Positions 1 to 64,000 of a stretch of 64,000 nt of DNA are shown here, in pieces (position 1 is the first letter of the stretch; every line of letters starts with the position of its first letter). The notes below the pieces were generated by a model, which saw only the letters and a program-made list of their open reading frames with translations, made no database searches and was not told the DNA's origin. Origin of the DNA: Entomortierella parvispora E1425 (Eukaryota; Fungi; Mortierellomycota). Made by a program: the position numbers and the translations under genes. The stretch covers positions 1,798,001 to 1,862,000 of the forward strand of contig BQFW01000005.1 in the NCBI GenBank assembly GCA_020891255.1, read 5' to 3'.

Positions 1-892
1 GATCACAAGCCCAATAACGATAAGGGCTACAATAATTCCAATGATCAGTCCGGTGCTGGAAGATGAGGATGAAGACGAGCCACTTCCTGATGGTGCGTAT
101 GAGGGTGTTGGGGCAGGACGACTTGAAGGGGATGGATTGACGCCAAATGAGCCAGCGACAGACACTACTTTTGATGTATTCTGATAAGTTGGTACGGTAC
201 TTCCCAATGAGATACTGGCAACACCTCCCAACTTGTCGGCGTAAAAGATAAATGGGGCTTGGCCGTTGATGTTGGCAACTGGGACAATAGAGACGGGAGA
301 GGAGATAGCACCATAAACCTCGGTGTATGTAGTGTACGCGCCGGCTCCGCTCGGATCAAAGACGATAATCTTGGTGTAGCCAGTGCTTGGCTACAGACAA
401 AGAGCATCTACGGTGGTTAGAGTCTTTTTTTTCGGTGATTGAGAGCCACACAAAGACCTCCAGAAAGAACATGAAGAGACACTTACAGAACAAGCGATAA
501 CAATTTTGCTGCCCATCGAATACATCTGGACACGAAGAAGAGTGGAGCTGGCACAGTTTGTGCCGACGATTGTGGCATCATAAGCCTTGGGAGTAGTGTT
601 AGGCATGGTGAGCGTGGCACTTGGGAGGGGTAAAGCGGTCAAAAAATTCGAAGATCCATAGTATCCCAAGGAATAAATGCTCCCGTTGGCATAGCTCAAG
701 GCCATAGGTCTGCCATAAGTGGCTGCGGCCTAATTGAACAGAGAGAGGGGGGAACCGAGTGAGCAGATGCAATGGTCCATTCAAAATCGAGGGGTGGGAT
801 AGGCCAAAAACTCCTTACCCAACCCCATGGAGCACTCTGGGTTATCGGTAAGGGGATGCGGGCAGCCTGGTTTAAGGTTGCTACATAAAAAC

Positions 893-3800
893 TAGTGGCT
901 GTAACCGGCTAATTTTTCTTAGGCGGTCAATTGGTTCGCACTAACAGTTCTTCGCCAGCTAAACTTGACCGACGAACTTCTTGGTTAAGCAAATGGTTGT
1001 TTTGACGTTAATTTCGCCGAAGTTTTAGTCAGCGGGAGACATGGTCAAAGAAATCTTAGCCCGCGGTTAAATGGGCCATTAAGGGTGAAATGGAGAGTTT
1101 TTGTCTGTTCTTTCAGTTGCGTTGCACTGATTGAAGGTATTGCACTGTTGTGAAGCACAGAGGCGTCTGGCCTTTAGCAATGGTGTCCGACATTTAAAAG
1201 AGAAAACTTTTTGTTTTTTTCTTCGTCAAAATCGCGTGTGATCGTCTGATGGACGAGGCAGTGGAGATTTTTTTTTTTTTTTTTTTTGCAACATTTTATT
1301 TGCTATGTCGAGCCAAAGAAGTGAAGTGCGAGACCAAACTATCTACAACCTGAGCAAAGCCGCGTGGTCCAGACGACAAATGACCCCGGATCCCCGCGCA
1401 ACAAATGCCACGGCTCGTCACCGTGTAATAAAGAAGAGTAAAATGTGTAAAACGAGGCAGTGGAGATATATCACGTGCCCATTGTATATTGGTGGCGTTC
1501 GGTGATATTACAAAAAGTCGCGAGAGAGTGTTTACGGGATATCGGGTCCGCACGGACAACGGGGACGCGCACTTTTACGAAGGGAGAGGGTTTTGGTTCT
1601 AGTTCGGGAATGACCTTTATTTTTTGTTTTTTTTCTTGATCTGGCTTGCCATCCTGTCACTGTAAGATCCTCTCAGGCACTGCTTTCTTTTTATGATGAT
1701 CGACATCGAGATGAAACGGCTGACCATGCTGTGTTGTCAGCTCTCACAATCTTCGTCGTGCTTGAGCCAATACTAACAACCGATCGCGTAAATCCAGAAG
1801 TGGAGAGGTAGAGTCCTTGTGCTTTCTTACGTGCCGTACCCTTGCCTCTTCTACCTCCTATCGATTAGACGCGTACAATTGTAATAGGCCAAGGTGGGGA
1901 TTGATTAGGAAGTAGGACAGGCATAAAAAGAGTTATGAATGAGGTTTAATGAGTTGGAGAGATAGGGTATATGTAGGTATCTATGTGGCTATGGTGGCTA
2001 TGTCACCGCGATCATGTTGCCAGGGCTTGGCCGGGTGATCATGTTGGCTGGGCTCAGCTGGAGTGGTTGGGTTGGAGTAGCACGGACATAGACTCTAGGA
2101 CTGTAGGCACGCGTGGTTGCACTTCAGTTACAACAATCATGGAGGCAGATTCCAAAGACTCAGAGTATACAAGGCTATGATTACTTAACGCGAGTTGTTT
2201 TTGATAGCACCGTCCTTTGTTTTCTGTCTTCTCACCCTACATTCATCCTTTTTGACACAGTATCCACACTGGAAAGAATGAAACACCAATATCACTCTGA
2301 CCATACTTCCGAGTTCATTATCAAGGACGACTTAGAAAAGTTAAAAGAGGCGACCGCTGACGGCGACACTCTGCTCGACTTTGCACAGTTGAAGAGAGCA
2401 AGGCATAGCAAAGGCAACCTCCCAGAGCTAAGGCTGATCCGCTTCAAATACTTGATAGTTAGGACAAAGGTGCGCCAGCGTTTCAGGTGCCATCATTCAA
2501 ACAACACAAGGGATATTGCGGCGGATTTCAACACTATCTGAAGGACGCATATGACAGTAGATCTACCAGTATTTGATGTATGAGCGATTTGACTGACAGC
2601 CTGATGCCCAGTGTTTTAATTACAAAAAAGTATGAGGTTCATGAGGAAGTAAAGGGAAGAAATAAAGATCTACAAGTGTCTGCTTTTTTTTGGTGGAGTA
2701 AGAGATTTGAGTGCAGAGTGCAGTCTTTTATTGCCGGCAACGGCAGGACGGTCAGTGAAATGTGGAGGTGATGGGGAACCCTCGCGGGAATAGGCCCTTT
2801 CAGGACACGAGGGTCCTTCACCCTTGTCAGCTGCATGGCACCCAAGAATTGGACAAGGACGGGATGGAGAACGGCAGCGCTCAGGGAGCCATTTACAGTC
2901 GTGAGACAGAGGGGAAAAACCGTGGTGGCCATGCATTAGACACTCCAGTTCAGCAGAATCGAGAGGCGCTGGCGTTGGCAAGCTACTGTTAGGTGAGGGT
3001 GAACAAGAAGACCTATCACTGCAGTCAGTCAGATAGCATGTGATATCATTAGACATGGATCGTCTTCGAGGATCATATCCATCAACATAAGGACCAGGAG
3101 GACAGCATCTCTGGGGTGCTGTGCGATGGGAAAATGACGGAGTAAAAAGGACGACGATCGACTACGGCTGCGGGAAGAGGATCGACTACGAGAGGAGCGC
3201 TCGTGCGGGGGGGGGGCTTGATCTGTAGAAGACATTGAATCAATTTTGGTGGCAAAGCTCAAAAAAAAAAAAAAAGGGGGGGGGGAGATCGAGATCTCCT
3301 CCCTGTCCTCATTCCTTTCCTCATGCCTTTTCAGCATCCGCCCTCACTCGCCATCCATCTTTCTCCGTCTCCCTCTTACCATTCACTTCGCTCCGCTCGT
3401 TCACTGGACGCACAGTATGGCCGGATGAACATGAATGCCCTCTCAATTAGTCTCCCTCCCTCTCATCGACCCAGGTCCAGGTTCCATTTCGTCTCCTTCC
3501 CTCTCATGTCGTCTCCTTCCTACCCTTCCCTTCGCTCCGCTTGCTGTTGACTGGACACGCACTATGACCAGGGTTATGGTTCATGAAGTGTAATCCAGAT
3601 GAGTTCTCCCACCACTCATTAGGTTCAACTCTTGAATTTGAGGTCGATTCTCTATTCTCTCCTTGCCAACCACTGCAGTCGCCGTGCTGTGGATGCGGTT
3701 GTCATTCGAGTCTAGACTCACTCTGCACTTGGGCTTCCTTTCCTCTTTTTGTTATCGGCCGCGCTCCCCTTCCTCTGGATGAACATCTGCCGGTCTGACT

Positions 3801-4450
3801 CATCCATTCAATACTACACACATTCAGTCGTTGCGGTCCGTTAAGAACTGATATGAAGTTACCAAGTATTTTGCCCAAGAAAGAGAGTATTCGATTGTCG
3901 ATCCTTTTATGTGGTGGAAGAACAACAAATTGGAGTATCCGATGATGGCTCAATTGGCGAGGAAGTACCTTGCAATGCCTGCAACCTCGGTGGCTCCAGA
4001 GCGCATGTTCAGTTTTGCTGGCAACACGGTTACAGACAAACGTACTCGTCTTACTTCTGATACTGTTAGCGACGTTGTCTTTTCCTACCATGCCTCAAAG
4101 TGCGTTGCTTCCGCACGTCCAGCTGGCTACACTGTCTAGTTTACGTTCCAGAACACTCAACCAATTCCAATCAAGTATTATCAATAAGGACTTCTATCAA
4201 TAAAGCAAATGATATCAACATCCCTGTTTCATGTTCTCATGTTCGTGTTGTGTGGGATCATCCTTTTATCATGGTTAACTGTGGCGGCCGTCAACTATTT
4301 TTTTGGTTAACAATCTCATTGGTTTTGGCGCGGTTAAAGGAAAATGCCACCGGTCAATCCGCCGAAGAACTAAAAAAAGTGCCGTCAACTAAAAAGACGG
4401 CCTAAAAAATATGCTTAACCAGAACTCATTTTCGCCGGTTACAATCACTA
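893..4450 (+). mobile_element. hAT-superfamily DNA transposon, non-autonomous/decayed (3558 bp)
   Basis: TIRs TAGTGGCTGTAACCGGC (893-909) and reverse complement TAGTGATTGTAACCGGC (4434-4450), 15/17 identical. Perfect 8-bp TSD ATAAAAAC (885-892 and 4451-4458). Internal hAT dimerisation-domain remnant. Confidence 0.93.
3852..4139 (+). pseudogene. hAT transposase C-terminal dimerisation domain fragment
   Basis: DPFMWWKNNKLEYPMMAQLARKYLAMPATSVAPERMFSFAGNTVTDKRTRL matches the hAT WW..YP.LA.LA..YL..PATS...ER.FS..G motif; an in-frame TGA lies immediately upstream (3849-3851). Confidence 0.9.
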
Positions 4451-6004
4451 ATAAAAACCATCGGCAAGAAATTTCTCGGTAAGATGCATCACGGTGTTGT
4501 TTCCACTCGTCGGGTCCTTGGTCCAAACGAGTTGACTCCAGGCTGAAGCATCCCATACATATGAGAGAGAGCTGACCACGGCAATGTTGCTCCAGGTGCC
4601 ATTTCCTCCGGTAGGGGAGAACTGCAAACCGCGAATGTTTGTATCCGTAGGCGATGAGATAGTCAACTGAGAGTCCCTGGCGAGGATGGTAAAGGTGCCC
4701 TTGTCATCCACAGTGCAGTCAAACTCTTGTCCATAAGTGTTGCTGGGCAGATAGTAAGCGGCATAAGTACTGATGTTGCTAACGACGGTCCAAGTCAAGT
4801 CAGACAGGTCGGGAGATGGATTGGGGTTCGAGGAGATGACATAGTTCCAGCTCCAGTAGGGGTGATCGTACGAGCCAGTGTATCCATATCCAAAAATCCT
4901 GACGCCGTCCGAGGCAAAACAGATGGGAGATAGCAATCCCATTGCAAGGAGAGGAGAGAAGAGTGCAGGGGATGTGCGCTAGAGGGGGCGAGGGACGCGG
5001 GAGACGTCGAGAAGGTGGGGAGGAGGAAGAGTCAACTGTAAGTCAACTATGTGCTCACGTAGAGTGAGTGTAGGGATGTAAAGGAATGGCCAAGGACATG
5101 CGCAATGGCAAGAGAAAGAGATGCATTGCTAAGATGACAGGGCGGTTCCTCGTTCTCCTCTTTTCCTCTTTTCCTCTTTTCCTCTTTTCCAGGGGTCGAC
5201 AGAAGCCGTTGCTTGTTCTATCCAAGGTCAAAGGTCGCACGCCGCTTTTTTTCTGTCGACAAAATGGCTCACCGGGTTGGGTGTCGCAGCAGATGTGCTC
5301 TCATCCAGGAGAGTTTATGCACTGCCACATGCTTCGGGCACGTTGCGGTCGTGGCATCTTCTTGGGCTAACCGGGGTCCAAGTGCCAGGGGTCGAAAGGT
5401 CGGGGCACACCGTTGGTACCGAGAACAGTCAGGTCCGTGCATTCAGGGGTGGCTGGTCTTCCCTGCAGCATCATCAGTCACACAGGATTGCACAATGCAG
5501 GGCCAACTCTGAGTTCGAAAGAGAGAGGGAGAGAGGGAGAGAGGGAGAAGGCAGGACACAGCGGGCGAGCAGTGCAGTCGAATGCAGGGGGAGGACAGGG
5601 CAGAAGGCAAGAAAAGAATGTGCAGAGCAGTGAAGAAAGCAGTGAAGAAAGCAGAGGCAGCAGAGGACGCGACGATCGGCGAGAACACGCGAAAGCTGCT
5701 CATTGGAGGAAAATGAGCAGTCACAGAAGCGAGTGCGGAGTGCTCTCCCCATCCATGCATGTGTCATCGCATTCACATTCATCCATTCATCTGCCTCTGC
5801 TTTTCTTCTTTGTTCTCTTCTCAACAGGCGTTGCTATCATATCATCCCCTACCTAGCCGCCAAACTACTACAACAACAAAAACGCCAATAGAGAGACAGA
5901 CAGACGGACAGACGGACAGGCCGACGAAAATATCCACAAAGTGAGGACTTCCTTTTTAGCCGCGAACCACTGACAGCCTCAGCAAAACAGGGATTTCAGG
6001 GACA

Positions 6005-8962
6005 ATGGCCCGACTGGCAGTCTATGGTGCCATCAGCACTGTCCTCGCAGGCGGGGTCATTGCTGGCGCATTTGCGCAACGGAGCAACTTCTATGCTGCC
6101 TGCATCTATCTCTACAAGTCGAATGCCTGCATGATGGTAACAATTCCAACGTCGCCCTGATGGATGAGTTGTCGAGACCGCTTTTGGGGTCAATACCCTT
6201 GGGAGCGAATCTCGACTTGAAAGTGGAGGCGGTCGTGTCGGGTAGCCTTAGGTGATGATACTGTGACACTAACCCGATTGTACCTATCTGGGATTTCTCT
6301 AGATCATATTGAACCTGGGTTTGTTCCTGACCATCATTGCAGGCCAACTGGTGCAAATGATCTTTTTCGGCAACCTGAGGACGTTGGAAGTCGAGGTAAA
6401 GCTTTGCGCCTAGATGGATGACTCAAATGTTGAATAGGGGCTTCGTGTTGGCGGTCTCCATATTTCCCTGTTGACTGATAACTTGATAATACCCATTCTT
6501 TATTGTTATAGCATCTATATGAGAGAGCATGGTATGCCGTCACGGAAACTTGTCTTGCTATGACCATCTTCAAAGACGAGTTCGATACTCGGTTTGTGGT
6601 CATGTTCACGGTCTTGCTTTTCTTGAAAGTGTTTCACTGGCTGTGTCAAGATCGTGTCGATTCTGTAAGTGCTAGTAGGACCACCGAATCGACTTTGCTT
6701 GTGAATCTTCAACACTAATGCCAATACTTCTCGATCAATAGATGGAGCAATCTCCAGAAATCCCAATGTCGTTTCATATCCGGATGGTCACCATGATTGG
6801 AATGCTGGTGAGCTTGGACGTGTTCATGGCTCTTAATGCTGCAGATCACGTCGCATTGAAAGGGCCCAACATGATGATCATGTTTGGATTCGAGGTAACT
6901 GCTTGTTAACGCTGCCGAGACAAACGGTCCTCAGATACGTCTTCTAACTACTGAATATCGAATCTAGTACACACTGCTCGCGACGAGCTTGCTGGCATCG
7001 TTTGGGAAATATGTTCTTCACACCATTGACATGAGACGTGAGGAACCTTGGGAGAACAAGTCCATGTTGCTCTTCTATCTGGACCTAGTGGCGGACTTTG
7101 TCAAGTTGGTGACCTATCTTATGTTTTTTATGGTGATCTTGGTCTGCTATGGACTTCCGCTGCACATCATTCGCGATGTCTATATGACAATGCGGTCCTT
7201 CTTCCAAAAGTGCAAGGATCTGATCCAGTACAGGAAGGCGACCCGGAACATGAATGAGCGCTATCCAGATGCCTCGCCTGCAGAACTGGCTGGTCTGAGT
7301 GATCCTATTTGCATTATCTGTCGTGAGGAGATGCAGGGACATCACCCACCACACACGCAAGGCGCTGATGAAGCTCACGCGCCAGCCCCTGCGCCGCGCG
7401 CGGCATCTGGAAACACTACTAATGTCCCTAAGAAGCTTCCTTGCGGCCACATCTTCCACTTTCACTGCCTCAAGAGCTGGCTGGAGCGTCAGCAGAGTTG
7501 TCCCACATGGTATGTACCTGTATGAATGTTTGGACTGGTTCTAGGGCTTAGACTTATCAATACTGCCCAATCTATGTTTGGTAGCCGTCGTTTGGTTTTG
7601 GACCCGCCAACTCCCGCTCCGACACCACAGCCTGCTCCTGGCGATGCCGCTCCTGGTGGAGCTGCGGCTGCAGCGCCTGGCACGGGTCCCCAAGGTGGAG
7701 CAGGAGGTCCAGCAGCAACATTCGGTCATTTTGGACACAATCACGCGCAACAACCACCAGGACTTGCACAGAATCAAGGCATGGGCTATCCCATGTATGC
7801 ACCTAACGGACACAATCCATTAGCTGCGTGGCACCCACATGCAATGGGTGGGCTACCTGGGGCAATTCCACAAGAGGGTAACCAAGGCGTTGTCGGATCT
7901 AGCGCCTCTGTCAATACAGGGGGAGGAGGGGCGTCTTCTGCACCTCACAGCAGCTACATCCCGAGCTACTCAATCCCACATGCAACTCACCCTATCCCTG
8001 GATTCATCCCACTATTCCCAGTTGGAGATGATCAGGAAAGAGCTGGATATAACAACATTTGGGCTCCATTTGGCGCCGCCACCCCGTTTGGTGGAAGCAC
8101 GCAAGGCCCGCTCTCTGACACAAACATTTCGAGTGACTCCAACTCATCGAGGACAACACATCAGCATGTGATGAGTGACCGAATTTCTTTGACATCCTTG
8201 GATACGCTTACGGATGACCAGATCAAATACTTGGAGGAAAATACACGCCGAGGATTGCAGGAGCGCCTCCGTATTTTACAGGCAGTGGATAGACAGATAG
8301 CAGAATCAGTCAGCGTTTTAAGTCGCGTTTTAGATTCTCTGCCACCTGCAGGGACGCCTGCTGTAGCTGCCCGTTCAACAGCAGCATCATCAAGTCTCGG
8401 AGCAGATCCTCAGGAGTTTGCCGATCCTCCTAGCCCTGTTTCTGCAGAAGCAGAAGCAGAGGCGGTGTCAACCAAAACCAATGGAGCTGCTGGTTCGGCG
8501 AGAAATTGGATGCACGGTGGCGCCGCCGGACTAGGATCGGCGTCCTCGATGGGGCTTCAGTCATCTGCTAGGGATGGACTGGAAAGAGCACTGTCAACCA
8601 TGGGCAATGGAACTCGGTCGATAAACATCGACGCGACAGATACAGCCTCGCCTCCTGTCACGAACGGTAGTAACCCGACAGGAACAACGCCATCCAGCAC
8701 TGTTGTGCCCACTTTCTTGCCATCACCATCCGTTTCACCATTGCAGACAGAAACAGCGGGGCTGGAGGAGCAAAACAACTCAGCTGTACGATTGGTAGAC
8801 AAAGGCAAAGGTAAAAAGACGGAGGCGGAGCTAGAGGAAGACGCCCTGCGCGAGAAAGCAGAGAGAGAAGCAGCAGATAACGAGGACGAGGACAGCAACT
8901 ATTCACCCCAGGAGATGGTGCGGAGACGGTGGGCGCGAATGGACGTGTCCCCGTCAGAGTAG
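6005..8962 (+). CDS. HRD1: ERAD E3 ubiquitin ligase Hrd1/synoviolin (multi-exon)
   Basis: N-terminus MARLAVYGAISTVLAGG..SNFYAACIYLYKSNACMM; TM region with WENKSMLLFYLDLVADFVKL and YGLPLHIIRDVYMT; RING-H2 [36 protein letters not shown]; GT-AG introns. Confidence 0.95.
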
Positions 8963-9291
8963 GCTGACCAGGCCATGGTAACAAAAATGAAAAATGAAAA
9001 TAAAGCACCCTCTGTGACGGTTCAAGGTCTCGACGTTTGCATCGCCCAGCACGATGCAAGTTCTTTGTTCTCTTTCCCTTGCCCTCGACCTTTCGTCATC
9101 TTTTCCATCCGGCGAGCGACCTTTAAATTGACCATTGACCAATCCCTTCAACGCCTGCTACACTATCCTCGCACCTTCATTTTTTTCGTCCTGGTCATTC
9201 ATCGGCACACTCGCTTTCATTTGTACCCCTGTTCAGCAGCCTGAACTCCTTGTGCGTCGCGACAAAGAACCGAAACTAAAAATAGCACGAC

Positions 9292-12258
9292 ATGGGCGCC
9301 GTCAGCTCGTCGCTTGCGGACGGAGCAGATTGGCTTCGTCACCGTCATGGAGCAGAGGACCCGTCAGAGACCCGGAGGCGACGACTGCAACGACAGAGGA
9401 GACGAAGGCGACAGCAACGACTTCAACAGGTACAGGGCTCTCGCAGTCAGGGGTTTGAGGAACAAAGTGGTCACTCTGGGACCATGGGTTCAGCGGTCTT
9501 GTCCGAAGAGGATAGCGACGACTATGATTCCTTGGACGACGGAGAGGACGAGGATGACGACGACGACGCTGATATCCTAGAGGAAGGCGAGGACGCCGAC
9601 AGCACAACAGACGGCCGACGGCAGAGACGGGCCAACAAAGATCCGAATGGGTACGACAATCATCCATTGTATTTTGGACCCTCTTTCCATCCTGTGACAG
9701 AGCAAAGTCCAGCCCAAATTCAACTGCATAGGCAAATTGAGCAACAACTAGAGCAGCAGCAGCGGCAGGAATACTGGATGCAACAGTCGAGGCAACAGCA
9801 ACAGCAGCAGAACCACTATGCACAGCAACAGCAGCAACAGCAACAACAGCTATCGTCTCATTCTGCGGCAGGTGGTCAGCAACTCTCCCTGAACGATTTC
9901 ATCTTACCGTCAGCAATATCTGGGATGACAGGAGTTACTGCTGGTGGAGGGATGTCTCCTTCTGGAGGCGGGAGTGGTGGTGGCGATGGCGTTGGCTTTC
10001 CAGACCATATGCAGGACCAGCTTTATCGGAACAATCAACTCTACAATCTAATTTCAGGACTGAGCGTGAATCCACTGTTGACTGAAGTCCAGAGGGCTGG
10101 TACCCTGGATTTGTCTGTTTTGGAGCAAGAGTTGGATGATGTCGAAGGAGGTTGGGTTGACATGGATGAAGAGCCGGAAAACAGCGATGCTTCGGACATG
10201 TACGCACAGGAAGGCATTGTTCGAGAAATGGTAATATGTATTTCTTATTCGAGACTTTATGCACGATATGAGGACATCGTTTGCCTAAACTGCAAGGTCT
10301 CTTGGCATTTTAGCAACCGACGAAACGATCACCGACGGCGCTAGCATGCAACATTAACCTGAAAAAGAACACCCTTCGCCTTGTCAAGAACTTTACAATA
10401 TCGAAAGACCCCACGATCCCTCCACCCTCACATTTGCGACCCAACTACAGGCTGGATTTCTCTTTCGATAGCTTGACGCCTTGTGATGTCAAACTGTTCT
10501 GGGTTGTCAAAGAGGTTGAGGAGGACGGAGCCCTAGGACTTCGGCTTCGACGTCTACATCATCTGCCTCAACCAACTACCTATCACTTCCCTGCAGGAAT
10601 GAACCAAAGATTTATTTCACCAATTTTGCCGCTTTATACCATGTCCCTGCCAGAGCTTACCATGCAAGGGTTGCCTTCAACCACCATGCGTGTCTTCCAA
10701 AAGAGACAACAGCAGCTCCGGCACCAATACCAGCAGCAGCAAAACTCGAATCATGGTGTCTTCAAGGATGGAATAGAGTCTCACGCAGGCGATGATGAAA
10801 GTCAATTACCAAGGAGTCGTAACAGCAGTGGCCGCAAGGCAGGCAGTCAAACTGCTAGAAGGGGCAGAGGATCAAGGAATGGGTCGTCGATCAAGACCTC
10901 TCATTCAGACTTGAAAGACGGAATGAAACACTCTGGAGGGGTTTCTATGTCTTCTGGTTATGACGATGACACATATAAAGCTGTCATGGAGGACCAGTAC
11001 TATCCGCTGGTCATCTTGATCGAAGCCACTAAGAGCCACGATCCTTCAGGTAAGAATTTGTATTATATGTATACAGTAGACAAGATGCTCGATTGATCGT
11101 AGTTCCTGGATCTAACCTTGCATTGCTTGTTTGCTGTTAGCGCCGGTGAGGAGTCTGCCCATGCCAGAAGTAGATTCTCCTGGGTTATATCTGGTGAACA
11201 ACCAAGCTATATCGACGTTTGCATGCTTCAGTATCAGCTCCGAAGGTGGATTCGAGATTAAAGTGATGAAGCAAAAGGTTTGGATCAACTCAACCAACTA
11301 CTTGATCCAGGAAATTTATGGATTCACGGATTCAATCGCCTCTCCTGCTCTGCCCAAAGCACCAAACCCCGCAGCGTTGCCAAAGACGAGGGATGGCAAA
11401 AATGTTACGCGAGCGATGTCAAGGTTGAGTCGAGCGGAATCAATTGCTAGTAGAGTCACCGAACTGACATCGGATCGACCATCCACGCCATCCAAGAAAT
11501 CGCGACCCTTGTCGCAGGTGTCACAGTCGTCTGAGGCGGTAGGATCAACGTCAGCGACTGCAACATCCGCGCCAAGTTCAGGAAATACTAAGCGACGAAG
11601 TTTACTGGAGACTGTTACTTCCTCGCTCGCCCTCAGAAAGGCAGCCATGCCAACGGTTGATGGACAGGAGGACACCTCGGGACAAGAGCGTCGGCACTCG
11701 GTCGTGAACATGTCTGTAGAAGAGCTGGGGATATCCGAGCCCCCCGTGGCCAGACGTACATCAAAATCATCCAGGAGAAGCAGTGTTGCGAGACGACTTT
11801 CCACAGATACATCTGCTTCCGGTGAGCCTTCGTTTGTTGTAGCCCAAACAGCAGATGGTGATACAGACCAACAAGCGGATGAGAATGAAGACTCAGCTGG
11901 AGTCGACACTGCAGAGGCGAAGGCAGAGGAGGAGGCTGTTGCGCCTGAGAATTTGGTCCTATTGGATTCGCCAGAGTGCGTGATATGTCTTTCAGAAATC
12001 AAGGATACCATTGTCCTTCCCTGCAGACATTTTTGCATGTGTAGCGATTGTGGCGATGTTCTAAGACGACGCCCCCCTCAGAAATGTCCTATTTGCCGTC
12101 AAAGTAAGTCAATCCAGTTTTTTTTGTTCTCACCTGCATTTATCCATATCTTTTTACTGACCTGGGCCCCTGTGAACAACATCACCTTTCTCCCCTGCCT
12201 CTTCTACAGTCTTCCAATCCCTTCTTCATATAGCGTCCTCACCTACACCCGGGTCTGA
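9292..12258 (+). CDS. MGRN1/RNF157/LOG2-like RING-HC E3 ligase (multi-exon)
   Basis: MG-A-V-S-S myristoylation-type N-terminus; [15 protein letters not shown] and YYPLVILIE segments; [20 protein letters not shown]; C-terminal [35 protein letters not shown]; last exon [11 protein letters not shown]. Confidence 0.88.
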
Positions 12259-12511
12259 AAGTGCCATATCCATGAGCGCGTAGCCCAGTAGGAAATGAAA
12301 AAGAAAAAACGTGACTGCTACTCTTGTGGCTGATTCAATTTTCAAAACAAACCGCTCTTTTTTCTTTTTTTTTTTGATGCTCCATCTCGACCTTTGCCAG
12401 TGGACGAAAGCATTGACACTTCACCTGGACCCCTGCACCCTTTCCTTTTCTTCCATTCCCACTTTTCCCTCCATCCCTTCTTAATCTCTTAATCATTATA
12501 CCAATTACACC

Positions 12512-13179
12512 ATGGTGAAACGTTCCGCATCCGAGTCAGTAGCCATTCCTGTCCCAAAAATGAGGAAGCAGGCACCCGTGGACGACCACAAGGTTGCATT
12601 TGCCAAGAAGCCAGCCTCGTCGGCGTCCGCAGCGCCCTTGAAGGCATCAGAGCCCAAGAGTATCCTCAAGAGACCTCTTCGCGCCGAGCCCACAGCCACA
12701 GAAACCTCGTCCTCCACGAAACCAAAAGCCACCCTCTCAGGAGCCGCGCTCTTGAAGGCCAACACAAAAGCAGCATCCAAGACCCACACTTCGTTGGCAT
12801 CATTAGCCTCCAACACAGCAGCAGCAGGATCGACTAAAGGCGGAAAGCCCAAGGGCGTTGTGCGTCAGGCTGTCATGGCTACCCGCGGTGATGTGACAGG
12901 AGGCATGGGACGCAGGAAGAGACGGGCGCCTCAAGAGGAGGAGATCAACAGCGGAGATGATAGTGACAGTGAGAACGATGGCGAGGATGAGCAAGAATCT
13001 GGCGATGACGAGGAGGAAGAGTCTGATGCTGATGATTTCGAGGGCATGCCAGCAACAACTGCAAAGAGTAAGGATTGGACGACGTTCTTATTTCTCCCTT
13101 TTGAAAAAAAAAAAAAAAAAAAGAGTGGTAGTTATGGACAAGGAGGGGAAGAGATGACTAACGCGAGTATGGCCTCTCT

Positions 13180-13215
<36 letters not shown>

Positions 13216-13747
13216 CGTCCAAGAAGCATACTGAGGAGAACATGGCAGAGGCCATGTCCAAGATTTTAGGATCGACACTTCGCAAGGCGGATGCGAGCAC
13301 ACCTATCTTGGCTCGTTCCCGTGGTGCGGAGCGAAAGTTGGAGGAGGAGAAGATGGAGGCCAAGGCCAAGAAGGCATTGACAAATGAGAAGAAGCGCTTG
13401 GCCAACAAGGATCGCGTCAAACCTGATTATACCGGCATGGAATATGAAAAGAAGTTGCGCAAGGTCGCCACCCGTGGAGGTAATGAATTATGGATACTGT
13501 CTTGCGACCTCCCTCCCTCCTGAACTGAAGACTGGGAGACTGACAACTGACAAATGTACTACTCCCTATTTCATTGCAAATAGTTGTTCAACTTTTCAAC
13601 GCCATCAAGGCTCAGCAAAAGGCTACAGATGATTTGACAGAGAAGGTGCGACCCATCACCACCAACTCCAAGGACAAGGTTGCCAGTTTGACAAAGGCCA
13701 GTTTCTTGGATCTTCTTAAGAGTGGAACCAAGGTCGCTACTGTTTAG
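12512..13747 (+). CDS. RRP15: rRNA-processing protein Rrp15 family (multi-exon)
   Basis: AMSKIL..PILARS..EKKLRKVATRG|VVQLFNAIK and terminal SFLDLLKS are Rrp15 family motifs; basic/acidic N-terminal region. Confidence 0.85.
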
Positions 13748-16700
13748 AAAACGTGGGATACCAGGCCCTGCTGCACAAGCCATACGACCATATCGTTGTA
13801 ACAATACATGCATTTCTCAATCATTTCACTTTCTGTCAATGCACCTTGAACATATGGACCCCTTAATTTTACTGGCAATCACAAGCCACCTTTCGATGCA
13901 GGTCTTTGCCCATGCAACGCCCAGATGCTTGATTCTCTCACCCTCACTCCCTCTGTCATTGAGGTATGTCTTTTCGTCCATCTTGATAAACGTGTCTCTT
14001 TCTGTCTGTTCTTCAGCTTTGCATCCCTTTCCAAGGAAGTGCCTCGGTGGTTTCTTTTTGGCATTCTCGGGTGCTTGTCATCCACAGGAAAGTGGGTCGC
14101 AATTGGGGAGGTATGCGGTCATCAGGGCCTGGTTTTGTATCCTCTTCAGAAACCCAAGCTCTTTCATGGACATCTCAAACCACATTTTTCGGGCCCTTTG
14201 TTCCCTTTCTTGACTGGAAAACGGGAACGCGTCTTTGGATTTCTTGATCATCTTTCAGAGTTTCTCCTTTTCGCGTCCATGGCTACTCTTATTCCGCTGT
14301 GTGAATCCGCTCCCTTACTGCTCTTTTCGCGGTCGTTTCGTGTTTACCCAGACTACTACAAAGACCTTGTTTCCCAGGGCAGAAGATACACTCGTTGGTG
14401 ATTGCTCACTCTTTGACCCAGGTTCTTCCTCCTTCCTTTGCGGTTCTCAGGTCATTCTTGCTCCCTTTTTCACTTGTGGGAAAAAAAATATCTTGACTTG
14501 ATTGTTTGACCCTTTTTTTTTATTCCCAAGAATCATCGCATCTTTCCATAAAATCGTCCTTGACGTTTCTACCCGCCACAGCTTTTTTCCTCTGTGCATC
14601 ATCCTCCTCATATAAAACCCTAAATCCTGTTGCTATCTTCTATTGCCACGATCAAAGTACTCGCTGGACCGTCCTTGTTCCGCCAGTACATCTGTACAAC
14701 AAAGGCCATACTGGGGACAAACGTGGTTCCTAGGAAACGTTCGTGTGTGTGACAATTGTGCCGGAGCTGGTCACATGGCCTTCTGAGGGGCTCGATTTAC
14801 AGGCTACACATTCTCTTTTTACATTTCTATGGGCCAGTCTCCTTTGGGTTGGTTGACGTTGCAGTATGAATGATGTTTCTTTTTTTTTTTGTTATTACTA
14901 TTCGATATTCTTCAGGTGGTCCTTGCTCTTAAGGACAAACTTTTTTTTATTACTTGGTGGAGATGTTAGCCTGAGCCTCTGGAGGGAGCTGGTTGATAGC
15001 AGAGCAATGTGCTCCAAATTCTCGTTTTGTTTGTGTTACTCTTTGGCCTATCTCGCTCTCATGATGTAGGGTGACAAAGAAGACGATGTGAAAGATGTGT
15101 CTGGGGTTGAAGAAGAGGGGAGATCTTGTTGAGCGATGCTTGCCAAGAGAGGGATTCATAGTAAGGACGACGTAGCGAAGGCTGGACCTTATGAAAAGGA
15201 CATTGGGGCAAAGAGAGTGTGAGAGCAGATCCAAGGGCTATATCCTTTGTCTCGCGGGTTGATGGAGGTCTGTTGGAATGTTTGGGACGCGATTTGTAGT
15301 ACGTTGGGGACATTTTGTTGATTCAGACAGAGGAAATGGACATTTTATTTTCATTTCCAACTTTTTGTGTTTTTTTGCGATGGGTGTCTTGGCCGATGAC
15401 CGGGTTGGGTTCGCAGTGGAGTACCTCTTTCCTCCCTTTTGTTGATCACAGTGTTGAATCCGGTCCTCCTCTCAACCATTTATCTGTTGGGGGAAATATT
15501 GGACTTCGTGGGCCAGTATTCGCAGATCGTGGTCCTTTGTGATCACTTTCAATTCTTCTACAAGAGAGCGGCTGGAATGAACACTTTTGATTCAAGGCGA
15601 AAGAGGGAATTGTCGAAGGACGAAGGCATCGTGCAATGATGACATCAGAGGATCTTGTTTTGAGAGACTGGATCTACCGTCTTTTTGGATCCTTATTCCT
15701 CTTGCAGAGGGTTAAAGAAAAGTGGAGACCTTCTTTAGAGAGAAGGAGCGCTTTGGAAGAAAGGTTGAACGAACCAAAGACGAAGGAACCTTTCTTGAGG
15801 GTGTGTTTATTTGGGAAAGTTTTCAATGAAAGAGCTTTGGAGAGGTTGCTGCAAAACCAACTTTCATTGGTGTTTATTTCCTTGATGTCAACATTCTACG
15901 ACCTTTGCTGGCGCATTTTTTTTGCTTTCTTGGAGATATTGCCACATAAAAAGGAACACTGATAACCCCTTGAGCAAAGGCGATGGGTTCGTCAGAGTTG
16001 GATGGATAGACAGACAGACAGAGACCTCAAAAGCGTTGAATTCAATGATGTTGATGATCTGACATGACAATTTTTATTTTTGACACCGCGGGTCCTTTCT
16101 CGCGGTGGCCTCATCTTTCAAAAAAAAAGGAACTGGATTGGTGGCAAAGGGTCAGCCGGATATTTTGTTGACAAGCCGAATTCAAAAGCAGGGTCTGAGA
16201 TGAACTTTCTTAGGTTTGAAGCAATAAACCATGATCGGAAGTGGGTTTTTTTTGAGCGATCGCTCTCTGTCCTCTAGTCTCTCCTTCTCTCCGTCTGCTT
16301 TGCGAAGCAGAAAGTACCACATGAACGGTGGACTACCAGCGGAAGGAAGGAGAGGGGTGTACGACGCCCCTCATGAAGCGCCATGTGGAGTGGCGCACTG
16401 TTAGCAGTATCAAACGCTATCTGTGGGTCACGCAATTCGCAACAGAATAAGAGTGCAAGACGGCGGCTCATTGTTGGTTCCATTTGTTTATTGTCAGGTA
16501 TTGTATTGAATCAATCTCATCATTTCACAGCAGCAAGCAACAGTGGCAGCTGCGGCACATGTCAGTTCTCGTTCCCGGTGAAGGAAGAGCCAGGGAAGTG
16601 AGCAAATGATAGGCAGGGCACATGAACACAAGTTGGCCAGTCCCCATGCGAAGTCTGGCCGCTGTTACACGCGTTACACCAGGGACAGGCAAAAGGCAAA

Positions 16701-17351
16701 AGGGACAGTGGGCGAGGATACTGGCAGCATCAGTGAACAAAGAAGAAGAGGAAGAGAGACAATAGCAGCAATCGTCTACAATAGCAAGAGGAAGAGCACA
16801 GGAAAGCAAGGTTATGGTTCGGCAGCAGCAGTGGAGAAAGCAAAGTGCAAAAGTGGATCGCTGTCTTCTTTTTTTCCTCCCCGATCGGTTACATTAATAT
16901 CATTTTCAGGCACAGACAGAAGGGACGGACACTGATTTATTATCTTCATGCCTTGCGCTATTCTCTGCTGCTCTTTCTCGGTCTGCTTCGTTGCCGGCGC
17001 TTGTTGTCGTTCGTGGGTTGCTCATCATTGTCGTCACTGCCACTGCCCGGTCTCTCTCTCTCTTTCTCTCGCTCTTCTTCCCTTCTCTCTCTCCCTCTCT
17101 TTCACTCGCTCTTCTTCCCTTCTTCCCTTCTCTCTTCACCCTCATCTCGCCATCTCCATCCACCCATCTCTCCACTCATCGTGCAACCCGGGCCGGATAC
17201 CAAATTAGACCGTTACACAACGGGTCCCCCTGTCCCCCCCTTGCTCTCACTCTTTCTACTTTGACACCATCCAGTCTTCTTTACATCAACATCATCCCAT
17301 TCCACGCAGACATCAGGTCTCACCTGCCTTGCTTCAAACCCGACTCTCAAA

Positions 17352-20300
17352 ATGGCGGGTCTCTTCTCCAAAAAGACGAAAAAGGACAAGGACGACACCA
17401 GCAGCACCAACAGCAGCACCAATGCTCGGTACCAAGGCGGTATCAGCAGTGGTCGGCCTAGCCAAAGCTCCAACGGTCGTGACAACTCGTCTGCCAACAA
17501 CAGCGTCTCGTACTCTCACTCTGACTATGGATCCTTTCAACAACACCAGCAGCAACAGCAACAGCAACAACAGCACTATTATGGGCAGGCTTCTGCTTAC
17601 TCAAGCAAGGGTTCTTTGCCTTACTCGGGCCATCAGCAGGGCACGTCGTCGTCGTTTCAGCTCCACTCCAATGCTTCGATCACGACTCATAACCAGGCCA
17701 TGTTGAACCAGCACAATCATGGTAGTAGCCACCCCAACAGTCCTTGGTTGCACGGCATGCTCATGTCTACAAACCCGTTCCCGAGGTTCTCTCACACGGC
17801 GTCCTATGTCTCGACCGGGACTGACATCTATGTCTTTGGAGGGATTGTCAAGGGCTCAGCCATGAAGGATGTGCATGCGATTGATTTCAGTAAGTGCCCA
17901 TTTGTTCCAGACGTGAAAAGCAGGATGAGATGGTGACACGATGCTAAAGGTGGTTTGGGCTCTGTTTGTTTCTCGACAAAGGAAGCGTTGTTGCAGAAGG
18001 GACGACAACAAGCACAACAGAGCGGACATACATGGGGACTGACCCCAGTCATTGGTCATGATCTAACCGCGTACCTTCTTCAATGTAGATTCGCTCCACT
18101 GCCAGCTTATTCCTGTGGGCGGGGATGGACCTTCGGGGTTGAATGGCCATACGGCTGTGGCTCTGGGACAATACGTGATGTGTAAGATGAACGATGGAGG
18201 TGCATGCACGGTTGAGAGATGACTGAGGGTCGTCCTACTTGTTCTGACGCACCAGCTCCTTTTTTCTTTCCATAGATTTTGGCGGCAAGGACGCCAAGGG
18301 CAAGAACTCGGACACGCTTTATGTCCTGCATACAGCCCGCAAGCAGTGGAACAAGCCCTCGATCCAGAGTCTGCTTCCCCCGCCACGACACTCTCATGCG
18401 GCCTGCTTGGTCGGTACCGTGATGTACATCTGCGGTGGCCAGCTCTCTGGCTTTTATATGAACGACATTGCTGCCTTTGACATGAAAACCTGTAAGAACA
18501 AGAACCAGGTCCTGCGCTGTATAGAATGTTCGGTGCTGTGCAGAGGCGTCCATCTTTGAAATTGACTTGCTTTCGTCTCGGTTTAATTGAATAGTGAACG
18601 GAAAGCGTCCTGTTTGGACTCAGCTGGAACCAAAGTCAGATCTGCCCCCTGCGCGTGCTGGACACTGCGCGGCGGCATTTGACGGCAACGTTTATATGTA
18701 AGGGACAGCCTGTCTTTATTTTTTCTATCCGCCATACTTCGGGTCATCAAAGAAACGTTCCTTTTTTTACTAATTGTCTGGGTAACTGTTGATACATCGG
18801 TCAATAGTTTCGGAGGAGCAGACGACAAGTATTTCTACAACGACATTTGGTGCTACAGCCCTGGGAGTAACAAATGGGCGGCTGTTCCCGCTTTTGGGGA
18901 GCTGCCTGCTAGTCGACAGGGCCACACTGTGTGCGTGATTGACGACGTCATGTATGTCTTTGGAGGCATGAGCCATGAGGACCTGCCCCTGTCTGATCTT
19001 TGGGCATTCAAGTTCACTGGTAAGAGCACTTGGCCAGGAAACTACATCCAATATGTGTATTGTCCAGGAACGTCAAAGCTTACGCTAGCCCATCGTTTCA
19101 TTTCACGCCCTATAGATCGCAGATGGATATCCATTCCCACGACAATGGATACGGCCTCACCTCGGTCTGAGCATGCCATGTGCAATGTTGGTGACAAAAT
19201 CTATATCTTTGGCGGTCAGCTGGATCTGAATGCCAAGGAGGATTCCGGCACCGTTTTTATCCTTGATACTGGTATGTTTTTTAACAATTTGGAAAAAAAA
19301 GTTCGTGCAGTATGTGTAGTATGATGTTGTTGGATCTGGGAAACTGACGCTGATCTTTTTATTGCTAATGGAACTATAGCCAAGATCCCTTGGAATGATC
19401 TCGCCTCGATGACAGCACCCAGGGCCACATATGAAAACGATCTTAATCAGCGAATCCCCGACGAGGATGCACCCTATTCAGATCAGCACGCCCTCAATGA
19501 GGAGTATTCGCAGGACTCGCGACGCGGCAATTACCAGCAACAGCAGCAACAACAGCAGCGTCAATACGATTCTCAGCACGACCAGCAGCATCAAAACTAC
19601 TTAAACAGACAAGAGTCGTACAATGAGAATCACTCTCAGCAACACCACTATGAGCAAGACGAGGACGCGGCCGCTCACCAACCCTCTCGCTTGAGTGTAG
19701 AGTTCAACGAAGCTACTCATGTGGCTCGCCGCAGGACCATTGGCAAGCCAGTCGGATTCTCAATCCAAGAGATTGAACCCTCCCATAATCGATCCTCGCC
19801 CGTTCCGATGCAAGAACATGACTTGGAGCGTGATCAATCACGAACAAAGCGGGATAACCGGGGCTACAACTCCGGTCCCATTCAGCTCAGCCATCATCAG
19901 CAGCACCAGCAAAGCAACCACCGGAACATGCCTCTGAATGGCTCCAGTGCTTCCGGCGGTGTTTCTCAGCAATTTGCACATCTCGATTTGAACCGCCAGG
20001 GCTCGACCAACACTACGGCCAGTGAAAATATGAACCGTCAGGGTTCTTTAGTGGACAGTGAGAACCGAGGTTCCTACACCTCCATTACTCACATGCAGCC
20101 AGCGGTTAGAACTTCGGTCGACCCATCTCAACGAGCGCCTCTTCGGATCACTAACCCAGATGGACCAGCCGACTCACCTGCAGAGCAAATCAAGCGAAAC
20201 TACCAGTCCACTGCCGCCGCTGCCGCCGCCGCTGCTGCGGCCACATCCCCCAACGGATCCATCCCATCAACCCCACTGACACCCATTCCTTCAAAGGATA

Positions 20301-22663
20301 ACAAAGGCGATGAAGGTGAAATCAAAGATCTGCGACAGCGAGAGCAATGGCTCCTGGCCGAGGTGTCGATGGCGCGTAAGCGAATGGGCGATCGACCTTT
20401 GAGCATGGCTATCTTGGCCCTTGAAGATGAGCTGGCGGCTTGTGAGGTCGACAGTGAGAAGTACCGCATCATGCAAGCTCTTTTGAATGTCAAGGCCGAA
20501 TTGGAGCGTTCAAAGACATCGATCGCAACCCAGGCTCAGATTGCTTCCAACAAGATCAAGGAAGCAGAAAGAGTTCGGACCTCTGCTCTCCAAGAGGCTG
20601 CCTATCTCAAGGCTAAGGTCAATGCACTCCAGGCTGGTGATGAGTCTGCTTTGTCTCAAACTGAATCTCTTAGGGCCCAGGATCTGGAGACTCGATTGAC
20701 TACCGCTTTGACGCAGTTGGAGACATATGAGGCCCAGTTTGTCCAGTACGAAACTATCCTGGAACACGAGAGAATGACGCGAGAGGCTGCCGAGGAACGT
20801 GAGCGGGATGCTTCTTCCAGAGCAGAGGAGGCTCAGATGGCTCATACCCGAGCCTTGAACGAGCTCACGACCTTACATGAGCGTGCGTCAGTGGCCGAGG
20901 CTAGCCTTCGTGAGTCGGTTGCAAACCGGGCCACCAGCGAAGCCGGACTTTCCAGCTATCAGCAACAATCTGCCGTTTTGTTCTCTCAGATTTCAACTCT
21001 CAAGACCACAGTGGATCACCAAAAGAAGTCCCTTGAAAAGGCCAAGATGGCCTACTCAGTGGCGAACGAGAGAGCTGAACATGCCGACAAGCTTTGGACA
21101 CAATCTCGACAAGAGATGGACAAGGTCCAGTTAATGGTGGGCAACATTCAGGCGGATCTCAGTCGTGCGCAACGTGAATCAGACCACTGGCAGACAAAGG
21201 CTGGCGAGATGGAGGTTCTCTGGCAGAAAGCCAAGAGCGAGAGCGAGGCCATGAGGACCTTGTTGGAGGAAGACATGAACTCGAACGAGTCCTCCGCTTC
21301 CTTCATGTCCAAGGACCGTAAGCACGATTCCATTATCGCCATTACCTCTGCTTCTCGAGTTGCAGAGCTTGAGCACGAGTTGACCACACTTCGTCAATTG
21401 TTGCGCGAATCCCAGGATGCTGCAAGCCAGTCGGCCAAAGACTTGAGCGACACCATGTTACGTATCTCTCAGTTGGAGCAGACATCTATGAGTGCTCGAG
21501 CTGAGGCGGCAACGGCGCAGCGTCAGCTGAAGGAGTCCAGAGACAAGGTTGCGTTGCTTCAGGCTCAGCTGATTCGCAAGGAGGAATCGTTCGAGGAGTT
21601 GGTCAAGGAGCAGGCGTCTAAAGGCGGAAACGCCGAAGATACCGCAGCGGCATCATTGGTTCCTGGTCTGAAATCAAAAGTGCAGGAGGCCGAGAAGCAA
21701 ACTCGGGAGGTTGAAAACCAACTTGAGGAGATGCTCCAGAACAAACAACAACAGGAGGATCGGATTCAACAACTGGAAGCCGATTACCAGACCGCGGTCC
21801 ACTATGTGCAGGGTACAGAGTCGATGCTAAAGAAGCTGCAGGAGGAGCTCCAACAGGCCAAAAAGAACACCAGATCCACTAATAGTTCAGAAAGCCAGGG
21901 GGAACTCGAGGAGGAAGTTGCTGAGCTCCATCGCCGTTTGCACGACTCGGAGCAAAGGGCTGAGACATTGGCGGCAAAACTGGAAAGTAGTGGTGGTAAT
22001 GGAAACAAGGACCTTGAGTCCCGACTCCGTGTCTTGGAGGAGGAGTTGGAGCAGGCACATGCTCTGAACAAGGTCACGGGACAGGAATTGGAGGATGCGC
22101 TGGACGCTCTCAAGGCCAAGAAGGGCAATGGTCAGCAAGAAGCAGAGCTGGAGTCTATAATCCGCAGCCTGAAGAGAACCAACCGGGATCTGGAGGGGCA
22201 ACTGAGGGCGTCCGAGGGCAAAATTTCATTGCTATTGGACAATTTCCAGGCAGGAAGTGGCCATACAGGCTCAGACTCTCCCAGGAACAGCATTGCGAGT
22301 CTGAATGGCTTGATGATGGGTCTCAACCATAGCGGCAACGACGGGACTTCTTCCTCACACCCCACAAGTCCTCTTCGATCTCAATTTCAATTGACCAGTC
22401 ATCAACAGCAGCAGCGATCGGCACCTTCATCATCGTCTAGTCATACCTCGCCATCATATGCAGCTCGCAGTGGACGGGTAGCTCAGGCGACTTTGATCTC
22501 GGACGTGTCTGCAGGACGCTCGGCTTCACCGATGGCCCACTCCAGCCCAACCTCGGGAGTGACTGGTGACGAAAGCAAAACGATGACCAGCTCTCAAAAG
22601 CTGGAGGAGTATGAGAAAATGATTGAGGAGATGACTAATGCTCGGCGATTGTACGAGGAATAG
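17352..22663 (+). CDS. Kelch-repeat and coiled-coil polarity protein, Kel1/Tea1 family (multi-exon)
   Basis: Repeated kelch blades (PFPRFSHTA..IYVFGG, PRHSHAACLVGTVMYICGGQL, SRQGHTVCVIDDVMYVFGG, PRSEHAMCNVGDKIYIFGG) across spliced exons, then a roughly 1000-aa coiled-coil exon (19409-22663). Confidence 0.88.
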
Positions 22664-23340
22664 AGTCGAGGGCCATAGGCCAAGAAAACGAGACTAGACT
22701 CCACCAGACACAAGGCACAGCCAGTGCGGATGTGCCGTTCTCGTTTTGTATCAACAATAATATTCAAGTGTATTTATTCATTTTAAACCTGTTGGCGAGT
22801 GTAGGTCGTAACCGCCCAATAGAGATAGATGTTTGTTCTAGTGGTGGTGACCAATCTTTCTCGAAACTGTGCCTGTTGTCTCTTTATTCTTCCCTATCCA
22901 ACGAGGGCCCCATTGCGCGTATGTAGTGCCGGTTGTTTCCGCTATCAAGTGTAACTTACTTTTCTTTTCTCAAAGACAGATCCTGACTCTATTCCTAATC
23001 AAATCAGGGAATATGACCAGCTTGCTTTTCAAAATGAAAATGGTACAGGCGGTCCACACTTTTAAGCTGTGAGAGCTCTTGCTCGTTGCCCGGTAATCTA
23101 GCTCCTTCTTGCTCAATTGCCAATTGAGCTCCAGAATAGGACGCGACGATCAAGAGAGAGCCGCCCTTTGGCAGAGATCGCTGCACGATGGGCACATGGT
23201 GAGCAGAGGTAAACCCGGCCTTATTTATGAAGGTGCACGAGAAAGAGTATGGGAGGGTGGCAGGTAAAAGGGGATCCATCGTCACGATGGTCCTCTTCTA
23301 TGTTCGAATTTGTCAAAAAAAAAAAAAAAAAAAAAAAGAG

Positions 23341-23446
23341 TGGGAGAGGGAGGGATTCGAACCCACGACTGCTCTAAGCAGACTGCAGGGACAATTTTGC
23401 ACGAATGCGGGGGTTGCAGCGCCTTGGACCACTCAGCCACCTCTCC
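23341..23446 (-). tRNA. Class II (Leu/Ser-like, long variable arm) tRNA-like gene; anticodon undetermined, possibly a pseudogene or non-canonical RNA
   Basis: Acceptor GGAGAGG/CCTCTCC; A box TGGCTGAGTGG; anticodon stem CTGCA/TGCAG enclosing 27 nt; variable arm CTGC/GCAG; B box GGTTCGAATCC; long oligo-T terminator just downstream. Confidence 0.7.
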
Positions 23447-23872
23447 GTCAAACAATACTAATTTGTTTTTACTGCATGGTCCTTGTATCGGCCTAAAAAC
23501 GAGGCAAGAGCCGCGCCTGCCTAAAAAAAGAAAAAAAAAAAAAAAAAAGCATCAAAGCTGCCCTTTTTTCATTTTTTTTCTTTTATACGCCCCTGTTCCT
23601 TCTCAGTGTACATGGACAGAAGAGGAACCGTCGTCAACTCGTGCCTGGATAGAGGCTAGAGACTGAAATTTACCTGGAAGAGTGAAAAAGGCGACCTTCA
23701 GAAGAGGAGCCAAGAGGAGACGCATCGTGTGGCGGATAAATCGATAAATCAGTCACACATCGCTTCATGACTCTTCTTTTCATTGTCTATTGCTCCACCT
23801 TTTCTGCCCTTGCCTCCTGACGTTCCATATCTCATCCGCCAAGCTTGCTCCTCACATCTACGCTCTTTTGTA

Positions 23873-25453
23873 ATGGCGGAACAGGAGTTAAAGTGTATGA
23901 CTGATGTTGTCTCTTAGTCCTCGTTGAGTTGTCCTCGTATCTTGGCCTGCGCTCACTCTACGCCACCAATGTGTAGGCAACCTGTTGACATGTAGAAGCA
24001 TTCTTGGCTCTCAAGGGAAGGTATCCACCAATCGTTGTGTCTCGTCCAGCAGCGGGTCTTTCCCTTAGCATCAACTCTGACTCTTGTTTTCCTGTAGGCT
24101 TGCGTTACTACATGTTCTCGTAGGTTGATGTTCTGCTAACTCCTGTTATCAGTGACTTGGATGTTGTTTCTAAATGATCGAATCATTTAGACGTCTTTTG
24201 TGTACGATGTGCAAACCGGAGCTTCGAGGCGGCTCTAGTGTGTCCAGCATGCGAAACGATCCTGACTCAACCGTAAGATCCAAAGAAGATACGGAGCATT
24301 GGTTTTGAAGGGCACCAAGAGACATGGCTACCTACTTATACCACAATCATTCTCCAAATCTTGAGCTTAGAGACGATATCGTCTTTGTGGAGCTGAACCC
24401 CAGTCAGGAGTATCGATCGGTAAAAAAAAAAAAAGGAAACAGGTGTTGCTCCCTATCTCACGAAATTCCTCAAATTCAAACTAATTTTTCGAGTCTAATT
24501 CATCGGGCCCGAAAGTCCATCCTGTCTGGACTCCGTCCAGAGATCGTCATGGAGATCTGCACAAGAGCAATCTCGTTCTGGACCTACCAGACTGCACAGG
24601 AAGCACGATTTCAGGAAATGACCCAAAAGAGCCTGGAAGATAAGCTCAGTGCGCTGGAGAAGCAGCTGCAAAAGATGACAAGAGATGTGAATGCAGAGCT
24701 GTCAGGTTTGAAGAGCTTTCCTTCTTTGTACTTTTGCAGATTCTGAAAGCTCAGGCATGAAGAAGGCTGATCGTGGAACCCCTGTTGATGTAGGATTTCG
24801 TGATACTGTGGGCAGTAAGTTCAATAGCGAACAAGGGAACGAATCATGGATGGCAAGATTATTCATTGTGACTCCACCTCCCATTCATCCAAGATCTCCA
24901 AAAGGAACTCGAGCAGGAAAAACGAAGAGGCGTGGACCTGAGTGAGCAGTTGGATGAGAAATCGCGACAGCTGTCCAAGGTCCAAAATATGTACGATCGT
25001 CAGAAGCGAAGACCTTTGTTCCCCCTGGCGACAGAGCCACCTCACTCGCAGATAGTGATGCCATCTCTTCCTTCCTGGAACCCCTATAATCTCTATCGGA
25101 CTGCCGTAAGTGAACGCGTCTCCATGGTAGATAGAGGACCTAGATCCACCGTTGTGCTGTCTAACAATTAACATCATCCATAGTCTGCAATACAGAATCC
25201 TGTAGGGATGGAAGCATCGAGACCTCCGCCTGCTGGGGCAATGCTCAACAAGTCCGTGGATGCAGCTGCTGAGCCCACGATCCACACCATATACCATCCC
25301 ACGCAAGGTCACCTCGGATCGCCGCCACGACCCTTCTCGCCTCCTGCGCCGATGCCAGTATTTGGTGGTCCTCGCAGAGTTGACGCCCTTCCTGGGGGAG
25401 TATACTCGGGGAATTCTATCAGCCAGCGTTTCGGTACCAGGCCACGCCCTTGA
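23873..25453 (+). CDS. HEI10: Meiotic RING E3 ligase HEI10/CCNB1IP1 (multi-exon)
   Basis: Spliced MAEQELKCNLLTCR..ACVTTCSHVFCVRCA..CPACETILTQPDDIVFVELNPSQEYRS..SILSGLRPEIVMEICTRAISFWTYQ, followed by coiled coil. Confidence 0.88.
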
Positions 25454-25840
25454 GTGGGGTAGCGGTGCCTGTTTTTATCCTGATCCAACCGAACAAAGAA
25501 GTTTTTTTTTTTCATTGGCAAAAATGAGGGCGGCGAGTGGAAGCACGTTTTTGAACGTGGTCTTTGCAGTGCAGCACTGTGATTGGTCAGAGCGGCCGCT
25601 CCCCTGTTCCATCCACTTGGCAGACAGAGAGAGAGACGGACAGAGAGAGACACACACACACAGACACCCACACCACGGGCATGTCTTCCATGGGATTCCA
25701 TCCTTCCTTCCTTCTGTTCCTCCACCTCTCTTTCTTTCTCTCCTTCCTTCCTTCCTTCCTGCCTTTCTTCCATCACAGGACAACCGTCATCAGCTGGAAT
25801 CTCAGGACACCCCACCGTCTAACCCGACCAACTCTTGATC

Positions 25841-28065
25841 ATGCTCGACTTTGTCTCCATCGCCACCAAAGGCGGCCTTGTCCTCTGGTCCAAGGCCTAC
25901 GGCCCTGTGCAGTCCTCGCCCATCAACAGCCTCATCCAAGACGTACTCATCGAGGAGCGTGCATCCACTCAGATCTACTACAAAGACAACTACGCGCTCA
26001 AGTGGACATTCATCAATGAACTAGACCTCGTCTTTATTGTAAGACATTGCTCCTTTCCTTGCATGGCTGCACAATCTGATCCGCTCATCTAATCTTCGTT
26101 TCTTTCTACCTTCTACTTTGCTCACAGGTTGTGTATCCAAAGTCGTTGGGTTTGACTTATATCGATACTTTGCTTCAGGCAGCCAGCTCCAGATTCAGTG
26201 ATCTGTACGGCGAGCGGATATTGCGCAAGAGTGGAGGCGTACCCCAGCTGAAGGATTGGGGTGTCGAGTTTGAGGCCCTCTTGCAGACGATTGAAGATCA
26301 GGATGCTTTGGTAGGTCCAAAATATACAAACGGATACCACGGTGATGTAACAGGATGGGCTGATGCCCCCATGACGATGGGCTAAACATACCTTTTTCTT
26401 CCCTTGAACATCACTGGAAAATAGTCGAAAAAGTCGAAGCAGCCCCGCAAGTTTGAGCAGACAGTAGGATATACAAACTCATTGGCATTCGCAAAGGCAA
26501 AGCCAGAGGAAAACGCCAACAAGGCGGCGTTGCTGGATGAGGAGATGTATCAACGCAACATTGAAGCACTCAAGAAGAAATCTGGAGGATCGCCAAGGAT
26601 GACTAGCAGAAGAGCCAACAAGGCCAAATCTCCAGCTGGCTCACCTGTTATTGGATCAGAAAACAAGAAATCCAAGGAAGCTCGCACTTGGGACGGCAAA
26701 ATCTCGGCCAAGGATGCAAAGAGTCTTGATTACAGTAACTCCGAAGGGTCCAACATTGTTAATGCGGATCATTTGGTAAGAAAGAGGGTGGACTTGATGA
26801 TATATGAGAGTTTATGGTCCACAGAAACTAACTCTACTTGCCCATATTGGATCGCCAGGTGGATCAAAGTGGAATGGGTCAACATAGCAAGGATGGCACC
26901 TACAACGTCGCAGATTTGGATGACAACGAGGATGACGAGAGCTACAGCGACGATGAATCTGAAGAGGAATATACCAAAATCTCTGCCCGATCTCTTCAGG
27001 CCAAGAAGCCCGCTGCATCAAGTGGATTGATGTCGTTCTTCAAGAACATGACAGGACAAAAAGAGATGACTCCCGAGACTCTGGAACCTATCATGAGCAA
27101 GATGAAGGAGCACCTTGTCAACAAGAACGTCGCAGCTGATATTGCCCAGCATCTTTGTGACTCTGTTGCCAAGGGTCTTGTCGGCCAAACTCTTGGGAGT
27201 TTCAAGAGCGTGCAAGCACACGTGAAGCAGAGCATGGAGACGGCACTGAAGCGCATCTTGACCCCCAAGACGTCTGTGGATCTTTTGCGGGATATTGCTC
27301 AAGCCCAAGCAGAGAATCGACCCTATACGATTGTCTTCATTGGAGTCAACGGCGTGGGCAAGTCCACTAATTTGTCCAAGACAGCTTTCTGGTTGCTGCA
27401 AAACAACTTGAAGGTCCTTATTGCCGCCTGTGATACTTTCCGTTCTGGAGCTGTGGAACAACTGCGAGTGCACGTCAGGAACTTGAAAGCACTGGAGCAG
27501 AATGCTGTCGTGGATCTTTATGAGAAGGGCTATGGCAAAGATTCGGCATCTATTGCGAAGGAGGCTATTGCATCTGCGAAGCAGACTAAGCATGATGTTG
27601 TCCTGATTGACACTGCAGGACGCATGCAGGACAACGACCCTCTCATGCGCGCTTTGGCCAAGGTATTTTTTTTTTTTTTTTTTTTTGTATTATGAATAGT
27701 TTAAGGATCTTGAGCCTAGTTGCTGACAAGTTCATGATCCCACTTTTAATGTCTAATAGCTTGTGACAGTCAATAACCCAGACAAGATCATTTTTGTGGG
27801 CGAGGCATTGGTCGGTAACGAGGCCGTGGATCAGTTGACAAAGTTCAATGCCGCACTGAAGGACTACTCTGGACTGGCGAACCCTCGTCACATCGACGGG
27901 ATGATCTTGACCAAGTTTGATACCATCGACGACAAGGTTGGCGCAGCACTGTCGATGACCTACACAACAGGACAACCGATCCTGTTTGTAGGTACAGGCC
28001 AGACATACACAGATCTGAAGAACATGAAGGTCAGCCATGTTGTGCAGTCGCTCCTGCGCGAGTAG
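25841..28065 (+). CDS. SRP101: Signal recognition particle receptor alpha subunit (multi-exon)
   Basis: SRX N-terminus [16 protein letters not shown]; NG GTPase motifs [55 protein letters not shown]. Confidence 0.96.
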
Positions 28066-28408
28066 GAGGCCGCCTTCTTCTGATCTTCATTTACTGTCAC
28101 CAATGTTCATATCCATTTATATTATTCCTGTCCTCCTACCCTTGTATCAACTAATAAACAACGGTGCATTCCAACGCCAAGCTATCAAAGATCATTTTCG
28201 ATGGAGCCATGCAGGCCGAGAATGACGCGTCCCAAACGCGCTCATTCTCGCTGTGACGTACAAAAGTCGAATATGGTCACGCTCCCCCTTCCTTGGCGCT
28301 TTCTTCCCGTTCTTTTCTTTCTTCCCATTCTTTTCTTTCTTCCCAGTCTTCTATCCTTTCTCTCACTTCTCTCTTTACTCATCGTCCCTCATTCGCATAC
28401 ACACCTCA

Positions 28409-29132
28409 ATGTCTTGTAAGTTGCTCTCTCTTCACCTTTGAATGTCATGCATGTTGGGACGCCATTGACAGGTTGTCCTCTTTACTGACCCTCTCTTTTC
28501 CTTGTTCGTTTGCCCATGCAATTGCATTCGCTTCCCCTCCATTGTAGCCCACTCTCACAACCACGCTCACGGACATGGAGGACATGGACACGCCCATCCC
28601 ACTAACTCGACTTCTCATGAGACTGTCGCCAATGCTCTCTCGGCCTCTGTACTCCCCGTCGGCACCACTAACCCCGGCGACAGCGTTGCGCACTCTTTAG
28701 CCACTGCTCCTGGATCTGCTCCCTCTATTATCCCTTCGACAGCGCTCGCCAGCGCCAATGGAGTGAACAAGGTCATTGTTGTCTTCAAGGCTCAGACCCC
28801 TTTGTCAGAGATCGAGGGTGCCATCAAGGATGTTGAATCGAAGGGTAAGTCCACCCAGATCATACTGGACTCGATCGTTCTTCTTGTTTCCCTTCCCTCG
28901 CTCATATCTCTCTTTCTAACAAACGAGGACGATCCTGCAAAACCCCCCTTTTTTACGCTTTTCTCTCTTAGGTGGCAAGGTTACTCAGAAGTACACTTCC
29001 GCCTTGTTGGGCTTTGTATGCGAGATCCCAGATAACGCCGTCCAGACTTTGACTGTCCACCCTCGTGTGGATTACGTGGAGCCCGATGGTGAGGTCAGCA
29101 TCTACACCAAAAACATCTTGGCTGGCAAGTGA
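28409..29132 (+). CDS. Stand-alone peptidase inhibitor I9 family protein with His-rich N-terminal extension (3 exons)
   Basis: Exons 28409-28415, 28548-28844 and 28972-29132 give ..KVIVVFKAQTPLSEIEGAIKDVESKGGKVTQKYTSALLGFVCEIP..HPRVDYVEPDGEVSI, an I9/subtilisin-propeptide pattern. Confidence 0.82.
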
Positions 29133-29568
29133 CGGCCATCCTCTGCACCCATAGCGCCAAGTCTTCCTGCTCGATCGAAAATATGACACAAAAAAATCAA
29201 GAGAACAAAAAAGAAAAAAAAAAATAGACGAGAAGAGACCCGGATACAACAACGATAAGATACACCTGGGAAACCAGCTGGGCGAGGCAAAGGTCAAGGA
29301 GATCGTACGGCGTTTCTTTAAAAAGTATTTAAAATAAAATAAATACCTGGCCACCTACCGCCTTGTCGGAGGTGAGCGTCTATTGGTTGTTTACCAGGAT
29401 CCAACTCCAGGGAATTTTTATTTTACCATCTTCGTGGATGTACGATTTTTGTGGATGTTGGGTTCGAGCTTGGGCGCAAAGAAAGGAGACCTTTTCTCGG
29501 GTACTGTACCCATCCCAGCTTTTCTCATTTGCTTTGCACGACCAACGGCGTGGCCTATTGCATTCCTT

Positions 29569-30738
29569 CTAAGGACCTCCGTTGTGGACCAGCTTGTTGG
29601 GGGCGCCTTGAAGATTCCCAATGATCTTGTTGTTGGTGGCCGTGATCGTCAACTTGTCAAAGACCGCTTGCGCCGTGAGAAGAGTGTTGAAGGACAGATA
29701 AAGCGCAGCCACGCCTGCCGCATGAGGGGAAGCCATGGAGGTACCCGTGAGAATGTTTGAGGCCGAGACAGATCCAATCCAGGTGGACGTGATTTCCACA
29801 CCTGGCGCAAAAATCTCGACGCAGGGCCCCAATGCAGTGACGGAGGCGACGTGGTCTGCCTTGTCTGTGGCAGCGACCTTGTAGGTGTTGGGGGAACCTG
29901 AGGGAGAGGTGGAGCATGCCCCCTGGGAGGACCCACCGGCGGCGACGATCAGCGGAATGTTGGCAGCGTACAGGTGATCCGCCGCATTGTCAATCGCCTG
30001 GGATTTCCCCCCACCGAGGGACATGTTCACAACCGCCTTCCCAACGGTCGCATGTTGAATGACCCAGTCCAGACCGGCCAGGATACCTGAGGTGGTTCCA
30101 GCGCCGTTGGCATCTAGGACCTTGACGCCAACAATTTGGACCTTCTTCGCGACTCCGTATTTGGTGCCTCCAATCGTACCAGCCACATGAGTACCGTGGC
30201 CATTCTCGTCCGTGTTGGCGGACCCTGTGACAAAATTGGCGCCGAGGGAAGCGCGACCCCCAAAGTCCGTGTGGGCGGCGGCATAGACACCGGTGTCCAG
30301 GACAAAGGCGGTGACACCTAATCCTGCAGCATCATTGTAAAGGTACGGCTGAGTCCAGTCCAAGTTTGCCTGGGAAAATACGGGTCAGACCCCAAGAGGG
30401 TGGAGACGGCTGAGAACCCAGCGCAGTGAATGTAGCATCTTGCTCGACATAGTGCACCCCAGGGGACGCCAAGATTTCCTTCAACGCAGCGGGGCCAAGC
30501 GTTGCGGCAAACCCAGGGATCTTGCTGTACTTGCGGTGTATGATGGAAGGACGACCGTGGCCATTCTGCTGACGGGTAATGCCATTGAAACGAGTTTGGA
30601 AGGTATCAGCTGAGTGGCCTTTCTTGAGAATGACAACATAAGAGTCAGCAATGGATTCTCCACTGCTGTTGTTGATAAGGGTGGCTGCCTGGACCAAAAC
30701 TACGACAGTAGCAAGGAAAAGAGTTTATAATACTTCAT
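29569..30738 (-). pseudogene. Proteinase K-like subtilisin (S8A) with signal peptide and I9 prodomain; two frameshifts
   Basis: Catalytic motifs VLDTG, NGHGTHVAG and GTSMASPH are present. Frame breaks occur in T-runs at about 30717-30720 (signal peptide) and about 30375-30378 (WGLTRI|SQANL). The oxyanion AAGN is AAGG. Confidence 0.8.
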
Positions 30739-31700
30739 CTTTTTTATCCCCTGAAAGCAGTTTGCTAGTGTTGCGTTGCAATATTGGAGAGTGTTTGTTG
30801 AGGGAAGGGGCATCAGGAAAGAGAAAAAAGAATAAACGGCGATATTCTTGAGCCTCTTATCAACGAGTCTTGTGCGCCACACCAAAGTGCACGGGTAAGG
30901 ATTCAGTACCAGTGGATGGCCTCTCTTGCCTCTTTACAGGATTGGAAACAAGACAACTTGTAAACACTTGATCGAGGCACTTTTGTGCAGGCCTTTCCTC
31001 CGTGCCATCAAATCTTGCATGAGAATGGTGGTAAAAAGAGAAGAACGGCGACGTGAATAAAATTGTAGCGAGTTCTTAAATTGGTCCGAAGAATGAGGAC
31101 GTTTGTCGCATGCCTTTACTCCATGAAATGCATATCAAAAGTCCCTGGCATGAGCCCATGTGTGTGTGTTTGCGCGTTACCAGGGAAAAAGAAGAAAGGC
31201 CCTCCTCAACCTTGTTTCTCTGTGGGCGGCGTGTTTTTTCATCGGTGATGTTGAGCAACCGTTGTCCATCACAATCGCCCCCCCCCTGACTGCCCCTGAC
31301 CGCCCAGAGCAGCCAACCACTTTTGCCGGAACGTTGGAACGTTCGTGTGCTCTTGTCCCTGCCCTCTCTCCTCTTGTCGTCATTCCCACGACAGGCTCGT
31401 TAGCCCTTGAATTTTTTTTTTTTTTTTTTTTTTTTTTGAATCGTTCTCGGGCTGTGAGATGTTTCCGCAGTGGGAACACGTTCATTCTTTGTTGGCCATG
31501 GCTCGGCAATGCAGGACGGCTGTTGTGATTCAGACACAGACAGTGTGGAGTGTATTCGCCCATGAACGCGTCTTTTTTCTTTTGCTTCCATGCATTCTGG
31601 AGGCCACCCCTAGGTCACCAAGGATAGCAGCAACTACATGATCAAGCATCCTTTTGAATTGTAGAATTTGCCCTGGGTTGACCACGAAATTCACACGTTT

Positions 31701-33473
31701 TTAAGTGTTGGCGAGACTGCAACACGCATGCACTTTACTCAACTCATACCTCCAGGGTTGATCTTCAAATGAAAGAACAGAGGCAACATGGTAGTGGCTT
31801 AGCACAAGATGCTGTGTGGCGCCACTGTGGGGTGGATCTTGTGACTGCCAACTAGTTGTGTTTCCCTCCGGGGTCACTGTGGCCGTTGGGCTGGCCGATG
31901 AAGGGAAAGTAGTGGTCGTAGTTGGTTGGGGAGTTGTTTCTGTCTCTACTTGTGTCGCGTACACCTCGCTGGTATCAGCTGTGGTGATGTCTTCACTCAT
32001 CGTAGGGGATGGCGTGTAGAGAGAGCCAGAGGTTTTGAAGGTTGATAGAAATGGAAGTGTTGTTGCCGTAAAGGTCAAGAAAGGGGCGGTTGTAGTGGAA
32101 ATAATTGAGAAGGGGATCGTAGTAGTAGCTGTTTCTTGATGAATGTATGGAGTTTCTGAAGACTGAGACTCGGACATAGACTCTGGGTAAGAGGGAACAG
32201 CGGTGGTTGTTGTTGAGAAAGCTGAGATGGCGGTACTGACTAGATCACTCGTGGTCGAAGAGATTGTGGAGGCGGACAAGGATGTAGTGACTGTAGTAAC
32301 GGAGGAGTTCTGAGTAGTGGTCTTCAAAGTTGCTGAAGGTGATAGAGATGAATTTGAGGGCGAGTCTGGCAACGGCGAGGGTAAGGGAGAACTTGAGGAC
32401 AGCGACGTTCCAACGGAAAACGACTCGAAGTATCTCCTTACTTCTGAAAACCAGCTGATAGGAAAAAGCGATTGTAACCAGAAGAAAAAGGATGACGAGA
32501 ACAACCAAAACCAGTGGATCAACCACGAGGGAGAGAAGGTCAGGCCAAGTTGGAGTAGAAAGAGTGCTAGGAAGGTACCGATGAATGTAAGGGAGGATCG
32601 AAAGTGAGAGGGTGATGATCCAAAGAGCTTTCTTGTATGCAATCGACGCGACACTTGCCAAGATATGAACGAGAGGAATAGAAAGTCGAGCGAGGCGGAG
32701 TACCAACGCAAGGACGGCAGTGAAGAGTCGCCAAGTGGTTCGGATGAGTTGGCCGGTCTTTTGGACAATGAACAATAGGTTGTCGAAGGTGCTTCGTAGA
32801 AGAAGATAGACGAGAGGAAACACGACAAAGATTGGGTGTAGTCGATATAAGAAAAGAAATACAGGGCGTAGAGACTGAGGAACAGGATACATAGGGCAAT
32901 TGCACTCAGGACTACGGTCTTAGCGATGCCACGAACTTGTCGATAACCGTTCACCAGTAGAACAGAGAAAGTCCTAGGACGCGCCCGTTGTAGTTCAGTG
33001 ACCAGATATGAATAACCGTAAAAGAGGAATATCTGGAAGTTCCAGACAAGAGAAATGAAGAGGAAAAAGTGGTACGAAATGGATTGCAGGAAATTGTTGA
33101 ACTTCTGTTTGGTGACACGCCAAAATCGGTAATCTGATGTAGCGTACGAAAGGGCGTATGAGACGAAAGAGGGGACGTGTTGGACGTGGTAAAGAATAAG
33201 GTAGATACGTCTGATCAAAGGTGAAAGGACTCTAACGAGGCGATCGAAAATGATGGTAGCAGAATAGTAGAGACTGAGAGTTATAAGGAGGGCGAGAGAA
33301 AAAAGAAGGACAATGATGAGAAGAGTGCTCATAAGGTACTCCAGATAGGGCAGCTTTTCTCGGATTTTGAAGTTGTACTGAAGCCAGTCAGTGAGGTAGA
33401 AGGTGGTGTCGTTGATGAGTCTTTGAATGAAAGGGATGGCAACGAGGAAACTGCAGAGGATGATAAAACTCAA
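31701..33473 (-). CDS. 3' LTR copy of the membrane/mucin-like leader ORF, reading out into flanking host DNA
   Basis: First 554 aa identical to the polyprotein N-terminus; the last 36 codons come from the junction and sequence outside the LTR (31701-31809). Expression unknown. Confidence 0.5.
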   Translation of the reverse strand: MSFIILCSFLVAIPFIQRLINDTTFYLTDWLQYNFKIREKLPYLEYLMSTLLIIVLLFSLALLITLSLYYSATIIFDRLVRVLSPLIRRIYLILYHVQHVPSFVSYALSYATSDYRFWRVTKQKFNNFLQSISYHFFLFISLVWNFQIFLFYGYSYLVTELQRARPRTFSVLLVNGYRQVRGIAKTVVLSAIALCILFLSLYALYFFSYIDYTQSLSCFLSSIFFYEAPSTTYCSLSKRPANSSEPLGDSSLPSLRWYSASLDFLFLSFISWQVSRRLHTRKLFGSSPSHFRSSLTFIGTFLALFLLQLGLTFSPSWLIHWFWLFSSSFFFWLQSLFPISWFSEVRRYFESFSVGTSLSSSSPLPSPLPDSPSNSSLSPSATLKTTTQNSSVTTVTTSLSASTISSTTSDLVSTAISAFSTTTTAVPSYPESMSESQSSETPYIHQETATTTIPFSIISTTTAPFLTFTATTLPFLSTFKTSGSLYTPSPTMSEDITTADTSEVYATQVETETTPQPTTTTTFPSSASPTATVTPEGNTTSWQSQDPPHSGATQHLVLSHYHVASVLSFEDQPWRYELSKVHACCSLANT

Positions 33474-34104
33474 ACCAATGGTTGCCTCAGGAATTGCGTA
33501 TGGTCCGAGTAAGAAGAAGTAGATAGAGGAAACGGCGAGAGCGACAGCAAAGGTGATGAACGCCCACCTAAATCCCAGGCTATCGAAAGCTCTCTCTTGC
33601 TCCTCGGTGTAAGGACGGGGTAGAGTTGGTGGAATGATGAAAGTTGGTCTGTAGACGAAGAAGTGAAGAAAACAGAGTACGATCGCTTGACAGTGTAAAA
33701 GTAACTGTACTTTGTTGTGGATGTACTCGTGCGTGGTTTTGTGAAGATGAACGGGAAGGGGTGGAGTTCTTGACTTAAAATTTGTAGTACGAAGGTGCTC
33801 GATTTTCTTTATTTTTCTTGTGCTTTTCTTTATATGTGCCTACGAGGTGTGTGTTGATCATTGAAGTGGGGCCTCTAGGCGGCAGTTGTTCCTTGTTTCT
33901 GTCTTTGTTCCATTGTTTCCCTTGTTCTTTGTTTCCAGCTGCTATTCTTGACGCGAGTCCCTTTCCATTTGCTTCAGCCTGTGGGGCGAGTCGATTGCAA
34001 CCTAAATTTGGACACGGCCCGCGTGTGGCAAATCTGGCTTGATCTGTGCTCTGAGTCGGCCGTTGCAGTAGATCAGTGGCACTCACTTCTGTGACGTTGC
34101 GGCT
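31810..34104 (-). repeat. 3' LTR (2295 bp)
   Basis: Copy of 39944-42238; preceded by the PPT plus TGCCC; all ORF-track translations in the two copies are identical. Confidence 0.93.
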
Positions 34105-34109
34105 GGGCA

Positions 34110-34122
34110 TCTTCCCTCCTCT
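34110..34122 (-). other. Polypurine tract
   Basis: AGAGGAGGGAAGA on the minus strand, 5 nt before the 3' LTR repeat boundary. Confidence 0.8.
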
Positions 34123-34184
34123 AGGCCATGTCCTCATGGTCCTAATCTCGTTCGTATGTGCTTTCATGGTCATTATCGTTGCTA

Positions 34185-34246
34185 TTGTCGTTGTTGTCGT
34201 TGTTGTCGTTGTTGTCGTTATTGTCGTTATTGTCGTTATTGTCGTT
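34185..34246. repeat. 9-bp tandem repeat (TTGTCGTTR), about 7 copies, directly after the pol stop codon
   Basis: Read directly: three TTGTCGTTG, three TTGTCGTTA and a partial unit. Confidence 0.9.
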
Positions 34247-37200
34247 TAAATCCTGCTCCGGTTTAGTCCAGACTTGGTCTTCAATCCATGATATCTAAGA
34301 TGACCTCCATCGAAGTGACCTGGACAAAGCTGATCGTCTTTGGAAAGGATAAACTTGCCATGGTCAAGGACCTTCACGATCTTGAACGGTCCGGAATACA
34401 TTTCCTGTGCTGACGAGTGCAAGGTCGCCTTCTTTCCTTTGTTGAAAAGATCAACAAGATCGTCTTCTTGGAACGGGTACTGGCGAGTTTTCTTGCGATT
34501 CATTGAAGTGGCGATCATCGTCCTTCGGTGTGCGTTGACGACGGAGTAGGCGTTTTGACGAACTTTTTCGAAGGTGTTGTACAAGTAAACTGCTCGCTCC
34601 AACGCTTGTTCTTCGATCTCTTCATCCTTAAGTCCTGATTGATCCCAATATTCTTCAAGGAGTCTAAGGTCTCCGGGCATGCGCGGTTGGCGTCCTGTCT
34701 CCAAGTACATCGGTGAGAATCCAGAGAGTCTGTTGGGTAGGGTCCTTAGTACATAGAGGGTGGCATTGAGGAAATGAGGCCAATCCCTTGGGCTCTTGCT
34801 TGCCAGTCGGTTCATGACATTGCGGATTGTTTGGTTGCGGCGTTCAACAATCCCAGATCCTCTTGACACATGGGCTGTCGAAAACTCGAGTTTGATGTTG
34901 TAGTGGGTCAACAAAACGTCGATCGTTTGATTCTTGAATTCTTGTCCTTGATCACAATGAATGGTGATCGGGCAGGAAAAGCGGCAGATCCAATTGAAGA
35001 TGAAGAGCGCAACTTCATCCACTGAGGGTTGCTTGACTGCTTGAGCTTCGACCCAACCGGTAGTCTCGTTTACTCCAACCAGGATCCACTTGTGACCTTC
35101 TTCCGATGGTCCCATGTGCATGTGGTCGAGGAACAGCCTTGCAGTCAAGTCATTCAGCAGGACTAACTCTTGAGCCTTGCGCTTGGGGGGTTCGTTTCCA
35201 TGCTTTTGACATACTGGACAGCTCTTGACCCAATAGGCAACCGTGCCGTAGTATCCAGGCCAGTAGTACTTCTCTCGGATCTTGTTAAACGTGGATGCGA
35301 TACCCGTATGTCCTCCAAGTTCGCTATCATGATATTCCTTTAGGATCCCAGGAACTTCACTTGGGCGAAGGAAGCGTCGAGGATGATCGCTTTCAGAGTC
35401 GGCCCTTTTGTACAAGTCTCCTCCTAGCGCAACGTACTTTCGGTGCCAACTCATGACTTGGTCGGTGGTTACTTTGTTGCTCTGGATAGCCCCTGAAGCT
35501 CCCGGCTGAAGGCATTTCCAAATTGTTGTGTACTTGTTGATGGTGAACGGCAAGAGATCTTCCAGCCCGGTGTTTGGTTGAAGACGGATCATGTCTATCG
35601 GTGCCGACTGGGTCTCTTCCTGATGACCGGGGTAATGTGACAACTCGTGTGCCACCACGTTCTCCTTTCCTTTCATGTAGTGGATTTCGAAAGAGAACTC
35701 GGAGAGTCGCATCATCCAACGAAAGATCTTAGGAGTTGGGTTGGCGAGCTCAGTAAAACCTCGTAGAGCTTGATGGTCGGTTCGAACGGTGAAGTGCTTT
35801 TGAAGCAGGTACGGGCGACAGTATTCGATTGCTTTCACCAAAGCTAGTAACTCTCGTTCGTAAGTGGAGTATCGAACTTCAGGTCCTTTAAGAGCGTAAG
35901 ACCAGAACAGGACTGGGTGAAGATAACCGTCGTGGAGTTGTTGTAATATAGCTCCAAGTGCTTCTTCAGATGCGTCAACGTCCAAGATGTAGTCCTTGTC
36001 TGGGTCTGGATGTATGAGGATTGGTGCGTGGGTAAGAAGTCGTTGTAGCTTTCGTTTTGCCTTCTGGGCCCTTTTTGTCCACTCGAAGGCCTTTTTAGTG
36101 GAGAAGGTCAGGGTGATTGGGCGACTGATCTTTCCAAAGTCCTTGATAAATCGACGGAAGTACTGGGACAGGGCGAAAAATCCTTTCGCTTGTGTCCGAT
36201 TTCTTGGGGTTGGCCATTGTTTGATCTTCTCGATTATTTTTGGATTTGTTTGGATGCCGCCCACACCGACTTGGTGGCCCAGCAACGCAATTGTTTGATA
36301 TCCAAAATGGGTCTTCTTCCTGTTGATCGAGAGGCGGTATTTTCGGATCAAGTCGAGAATCTTACGCAAATGGACCAGGTGGTCCTCGAATTCTTCGGAG
36401 GCGCAAATAGAATCGTCCATATAGATCTGCACAATCTCCGGGATGAGGGGCTCAAAAATGTGGTCCATGACCCTTTGATACCACGCTGGTGAGTTCGTAT
36501 ATCCGAACGGCAGACGAAGGCTCTCAAAAAGTCCATACTCACACACGAAGGCTGACAGTGATGGATTGGCTAATTTAGCGGCCCAGAATCCCTTGTAGAA
36601 GTCAAAAGCCGAGAAGAACCGTTTCTTTCTGAATCTAGACAAGATCGTCTGGATCGAGGGCATGGGGTAGGCGTCCTTGATCACCCTCTTGTTGAGTTCT
36701 TTGTAGTCAATACAGAGACGGAAAAGTCCCTCGTCAAAAATAGACTCCGCAGATGGACTTGGGCCGAACGGGAGGCTGGAAACAAATGGCGAGTCGTCTG
36801 TTTCTTCTTCAATGGGGGCTGGTAAATGGATTTCGACATCCGGGCCTTTTGTTTCGGGCACGGGCAATTTTCTGTTTTGGACCAAAACAATTGGCGATGC
36901 CCACGGACTCTTCGATCGGCGAATGAGCCCATTCTCCATTAGTCGATTCAAATATTCTTTTAGCCATGCGCTGGCTTCTGGAGATAGCTTCCTCGGGGGC
37001 TGTTTGACGGGGCGAGCTCCTGGCATGAGTTGAATTTCGATCGGCTCAATCTTCATGACCCTGATCTGGTCCAGGCGGTCGATGAAGCAGTCGTCATATT
37101 CTTGGAGCAAGCTTTCCAGCCTCTTCTTCTGATCTTCTGGAAGATCCGGGTTGATGTCATACCGACTTGTTGGTTTTGTTGGTTCAAAAGGAACTGCGAC

Positions 37201-40200
37201 CGGTTCTAGACTTCCAATTGAGCGGGTGCCCGTGGTTGAAGTTTTCCCTTTGATCTTGAAGTCTTGAGTTGGTAAATCGTGAGTGGTGAGGACTTCGATC
37301 TCTCCCTCCACGACCTCCGGGTTCGGCATGAACACATGTGTAGGCTCCTCTTTGTCCGAGTGCTCTAGCCTGACTCCTGAGATAGACTGGAGGAGCTGGC
37401 TGGGCACCTTGAATGATTTCTTGTCCTTGTTCGGTGTGATTTTCAGGGCTTCTGATGATCCAACAGCCAAGTGGATTGCTCCAATTGGATTGACATGTGG
37501 TGGGCCCTTCCCTTCTTTACCGGTTTCCATGATAGGAATCTTGACGTTTTCTAATCCTCGGAGTCCGAAGGTCACTTGGTTCAGTTCAGGGTCGTAGTGC
37601 GATAGAGTGCCCTTGATAAAATCCAGTCCAGCGAGGAAAGGCATTTCTTGGCCCGCGATCACCGAAAAATTGAAGGGGATGGTGATGTCCGGAGTCACGC
37701 CTAGTTCGATGAGAGTCGAGCCAATGGTTCGTTCTTGAATTCCGTTGGGGTACTTCAGAGTTCTCTTATATCTGGGGTCTAGTGTCAACCCTAGGGCTTT
37801 GGCCATTTTTTCCGAGATCGTTGAGACTCGTGCTCCGTTATCGAGTTGGATGTCTACAACTTCGTTTCCAACGATGACTGGGAAGAAGACAAGGCGAAGG
37901 TCCTCTGGAACGTCTAGAGGCATAACTCGCTTGGGCTTCGTAATGGCCTTCGGGGCAGCCGGCGAGGGGTCTTCGTCGTCTTCGTCGTCTGAGTCATCTG
38001 AATCGTCGCTAGAATCATCTGAATCGTCTTGTATGTCTTGTTGATGGACCAAAGATGCGGATTTAGGCATGCCTACCATCTCAAGAATCTTCTTTCGAAA
38101 CGAGAGATCTTTCTGCAGGAGATAGGGGAGTGGTGTTGGAATTGCCATCTTCATCATGGAGTCCAAAGGGTCGCCGCCTTCTGGGTTGCCTTGGAGGTAA
38201 TGATCGTATATCGGCAAATGAACGTCAGGTCCTGCTTTCAGAAAAGCTTTCTCTTGTCTTGCGTCCTCTTTTCTCCTCTTCTTTGCGGCTTTGGCTTTGT
38301 CGAGGGCTTTGAGCTTGTTGTCATAGATTTCGACTTCTCTCGCAGACATCTGTGATCGGTCCTTACGAGGATGGATGTGCTCAAGGGCGGGGCCTGCCTC
38401 TGCTCCTTGAGGTTCTTGACTCGTTGAAGGACTTGTTACTTGTTCAGGCAGTGGATCGGGCTGAACTGACAAGTCTTGATCTTCTTGGGTTCTGCGATCA
38501 TTCGAGGAAGAGCCTTGGTCGATCTGCTCTTGTTCCTCTGGCTGCTCAAATTGGACTTGTTTGCCTTTGTTTTTTTTTCTTGTGCCGACCGCTTGGATCT
38601 TCATGAGTTCTTCGTCACACTCCACGGCCGGTGTTTCTTCTCCAAAAAGGAAGTTTGGAATACCAATGTCGGGAATGGCGTCATCCATGACCTTTATACT
38701 CCCTATTCGACTCGATGATCCGGCTGTGGCGTTAGAACTGGAGGCCCCAGCACCAGCGCGGCCGGAGAGGGGGTTTTCCCATGGTAGGTCCTTCGAACGG
38801 GAAGCCTTCCACTTTTCGATTCGGATTGGACAGTCAGCGTACTTGTGTGAGCTCCCAGATCCAGGGGGGCAAAATCGACAAGCATAGTTACATCGGTGGC
38901 TGACATGGTTGGTAAGACCGCAGTTGTCACACTCTGTTCGCGGAGCAACGGGAGTGGTATTCGCACCTGTGGCCGGGGTGTTTGATGGAGTTCGGGGAGG
39001 TGCCCTTGGTACTTGTGGAGTGTTTTGGTTTCTGAAGTTTGAGGGAAAAGGTGCAAGAGGTTCTCCTTTCTTCATTCTTCTAGCCATGATCTTGTTCTGC
39101 TGGAAATTGGTTTGCGAGAGGGCCTCTTGCAAAGTCTTGGCCATCGAAAGGTTCATCACAGTCTTAAGCTCGTTGTCTTGAAGCCCATCAATCAAGGTTT
39201 GGATGTACTGTTGTGCCGGGTAGATTTGATGAGGATCGATCCTCTGGACTAGATCGTAGACTCGCTCTCCATACTCAACGACTGACTCATCGTCTTTCTG
39301 GTGCACTTGCTGCAATTGCTGGTGCAGAGAGGCCTTATAATCGTCGCCGTTGAATCGACCGCGGAAAAGAACCACGAAAGAGTTTCCTTCATTTTCTTCT
39401 TCGTTGTAGGAGCTTACGGTCCCGACGGGAGCATCGATACGGGACATCCAAGCGGCAGCTGGACCATCGAGAGCGGTGGGAATTGCTCGAAGCAACTCTT
39501 CGTCTGTCAGGTTGTAGTACCTCTTGATGCTGTCAATTGTTCTTAGAAAGGCCTCAGGGTCTTCGGAAATTCGGCCCGCGAATTTGGGTAGGACATCTGG
39601 TCGGAACTTCTTGATCTTTACCACGTTGCTGGCTGGGGGTGCCTGCTTGTGTTCTTGGCCTCGAGCTGCTTTTGATGGCTCCTCAAGCTGCTTGATTCTC
39701 AATCCAGGTTTCGCTTGCTTGGTTTTCTTGCTCTCATCCTCGTGATACAATTCATTCAGATAGAGATGAAATGATCGCAAAGTATGAAATATGGTAACGC
39801 CGAGGAATGCAATGACCATAAGAACGAGGAAACCCACAATGATGTGTGAAGCCATGTTAAAAAAATAGGCAGCTGCGGCGGCAATGCCGGTTCTGATTTC
39901 GGGCGGTATCTGGCCCCACAGTGCCCAGGTTCTCCACCAAAACTGCTGTGTGGCGCCACTGTGGGGTGGATCTTGTGACTGCCAACTAGTTGTGTTTCCC
40001 TCCGGGGTCACTGTGGCCGTTGGGCTGGCCGATGAAGGGAAAGTAGTGGTCGTAGTTGGTTGGGGAGTTGTTTCTGTCTCTACTTGTGTCGCGTACACCT
40101 CGCTGGTATCAGCTGTGGTGATGTCTTCACTCATCGTAGGGGATGGCGTGTAGAGAGAGCCAGAGGTTTTGAAGGTTGATAGAAATGGAAGTGTTGTTGC

Positions 40201-41607
40201 CGTAAAGGTCAAGAAAGGGGCGGTTGTAGTGGAAATAATTGAGAAGGGGATCGTAGTAGTAGCTGTTTCTTGATGAATGTATGGAGTTTCTGAAGACTGA
40301 GACTCGGACATAGACTCTGGGTAAGAGGGAACAGCGGTGGTTGTTGTTGAGAAAGCTGAGATGGCGGTACTGACTAGATCACTCGTGGTCGAAGAGATTG
40401 TGGAGGCGGACAAGGATGTAGTGACTGTAGTAACGGAGGAGTTCTGAGTAGTGGTCTTCAAAGTTGCTGAAGGTGATAGAGATGAATTTGAGGGCGAGTC
40501 TGGCAACGGCGAGGGTAAGGGAGAACTTGAGGACAGCGACGTTCCAACGGAAAACGACTCGAAGTATCTCCTTACTTCTGAAAACCAGCTGATAGGAAAA
40601 AGCGATTGTAACCAGAAGAAAAAGGATGACGAGAACAACCAAAACCAGTGGATCAACCACGAGGGAGAGAAGGTCAGGCCAAGTTGGAGTAGAAAGAGTG
40701 CTAGGAAGGTACCGATGAATGTAAGGGAGGATCGAAAGTGAGAGGGTGATGATCCAAAGAGCTTTCTTGTATGCAATCGACGCGACACTTGCCAAGATAT
40801 GAACGAGAGGAATAGAAAGTCGAGCGAGGCGGAGTACCAACGCAAGGACGGCAGTGAAGAGTCGCCAAGTGGTTCGGATGAGTTGGCCGGTCTTTTGGAC
40901 AATGAACAATAGGTTGTCGAAGGTGCTTCGTAGAAGAAGATAGACGAGAGGAAACACGACAAAGATTGGGTGTAGTCGATATAAGAAAAGAAATACAGGG
41001 CGTAGAGACTGAGGAACAGGATACATAGGGCAATTGCACTCAGGACTACGGTCTTAGCGATGCCACGAACTTGTCGATAACCGTTCACCAGTAGAACAGA
41101 GAAAGTCCTAGGACGCGCCCGTTGTAGTTCAGTGACCAGATATGAATAACCGTAAAAGAGGAATATCTGGAAGTTCCAGACAAGAGAAATGAAGAGGAAA
41201 AAGTGGTACGAAATGGATTGCAGGAAATTGTTGAACTTCTGTTTGGTGACACGCCAAAATCGGTAATCTGATGTAGCGTACGAAAGGGCGTATGAGACGA
41301 AAGAGGGGACGTGTTGGACGTGGTAAAGAATAAGGTAGATACGTCTGATCAAAGGTGAAAGGACTCTAACGAGGCGATCGAAAATGATGGTAGCAGAATA
41401 GTAGAGACTGAGAGTTATAAGGAGGGCGAGAGAAAAAAGAAGGACAATGATGAGAAGAGTGCTCATAAGGTACTCCAGATAGGGCAGCTTTTCTCGGATT
41501 TTGAAGTTGTACTGAAGCCAGTCAGTGAGGTAGAAGGTGGTGTCGTTGATGAGTCTTTGAATGAAAGGGATGGCAACGAGGAAACTGCAGAGGATGATAA
41601 AACTCAA
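34246..41607 (-). CDS. Single-frame polyprotein: membrane/mucin-like leader-Gag-aspartic protease-RT-RNase H-integrase
   Basis: Capsid-like LPKFAG..EDPEAFL and Q..DESVVEY; CX2CX4HX4C knuckle; LDNGA; RLCIDYKELN, LPFGYTNSP, YMDD; DASEEALGA, ERELLA, RTDH; integrase HX6H/CX2C, DQG and VERRN, and GPF. Called start is TTG; first ATG at 41466; the frame is open from 41973. Confidence 0.95.
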   Translation of the reverse strand: MSFIILCSFLVAIPFIQRLINDTTFYLTDWLQYNFKIREKLPYLEYLMSTLLIIVLLFSLALLITLSLYYSATIIFDRLVRVLSPLIRRIYLILYHVQHVPSFVSYALSYATSDYRFWRVTKQKFNNFLQSISYHFFLFISLVWNFQIFLFYGYSYLVTELQRARPRTFSVLLVNGYRQVRGIAKTVVLSAIALCILFLSLYALYFFSYIDYTQSLSCFLSSIFFYEAPSTTYCSLSKRPANSSEPLGDSSLPSLRWYSASLDFLFLSFISWQVSRRLHTRKLFGSSPSHFRSSLTFIGTFLALFLLQLGLTFSPSWLIHWFWLFSSSFFFWLQSLFPISWFSEVRRYFESFSVGTSLSSSSPLPSPLPDSPSNSSLSPSATLKTTTQNSSVTTVTTSLSASTISSTTSDLVSTAISAFSTTTTAVPSYPESMSESQSSETPYIHQETATTTIPFSIISTTTAPFLTFTATTLPFLSTFKTSGSLYTPSPTMSEDITTADTSEVYATQVETETTPQPTTTTTFPSSASPTATVTPEGNTTSWQSQDPPHSGATQQFWWRTWALWGQIPPEIRTGIAAAAAYFFNMASHIIVGFLVLMVIAFLGVTIFHTLRSFHLYLNELYHEDESKKTKQAKPGLRIKQLEEPSKAARGQEHKQAPPASNVVKIKKFRPDVLPKFAGRISEDPEAFLRTIDSIKRYYNLTDEELLRAIPTALDGPAAAWMSRIDAPVGTVSSYNEEENEGNSFVVLFRGRFNGDDYKASLHQQLQQVHQKDDESVVEYGERVYDLVQRIDPHQIYPAQQYIQTLIDGLQDNELKTVMNLSMAKTLQEALSQTNFQQNKIMARRMKKGEPLAPFPSNFRNQNTPQVPRAPPRTPSNTPATGANTTPVAPRTECDNCGLTNHVSHRCNYACRFCPPGSGSSHKYADCPIRIEKWKASRSKDLPWENPLSGRAGAGASSSNATAGSSSRIGSIKVMDDAIPDIGIPNFLFGEETPAVECDEELMKIQAVGTRKKNKGKQVQFEQPEEQEQIDQGSSSNDRRTQEDQDLSVQPDPLPEQVTSPSTSQEPQGAEAGPALEHIHPRKDRSQMSAREVEIYDNKLKALDKAKAAKKRRKEDARQEKAFLKAGPDVHLPIYDHYLQGNPEGGDPLDSMMKMAIPTPLPYLLQKDLSFRKKILEMVGMPKSASLVHQQDIQDDSDDSSDDSDDSDDEDDEDPSPAAPKAITKPKRVMPLDVPEDLRLVFFPVIVGNEVVDIQLDNGARVSTISEKMAKALGLTLDPRYKRTLKYPNGIQERTIGSTLIELGVTPDITIPFNFSVIAGQEMPFLAGLDFIKGTLSHYDPELNQVTFGLRGLENVKIPIMETGKEGKGPPHVNPIGAIHLAVGSSEALKITPNKDKKSFKVPSQLLQSISGVRLEHSDKEEPTHVFMPNPEVVEGEIEVLTTHDLPTQDFKIKGKTSTTGTRSIGSLEPVAVPFEPTKPTSRYDINPDLPEDQKKRLESLLQEYDDCFIDRLDQIRVMKIEPIEIQLMPGARPVKQPPRKLSPEASAWLKEYLNRLMENGLIRRSKSPWASPIVLVQNRKLPVPETKGPDVEIHLPAPIEEETDDSPFVSSLPFGPSPSAESIFDEGLFRLCIDYKELNKRVIKDAYPMPSIQTILSRFRKKRFFSAFDFYKGFWAAKLANPSLSAFVCEYGLFESLRLPFGYTNSPAWYQRVMDHIFEPLIPEIVQIYMDDSICASEEFEDHLVHLRKILDLIRKYRLSINRKKTHFGYQTIALLGHQVGVGGIQTNPKIIEKIKQWPTPRNRTQAKGFFALSQYFRRFIKDFGKISRPITLTFSTKKAFEWTKRAQKAKRKLQRLLTHAPILIHPDPDKDYILDVDASEEALGAILQQLHDGYLHPVLFWSYALKGPEVRYSTYERELLALVKAIEYCRPYLLQKHFTVRTDHQALRGFTELANPTPKIFRWMMRLSEFSFEIHYMKGKENVVAHELSHYPGHQEETQSAPIDMIRLQPNTGLEDLLPFTINKYTTIWKCLQPGASGAIQSNKVTTDQVMSWHRKYVALGGDLYKRADSESDHPRRFLRPSEVPGILKEYHDSELGGHTGIASTFNKIREKYYWPGYYGTVAYWVKSCPVCQKHGNEPPKRKAQELVLLNDLTARLFLDHMHMGPSEEGHKWILVGVNETTGWVEAQAVKQPSVDEVALFIFNWICRFSCPITIHCDQGQEFKNQTIDVLLTHYNIKLEFSTAHVSRGSGIVERRNQTIRNVMNRLASKSPRDWPHFLNATLYVLRTLPNRLSGFSPMYLETGRQPRMPGDLRLLEEYWDQSGLKDEEIEEQALERAVYLYNTFEKVRQNAYSVVNAHRRTMIATSMNRKKTRQYPFQEDDLVDLFNKGKKATLHSSAQEMYSGPFKIVKVLDHGKFILSKDDQLCPGHFDGGHLRYHGLKTKSGLNRSRI
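39922..39939 (-). other. Primer-binding site, probably tRNA-Ala
   Basis: TGGTGGAGAACCTGGGCA, 4 nt inside the 5' LTR, is complementary to a tRNA 3' end ...GTTCTCC-A-CCA. U at position 70 and A73 fit the tRNA-Ala G3:U70 identity element (inference). Confidence 0.8.
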
Positions 41608-42238
41608 ACCAATGGTTGCCTCAGGAATTGCGTATGGTCCGAGTAAGAAGAAGTAGATAGAGGAAACGGCGAGAGCGACAGCAAAGGTGATGAACGCCCA
41701 CCTAAATCCCAGGCTATCGAAAGCTCTCTCTTGCTCCTCGGTGTAAGGACGGGGTAGAGTTGGTGGAATGATGAAAGTTGGTCTGTAGACGAAGAAGTGA
41801 AGAAAACAGAGTACGATCGCTTGACAGTGTAAAAGTAACTGTACTTTGTTGTGGATGTACTCGTGCGTGGTTTTGTGAAGATGAACGGGAAGGGGTGGAG
41901 TTCTTGACTTAAAATTTGTAGTACGAAGGTGCTCGATTTTCTTTATTTTTCTTGTGCTTTTCTTTATATGTGCCTACGAGGTGTGTGTTGATCATTGAAG
42001 TGGGGCCTCTAGGCGGCAGTTGTTCCTTGTTTCTGTCTTTGTTCCATTGTTTCCCTTGTTCTTTGTTTCCAGCTGCTATTCTTGACGCGAGTCCCTTTCC
42101 ATTTGCTTCAGCCTGTGGGGCGAGTCGATTGCAACCTAAATTTGGACACGGCCCGCGTGTGGCAAATCTGGCTTGATCTGTGCTCTGAGTCGGCCGTTGC
42201 AGTAGATCAGTGGCACTCACTTCTGTGACGTTGCGGCT
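39944..42238 (-). repeat. 5' LTR (2295 bp)
   Basis: Boundaries are where the two copies diverge; minus-strand ends AGCC...AGCA; followed after 4 nt by the PBS. Confidence 0.93.
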
Positions 42239-42467
42239 AAGAATTCTCGTAGTCCAAACCTGGCAGTTGGTTGGAATTGACATGCATGCAGCATGCATGC
42301 ATGTGCCTGACAATGGACAGTGGACAATGTAAAGTTGCAAGCCTCTATGCATGCCGTTAATTGACCTCTGCACATCCCACGCATTATCTTCATGTTTCAT
42401 ATTCCCCGCCTGTGCTTCTTTCAGAGCTATTCACTGAGAGGTTTTATTGAACAAAAGGGGCTCTTTT

Positions 42468-43349
42468 TTACAGCTGGTCAATGTCTACCTCGACACCGTC
42501 CCTGGGCGAGTCTCTTGACAATACGCGATGCGAGCTCGTGGAGATCCAGGTCAGATCATTGCCCTCCAGCGTCTCAACACGGACGCTAACAGAGTAGGTT
42601 CTAAAGTCCTCGATGACACTTGGGTCATACATGACTTTGAACTCGATGGGCAACTCCAGCCCTTCTTCGCCAGTCTCGATCCACTGTTCTCCCATCACTA
42701 CAGCGGCAACGTCCATCAAAGACGTATCCGACAATTGGACCTTCACCATGCTCTTGGGTCCAATCTTGGCTCCAGCCTCGGCCTTGCCTCTGACAATTCG
42801 ACCAGTGAGAGCCGACGTTCTGGTCTCTTCGGTTCCTGTGGGCACGGGGTTCTCTTCGGGAGCGTAGACACGCTCGAGTTGAATCTCGACATTATCACTG
42901 GGGTGGCCATTGGTCAAAACAGGGTACCGTGTGGTGGTGATCCAAGTCAACTCTTCTTCTGCTGAGGCGTGGTCAGGGATTTCGACGACTCGAGCAGAGA
43001 CAGAAAGGGACTGGTGCGAGTTCTTGCGGACCTTGCTGGCATCATAGGGGATCTTGAAGGCAATAGGGAAATCGAGGGTCTGACGGGCCCCAGTGACAAT
43101 GACTTGTTCGCCCAGAGTGATCGAAGGCGCGTCCATGAGCGAGACGTCCAAAAGCTGGATGGTCAAACGGGAGTTGGACCCTATTCTTGGGTATTCGATG
43201 GAGCGGCCAGGGCCAGGGAAGATCTTGCCAGTGATAAAGTGGCTATGGCTGTGGTGATGATGGTTGGTCATGATGGATTGAGCAGAGGTGTAGAGGACAA
43301 AGAAGGTGAAGGTGAAGAGTGAAAAGAGAGAGGAAAAGCGGTTCGGCAT
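42468..43349 (-). CDS. Intronless protein with two tandem YbaY/YscW-like lipoprotein domains; probable signal peptide
   Basis: Two repeats of L.V.L.D.SL.D....(L/M)GEQ.I......FP..F...YD.S.....Y/SLSV..R......L.WI.T....VL, the bacterial YbaY pattern. ATG 43349 gives MPNRFSSLFSLFTFTFFVLYTSA; alternative ATGs at 43544 and MTNHHHH. Confidence 0.8.
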   Translation of the reverse strand: MPNRFSSLFSLFTFTFFVLYTSAQSIMTNHHHHSHSHFITGKIFPGPGRSIEYPRIGSNSRLTIQLLDVSLMDAPSITLGEQVIVTGARQTLDFPIAFKIPYDASKVRKNSHQSLSVSARVVEIPDHASAEEELTWITTTRYPVLTNGHPSDNVEIQLERVYAPEENPVPTGTEETRTSALTGRIVRGKAEAGAKIGPKSMVKVQLSDTSLMDVAAVVMGEQWIETGEEGLELPIEFKVMYDPSVIEDFRTYSVSVRVETLEGNDLTWISTSSHRVLSRDSPRDGVEVDIDQL

Positions 43350-44066
43350 TGGTTCGAGATCTGTGTTTTTATGGTGAATGAGAGGGACAAAGAGAAGAGT
43401 TGATGTTGGGCGTCGGGCAACGAAGCGAGATAAAAATAAAGGGCGCGAGAAGACGGCAGCTGTTCCACTCGCACTGGCAGAGAAGATGACGATCAAGACC
43501 CAACTCAGCAGAGACACCCAGTTCAGAGCCGAGGAAAGGACCATTCTTAATCCACAGGCTACGACCGGTCTCTACCAGGCAAGCGGCGGGACGTGCACCA
43601 TCCTTCTTCCGGCCACCCCTGGGACATGCGGGGAAGAGCGTTGCGGTGCACTGTTGCGCCCGCCCGGGTGAAGACGGTGCTTACCTTATGATGATTCCTT
43701 TTCTGTTGTCCTTCTTGTTCCCATGAGAAGTGCACGTGCACCATAGGGAGTGCATAGTTGACAATACAGAGGGCGGCGAAGTCCGTTTTGTGCTTGCAGA
43801 GGGTGGCACGGCGGTCTTTCTTTTTCTCTCTCGGTTTTGTCTTTCTCGGACATCATGCATGGAAAGGGTCCACGCTTGTTTCTCCACTTTTCTCTTTCTC
43901 TCTTCACTCTTCACTCTTCAGTCTTAACTCTTCTCTCTCTCTTCACTCTTCTCTCTTCTGTCTCTCACGCTCCACTACTTTCTACTCTCCGCTCTCCACT
44001 CATTCTTGTTGAATACCCCCCTCCACACCTTTTGTGAATGCACCATCACCAACTCTCTGAATTGCA

Positions 44067-45479
44067 ATGCAGTCCTCGGCCTTCTTGAACAACGTACGAA
44101 GCACTGCAAGCCAGATTCCCCGTGCTATCTCTCCTCACCTCGTCTCCCCTACCTCTCCAGTCTCCTCTGCTTCCTCGTCCATCCGCTCCATCTCCCCTAG
44201 TCGCCACTCCTTTCAGATCCGGTCCAGGTCGGCCTCTCCCTCTCCTCGGCGCTTTGCGAGCGTACTTGCGTATCATGCGACTCCCATCGCTAGCCCCAAA
44301 CAGCACCAGGAAGAGTCGTCGCCGGAGCAACCACACCCTTCAAACTTGAGTGATCATAATCGAGACGAACGTAATCGAGACGAGAGTCCGAGTCGTATCG
44401 CCGTGAGAAACTTGGAAGAGTCCTGGAGACGATTTGAATTGGATGCTGCGGCATCTCCCTCCTTGTCTTCTAGTTCGTCTTTTGGGTCCCCTGGTACGCA
44501 ATCCCCTGCCCGTGTTGGGTCTCCTTCACCCCTTTCGAGGCCCCCTTACAAGGAGTTGATTGAATGCAGGAGCCTGGAAGGGAGCGTGTCAGAAGATGAG
44601 AACAGCACCACGAGGGGCACTGCACGTTTGAGCAAAGAGGGACAGGAAGAGACCCTTGATCCCAAATCTCGGATGGCCAAACAGAGACCAGCAGCAAATA
44701 GGCTGAACGGGCAATCTATTTCTGCTGAGCCCAACGTAGATAACAAAAAGAGAGCGGATCAACAGCAGGATCGCATCCCTGCTGCAGCAAAGACAGTGGA
44801 CACAAGAGGTGGTCGCACAAAGGAGAGTCGCGCGACCAAGCAAGTGGTGTCGGATGCGCTCTATCTTGAGCAGCAGCAATCACGGCATGGTTTCAGCAGC
44901 ACATTCCTGGCCTCGAGTGAGGCAAGACACATCCTTGATCTGCCATCGCTCCTGGGTCAAGATCCCAGCAGGATTTCAGACGTCTTGCCACTGACAATGC
45001 CACACCAACCACAACCACGACCACTGTCGACACACACCTCTTCCTCTTCATCCACCTCCCATCTGCTAAAGGATCTGAGCGCTCAGGCGGATGCAACGGC
45101 GGAGGCCATGACGGAGCGCTTTGCTGCCAAAAACCTGAACATGACCGAGACGGAAGCCCACAGGATGGTACAGATCCTGGCGAATGAAGTGGTCTCGCTA
45201 CATGAAGAGGCAGCCAAGATGCGCGCTCAAATGGATGAAGCACGACGGGACATGCTGGAGGCAGCACGATTGTTGCGACTGAAAGCAGAGAGCGAGCAGC
45301 AAGAACACGAGTCCAGGGAGATGCAGGAGTATTCGTCTTCCTCTGGTCCTGTGAACGCAGACACCTTTGTATCTGGTGAGAAGGAGCCAAGAAATAGACA
45401 GGATGAGGAAGAGCACGAGAAGCAGGAGCGGGCGAGAGTTGCGGCCAGCAGCTACAACAAGGACGAGTGGAACGACTGA
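44067..45479 (+). CDS. Hypothetical Ser/Pro-rich protein with C-terminal coiled coil
   Basis: 470-aa ATG-initiated ORF; helical EAHRMVQILANEVVSLHEEAAKMRAQMDEARRDMLEAARLLR segment; no family recognised. Confidence 0.7.
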   Translation: MQSSAFLNNVRSTASQIPRAISPHLVSPTSPVSSASSSIRSISPSRHSFQIRSRSASPSPRRFASVLAYHATPIASPKQHQEESSPEQPHPSNLSDHNRDERNRDESPSRIAVRNLEESWRRFELDAAASPSLSSSSSFGSPGTQSPARVGSPSPLSRPPYKELIECRSLEGSVSEDENSTTRGTARLSKEGQEETLDPKSRMAKQRPAANRLNGQSISAEPNVDNKKRADQQQDRIPAAAKTVDTRGGRTKESRATKQVVSDALYLEQQQSRHGFSSTFLASSEARHILDLPSLLGQDPSRISDVLPLTMPHQPQPRPLSTHTSSSSSTSHLLKDLSAQADATAEAMTERFAAKNLNMTETEAHRMVQILANEVVSLHEEAAKMRAQMDEARRDMLEAARLLRLKAESEQQEHESREMQEYSSSSGPVNADTFVSGEKEPRNRQDEEEHEKQERARVAASSYNKDEWND

Positions 45480-45498
45480 GCATAGTACCCACCAGCAT

Positions 45499-45533
<35 letters not shown>

Positions 45534-45709
45534 ATCCCGAAACAGCACGTGACCCTTTCTTCATTTCATTTCTTTTTTGCTGACAGATGCAAGATGCATC
45601 CGACTTGCGTCAGTTCCTGTTCTCTCTTTCGCTCCTTCTCTTTCGCTCTCGCCTTGTCTTGACCATGAATCCATCTTTATCTTTCCCTTCTTCTTTGCAT
45701 TCATCTCCT

Positions 45710-45731
45710 TCTCTCTCTCTCTCTCTGTCTG

Positions 45732-45762
<31 letters not shown>

Positions 45763-45793
45763 CCCTCTCTCTCCCTCTCTCTCCCTCTCTCTC
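45710..45793. repeat. (CT)n-rich microsatellite upstream of the UFD1-like gene
   Basis: Interrupted CT dinucleotide run visible directly. Confidence 0.85.
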
Positions 45794-45883
45794 CACACCC
45801 ACCCTGACCCTGACCCTCCTTGACCCGAATTCGCATCCTCTCCACTCCACAACAACCACCCTGTCATACTCCCATCCCAGGCA

Positions 45884-48107
45884 ATGTCATTCACCTGGTC
45901 AGACTCATTCACTCTGGGGGAGCCAACAAGCGCCAAAGGCGACAAGATCATCCTCCCCCAAGCAGCCCTCGAGGCTATCATCCAACAACACGCTTCAGCT
46001 CCACTACCGCCGCCACCAGAGGCCGACCCCAACTACGATCCTACCTCTTGGGCCCCCTCACCGTACGATCAGTTCCGTCCGCAAGCACCTCGTGAGCTGC
46101 CTTCCCCTCTTACTTTCCAGATCCGCAACCCTGCCAACCGTCTTCTCACGCACGGCGGTGTGAAGGAGTTCTCTGCAGAGGATGGACTCGTCCACTTGCC
46201 AGCATGGATGATGACTTCCCTGACCGTCGCTGTTGGCGATCCTGTCGCGATCAAATACACAGATCTTCCAAAAGGCGCCTGGGCAAAGTTCCGACCCATC
46301 TCCTCTGACTACATGGAGATTTTGGACTTTCGGGCGCTGCTCGAGAGTGTCTTGAGGTCGCACTACACCACGCTGACAAGGGGAGAGGTGCTAAAAGTCG
46401 GACAAGGCAACAAGGAGTTTTCTTTCGTGGTCGAAGAGTTAAAACCGAGTCCGGAAGCGGTCTGTATCACAGACACGGATCTGGAGGTCGACATTGAGCC
46501 TCTTGACACAGACATGGAGCACGATACTACCACAGGAAGCAAAGCAGCTGGAAAACGTGCAGCAAGGGATTCCACTCTCAAGATCGGATTCGAATCCCAA
46601 GGACGCGTTCATGTTGAAGGTTACCAGCACTGGACCGTGGATGTTCCTAATCGACAATCAGGCATACGAGTGCAAGTGAACGTACAGGAGCCTGGCGATC
46701 TGGATGTTTTGGTTTCGTTAAAGCAACCTGTCTCGCTGGAAGATCACATCTGGGCAGATTTCACGAGCTTGGGGACCAGGAGCATTGTCATCCCGGCATC
46801 GGATAAGGACTATGCGACTCAGCAAGGATCACAAACGCTTCATTTGGCGATCTACGGTCGGGCATCTTCTGTTGCAGAATCTCTCGGTTCTCCCGGAGAA
46901 TGTTTTTATGATATCCTGCTCGAGTATCATGATGCGGCGTCAGAGGACAGTTCCTCTTCAACCAGATCCGGGGCCACAACAGCGGCAGTAGAAGTACCTA
47001 ACAAGAATGCTCCAGGATATCAAGAATGCACAAACTGTGGCTCATGGATTCCAGAGCGGACCATGATGCTCCACAGCAATTTTTGTTTCCGAAACAACTC
47101 AAAGTGCGACCGATGCGGTGAGGTCATGAAGAAGGAAGAGCTCCAGGACCACTTTCACTGCGATCACTGCGACAAGGTAAGGATAGGCATACGAGAACTT
47201 GAAAGGGCCAGCAACCTTTGGTCATGAAAGAATGACTCACTTTTTTTTTTTTATGAAATTGTAGCATGGGCATACTTCCGAAAAGAAGAAGCACATGGAG
47301 ATTTACCATGGATGGTATCAGTGCTCGTGTGGATCGTTTGAATCGCCCTCGCTTCCGGAATTAGCACTGCACCGGCGAACGACATGCTCAGAACGATTCA
47401 TTATTTGTCAGTATTGCCACATTCTCGTTCAGCAAGGACCCCCAGCGTCTAATCCACGGGATCGTATTCGTGGACTCTCTTCTCATGAGTCTTACTGTGG
47501 CGACAGAACCATCCAATGTCAAAAGTGCAATCAGATGGTTTCTCTCAAGGATATTCAAGTCCATGCACAAAACCACGAGTTTCAACGGCAAAACCAGTCA
47601 ACCCCCGCCATCTGCTCCAACCAAAACTGTGTCCGACCAAAGTCCAGTAACGTTTTGGGGCTTTGTCAGTTGTGCTTTGGTCCTTATTGGGTGCCTACTG
47701 AGGATCCAAAGAATCAAAAGTTGATCCAGCGATTGGCAAGAAAGTACCATGGACAGTTGATGACGGGATGTGGAAATTCATGGTGTCGAAACCCTTGCTG
47801 TGCAACGTTCAAGGGAGAGCAGATGGATGCAACCACAGCTGCAACGGAATTGATGAAGATGTTGAAAGAGGCCAAAATTGGAACGCCAGCCACCTCTAAT
47901 GCAACAAATGGAGATGGAGGCGGCAAGTTGTGGCTCTGTGTGGATGAAGGCACGACTCGAAAGAAGGTCCTGGCCGAGTTGCTGTTTGAGGACATGAAGG
48001 GAAAGTATGCCATGGCATGGTGCGTCAAGGCCCTGGAGGCCGAGCGTACAGACCTAGAAGCTGCCGTACAATGGCTTAACTTGCAAGCACCTCGTATAAA
48101 AAAGTAG
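45884..48107 (+). CDS. UFD1-domain protein with TRAF-type zinc fingers (2 exons)
   Basis: GDKIILPQAALE..SPLTFQIRNP..THGGVKEFSAEDG..LPKG..KFRP..LLESVLRSHYTTLTRG is the UFD1 domain; Cys/His-rich fingers follow; intron 47176-47265; UBA-like C-terminus. Longer than canonical Ufd1. Confidence 0.85.
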
Positions 48108-48233
48108 AGTTGCCCTAAATAATAAACATTCAGTTTCCTCTTGAGTATCAAAGGACGGTTCAGAATCAAGACCTTTATTTTCTGTCTCAAGCAGCGCCTC
48201 ATGAAAAAAAACCCCCCCCAAAAAAGAGATTTT

Positions 48234-49405
48234 CTACGCCTTGGGAATTTCATGTGTTGCGCAGTGGATGCCACCACCTTTTTTCAGAGAGAGTAGAGAG
48301 AGTGAATGGGTCAGTGGGTGAATGAGATCAACAACATAAATCCGAGAGAGAGCGAACCTCACTTACCACCAACAGCAAGATAATCAATGCTGACAGCGAC
48401 AACTTGACGACTGGGGAAGGCCTTCTGTACAATCTCAACAGCCTGACGATCTGCAGTCACGTCTCCAAACTGGGGCAGGACCACTCCACCATTGGCGATG
48501 TAAAAGTTGACATAGCTGGTCACACTGTCCTCACAGTCAAGTTTGATATTCTGGCAGAGACGAATGTCAGCGCGAGACATCTGGCGTACCTCTGCTGGAT
48601 CAGGTTCAGGGAGTTCAATGATTTGTAACTGGCGGCCCTTGGCGTCTGTCGAGTTTCGCAAGACCCCCATGGCTTGCTCGTATTGCTGGATCCAAACCTG
48701 GGATTCCTTGTCGCTTGCAGGAGCAGGGAACGGACGACTGACCATGACCACTCCAGGAGCAACAAAACGAGCCAGACTGTCAATGTGCGAGTCCGTGATA
48801 TCATGGCCCTTGACGCCCTTGACCCAAATGACCTTCTGAGCATTCAATTCCGATTTCAGGATCTGCTCAATCTGATCGCGCGACTTGCCAGGGTTACGGT
48901 TGTTATTGACAATGCTACTCTCCGTTAACATGAGGGTACCCTCACCATCGGTTTCGATGGATCCACCCTCGGCCACGAGTTCAGATTGGTATACAGGAAA
49001 CTTCAAATAATCGAGCAAACTGGTGGCGACACGGGCATCATTTTTGCAGGGCTGCTTTCGACCCCAACCGTTAAAGTTCAGGCTCCAGCCGATGACACCC
49101 TTGCCGTTGGTCATGAAAAGAGGAGAGGTATCGCGGGCCCAAAGGTCATCCACTTTCATGGGGATAATGTTGATACCGTTGCCAAGTGCGGCTTTGGCCT
49201 CGTTGACATTGCTGGGTGGGACGAGCACTTGGACATACTCAAACTTTGAGATGGCTTGAGCAACGCGCGCAATGTCGGACTGAACCTTCGAGTTGAGGCC
49301 TTCCCAGCCAGTGGGCCAAGACATGATGGTTGACTGATGAGGCTCCCACTCTGGAGCAAAGCGATAGCCCACGGGGGAAGAAGGTAGGCTGGTTGATTGA
49401 CCCAT
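48234..49405 (-). CDS. Agmatine deiminase / Porphyromonas-type peptidylarginine deiminase family (2 exons)
   Basis: EWEPH, LWARD, FNGWG, EGGSIETDGEGT, HID, SYVNFY; intron 48366-48278 joins the final exon GGGIHCATHEIPKA* carrying the catalytic Cys. Start uncertain. Confidence 0.92.
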
Positions 49406-49783
49406 CCTACGCAGTGCCTGAAGGAGAGAAATGTTGGGTATTGAGGGGGGTGAAAATAAGAGGGAGCAAACAAAGGAAGACGATGAACGTGGAGCAAGAT
49501 ACACTATGTATTCATCACAACAAGAAAGGAGCGCGCTTTTATCTGGTCGTCCCAATTGTCCAGCGATTCGGTTTCAGCAAAAAAAATATATCTTTCAGCC
49601 ACCGTGCGAACCAATTTGCGCGACTGCTCGTGGGCTGTTGACGTGGTGAAGGCTGTGGCCTTTTTTCGCCGGGCATGGTGAACATGCTGACAGCACCTTA
49701 ATTTTTTCCCCTTTTGGACGAGTTCATGCATGGACAGAGAAGCGCCCCGCTTTTATTTATTTTTTTCAGAGTCCATTGATGTT

Positions 49784-51581
49784 CTACGAGTCAGGAGCCT
49801 TCCTCGATGCCAAGATCTCCAACGTCTTGATCAAGCTGTTCTGAGGTGCAGCAGGAACTGTGCCGCTGTCCTTGACAAGAGGTAAAAACGAGACTTGAGG
49901 CCTGTAGACTGCCGTCTTTCTGAGGATCATGATCCACAGCCAACGGGGCATTCTTCGCTGCACAAACCGGACCACGGCTGCGGTCATAGTCTAGGCAGCA
50001 CTCAGAGTTAGAGCCACGACATGAAGAAGCAGAAAAGCAAAACTCGGAAGGGTGCGGGAGAGAAAAAAAAATCATTACCTTGGAACTCGTCATGGCGTAG
50101 TATTGACTCTTCCTAAATTGCTCAATTGCAATTGGGAGCCGTTCATTGTAGTACTCATGAAACACCCTCTCGATCGCTTCGACGCCGGGCTTGGCGGGGA
50201 GGACATTGATCCAATTAGCCAGACAAACGGCATCATGAATTGCAGTGGCTGCTCCAGATCCCCCAGAAGGACTTAGTTTGTGACAGGCTATTTTGCATCG
50301 TCCGCACAATAAGCAACAGAGGCGATCCTCTTTGATTAGTACAAAAAAATAAAGAGTAGGGAGGGGGAACTCATTTCTGGTAATTGGAGTTGTGTATTCT
50401 TACCATCGCCCATGAGGACAATTCGCCCTGAAAACCAGGTCTGGAACACTTTTTCCTCAAGGGTTACTTTGGAAATAAGATCTTTGGGGGTCAAGTCGAT
50501 TAATGTTCCAAGGGTCGAGCCAGCTGGCCCATTGGGGATAGGAAAATCACGCACCGCAATGCACATGGCTTCAGTTGCCTCTGGTCCCCATTCCGTAGAA
50601 ACATCCTCTCCTTTGTGTTTTGTTTCCTCGAAATATTGCAACGCCATCCAGCAAATGGTCCTGTGTTTCGTGGTAAATGTAATCCACTGTTGTGAATGAC
50701 AAAAAAAAAAAAAAAAGTCGAAGTCAGTGGCTGAGTTGGGCATACTATCCATCGCAGGGCATACATCCTTTCCTATTTTTGTTACCGTGTACGGATTGCC
50801 TACTCCAACCATCTGATTACTCTGGCATGTTGCCTCCTGCATTTCAGGAAACGTTTCCAGTGGTAACGGTCCTGTCTGCCCCACCACACAAATACAGTCG
50901 TAAGGCAGCAGCGTATCATCCGAGTTGGGCAATTGACCTTTTTCTTTCAGCCTTGCAAACAATTCCCGCCGGACAACAGAATTCGCGCCGTCTGCGCCAA
51001 CTACAATGTCGCCCTCGTGCTCTGATCCATCCGTGCAAGTCAGTCTCACGCCTGTGTCCGTTGTTGTGAGAGAAGCAACCTTCTTGTTGAAATTGATTTT
51101 TTCTGCAGGAACTTGACGCTGCAGCAGGTCGTAGACGGCTGGACGAGAAGTTACTCTGGGCTCAGAGCCACCCATCTCTGTCAAGGGTGAGAAGTCGACA
51201 GAGTAATCAAAGACGCAGTGTTGATCCCGCATGTTGACTTTATGACTGACAAGGGAGAGCTGTGTGAACTGCTCATAAATGCCCAATTGACGGAAAAGCG
51301 ACGCCACGCTTGCTCCCATCGCCAACGCAGACCCTGAGAGAGTTCAAAAAAAATAAAAGTCAAATTCAGTTAAGAAAAGGGCCCGAGCTGACTGGAAGTT
51401 TGGTTCTTTTGTTATTGTTACCCAGTGGCTTGATGGTAGCTGCGCGCTCAAAGATGGAGTAAGGGACCTCTGCTCGCTCGAGGAGAAGTCCAAGTGCAAG
51501 GCCACCGACACCACCTCCAACTATCAAGACTGTGGGCCTGTCTTGCGCAGACAACGACTGCGCATGCAAAGACTGCGCCAT
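49784..51581 (-). CDS. FAD-dependent monooxygenase (group A flavoprotein hydroxylase type; multi-exon)
   Basis: VLIVGGGVGGL, VVGADGANS, RIVLMGD|ACHKLSPSGGSGAATAIHDA. Confidence 0.92.
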
Positions 51582-52523
51582 TTGATTGGCAGGGTGTGAA
51601 TGTACTGAAGACAGGAACGTCGATGAAAGAACCAGAAGGAATGCTGGAGCAGAAAGCCAGTCGTCTCTCCTGGAAAGAAATGGAGAAGTTGAATTGGATG
51701 TAGAATTAAAAATGGGAATGGGCGAATTTGCCCATGGACTCGAGATTGACCGAGATTGACAGGCGCTTGCGTCCTGACCTTTCATTGGCTCCAGACACTC
51801 GTCAAGATCGATCAGGCACATGCCAAAAAGGGGAAAGTGCGACCGTGCGGCGCTTGTTTTGAGCACCCCACAGCTACCTTTGCAGGGATACGTCCACCTG
51901 GCTGGGGGTACAAGTGATCCACGTTTGTCTCCATGGTGCGCTCCACAATAATCGCGTCATTGAAGAGGAGCGCGGTAATCTCAGCACATGGACCCACTGC
52001 GGAGTGACAATTGACTAGCGCTCTTTTTTTTCATTTCTTTTCGTCCGGAGTTGGCCTCTGCATTGATGTGGTCTCCGCACGACCCAATTCTGAATTCATT
52101 GGACAAACGACTGCTTGCAGGCGACAACAACCGCACGAAGTCATCTCGGAAGGACTCTACATCCGCACCCTCCCGTGAAAAGTGGGTTGCATTCTAAACA
52201 CCGGAAAACTATGAATGACTATCGCGTCGTGTAACCATCGAAAAGTGGGGTTTAGGTGGGGCTCAGGCTCTGCTGGAGGGTATGAATTGGGGTGAAAGCT
52301 CATCTACGGGCCAAAGTAAACTAGCCATCGGATGAAGTCGCAATCAAAGGCGTGGTTAAACCCAGGATCAGACGGCCTGTGCATGTGTATGAAGACGGAT
52401 GCCATTGATATAAAGGCATGGTCAAGGATTGCTCGTTTCTCCCCTCGCTTATTCTTTCTCTCTCTCTCTCTCCCGCCCCCTCCATCCTCTCCCCGTCAAC
52501 GCCCACCCTTTATATTTCAAAGG

Positions 52524-54363
52524 ATGTCACCATCACGCACCCCATCCCCGCCTCCCACCTCACGCCCTAGGGTTCTCATTGTTGGAGCGAGTATTGGAGG
52601 ACTTACGCTGGGTTTACTACTAGAAAAGGCGGATATCCCCTATGTAATTTTTGAGTCTTCCCCATCATGTAAACCAATTGGTAAGTCTCGATCATTCTCG
52701 ATATCACACTTTAAAGAGTAATGGTAACTGAACTGATGTATCCGGCTGGTCACTGGGTCCTTTTAGGGTCACCAATCTCCATTGGAGGCGATATGAGTCC
52801 TCTCTTCCATCAGTTGGGAATCTACAACGCCTTCAAGAGTGCTTCTGTTGAGAGCAGCAAAATCTCGATGCACAATGAAAACGGTCTCTTGGACTTTGTG
52901 CTCGATTTTTCAAACCTGAAAACTTTGTGAGTTCATCAAAGGAAGGTCTCGAGGATAGAAAAAAAGGATGGGTTGCTCACTCAATGCTTCACCATTTTCT
53001 TAAACCCATCGTGTACAGGGAGGGAGCAGAAGGCCGAGTTATATCTCGCGTTGCCATCTATGATATTCTACTCCGGAAGGTCCCCCGGGATAAGATCCTG
53101 TTCAACAAAAGTATCCTGACTCTGAAGAACACGGAGACCGGGATCCATATCAATTGCTCGGGCAATTCCCAATATCAGTTCGATGTTCTGGTGGGAGCCG
53201 ATGGAACAAACTCTAACGTCCGCCAAAGTATTTATGATCAGTTAAGAAAGGAGGGCCGTTTACCACTTGAAGATGACCTCCCTTTAATTCCTAAGGGCAT
53301 ATGTTTTGAGGGTCAGACATCCCCTCTGAATACAGAGCAATTTCCAGAGCTTTCGATCAACAGCTCCTTGTTCAACTGGATGCGTGGTTCCAGTAAACCG
53401 TTCTCGGTAAGACCATCTCTCTTCCTTCAATTTAGGGTTCTACTCCCACTAACTATTCACACAGTGGACTACATACAGCACCAAGTCCAAAGCAGTAGGT
53501 TGGACAGTCGTTCGGAATTTTGATCACAAAACGCCAAGGCAACTCGATGCACCCAAAGCGCTTGATTGCAACATCACTGAAATATCCAGTGAGGTCAGAC
53601 TTTTACCGATTCCAAATGGTCCTCCAGGATCGACCCTTGGAACTCTGGTCGATCTGACACACAAGAACTTGATCTCGAAAATCTGCTTCGATGAAAGGGT
53701 CTTCAGAACTTGGTATTTTGGACGAGTGGTGCTGCTGGGTGATGGTAAGATAAGACATATAGATCTACGTCTGGGCATTCTCGGCCGTACAATTCATTAC
53801 AATCCCCTGACCTCATTCTGTCCTTGTTGATTTACAGCATGCCGAAACTTGAACCCCAGGACAATCGGCGAGACAACAGCAATCCAAGATGCAGTGTGCC
53901 TAGCCAATTGGATAAACGTCCTTCGCAGCAGGGATGTCTCTGCTGTGGAGGGGATTTTTCATGAATACTATGAAGAAAGATACCCAGCCTCCATCGTGGG
54001 ATGTGGAAAGAGGCGATTTTTCGAATCGATCAACTCCAATGTAGGTCACAGTGCAACTTTTTTTTTCTTGTATTCCCTTGTTGAGGTGCAAAGGTCGCGT
54101 CTACTCACCCCTCAGTATACTGTGTTTGAATCATTTCTCAGAGCTTTTTCGGGATGCTTGCACGTTTGTTTCAGCGGTGGACTCCAAGCTGGCTCTGGAC
54201 CCTCCTTTTGAAAAAGAAGGCTTCTGTCCTAAGACCCCAAGTCTCATATCTGCCTTTAGAGGATGATCGAGGCACAATTCCTTCTGTCCCGCAGAGAAGC
54301 CTGATCAAAACCACCGAGATCTTGATTTCTCAAGGCCGTCATGTTCAAGCGGCCGCTGTGTAG
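52524..54363 (+). CDS. FAD-dependent monooxygenase paralog, diverged motifs (multi-exon)
   Basis: VLIVGASIGGL, LVGADGTNS, RVVLLGD|ACRNLNPRTIGETTAIQDA; same exon organisation as the neighbouring gene. Confidence 0.85.
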
Positions 54364-55011
54364 AGCTGAAAGGGGGTTTTGAAACTGATGACTGCAAAAA
54401 GAATAATAAATGATTCTGTCATGGTCATAATGTGGTCACTTGAGCCTGCCGCAAGTGCTTTTCCTTGTCTGATACTCGTTGCCTCCAACCCTCTACGAAT
54501 ATCGGTTGTGGGTTTAAACTTCAAGGTGCCGTTTCGCATGGTTGCCCCAGTTTTCTCATAGGCATGCAACTGAGCCATTGAGATCGTTGCAGATAAACCT
54601 ACTCCTCAGATTTTGTGTAAAATCAAGCCCATGGGAGCCCTCTCCACCTCGAGTGTACCCTGCCGCTGTACTACCTTCTTGTCCATTCATTAAACCTTGT
54701 TCCGTCGATAAGGATTTAGACATTCTGGTTTGCTTCGTATCCTTCTCTCAAATGCACCCTTTTGACCAGCAGAGAAGTCATTATCAGGTCGAAGTCGATC
54801 GATTTGTGTATTTACAGTACAGCCCTCATTTTTTTATTTTCGGCTAAACTTTCTTACTTCTCTCTTCGTAAGATCCTGTTGAGTGTGACGCTGATATATT
54901 GGTACAACCTCTTGTATTCACGGTGCAGGATGGAGAATGATGCCGGTGCCGAAGCTGGAGGGGGTTTCCAGCAATGCAGTTGAACAAATGATCACATGGG
55001 TAAAGTTTTCT

Positions 55012-56076
55012 CTACACACGACCAGCGTCCAGTGTCACCTCAGCTTGCATTTTCGGGGGCAGGGGGGTTGGTTCGCTAGTATGAATCAGAACATCATAGA
55101 AGCAAGCACCGATTAAAGCGCCGAGGAATGGAGCAACGATTGGCACCCAGAAGTAATGACTCTGTTGAACGAAAACGTGAAAGCTCCATCCGGCAATTGC
55201 AGTGAAGAAACGAGGTCCCAGGTCACGAGCAGGGTTGAGGGCGTAGCCCGTCTGGTAACCGTATGAGGTACCAATGAGGGTAATTGTGAGACCAATGATG
55301 AGAGGTTGAAGATTGCCAGCAGGGTTATTGCCCTTGTCAGAGGTGGCAAGAATGACAATTAAGAGGAGAGCCGTGGCGATAACCTCGAAGAGAAAGGCAT
55401 CCCAGGTGCTGATGTCTGGAGTCTGGGGTGCTGTGAAGAAGATTCCCGTTGTCGTAGAACGTTCGGCAGCTTGCAGAGCAGGTCGATTTCCAAGGAAAAC
55501 AATAAAGGCTCCAAAAAAGGCACCGAGGAACTGAGATACCATGTATATTGGCACTTCAGCCCAGGGAAATCCTCGAAAGACAGCCAGTGTGAAAGTGACA
55601 GCAGGGTTGAAGTGAGCACCCTATTCATATCGACAACAGTAATGAAGGTCAGATCATGGCCGACAGCTATGTCCTACCGTTCACACCCTTCTTTTTTCAG
55701 GGGCTATGCAGATCCTCACAGGACGTGGAACTTACAGAGACACCTCCGGCAACGTAGATGGCAGCAATCAGTCCAAGACCCCAAGCTAAGCTCACAGTGA
55801 ACCATGTGTTATCTTCAGAGAAGACTTTTTGAGCAACAGCTCCGCAACCGAAAGCGATCAAGACGGCGGTGCCCAAGAACTCGGCCAAGGGCCTTCTGAA
55901 CTGTTGTTATTATTAAAGAAATGACGTCAAAGGAGGGGGTGAGGTCATTAGTATCTCCTTGCAGCAGCAGTGACAACAATTCGAGAACGAAGAGGGGTAA
56001 AGAGGTGTACCTTGTGGCGGAATCCTGTCCAATTAGTGCTAATGCCTGTCCACATGTTGCGAATTCCAGTTGGCAT
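55012..56076 (-). CDS. Aquaglyceroporin (MIP family, GlpF-like; 3 exons)
   Basis: Spliced MPTGIRN..FRHK|FRRPLAEFLGT..GGVS|GAHFNPAVT..GYALNPARDLGPRFFTAIAGW; both NPA boxes present. Confidence 0.93.
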
Positions 56077-58914
56077 GAGATGAAGATGGTGAAATGAGAG
56101 AAAGACAACGATGTGGGGTGCCTTAATAGGTGTCTGGGGGCGTGGGGGGGGGGCGAAAGTCTACCGCTAGCCCGGGCGTACAAATACCCATGATCACATG
56201 ACCAAGGCCGTTTTGCCGATCGGGCGGGGCATTTCAGTTATATGGGTCCACAGAACATGGGCTGGCTGGCTACATACAAGTCTGTATGGAAGTCTCCAGC
56301 CCCATCTGCTGTGGGGGAGGAGTGGACAACTCGTTGCACAACCTTATGTTGGTGTTCGTTTGCACATGGCAATCGACTTCGAACGAATAGGCTCTTTGAC
56401 CGCCGCGATGTCTTGTACATTCTCAGCAGATTCTGCATTACTTTTTCGGGCGGAGCGCAAAAGATCTCTTCCCCGGTTGCGGGCCGCTTGGAAGATGTTT
56501 CACTTCTCCTTTGGGGAGAAAGGTCAGGAGTCGACTTCAGATTCCTTTCCCCAGAGATGATTGATGAGAGGCATGGCTGGTGTAGGGAATGAGAGATGGT
56601 GCACATGTCCACCACGCATGAGCACAAGTGCACGACCTCTGTAACTGAAATCAACCTGGCCTACCTGCTGACCAAGTCGTCTGTGCTACTCACCCTTGAA
56701 CGTAAACAGAGTTATCAAGATTAATATTCTGGGGAAGAGTCGAGGCTCTCAGGAGGTTTGTACCTTTGTGTCCACGGAACTCCACAACAATTAAGATTCA
56801 ATGGTTCTCACTTCTGCCCCTGTTTGTTTTCAAGGTTTTAGGACGGCGAGAGGATCAACCGAGCCGGAACAAACAACTACTGTATGCACGATACAACAGT
56901 ATGTACAGTTACGGTACCGTGCACGGAACACTCTCATCTTCTCACCTGATCACAACGAAGCTGTATAGTACTTTCCTTGCACCTCCTAATATCTCTGAGC
57001 ATCGTCGACCTAGTGTCCTTGCAGTTCTACCCTGTAACCTCACCCTGTCTGGTATGTTCACACACAGCGACGGCAATGACGGTCAGTGGCAATTAAAATT
57101 AGGATCAAGAGTTTCATGGTGGTCATTCAATTGAAATACAAGTACTGCAATGTTGAGTTTACGAAGGACGGCCAATTGTGGTTCAAAAATGGATTATCGG
57201 ATGATGGCCCAATTTGGGAAGGTGAGTTTCATGTACAGTAGATACAGTACACGTGGGTTTGTGTTTGTGGGAACAGGAAAGATGGAGGTACATAGGCGGA
57301 GTTTTTTACGGTTGGGTTTGCATTCTTAACATCTTGTACCACAGAAGGCACCGCTTGTAGAAACCCCGCCGGAGTTGCATCTGATCATGTAGGAAGCTTG
57401 TTATCCCGAAGGATGTTTTTGGACCTCTTAGAATAGCCTACCTAGAACCGAAACTGCCGAGTTCAAAACTGCCCACCGCTCCCAAGCATAAGGTGCACTT
57501 CCCCATCACCTTCCTGATGATTGCCCTTGCCCTCTTTGTTTAAGCTGCCCTTCTACGGTATGAAATCTATGACAGAGCGCTTGGATTTGTCACTCTGAAC
57601 TGAGAAAATAAGAGCCGCCTGCCTTTTTATTAATGTTCGTAAAAAAATCTAATTCCCTGTTGATGGAGCAGGCTAAGTGTTTTGAAAGCGAGACGAGGAG
57701 AACTACGGCGTGCTGAACATGCTTGGACTTGATACTCTCTGCAACCTCAGACTATTATCTCTCAAATAACTCAACACCATGTAAAAAAAAAAAAAAAAAA
57801 AAAAAATGCGAGGATCAGGAATCTGCCTACAGGATCTGGCTGCGATTAGGTCTAGGTGAGTGTCCTCCATTCTCTCGCAGAGACGCAGACGCTACATCGG
57901 TATATGTAGTGCTGATGCATCGGACACATGCCGTCACACTGTCAGAAGACCATTTTGTAACGTTTGAGCGAAGACCATTCACTCGTCTTCCTGCTTGTAA
58001 CAAAGGGCCATTTTGCAGTCGCTTCTCATTTTATTTTCATCATTTTATCGCATCCCGTAAGAATAACACCTTTGGCTTCTAGTTTTTGATCCTTCTTGCT
58101 TGATATGGGAGACCTGTCTTTTCAATTGTCTTTGCCATTCTCTTCTCGCCAACCCCAGAATCACTGAAGTATTTAGGAGTTAGATTGATAGTGTTTGCTC
58201 ATGGTCTGATTGACAGAGACTCGCTTTACCTTGACTTATTGGAGGCAAATGCTCTTGAGCTCCAGCAGCAGCAGTGGAAACTCGTGTAATAAATCGTGTC
58301 GACAAATGTCCTCATATTTTGAAGCGCTTGAATCCAGTTCTTTCCCGTCATAGTACGCAACAAAACAAAGAGTCTCGGAGGACGAGGGTAGGCCACCTAT
58401 TGTTACAGCTCTCTTCGCGGGCCCACAGCAGGGTGAACATGCCAATATAAAATAGGAGACATGCGAAACGCACTTTGCAGCTGCTGGCGCAATAAAAAAA
58501 AAAAGGATCTGCATCGTGCCTTTATTTATTATCCGCCTAGACTGATCGCTCATGAACTTTCTCCCCCTGTTCTATTACCGTCTTTCTTCTCTTACCTCAT
58601 GTTCCTCACTTTCCTCTCTTGCACCCCTCTCTCTTATGCCATCCTTCTCTCTTGCCTTCCCTCCCCTCTCTCTTGCACTTGTTTCTCTTGTCTCTCCCCT
58701 TTTGTGTATTGCTCTTTGTGTGGTGCATTCAAGTCCTCATCGTTCGGCTCGTTTATTGCATTTACTTCTTTCCCTGCTTGTCTTTTGCATTCAGCTCTTG
58801 CGTCCTTATCTTTTGCATTTCCCTTATCTCTCTCATACCCCTCGTATCCTTGTCTCCCTCGCCTCTTACGCTCGCCCCTTCTCTCATCTCTAACATCGCC
58901 TGAAACCAACTCAC

Positions 58915-61900
58915 CCATCGTATCCGACCACGGTGGCCAACGTCGTTAATAACGTTATAGCGGGCGCTCATATTGGATGTCACGATGACATTGGCACCGA
59001 TAAAGACCCGCAACAATCAAGCCCTGCCTCGTACTCGAATCCAGTTCGAGAACGAGTCGTCGGTCGCGCGGGTCTTTCGAAAATCCACCGCCATCAGCTC
59101 GATCCTGTCTTCGGGTCTACTTGTTGTGGACACGGCGCTGTTCATTTAGTCCACCTCTGTCCTCCTGGATCTTAGCTCGGTGGCACCCCCTTGTAGCGAA
59201 ACGTTGTACCTGCTTTTCAGGAACTCCCAGATATAGTTGGCCTCTTCTTGTGTCTGGGGTTGTCGCCGAATGATCTGCAAAAGGGCAAAGAAAGGTTAGT
59301 CCTTGGCATGACGACACGAAGTGGACAGGGTGAGACGCGTAAAGGAATCGAAGTGGGCCGAACAAAGGATCCACTGGTCATGGTCATCAATATCCATCAT
59401 ATCTCCGAGGGTGGTGGTGTGCCTCGATCGTTGGAAGGGTCCCAGTTAAGCCAGATCGGCGAAGATGACAAAAGAAATGCCTCCAAAGGGTTCCACGACG
59501 GCCTGTTGGATGTCGACATGACCGAGATCCCCAAGACATTGACTGATCTGATCCAGCATCTCTCTCTAGACCATCAAACCCTCATGGACCACAAAAAAGG
59601 GCTTTTCCCCCTAACAGGTGAATACAGGCCTCCTCCACAGAGGACAAGGGGATGGGCCGATCGGGCCCCCGACTGTATTTTTACTTGCGACGATCGGTCT
59701 TGTCCTTGAATAGGATCGACTTTGCATAGTTTTCTCCGTCATAGGGTGGTAAGTCGGTCGCTTTCGGTCCCAAATATTGCTGGTATTGCTCATAAAGCTC
59801 TTCATAGGTCAGGTCGTTGAAAGCCGTACCTACGGGCCGGTTCAGGTACTTGACCCAAAGCCCATCCAGAAAGATGTTGTCAGACTCGTCCTCCTCTACG
59901 GCCAAGTCTGCCACCGTTCTTAACACATTCCTTCGCTGGTCTTTGTCGTGGGTGGGCAAGTACACGACCGAACGACCGAGGTGCGACAGTGATAATCCCA
60001 GCAGATCCATGCATATTTCGGGCATGCACAGACAGACGGTTGTAGTAGAATACTAGATAGGCAAAGAGACACTGGGGTGAATCTCCACCTTTTCAGTTTC
60101 CTTGAGAACATAAAAATAAAAGGAAAAAAAAAAAAAAAAAGGCAAGCACTTACCCGACTTCCCATACTGGTCGCGCAGTCTCTTGTCTGTTTTTGAGGCG
60201 GCTGCTGCTGCAGGTCCACTAGTACTTCTTGAATGACGCCCTCCGAAAGACTGGAGACCTTTGACATGTACTTATGCAGATAATCAATCGACCGAGATCC
60301 CCTGTTCAATTGAATATTGATGTTGGAACGACAGATCGTCAGGACATCGGGGTTGTAGGCATGCACGTACACGTCCTCCTGACCTCGCTCCAAGACCACT
60401 TTTACAGTGTCCTGGTCAAAAACAGTCTTGTCCCAGACAATTATGGGGAATCCAAAGCGACATTTTTTGGGCCGTTTCATGCAGAATAGGGCGTATGGCG
60501 GTGCTCCTGATGTTGAGCGACGAATCCATCCAGGACCAGGTCTCCAGTGTAACAACCTTTGACCGGTCTTCAGAGTTGTTCTGAGCTATCAGCTCATCGA
60601 CAGTTCGCTCGGCCCACAGAACAAAATGCACATGAGGCGCTCCTCTTACTCTATGACCCAGGCATAGTCCTTCACCTTGCAGTTCATCTTGGGAGCCCAT
60701 TTAGAGGGAATGTACAAAAAGACGCGGCGCCATTCCCGATTGTAGGTCACACAGAACAAGGGAACGTCCAACGTGGCCTGTCTCAGTGTATCAAACACCT
60801 CCTTGAGAGCCAAGCTATTAAGTCCACGTACCATGTCAGGAAGATTTGTGACTCTCCCAATGTATCCAAAGGACCCGGAGTTTCCTTCACAGGTTAGTCT
60901 TGTACGCGGGGCTCGTCCTCACATCTGGGGGATTGCCATCGTCCAGGGGCAATACAGAAAGGATGTCAGCTCTTCTGTTTTGATGGTCCGCTCGCCTTTT
61001 TTGTCTCATACAAAAAGTTTGCCAAGGCTCCTTACCCATGCTGAGATCTCCGACTGTTGTGGACTGCCCTTGTCGCCTTGGATGGACGGTCCGTATCCTG
61101 TACCCACAGACTGTATTTCTGATAACCCAGCCCTCTATGCGGTGATTAAAGCGTGCAATGGAGGCAAAAAGTCGATCGACGTGGAGCAACCTGTGCTTTG
61201 AATACACTGTTTTTGAAATGTTGTGTCTTCCAAGGCGCCGTTCATTCTCTTCAGCATCCACGCCCTCATCCACATCAGCATCATGGTCGGCATAGTCGTT
61301 ATGGTCACTGTCGATGAGGATATCCCCGTCTTGCTCTGTACCTAGGTCTAGATCGGCCATGTTTTCTTCTGCTCCAAAGTGAAATAGCTTAAACTCCAGA
61401 ACCTCCTCTGCGTCAGCGTCTACGACCTCTTCCCCTCCTTTAGGTTCCATTGGAAATGTCGTGTGTTGCACCGCTTCTGGAACCTGTCGCAGGGTCGTCT
61501 TGTAACGCCCCGGCTTAAAGTTGATATGTCCATAAGGAAAAAGATCGGGAAGGAGATTGAGCATTAGCGTGAGACTCACGCTCTACAGTTGCACCTCCGC
61601 TGCTCTGGACCTGGATCCATGCCTGCACAAAACACTCCTGGGAAATTTTGATGCCCCGGATGCTCGGTTTGCCCAATCCCAACGTCCACGAGGCCCTCTC
61701 CGAATTGCTCTGGCACGGCTGGTACTGGTGGACAATCCTTCTGCTGAGGATTGTGAACACGGAGCCGGTTCCACGCCATGATGATGCGATCCCGGTTTGC
61801 CAGAGGTATCGTCGGATCGTGGACAAACGAGTCCATGCCTGCACCGGAGTTGAGTGATAACCTTGGCCGGTAGATTGAGGCATGTGCACTGACGCATGGA

Positions 61901-62460
61901 AAAGACAGGGACTGACCACGCACTGAGGGCATCAATGAACTGAAGGTCATGATCACCCAGGTACTGAATATCGTTCCAATAGAGTCCTTTGAGCGCCACT
62001 GGAACGTTTCCTTCAAAGATAAAGTTGCCGTGCCCATCCATCCGTCGTAGATGATTCCGTCAGTTCTCAATGACAAAGATCATCTAATTTAACAAATATA
62101 GACCGTTAGTACACACATGCATACATACACGCGGCCTTGTTAGAATTTTTCTTTTTTTTTTTAAATAAAAAAAACAAAATAAGAAACATACCCATTCAGC
62201 CATTCCAATGATTTTTTGTGGACAGATTCTGGTGAAACTTGCGCGCGGTGAGATTGTTTCTTCTCTATGTCTCCATGCTAGTTCAACTCTGCACTGCAAG
62301 CATGGCCGTGGTACAACGCCAAGATCAAAGGTAGGGTCCAGTTGCAGCGTCTTATGCTTCAATCAGAGGCACTGTCTCTTTCGAAAGAGGATCCGGCAGC
62401 ACACGCAACAGATGCTCCTGCTCGCTCTCCTCATTGTCGTTACCATTGTCGCTAGCATCG
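58915..62460 (-). mobile_element. Decayed Helitron RepHel coding region (stops, frameshifts, deletions); termini not found
   Basis: N-terminal CxxC pairs and NRDRIIMAWNRLRVHNP; LPDLFPYG; Rep HUH motif RGAPHVHFVLW; CRFGFP; YNP..NINIQ..YLHKYMSK; Pif1 motifs PFGG..IFADLA*LGP, RHAKD*PFFALL..IR and GANVIVTSN. Confidence 0.88.
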
Positions 62461-63564
62461 TCCCTGCGGTCCTCTTCTTCCTGAGCGTGCAACAACAAAC
62501 CAGTCGTGGATACTGAGACTTTCTAGGGCCTTCCATAGATAGTGAAATCCAAGACCCTCGAGTAGCTCCATACTAGTGCCATCACTGGTGGGAGCTCTGT
62601 ATGCGCAACAATAGTGGAGTCGGCTGTTAAGTTGACAGCAGCAGCCCCCGAAGCCACTCTAAAGACAACCAACCTACCCCTGGTGCGATGCAAACGACCT
62701 CGAGTCGAAATGATCCTCCTGACCACCTCTATGACTCTGTGACAATCAATCCTGCATGACATGCAACCCTGATACGTCGTCAATGTCGTTGTCGCCGTCG
62801 TTGCTTGCAAGTCCTTTTCGAAATGTGCACAGGCATTGCCTATTGATGAATCGAATAATTAAGACATGAGCAAACCTCCATTGGACCACATCATTGCTCA
62901 TTGGCCGCCTGAGTACCTTCTATTTTGTGTCGTGTTGGTCTCTGAGATAAAGGACGATCAAAGGCAGCAAGGGTAGAGTAGATATGCAAAGACACAGCAA
63001 GAGTAGATATGATACAAGATGCATCCTCACAGAGGACAAGAGAATACGCGGCGCGACATGGCACGTGCACGTAGCACTCCCGACGGAAACTGCTCGGTGA
63101 CGTCAGAGGGACGTCACCCAGAGGGGCTTTCAGCCGGTGCAAAAGAGGGGAGAACAGGGGATATAAAAACAACCCCTAAAAAGCCCTAAATCTCGCCTTC
63201 CACAGCGTGCAAGAAGGAATTAAGGCGTGGATTGTTGGTATCGAGAGAGCGCGGAACGTGCGCTCGACGTTGCAAGTGGTCCAAACCAAGCCTAGATCCA
63301 GATTGGCGGTGCTCACGACAAACGAATTGTGAAACGGTCAAACGATCGCCCCAATCGATCATTGGACGCGTCCGTTTCACGCGCCGTGGCTTCTCTCTCA
63401 TTTGTACTCTTTTCGTCTTTGTGTCCTTCTACAAACCCCTCCAGAAAAAAATCCTCTCCTTTCCTACTCCTCCCTTCGCTTCCTTTCGTCCGCCCTTCCC
63501 CCACCCCCATAGTTCAACCTCCTTCATATACCCAGCTCAAACACAACAAACCCCTATATGCACT

Positions 63565-64000
63565 ATGAACGATAAGTACGAAGAGGGCGATGCCCACGAC
63601 AGATACGATGTCGATGTCTCGGAGCCTCAGCTTGCCAGGGAGCAGGACCCTTTTGCCAGGGAACAGGACCCTCTTGCCAGGGAACAAGAGGGTTACTCTC
63701 CTGCCAAGGAACAAGCGGACTTGAAGCGTGGCCTTCGTCTTCGCCATATGATCATGATTGCTATCTCAGGAACGATCGGTACCGGTCTTTTCTTAACTTC
63801 TGGACAAACCATTGCCATTGCTGGCCCCGGTGGTGCCTGTAAATACAATCCCTCCTCCCTCCCATCACCTTTGCGCATGTTCTAATCTAGTCGTTTTTAA
63901 TATCGTTCATTCGTGAAACTAACTAACCGAACTAATATATGTATATGTTCTCTGTCTGGTAAAAAAAATGATAGTGCTCGCTTACGTGGTTGTTGGTGTT
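63565..64000 (+). CDS. Amino-acid permease (APC/YAT family), 5' part only
   Basis: LKRGLRLRHMIMIAISGTIGTGLFLTSGQTIAIAGPGGA is the first TM signature of yeast-type amino-acid permeases; an intron follows. Confidence 0.9.

Follow-up and report, generated by a model that had tools for sequence, protein, structure and literature searches.

A Ty3/gypsy-type element in Entomortierella parvispora

The window, a 64-kb stretch of the genome of the soil fungus Entomortierella parvispora, carries on its minus strand an LTR retrotransposon of 10,429 bp (31810-42238), the features of which are collected in Table 1. Its two LTRs are 100% identical over 2,295 bp and a 4-bp target duplication (TCTT) flanks the element on each side. 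Gag-Pol is encoded in a single ORF that is free of stops and frameshifts, and in which Pfam searches placed the domains in the order Gag-PR-RT-RNaseH-IN that is also found in Ty3/gypsy elements, and the pol stop codon is only 141 nt away from the 3' LTR. For the capsid region, a sequence search against the PDB returned Arc matches at E 0.4-0.8 at best, and an AF2 model of aa 700-1010 was confident for a transmembrane (TM) helix only, the capsid region being of low confidence. The window contains no tRNA gene to which the candidate primer-binding site (PBS) could be compared, this candidate PBS is not common to the elements L002-L005 discussed below, and an Rfam search of the element matched no family. 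LTRs of Ty3/gypsy elements have the termini 5'-TG...CA-3', whereas those found here are AG...CA, a small departure that leaves the other Ty3/gypsy criteria unaffected. Taken together, this is a complete Ty3/gypsy-type LTR retrotransposon that is apparently young and intact. The source assembly was obtained from Nanopore reads and was Pilon-polished with high-coverage Illumina reads, and polishing may account for part of the perfect LTR identity.

Table 1. Features of the retrotransposon and of its open reading frame (coordinates refer to the window; aa numbering starts at the first codon of the open frame)
Feature	Coordinates	Strand	Details
Whole element	31810..42238	-	5' LTR, internal region (34105-39943) and 3' LTR
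5' LTR	39944..42238	-	2,295 bp; termini AG...CA
3' LTR	31810..34104	-	2,295 bp
Target-site duplication, upstream copy	42239..42242	-	TCTT on the element strand, read directly
Target-site duplication, downstream copy	31806..31809	-	TCTT, read directly
Putative U3, ~265 nt	41974..42238	-	placed from signal positions; no codon periodicity
Leader, codons 1-676 of the open frame (the part inside the LTR)	39946..41973	-	0 stops
TATAAAG	41962..41968	-	directly past the last in-frame stop
AATAAA	41942..41947	-	sole canonical poly(A) signal in the LTR
AUG codon 170	41464..41466	-	first AUG after the TATA box; weak context, C at -3
Hydrophobic, all-helical leader domain (predicted), aa 170-470	40564..41466	-	hydropathy, AF2 model
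Ser/Thr/Pro-rich mucin-like stretch, aa 471-676	39946..40563	-	strong codon periodicity, Gag-Pol-like third-base usage
Primer-binding site candidate	39922..39939	-	inside the ORF; 18-mer starting with TGG, 4 nt past the LTR end
AUG codon 707	39853..39855	-	just past the PBS; strong context, A at -3, G at +4
Predicted TM helix, aa 711-729	39787..39843	-	N-terminus of the M707 product
Gag capsid domain PF03732	39178..39483	-	aa 831-932; 32.6 bits (cut-off 24.1)
Aspartic protease	37612..37896	-	aa 1360-1454; Pfam matches under curated cut-offs
Reverse transcriptase PF00078	36268..36729	-	aa 1749-1902
RNase H PF17917/PF17919	35695..36081	-	aa 1965-2093
Integrase, zinc-binding and core, PF17921 and PF00665	34873..35361	-	aa 2205-2367
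Polypurine tract, 13 nt	34110..34122	-	5 nt upstream of the 3' LTR, read directly

The open reading frame within the LTR is non-random

The initial annotation had reported a stop-free frame of 2575 codons from position 41973, and this is confirmed: the minus-strand frame from 41973 to 34249 comprises 2,575 sense codons, is closed by a stop codon at 34246-34248, and has 676 codons inside the 5' LTR (here called the leader), with 0 stops. As had also been claimed, the frame continues through the LTR end and the PBS, a stretch that translates as QFWWRTWA, into Gag-Pol. The LTR part is devoid of stops, compared to 19 and 13 stops in the remaining two sense frames. When this part was shuffled, the number of stops averaged 24.9 for mononucleotide shuffles (minimum 11; n = 2,000) and 21.0 for dinucleotide shuffles (minimum 9; n = 1,000). 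Three-base periodicity was detected in all three sub-regions of the leader (P 0.002, 0.012 and 3e-16) and was absent from U3 and from two intergenic controls (P 0.37-0.46). Also, the third-base usage at four-fold sites in the Ser/Thr region (A.31, C.29, G.14, T.25) agrees with that of Gag-Pol (A.30, C.30, G.17, T.22), and does so in the leader frame only. A tandem repeat was looked for in the leader and none was found, which rules out repeats as the source of the open frame.

Two technical origins of the frame were considered, namely that a pyrimidine-rich strand had given a long frame by chance or that polishing errors had made or joined frames. The leader strand indeed is 58-73% pyrimidine over most of its length, its second frame holds a 215-codon ORF that arose by chance, and the assembly is Nanopore-based. 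However, none of the 3,000 shuffles came near 0 stops, the other sense frames are interrupted many times, the periodicity is significant, and both LTR copies agree in an assembly that was Illumina-polished at high coverage. A chance opening due to pyrimidine richness was rejected on the shuffle results, and an artefact of either kind is scarcely credible. Clearly, the reading frame within the LTR is real and non-random.

Inside the LTR the leader frame is not closed by a stop of its own, and in the 3' LTR it extends 36 codons into the flanking DNA before a stop is reached (listed ORF 31701-33473). Both features fit an ORF built for continuing into gag.

Transcription signals and start codons

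Within the LTR, the leader frame is closed nowhere except in the putative U3, and it opens right at the TATAAAG/AATAAA pair, ~270 nt into the LTR. The positions of the TATA box and of AATAAA would imply a short R and a U5 of ~2 kb, and a frame opening at these signals would place the leader in R/U5, so that the genomic RNA would have one copy of it, at the 5' end. The earlier description of this ORF as LTR-borne is correct in that the ORF lies inside the LTR; since the frame starts precisely at the TATA box and the poly(A) signal, expanded coding U5 is the better name. An accessory gene of the Sag/Nef type encoded in U3 was ruled out, as the frame is not open in the initial ~265 nt of the LTR. 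A 2-kb U5 would need an unusually long strong-stop DNA, which counts against the interpretation favoured below.

The 554 LTR residues initially attributed to the called ORF had been counted from a TTG at 41607 according to a bacterial start rule. The first AUG is codon 170 (41466), from which a product of 2,406 aa would be made, with 507 residues within the LTR. In-frame AUGs of the leader are codons 170, 555 and 614, and codon 707 occupies the position of a conventional Gag-Pol start after the PBS, with a predicted product of 1,869 aa. Codons 170 and 555 have weak AUG contexts, whereas that of codon 707 is strong. M170 and M707 each directly precede about 19-20 hydrophobic residues, and the 19-residue stretch following codon 170 is signal-anchor-like. 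From the TATA box to codon 170 there are 502 nt without an ATG in any frame (5.7 expected, P 0.0035), and the whole LTR past the TATA box has 4 ATGs, 3 of them in frame, as compared to 11.8 ± 3.0 in dinucleotide shuffles. The weak upstream contexts and the scarcity of AUGs, together with the strong context of M707, suggest that Gag-Pol may start mainly at M707, the long form being made in minor amounts. Codons 1-169 are open and periodic though they lie upstream of the first AUG; this is unexplained by the favoured interpretation and counts against it.

The public AUGUSTUS model P0001 starts at codon 614, which lies in the LTR, and reads across the PBS, in support of the interpretation favoured below; that it is not extended to codon 170, and that nothing was called in the 3' LTR, count against it. 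The predicted RNA structure of the leader (-14.1 kcal/mol per 100 nt) is lower than that of gag-pol (-22.3 kcal/mol per 100 nt; P 2e-8). Such a less structured, AUG-poor sequence might mainly be a long 5' RNA, with Gag-Pol made essentially from codon 707 only and with a functionless leader peptide, the frame being open so that stray initiation gives Gag-Pol and not an inhibitory uORF. Besides the low structure, this alternative is favoured by the number of AUGs (4 instead of about 12, one only out of frame), by the distribution of weak and strong contexts, by a gene caller that passed over most of the leader, and by the low-complexity, orphan character of the peptide described below. It would be simpler, though, to lose a few AUGs than to hold 676 codons free of stops, constraint at the level of translation is indicated by the codon periodicity and by a synonymous usage like that of Gag-Pol, and the product from M170 opens with a signal-anchor-like stretch. 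We consider this 5' RNA alternative possible, but on balance doubtful.

Predicted properties of the leader protein

The hydrophobic segments, the Ser/Thr/Pro-rich stretch, the sequons and the extra TM helix ahead of the capsid that the initial annotation had listed are all present. Strong hydropathy peaks are located at aa 172-190, 308-326 and 417-435, in addition to weaker ones. The composition of aa 471-676 amounts to 24.6% T, 21.7% S and 10.1% P, and the sequons of the leader are NSS (three times), NTT and NDT. The TM helix HIIVGFLVLMVIAFLGVTIF has a Kyte-Doolittle value of 2.99 and was modelled by AF2 as a helix with a pLDDT of 89-96. For aa 1-470, the single-sequence AF2 model is all-helical with low confidence (pLDDT 55), and the structure search suggested earlier, performed as a Foldseek search of this model against the PDB, gave no credible match (best E 0.72, TM-score <=0.16). 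The leader sequence is low-complexity and composition-driven, on a pyrimidine-rich strand, and T-rich codons yield hydrophobic residues by default; these points speak against the interpretation favoured below.

An Env-like or glycoprotein function, as proposed at first, received no support from Pfam, from a PDB sequence search or from Foldseek with the low-confidence AF2 model. In position the leader does not resemble an Env or fusion glycoprotein of LTR elements, and neither a fusion-protein family (Pfam) nor such a fold (Foldseek, pLDDT 55 model) was found.

Searches for homologues and related elements

When the leader was compared by HMMER to a library of 1.84 billion representative proteins, the annotation of the E. 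parvispora genome itself included, nothing was recovered but the genome's own model P0001, and a word-indexed search of 5.8 billion proteins again returned P0001 alone. No match was obtained in JGI metagenomes or in a sequence search of the PDB, and no family in Pfam. Gag had no match in metagenomes, IMG/VR or GTDB genomes, and pol had none in IMG/VR. Protein searches with Gag-Pol and with RT-IN yielded sequences of only about 25-40% identity, mostly animal or metagenomic; L004 and L005, which are among the better matches, are ordinary elements with gag and pol split and without a leader. The collection of related elements that had been advised thus remained without a close relative in protein, metagenome, IMG/VR and GTDB searches, in which neither a second copy of the element nor a solo LTR was found.

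LTR retrotransposons are able to carry foreign sequence, and the leader could be a recently captured passenger in U5, a fragment of a cellular or foreign membrane or mucin-like gene that is open because it is young and in frame by a one-in-three chance. The identical LTRs, which suggest a young copy, and a leader composition sharply unlike that of gag-pol would suit such an origin. No donor gene was present among the representative proteins, own annotation included, or in the metagenomes, however. A count of 3 Met in 676 residues, with a single out-of-frame ATG, is not what an ordinary captured gene would show and suggests adaptation to being scanned as a leader. Furthermore, the third-base usage agrees with that of the element and the leader lacks its own stop, and a passenger origin is very unlikely.

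Comparison with known systems

With the Ty3/gypsy elements (Metaviridae) the element shares the LTR pair, the target-site duplication, the polypurine tract, a PBS candidate and a single Gag-Pol with PR-RT-RNaseH-IN. It differs from them in that its LTRs are 2.3 kb long with ~2 kb of each open and in frame with gag, in that the PBS lies deep inside the ORF, in that TM helices are predicted ahead of Gag, and in its 5' terminus. Its pol is only about 30-40% identical to the closest proteins in the databases.

In Ty1 (Pseudoviridae), the PBS is situated within the GAG ORF (PMC4974528). In both Ty1 and the element described here the ORF starts upstream of the PBS, which is read in the gag frame; the two elements are alike in layout but not by descent, and by analogy Ty1 is a precedent at small scale for a PBS inside the gag frame. 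Only few codons precede the PBS of Ty1, in contrast to 507-676 codons here, and Ty1 belongs to another lineage, has another domain order and has no membrane segments.

Gammaretroviral glyco-Gag is an N-terminally extended, membrane-inserted Gag that is made from an upstream in-frame start. Here the likeness is one of idea only, an upstream in-frame start that would add a signal-anchor leader and give two Gag isoforms per RNA, whereas the leader found here exceeds that of glyco-Gag by far in length, is predicted to have several helices and is located upstream of the PBS within the LTR. Among retroviral proteins the leader had no named match (Pfam, PDB sequence search, Foldseek, protein libraries).

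Betaretrovirus Sag and other accessory ORFs of the 3' LTR resemble the leader as membrane-protein ORFs that are physically within an LTR. ORFs of the Sag type occupy U3 of the 3' LTR, end at a stop codon of their own and use separate mRNAs for their expression. By contrast, the ORF reported here begins past the TATA box (R/U5) and runs on into gag without its own stop codon, and no homology was found. The env-like ORFs of errantiviruses, Athila/Tat and similar elements likewise encode a hydrophobic, glycoprotein-like product in a Ty3/gypsy element, as is predicted here. However, env-like genes are separate ORFs 3' of pol, whereas the leader precedes gag, to which it is fused in frame.

Hydrophobic N-terminal segments ahead of Gag-Pol are also present in two distant gypsy-like polyproteins, P0006 (L003) and P0027 (L002). 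P0006 has ~1,700 residues ahead of RT, like the E. parvispora element, and its ORF covers a self-closing contig except for 183 nt, so that the LTR of P0006 must overlap coding sequence. In contrast, the pol regions of P0006 and P0027 are only ~28% identical to that of the E. parvispora element, and their leaders, which showed no sequence similarity to the leader of the latter, contain ATGs in normal numbers and begin at an ordinary first ATG.

The initial annotation had not recognised this architecture in fungal retrotransposons, and in line with this the layout was not returned by protein, metagenome or literature searches; in the literature, no precedent was found for an LTR-encoded or TM-anchored Gag. 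As read from the sequence, the layout, in which an LTR-borne leader passes through the PBS into Gag-Pol, is unusual.

Discussion

The interpretation that we favour, and to which we give about an even chance of being correct, is that U5 has expanded to ~2 kb and has become coding, and that nested membrane-anchored Gag-Pol isoforms are produced by leaky scanning. Transcription would start just past the TATA box, ~270 nt into the LTR, and the genomic RNA would carry the whole open frame once, at its 5' end, with the PBS ~500 codons in. Scanning ribosomes would reach the weak AUG at codon 170, then a few other weak AUGs and then the strong AUG at codon 707 after the PBS. In the long isoform, Gag-Pol would be preceded by a hydrophobic domain of several helices and by a Ser/Thr/Pro-rich linker, and the short isoform from codon 707, which is probably more abundant, would have a single N-terminal TM anchor. 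Both isoforms may tether Gag-Pol to an internal membrane, where particle assembly would take place. A more far-reaching version, which seems quite unlikely to us, would see a hitherto undescribed strategy here, with U5 turned into a gene for a glycosylated multi-pass membrane leader in Gag-Pol that serves assembly on a membrane and perhaps provides an env-free route between hyphal compartments or cells, and the TM segments of P0006 and P0027 would then be instances of an overlooked recurrent solution.

LTRs are usually regarded as control regions that do not code for protein, with U5 as the shortest part. In standard annotation, LTRs are masked or gene models begin at internal AUGs, and leaders of this kind would therefore be missed. 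If a U5 of ~2 kb is translated as a membrane domain on Gag-Pol, the known coding layouts of LTR retroelements would be enlarged, and a PBS could sit hundreds of codons inside an ORF. The E. parvispora element would then be a fungal case of a membrane-tethered Gag that is independent of env, and this would bear on how retroviruses acquired membrane association.

Anatomy of the element and its surroundings

Structural features and protein domains of the element (window positions; aa counted from codon 1 at 41973)
Feature	Position	Strand	Remarks
Direct repeats (LTRs)	31810-34104 and 39944-42238	minus	2,295 bp each, 100% identical
Target-site flanks	both sides of element	minus	TCTT
Purine tract	5 nt upstream of 3' LTR	minus	13 nt
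18-mer opening with TGG (PBS candidate)	4 nt past 5' LTR	minus	
Stop-free frame	41973 to 34249	minus	2,575 codons
Retrotransposon Gag domain	aa 831-932		Pfam
Protease	aa 1360-1454		Pfam
RT	aa 1749-1902		Pfam
RNase H	aa 1965-2093		Pfam
Integrase	aa 2205-2367		Pfam

The domains follow one another in the Ty3/gypsy order, and no stops or frameshifts were found in the Gag-Pol reading frame over 2,575 codons. By the criteria tested the element is Ty3/gypsy, save for the 5' TG terminus, which it lacks; its PBS is a candidate. On the element strand the LTR termini (42238, 31810) read AG...CA instead of the usual TG...CA, and no terminal inverted repeat was found between the first and last ten LTR bases. 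The copy looks intact and, judged from its identical LTRs, young, with the caveat that Pilon polishing of a repeat could inflate LTR identity. The assembly (GCA_020891255.1; contig BQFW01000005.1) is a Nanopore genome of the soil fungus E. parvispora E1425 (Mortierellomycota), polished with Nanopolish and Pilon and annotated using AUGUSTUS with RNA-seq hints (PMC8759367).

Directly past the pol stop codon and before the PPT, a 9-nt unit is repeated about seven times with 96% matches (34183-34246). An ATG-initiated ORF of 132 codons (33775-34173, minus strand) begins just past the same stop, spans the PPT and the entire putative U3 of the 3' LTR, and ends just beyond TATA/AATAAA. Its frame is likewise open in the 5' LTR copy (ORF 41909-42400) and a Pfam search with it gave no match; it could be due to chance or constitute a small accessory ORF at the RNA 3' end.

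According to annotation and Pfam, the genes in the neighbourhood are ordinary eukaryotic ones, for example for a UFD1-like protein and a Peptidase_S8. This Peptidase_S8 (subtilase) gene (about 29569-31789, minus strand) has its annotated start codon 21 nt downstream of the 3' LTR end on the same strand, so that the element occupies the subtilase promoter or 5' UTR. The LTR frame and the subtilase gene are in different reading frames; a promoter in the 3' LTR, about 2 kb upstream, could give rise to read-out transcripts. The gene adjoining the 5' LTR (42468-43544, minus strand) encodes a clear PF09619 YscW domain (E 2.7e-27), the domain of a lipoprotein chaperone in bacterial type III secretion. 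Since the host fungus is a natural carrier of Mycoavidus endobacteria, this gene may be bacterial-derived.

The LTR contains a real open reading frame

The strand is rich in pyrimidines (58-73% across most of the leader, that is, codons 1-676 at 39946-41973), a composition which leads to fewer stops and to translations rich in Leu, Phe, Ser, Pro and Thr in any frame, and the open frame was therefore tested carefully. None of the 676 LTR codons is a stop, compared to 19 and 13 stops in the other two sense frames. Mononucleotide shuffling of the leader gave a mean of 24.9 stops (minimum 11; 2,000 shuffles) and dinucleotide-preserving shuffling 21.0 (minimum 9; 1,000 shuffles). Codons 1-169, 170-470 and 471-676 each lack stops, versus 3-10 in the other frames, and each shows base-by-codon-position periodicity (P 0.002, 0.012 and 3e-16, respectively), which was not significant in U3 and two intergenic controls (P 0.37-0.46). 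In this frame only, third bases at four-fold sites of the Ser/Thr-rich part are nearly identical to Gag-Pol usage, and no tandem repeats were found in the leader. Given these stop statistics, the periodicity, the Gag-Pol-like third bases and the lack of tandem repeats, the leader open frame is a real, codon-structured feature. Chance or an assembly artefact is very unlikely as its origin, and the single stop-free frame of 2,575 codons running through the LTR into Gag-Pol, reported in the initial annotation, is confirmed by the frame count and the shuffles.

A second-frame ORF of 215 codons (40379-41026, minus strand), starting at the LTR's only out-of-frame ATG, is compatible with chance given such a composition; it had no Pfam match.

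Position of the leader within the LTR

Stops occur in the leader frame only within the first ~265 nt of the LTR. Directly after the last in-frame stop there is a TATAAAG (41968-41962), followed 21 nt further on by the LTR's sole AATAAA (41947-41942), a layout to be expected where U3 meets a short R. We therefore infer a U3 of about 270-300 nt and a U5 of about 2 kb, which would hold the entire leader. On this reading, the genomic RNA would carry a single leader, at its 5' end, and what makes this leader LTR-borne is solely the position of the PBS far downstream, within the ORF. Near the LTR start, in the putative U3 (41974-42238, minus strand), a splice-donor-like hexamer occurs, and at the very start of the open frame there is a pyrimidine-rich stretch that ends in AG.

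Within the LTR the leader is not closed by any stop, and in the 3' LTR its frame continues for 36 codons into flanking DNA, which argues for an ORF built to enter gag and not for a free-standing LTR gene. A Sag/Nef-type U3 accessory gene was discarded, as stops close the frame in U3 and none terminates the leader within the LTR.

Start codons and scanning

The 502 nt following the TATA box are devoid of ATG in any frame (5.7 expected, P 0.0035), and the first ATG is codon 170 (41466; M170), in frame and in weak context. Past the TATA box the LTR has only four ATGs, of which codons 170, 555 and 614 are in frame and the fourth is not; dinucleotide shuffles of this region contain 11.8 ± 3.0. ATG density amounts to 2 per kb in the leader versus 14 per kb in gag-pol. 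Codon 707 (39855; M707), 85 nt past the LTR end and 64 nt past the PBS, stands out with the strongest context, having A at -3 and G at +4. Predicted RNA folding of -14.1 kcal/mol per 100 nt for the leader and -22.3 for gag-pol (P 2e-8) suggests that the leader is much less structured. The leader thus looks shaped for ribosome scanning, and AUG scarcity, start contexts and weak RNA structure fit leaky scanning, which would generate two isoforms, 2,406 aa long when started at M170 and 1,869 aa long when started at M707. That a coding U5 yields such nested, membrane-anchored Gag-Pol isoforms is our preferred explanation, to which we assign about an even chance. In the main rival reading, which is less likely, the leader would chiefly be an unstructured, AUG-poor leader RNA, its open frame a fail-safe and its peptide without a function of its own.

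The initial annotation had placed 554 residues of the called ORF in the LTR; the frame is indeed LTR-borne, but the count begins at a TTG, a start codon under bacterial ORF rules alone. The public AUGUSTUS protein of this locus (P0001; 1,962 aa) likewise begins inside the LTR, at codon 614, and crosses the PBS. Codons 1-169 (41467-41973) contain neither a stop nor an ATG; the two alternative frames have 3 and 5 stops there. This open, periodic stretch upstream of the first AUG is accounted for by none of the readings offered; it would be explained by initiation at a non-AUG codon or by the recent loss of a start.

The predicted leader protein

Hydropathy and composition recovered everything described for this protein before: hydrophobic segments, a Ser/Thr/Pro-rich stretch, sequons, a PBS translated as QFWWRTWA and a further TM helix before Gag. 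M170 is directly followed by 19 hydrophobic residues; other strong hydropathy peaks cover aa 308-326 and 417-435. Weaker peaks occur in between, and three additional hydrophobic segments lie upstream of M170, within codons 1-169. Residues 471-676 comprise 24.6% Thr, 21.7% Ser and 10.1% Pro, and N-X-S/T sequons number five over the whole leader. Past QFWWRTWA and M707, aa 711-729 form a predicted helix of very high hydrophobicity (Kyte-Doolittle 2.99; AF2 pLDDT 89-96), followed by basic residues and Gag. If this helix anchors the protein with Gag in the cytosol, the Ser/Thr-rich stretch would be luminal or extracellular and open to glycosylation.

The AF2 single-sequence model of aa 1-470 is all-helical with low confidence (pLDDT 55, pTM 0.38), and Foldseek of this model (pLDDT 55) against PDB yielded no match of any credibility (best E 0.72). 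The env-like identity considered earlier was not borne out, position and fold both ruling out an env-type gene.

Relatives and known systems

The model from its own genome was the leader's only match among 1.84 billion representative proteins and also among 5.8 billion clustered proteins; JGI metagenomes, Pfam and PDB sequences provided none. A recently captured passenger is improbable, given that no donor gene was found, that methionine codons are almost missing from the leader and that its codon usage resembles that of the element. The element's Gag had no match in metagenomes, IMG/VR or GTDB genomes, nor its pol in IMG/VR. No close relative of the element was found in the collections searched (metagenomes, IMG/VR, GTDB genomes, protein libraries), and RT-IN identity to the best protein matches is 25-40%.

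Two distant gypsy-like polyproteins carry N-terminal membrane segments. P0027 (1,878 aa; metagenome contig L002, 1-7567, JGI 3300078829) has two TM helices in aa 18-62. P0006 (2,836 aa; contig L003, 1-8749, GCA_040384225.1, JAWVHC010012382.1) begins with a signal-like sequence and has several TM segments across ~700 residues N-terminal to Gag-Pol; its RT lies at aa 1707, a position close to that in the E. parvispora element (aa 1749). L003 is self-closing (55-nt overlap; unit of 8,694 nt) and the P0006 ORF takes up 8,511 nt of the unit, leaving 183 nt, so that its LTR must overlap coding sequence. Neither leader shares sequence with that of E. parvispora, and both have normal ATG content.

In Ty1 the PBS is inside the GAG ORF (PMC4974528), a small-scale precedent for the E. 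parvispora element. The leader most resembles a glyco-Gag-like N-terminal extension of Gag, with the PBS placed inside the ORF as in Ty1, although it is much larger than, and without homology to, either. Overall, the initial observation is confirmed and its interpretation partly supported. No description of such a layout was found in the open-access text searched. P0006 and P0027 give a hint that membrane-anchored Gag-Pol may be recurrent.
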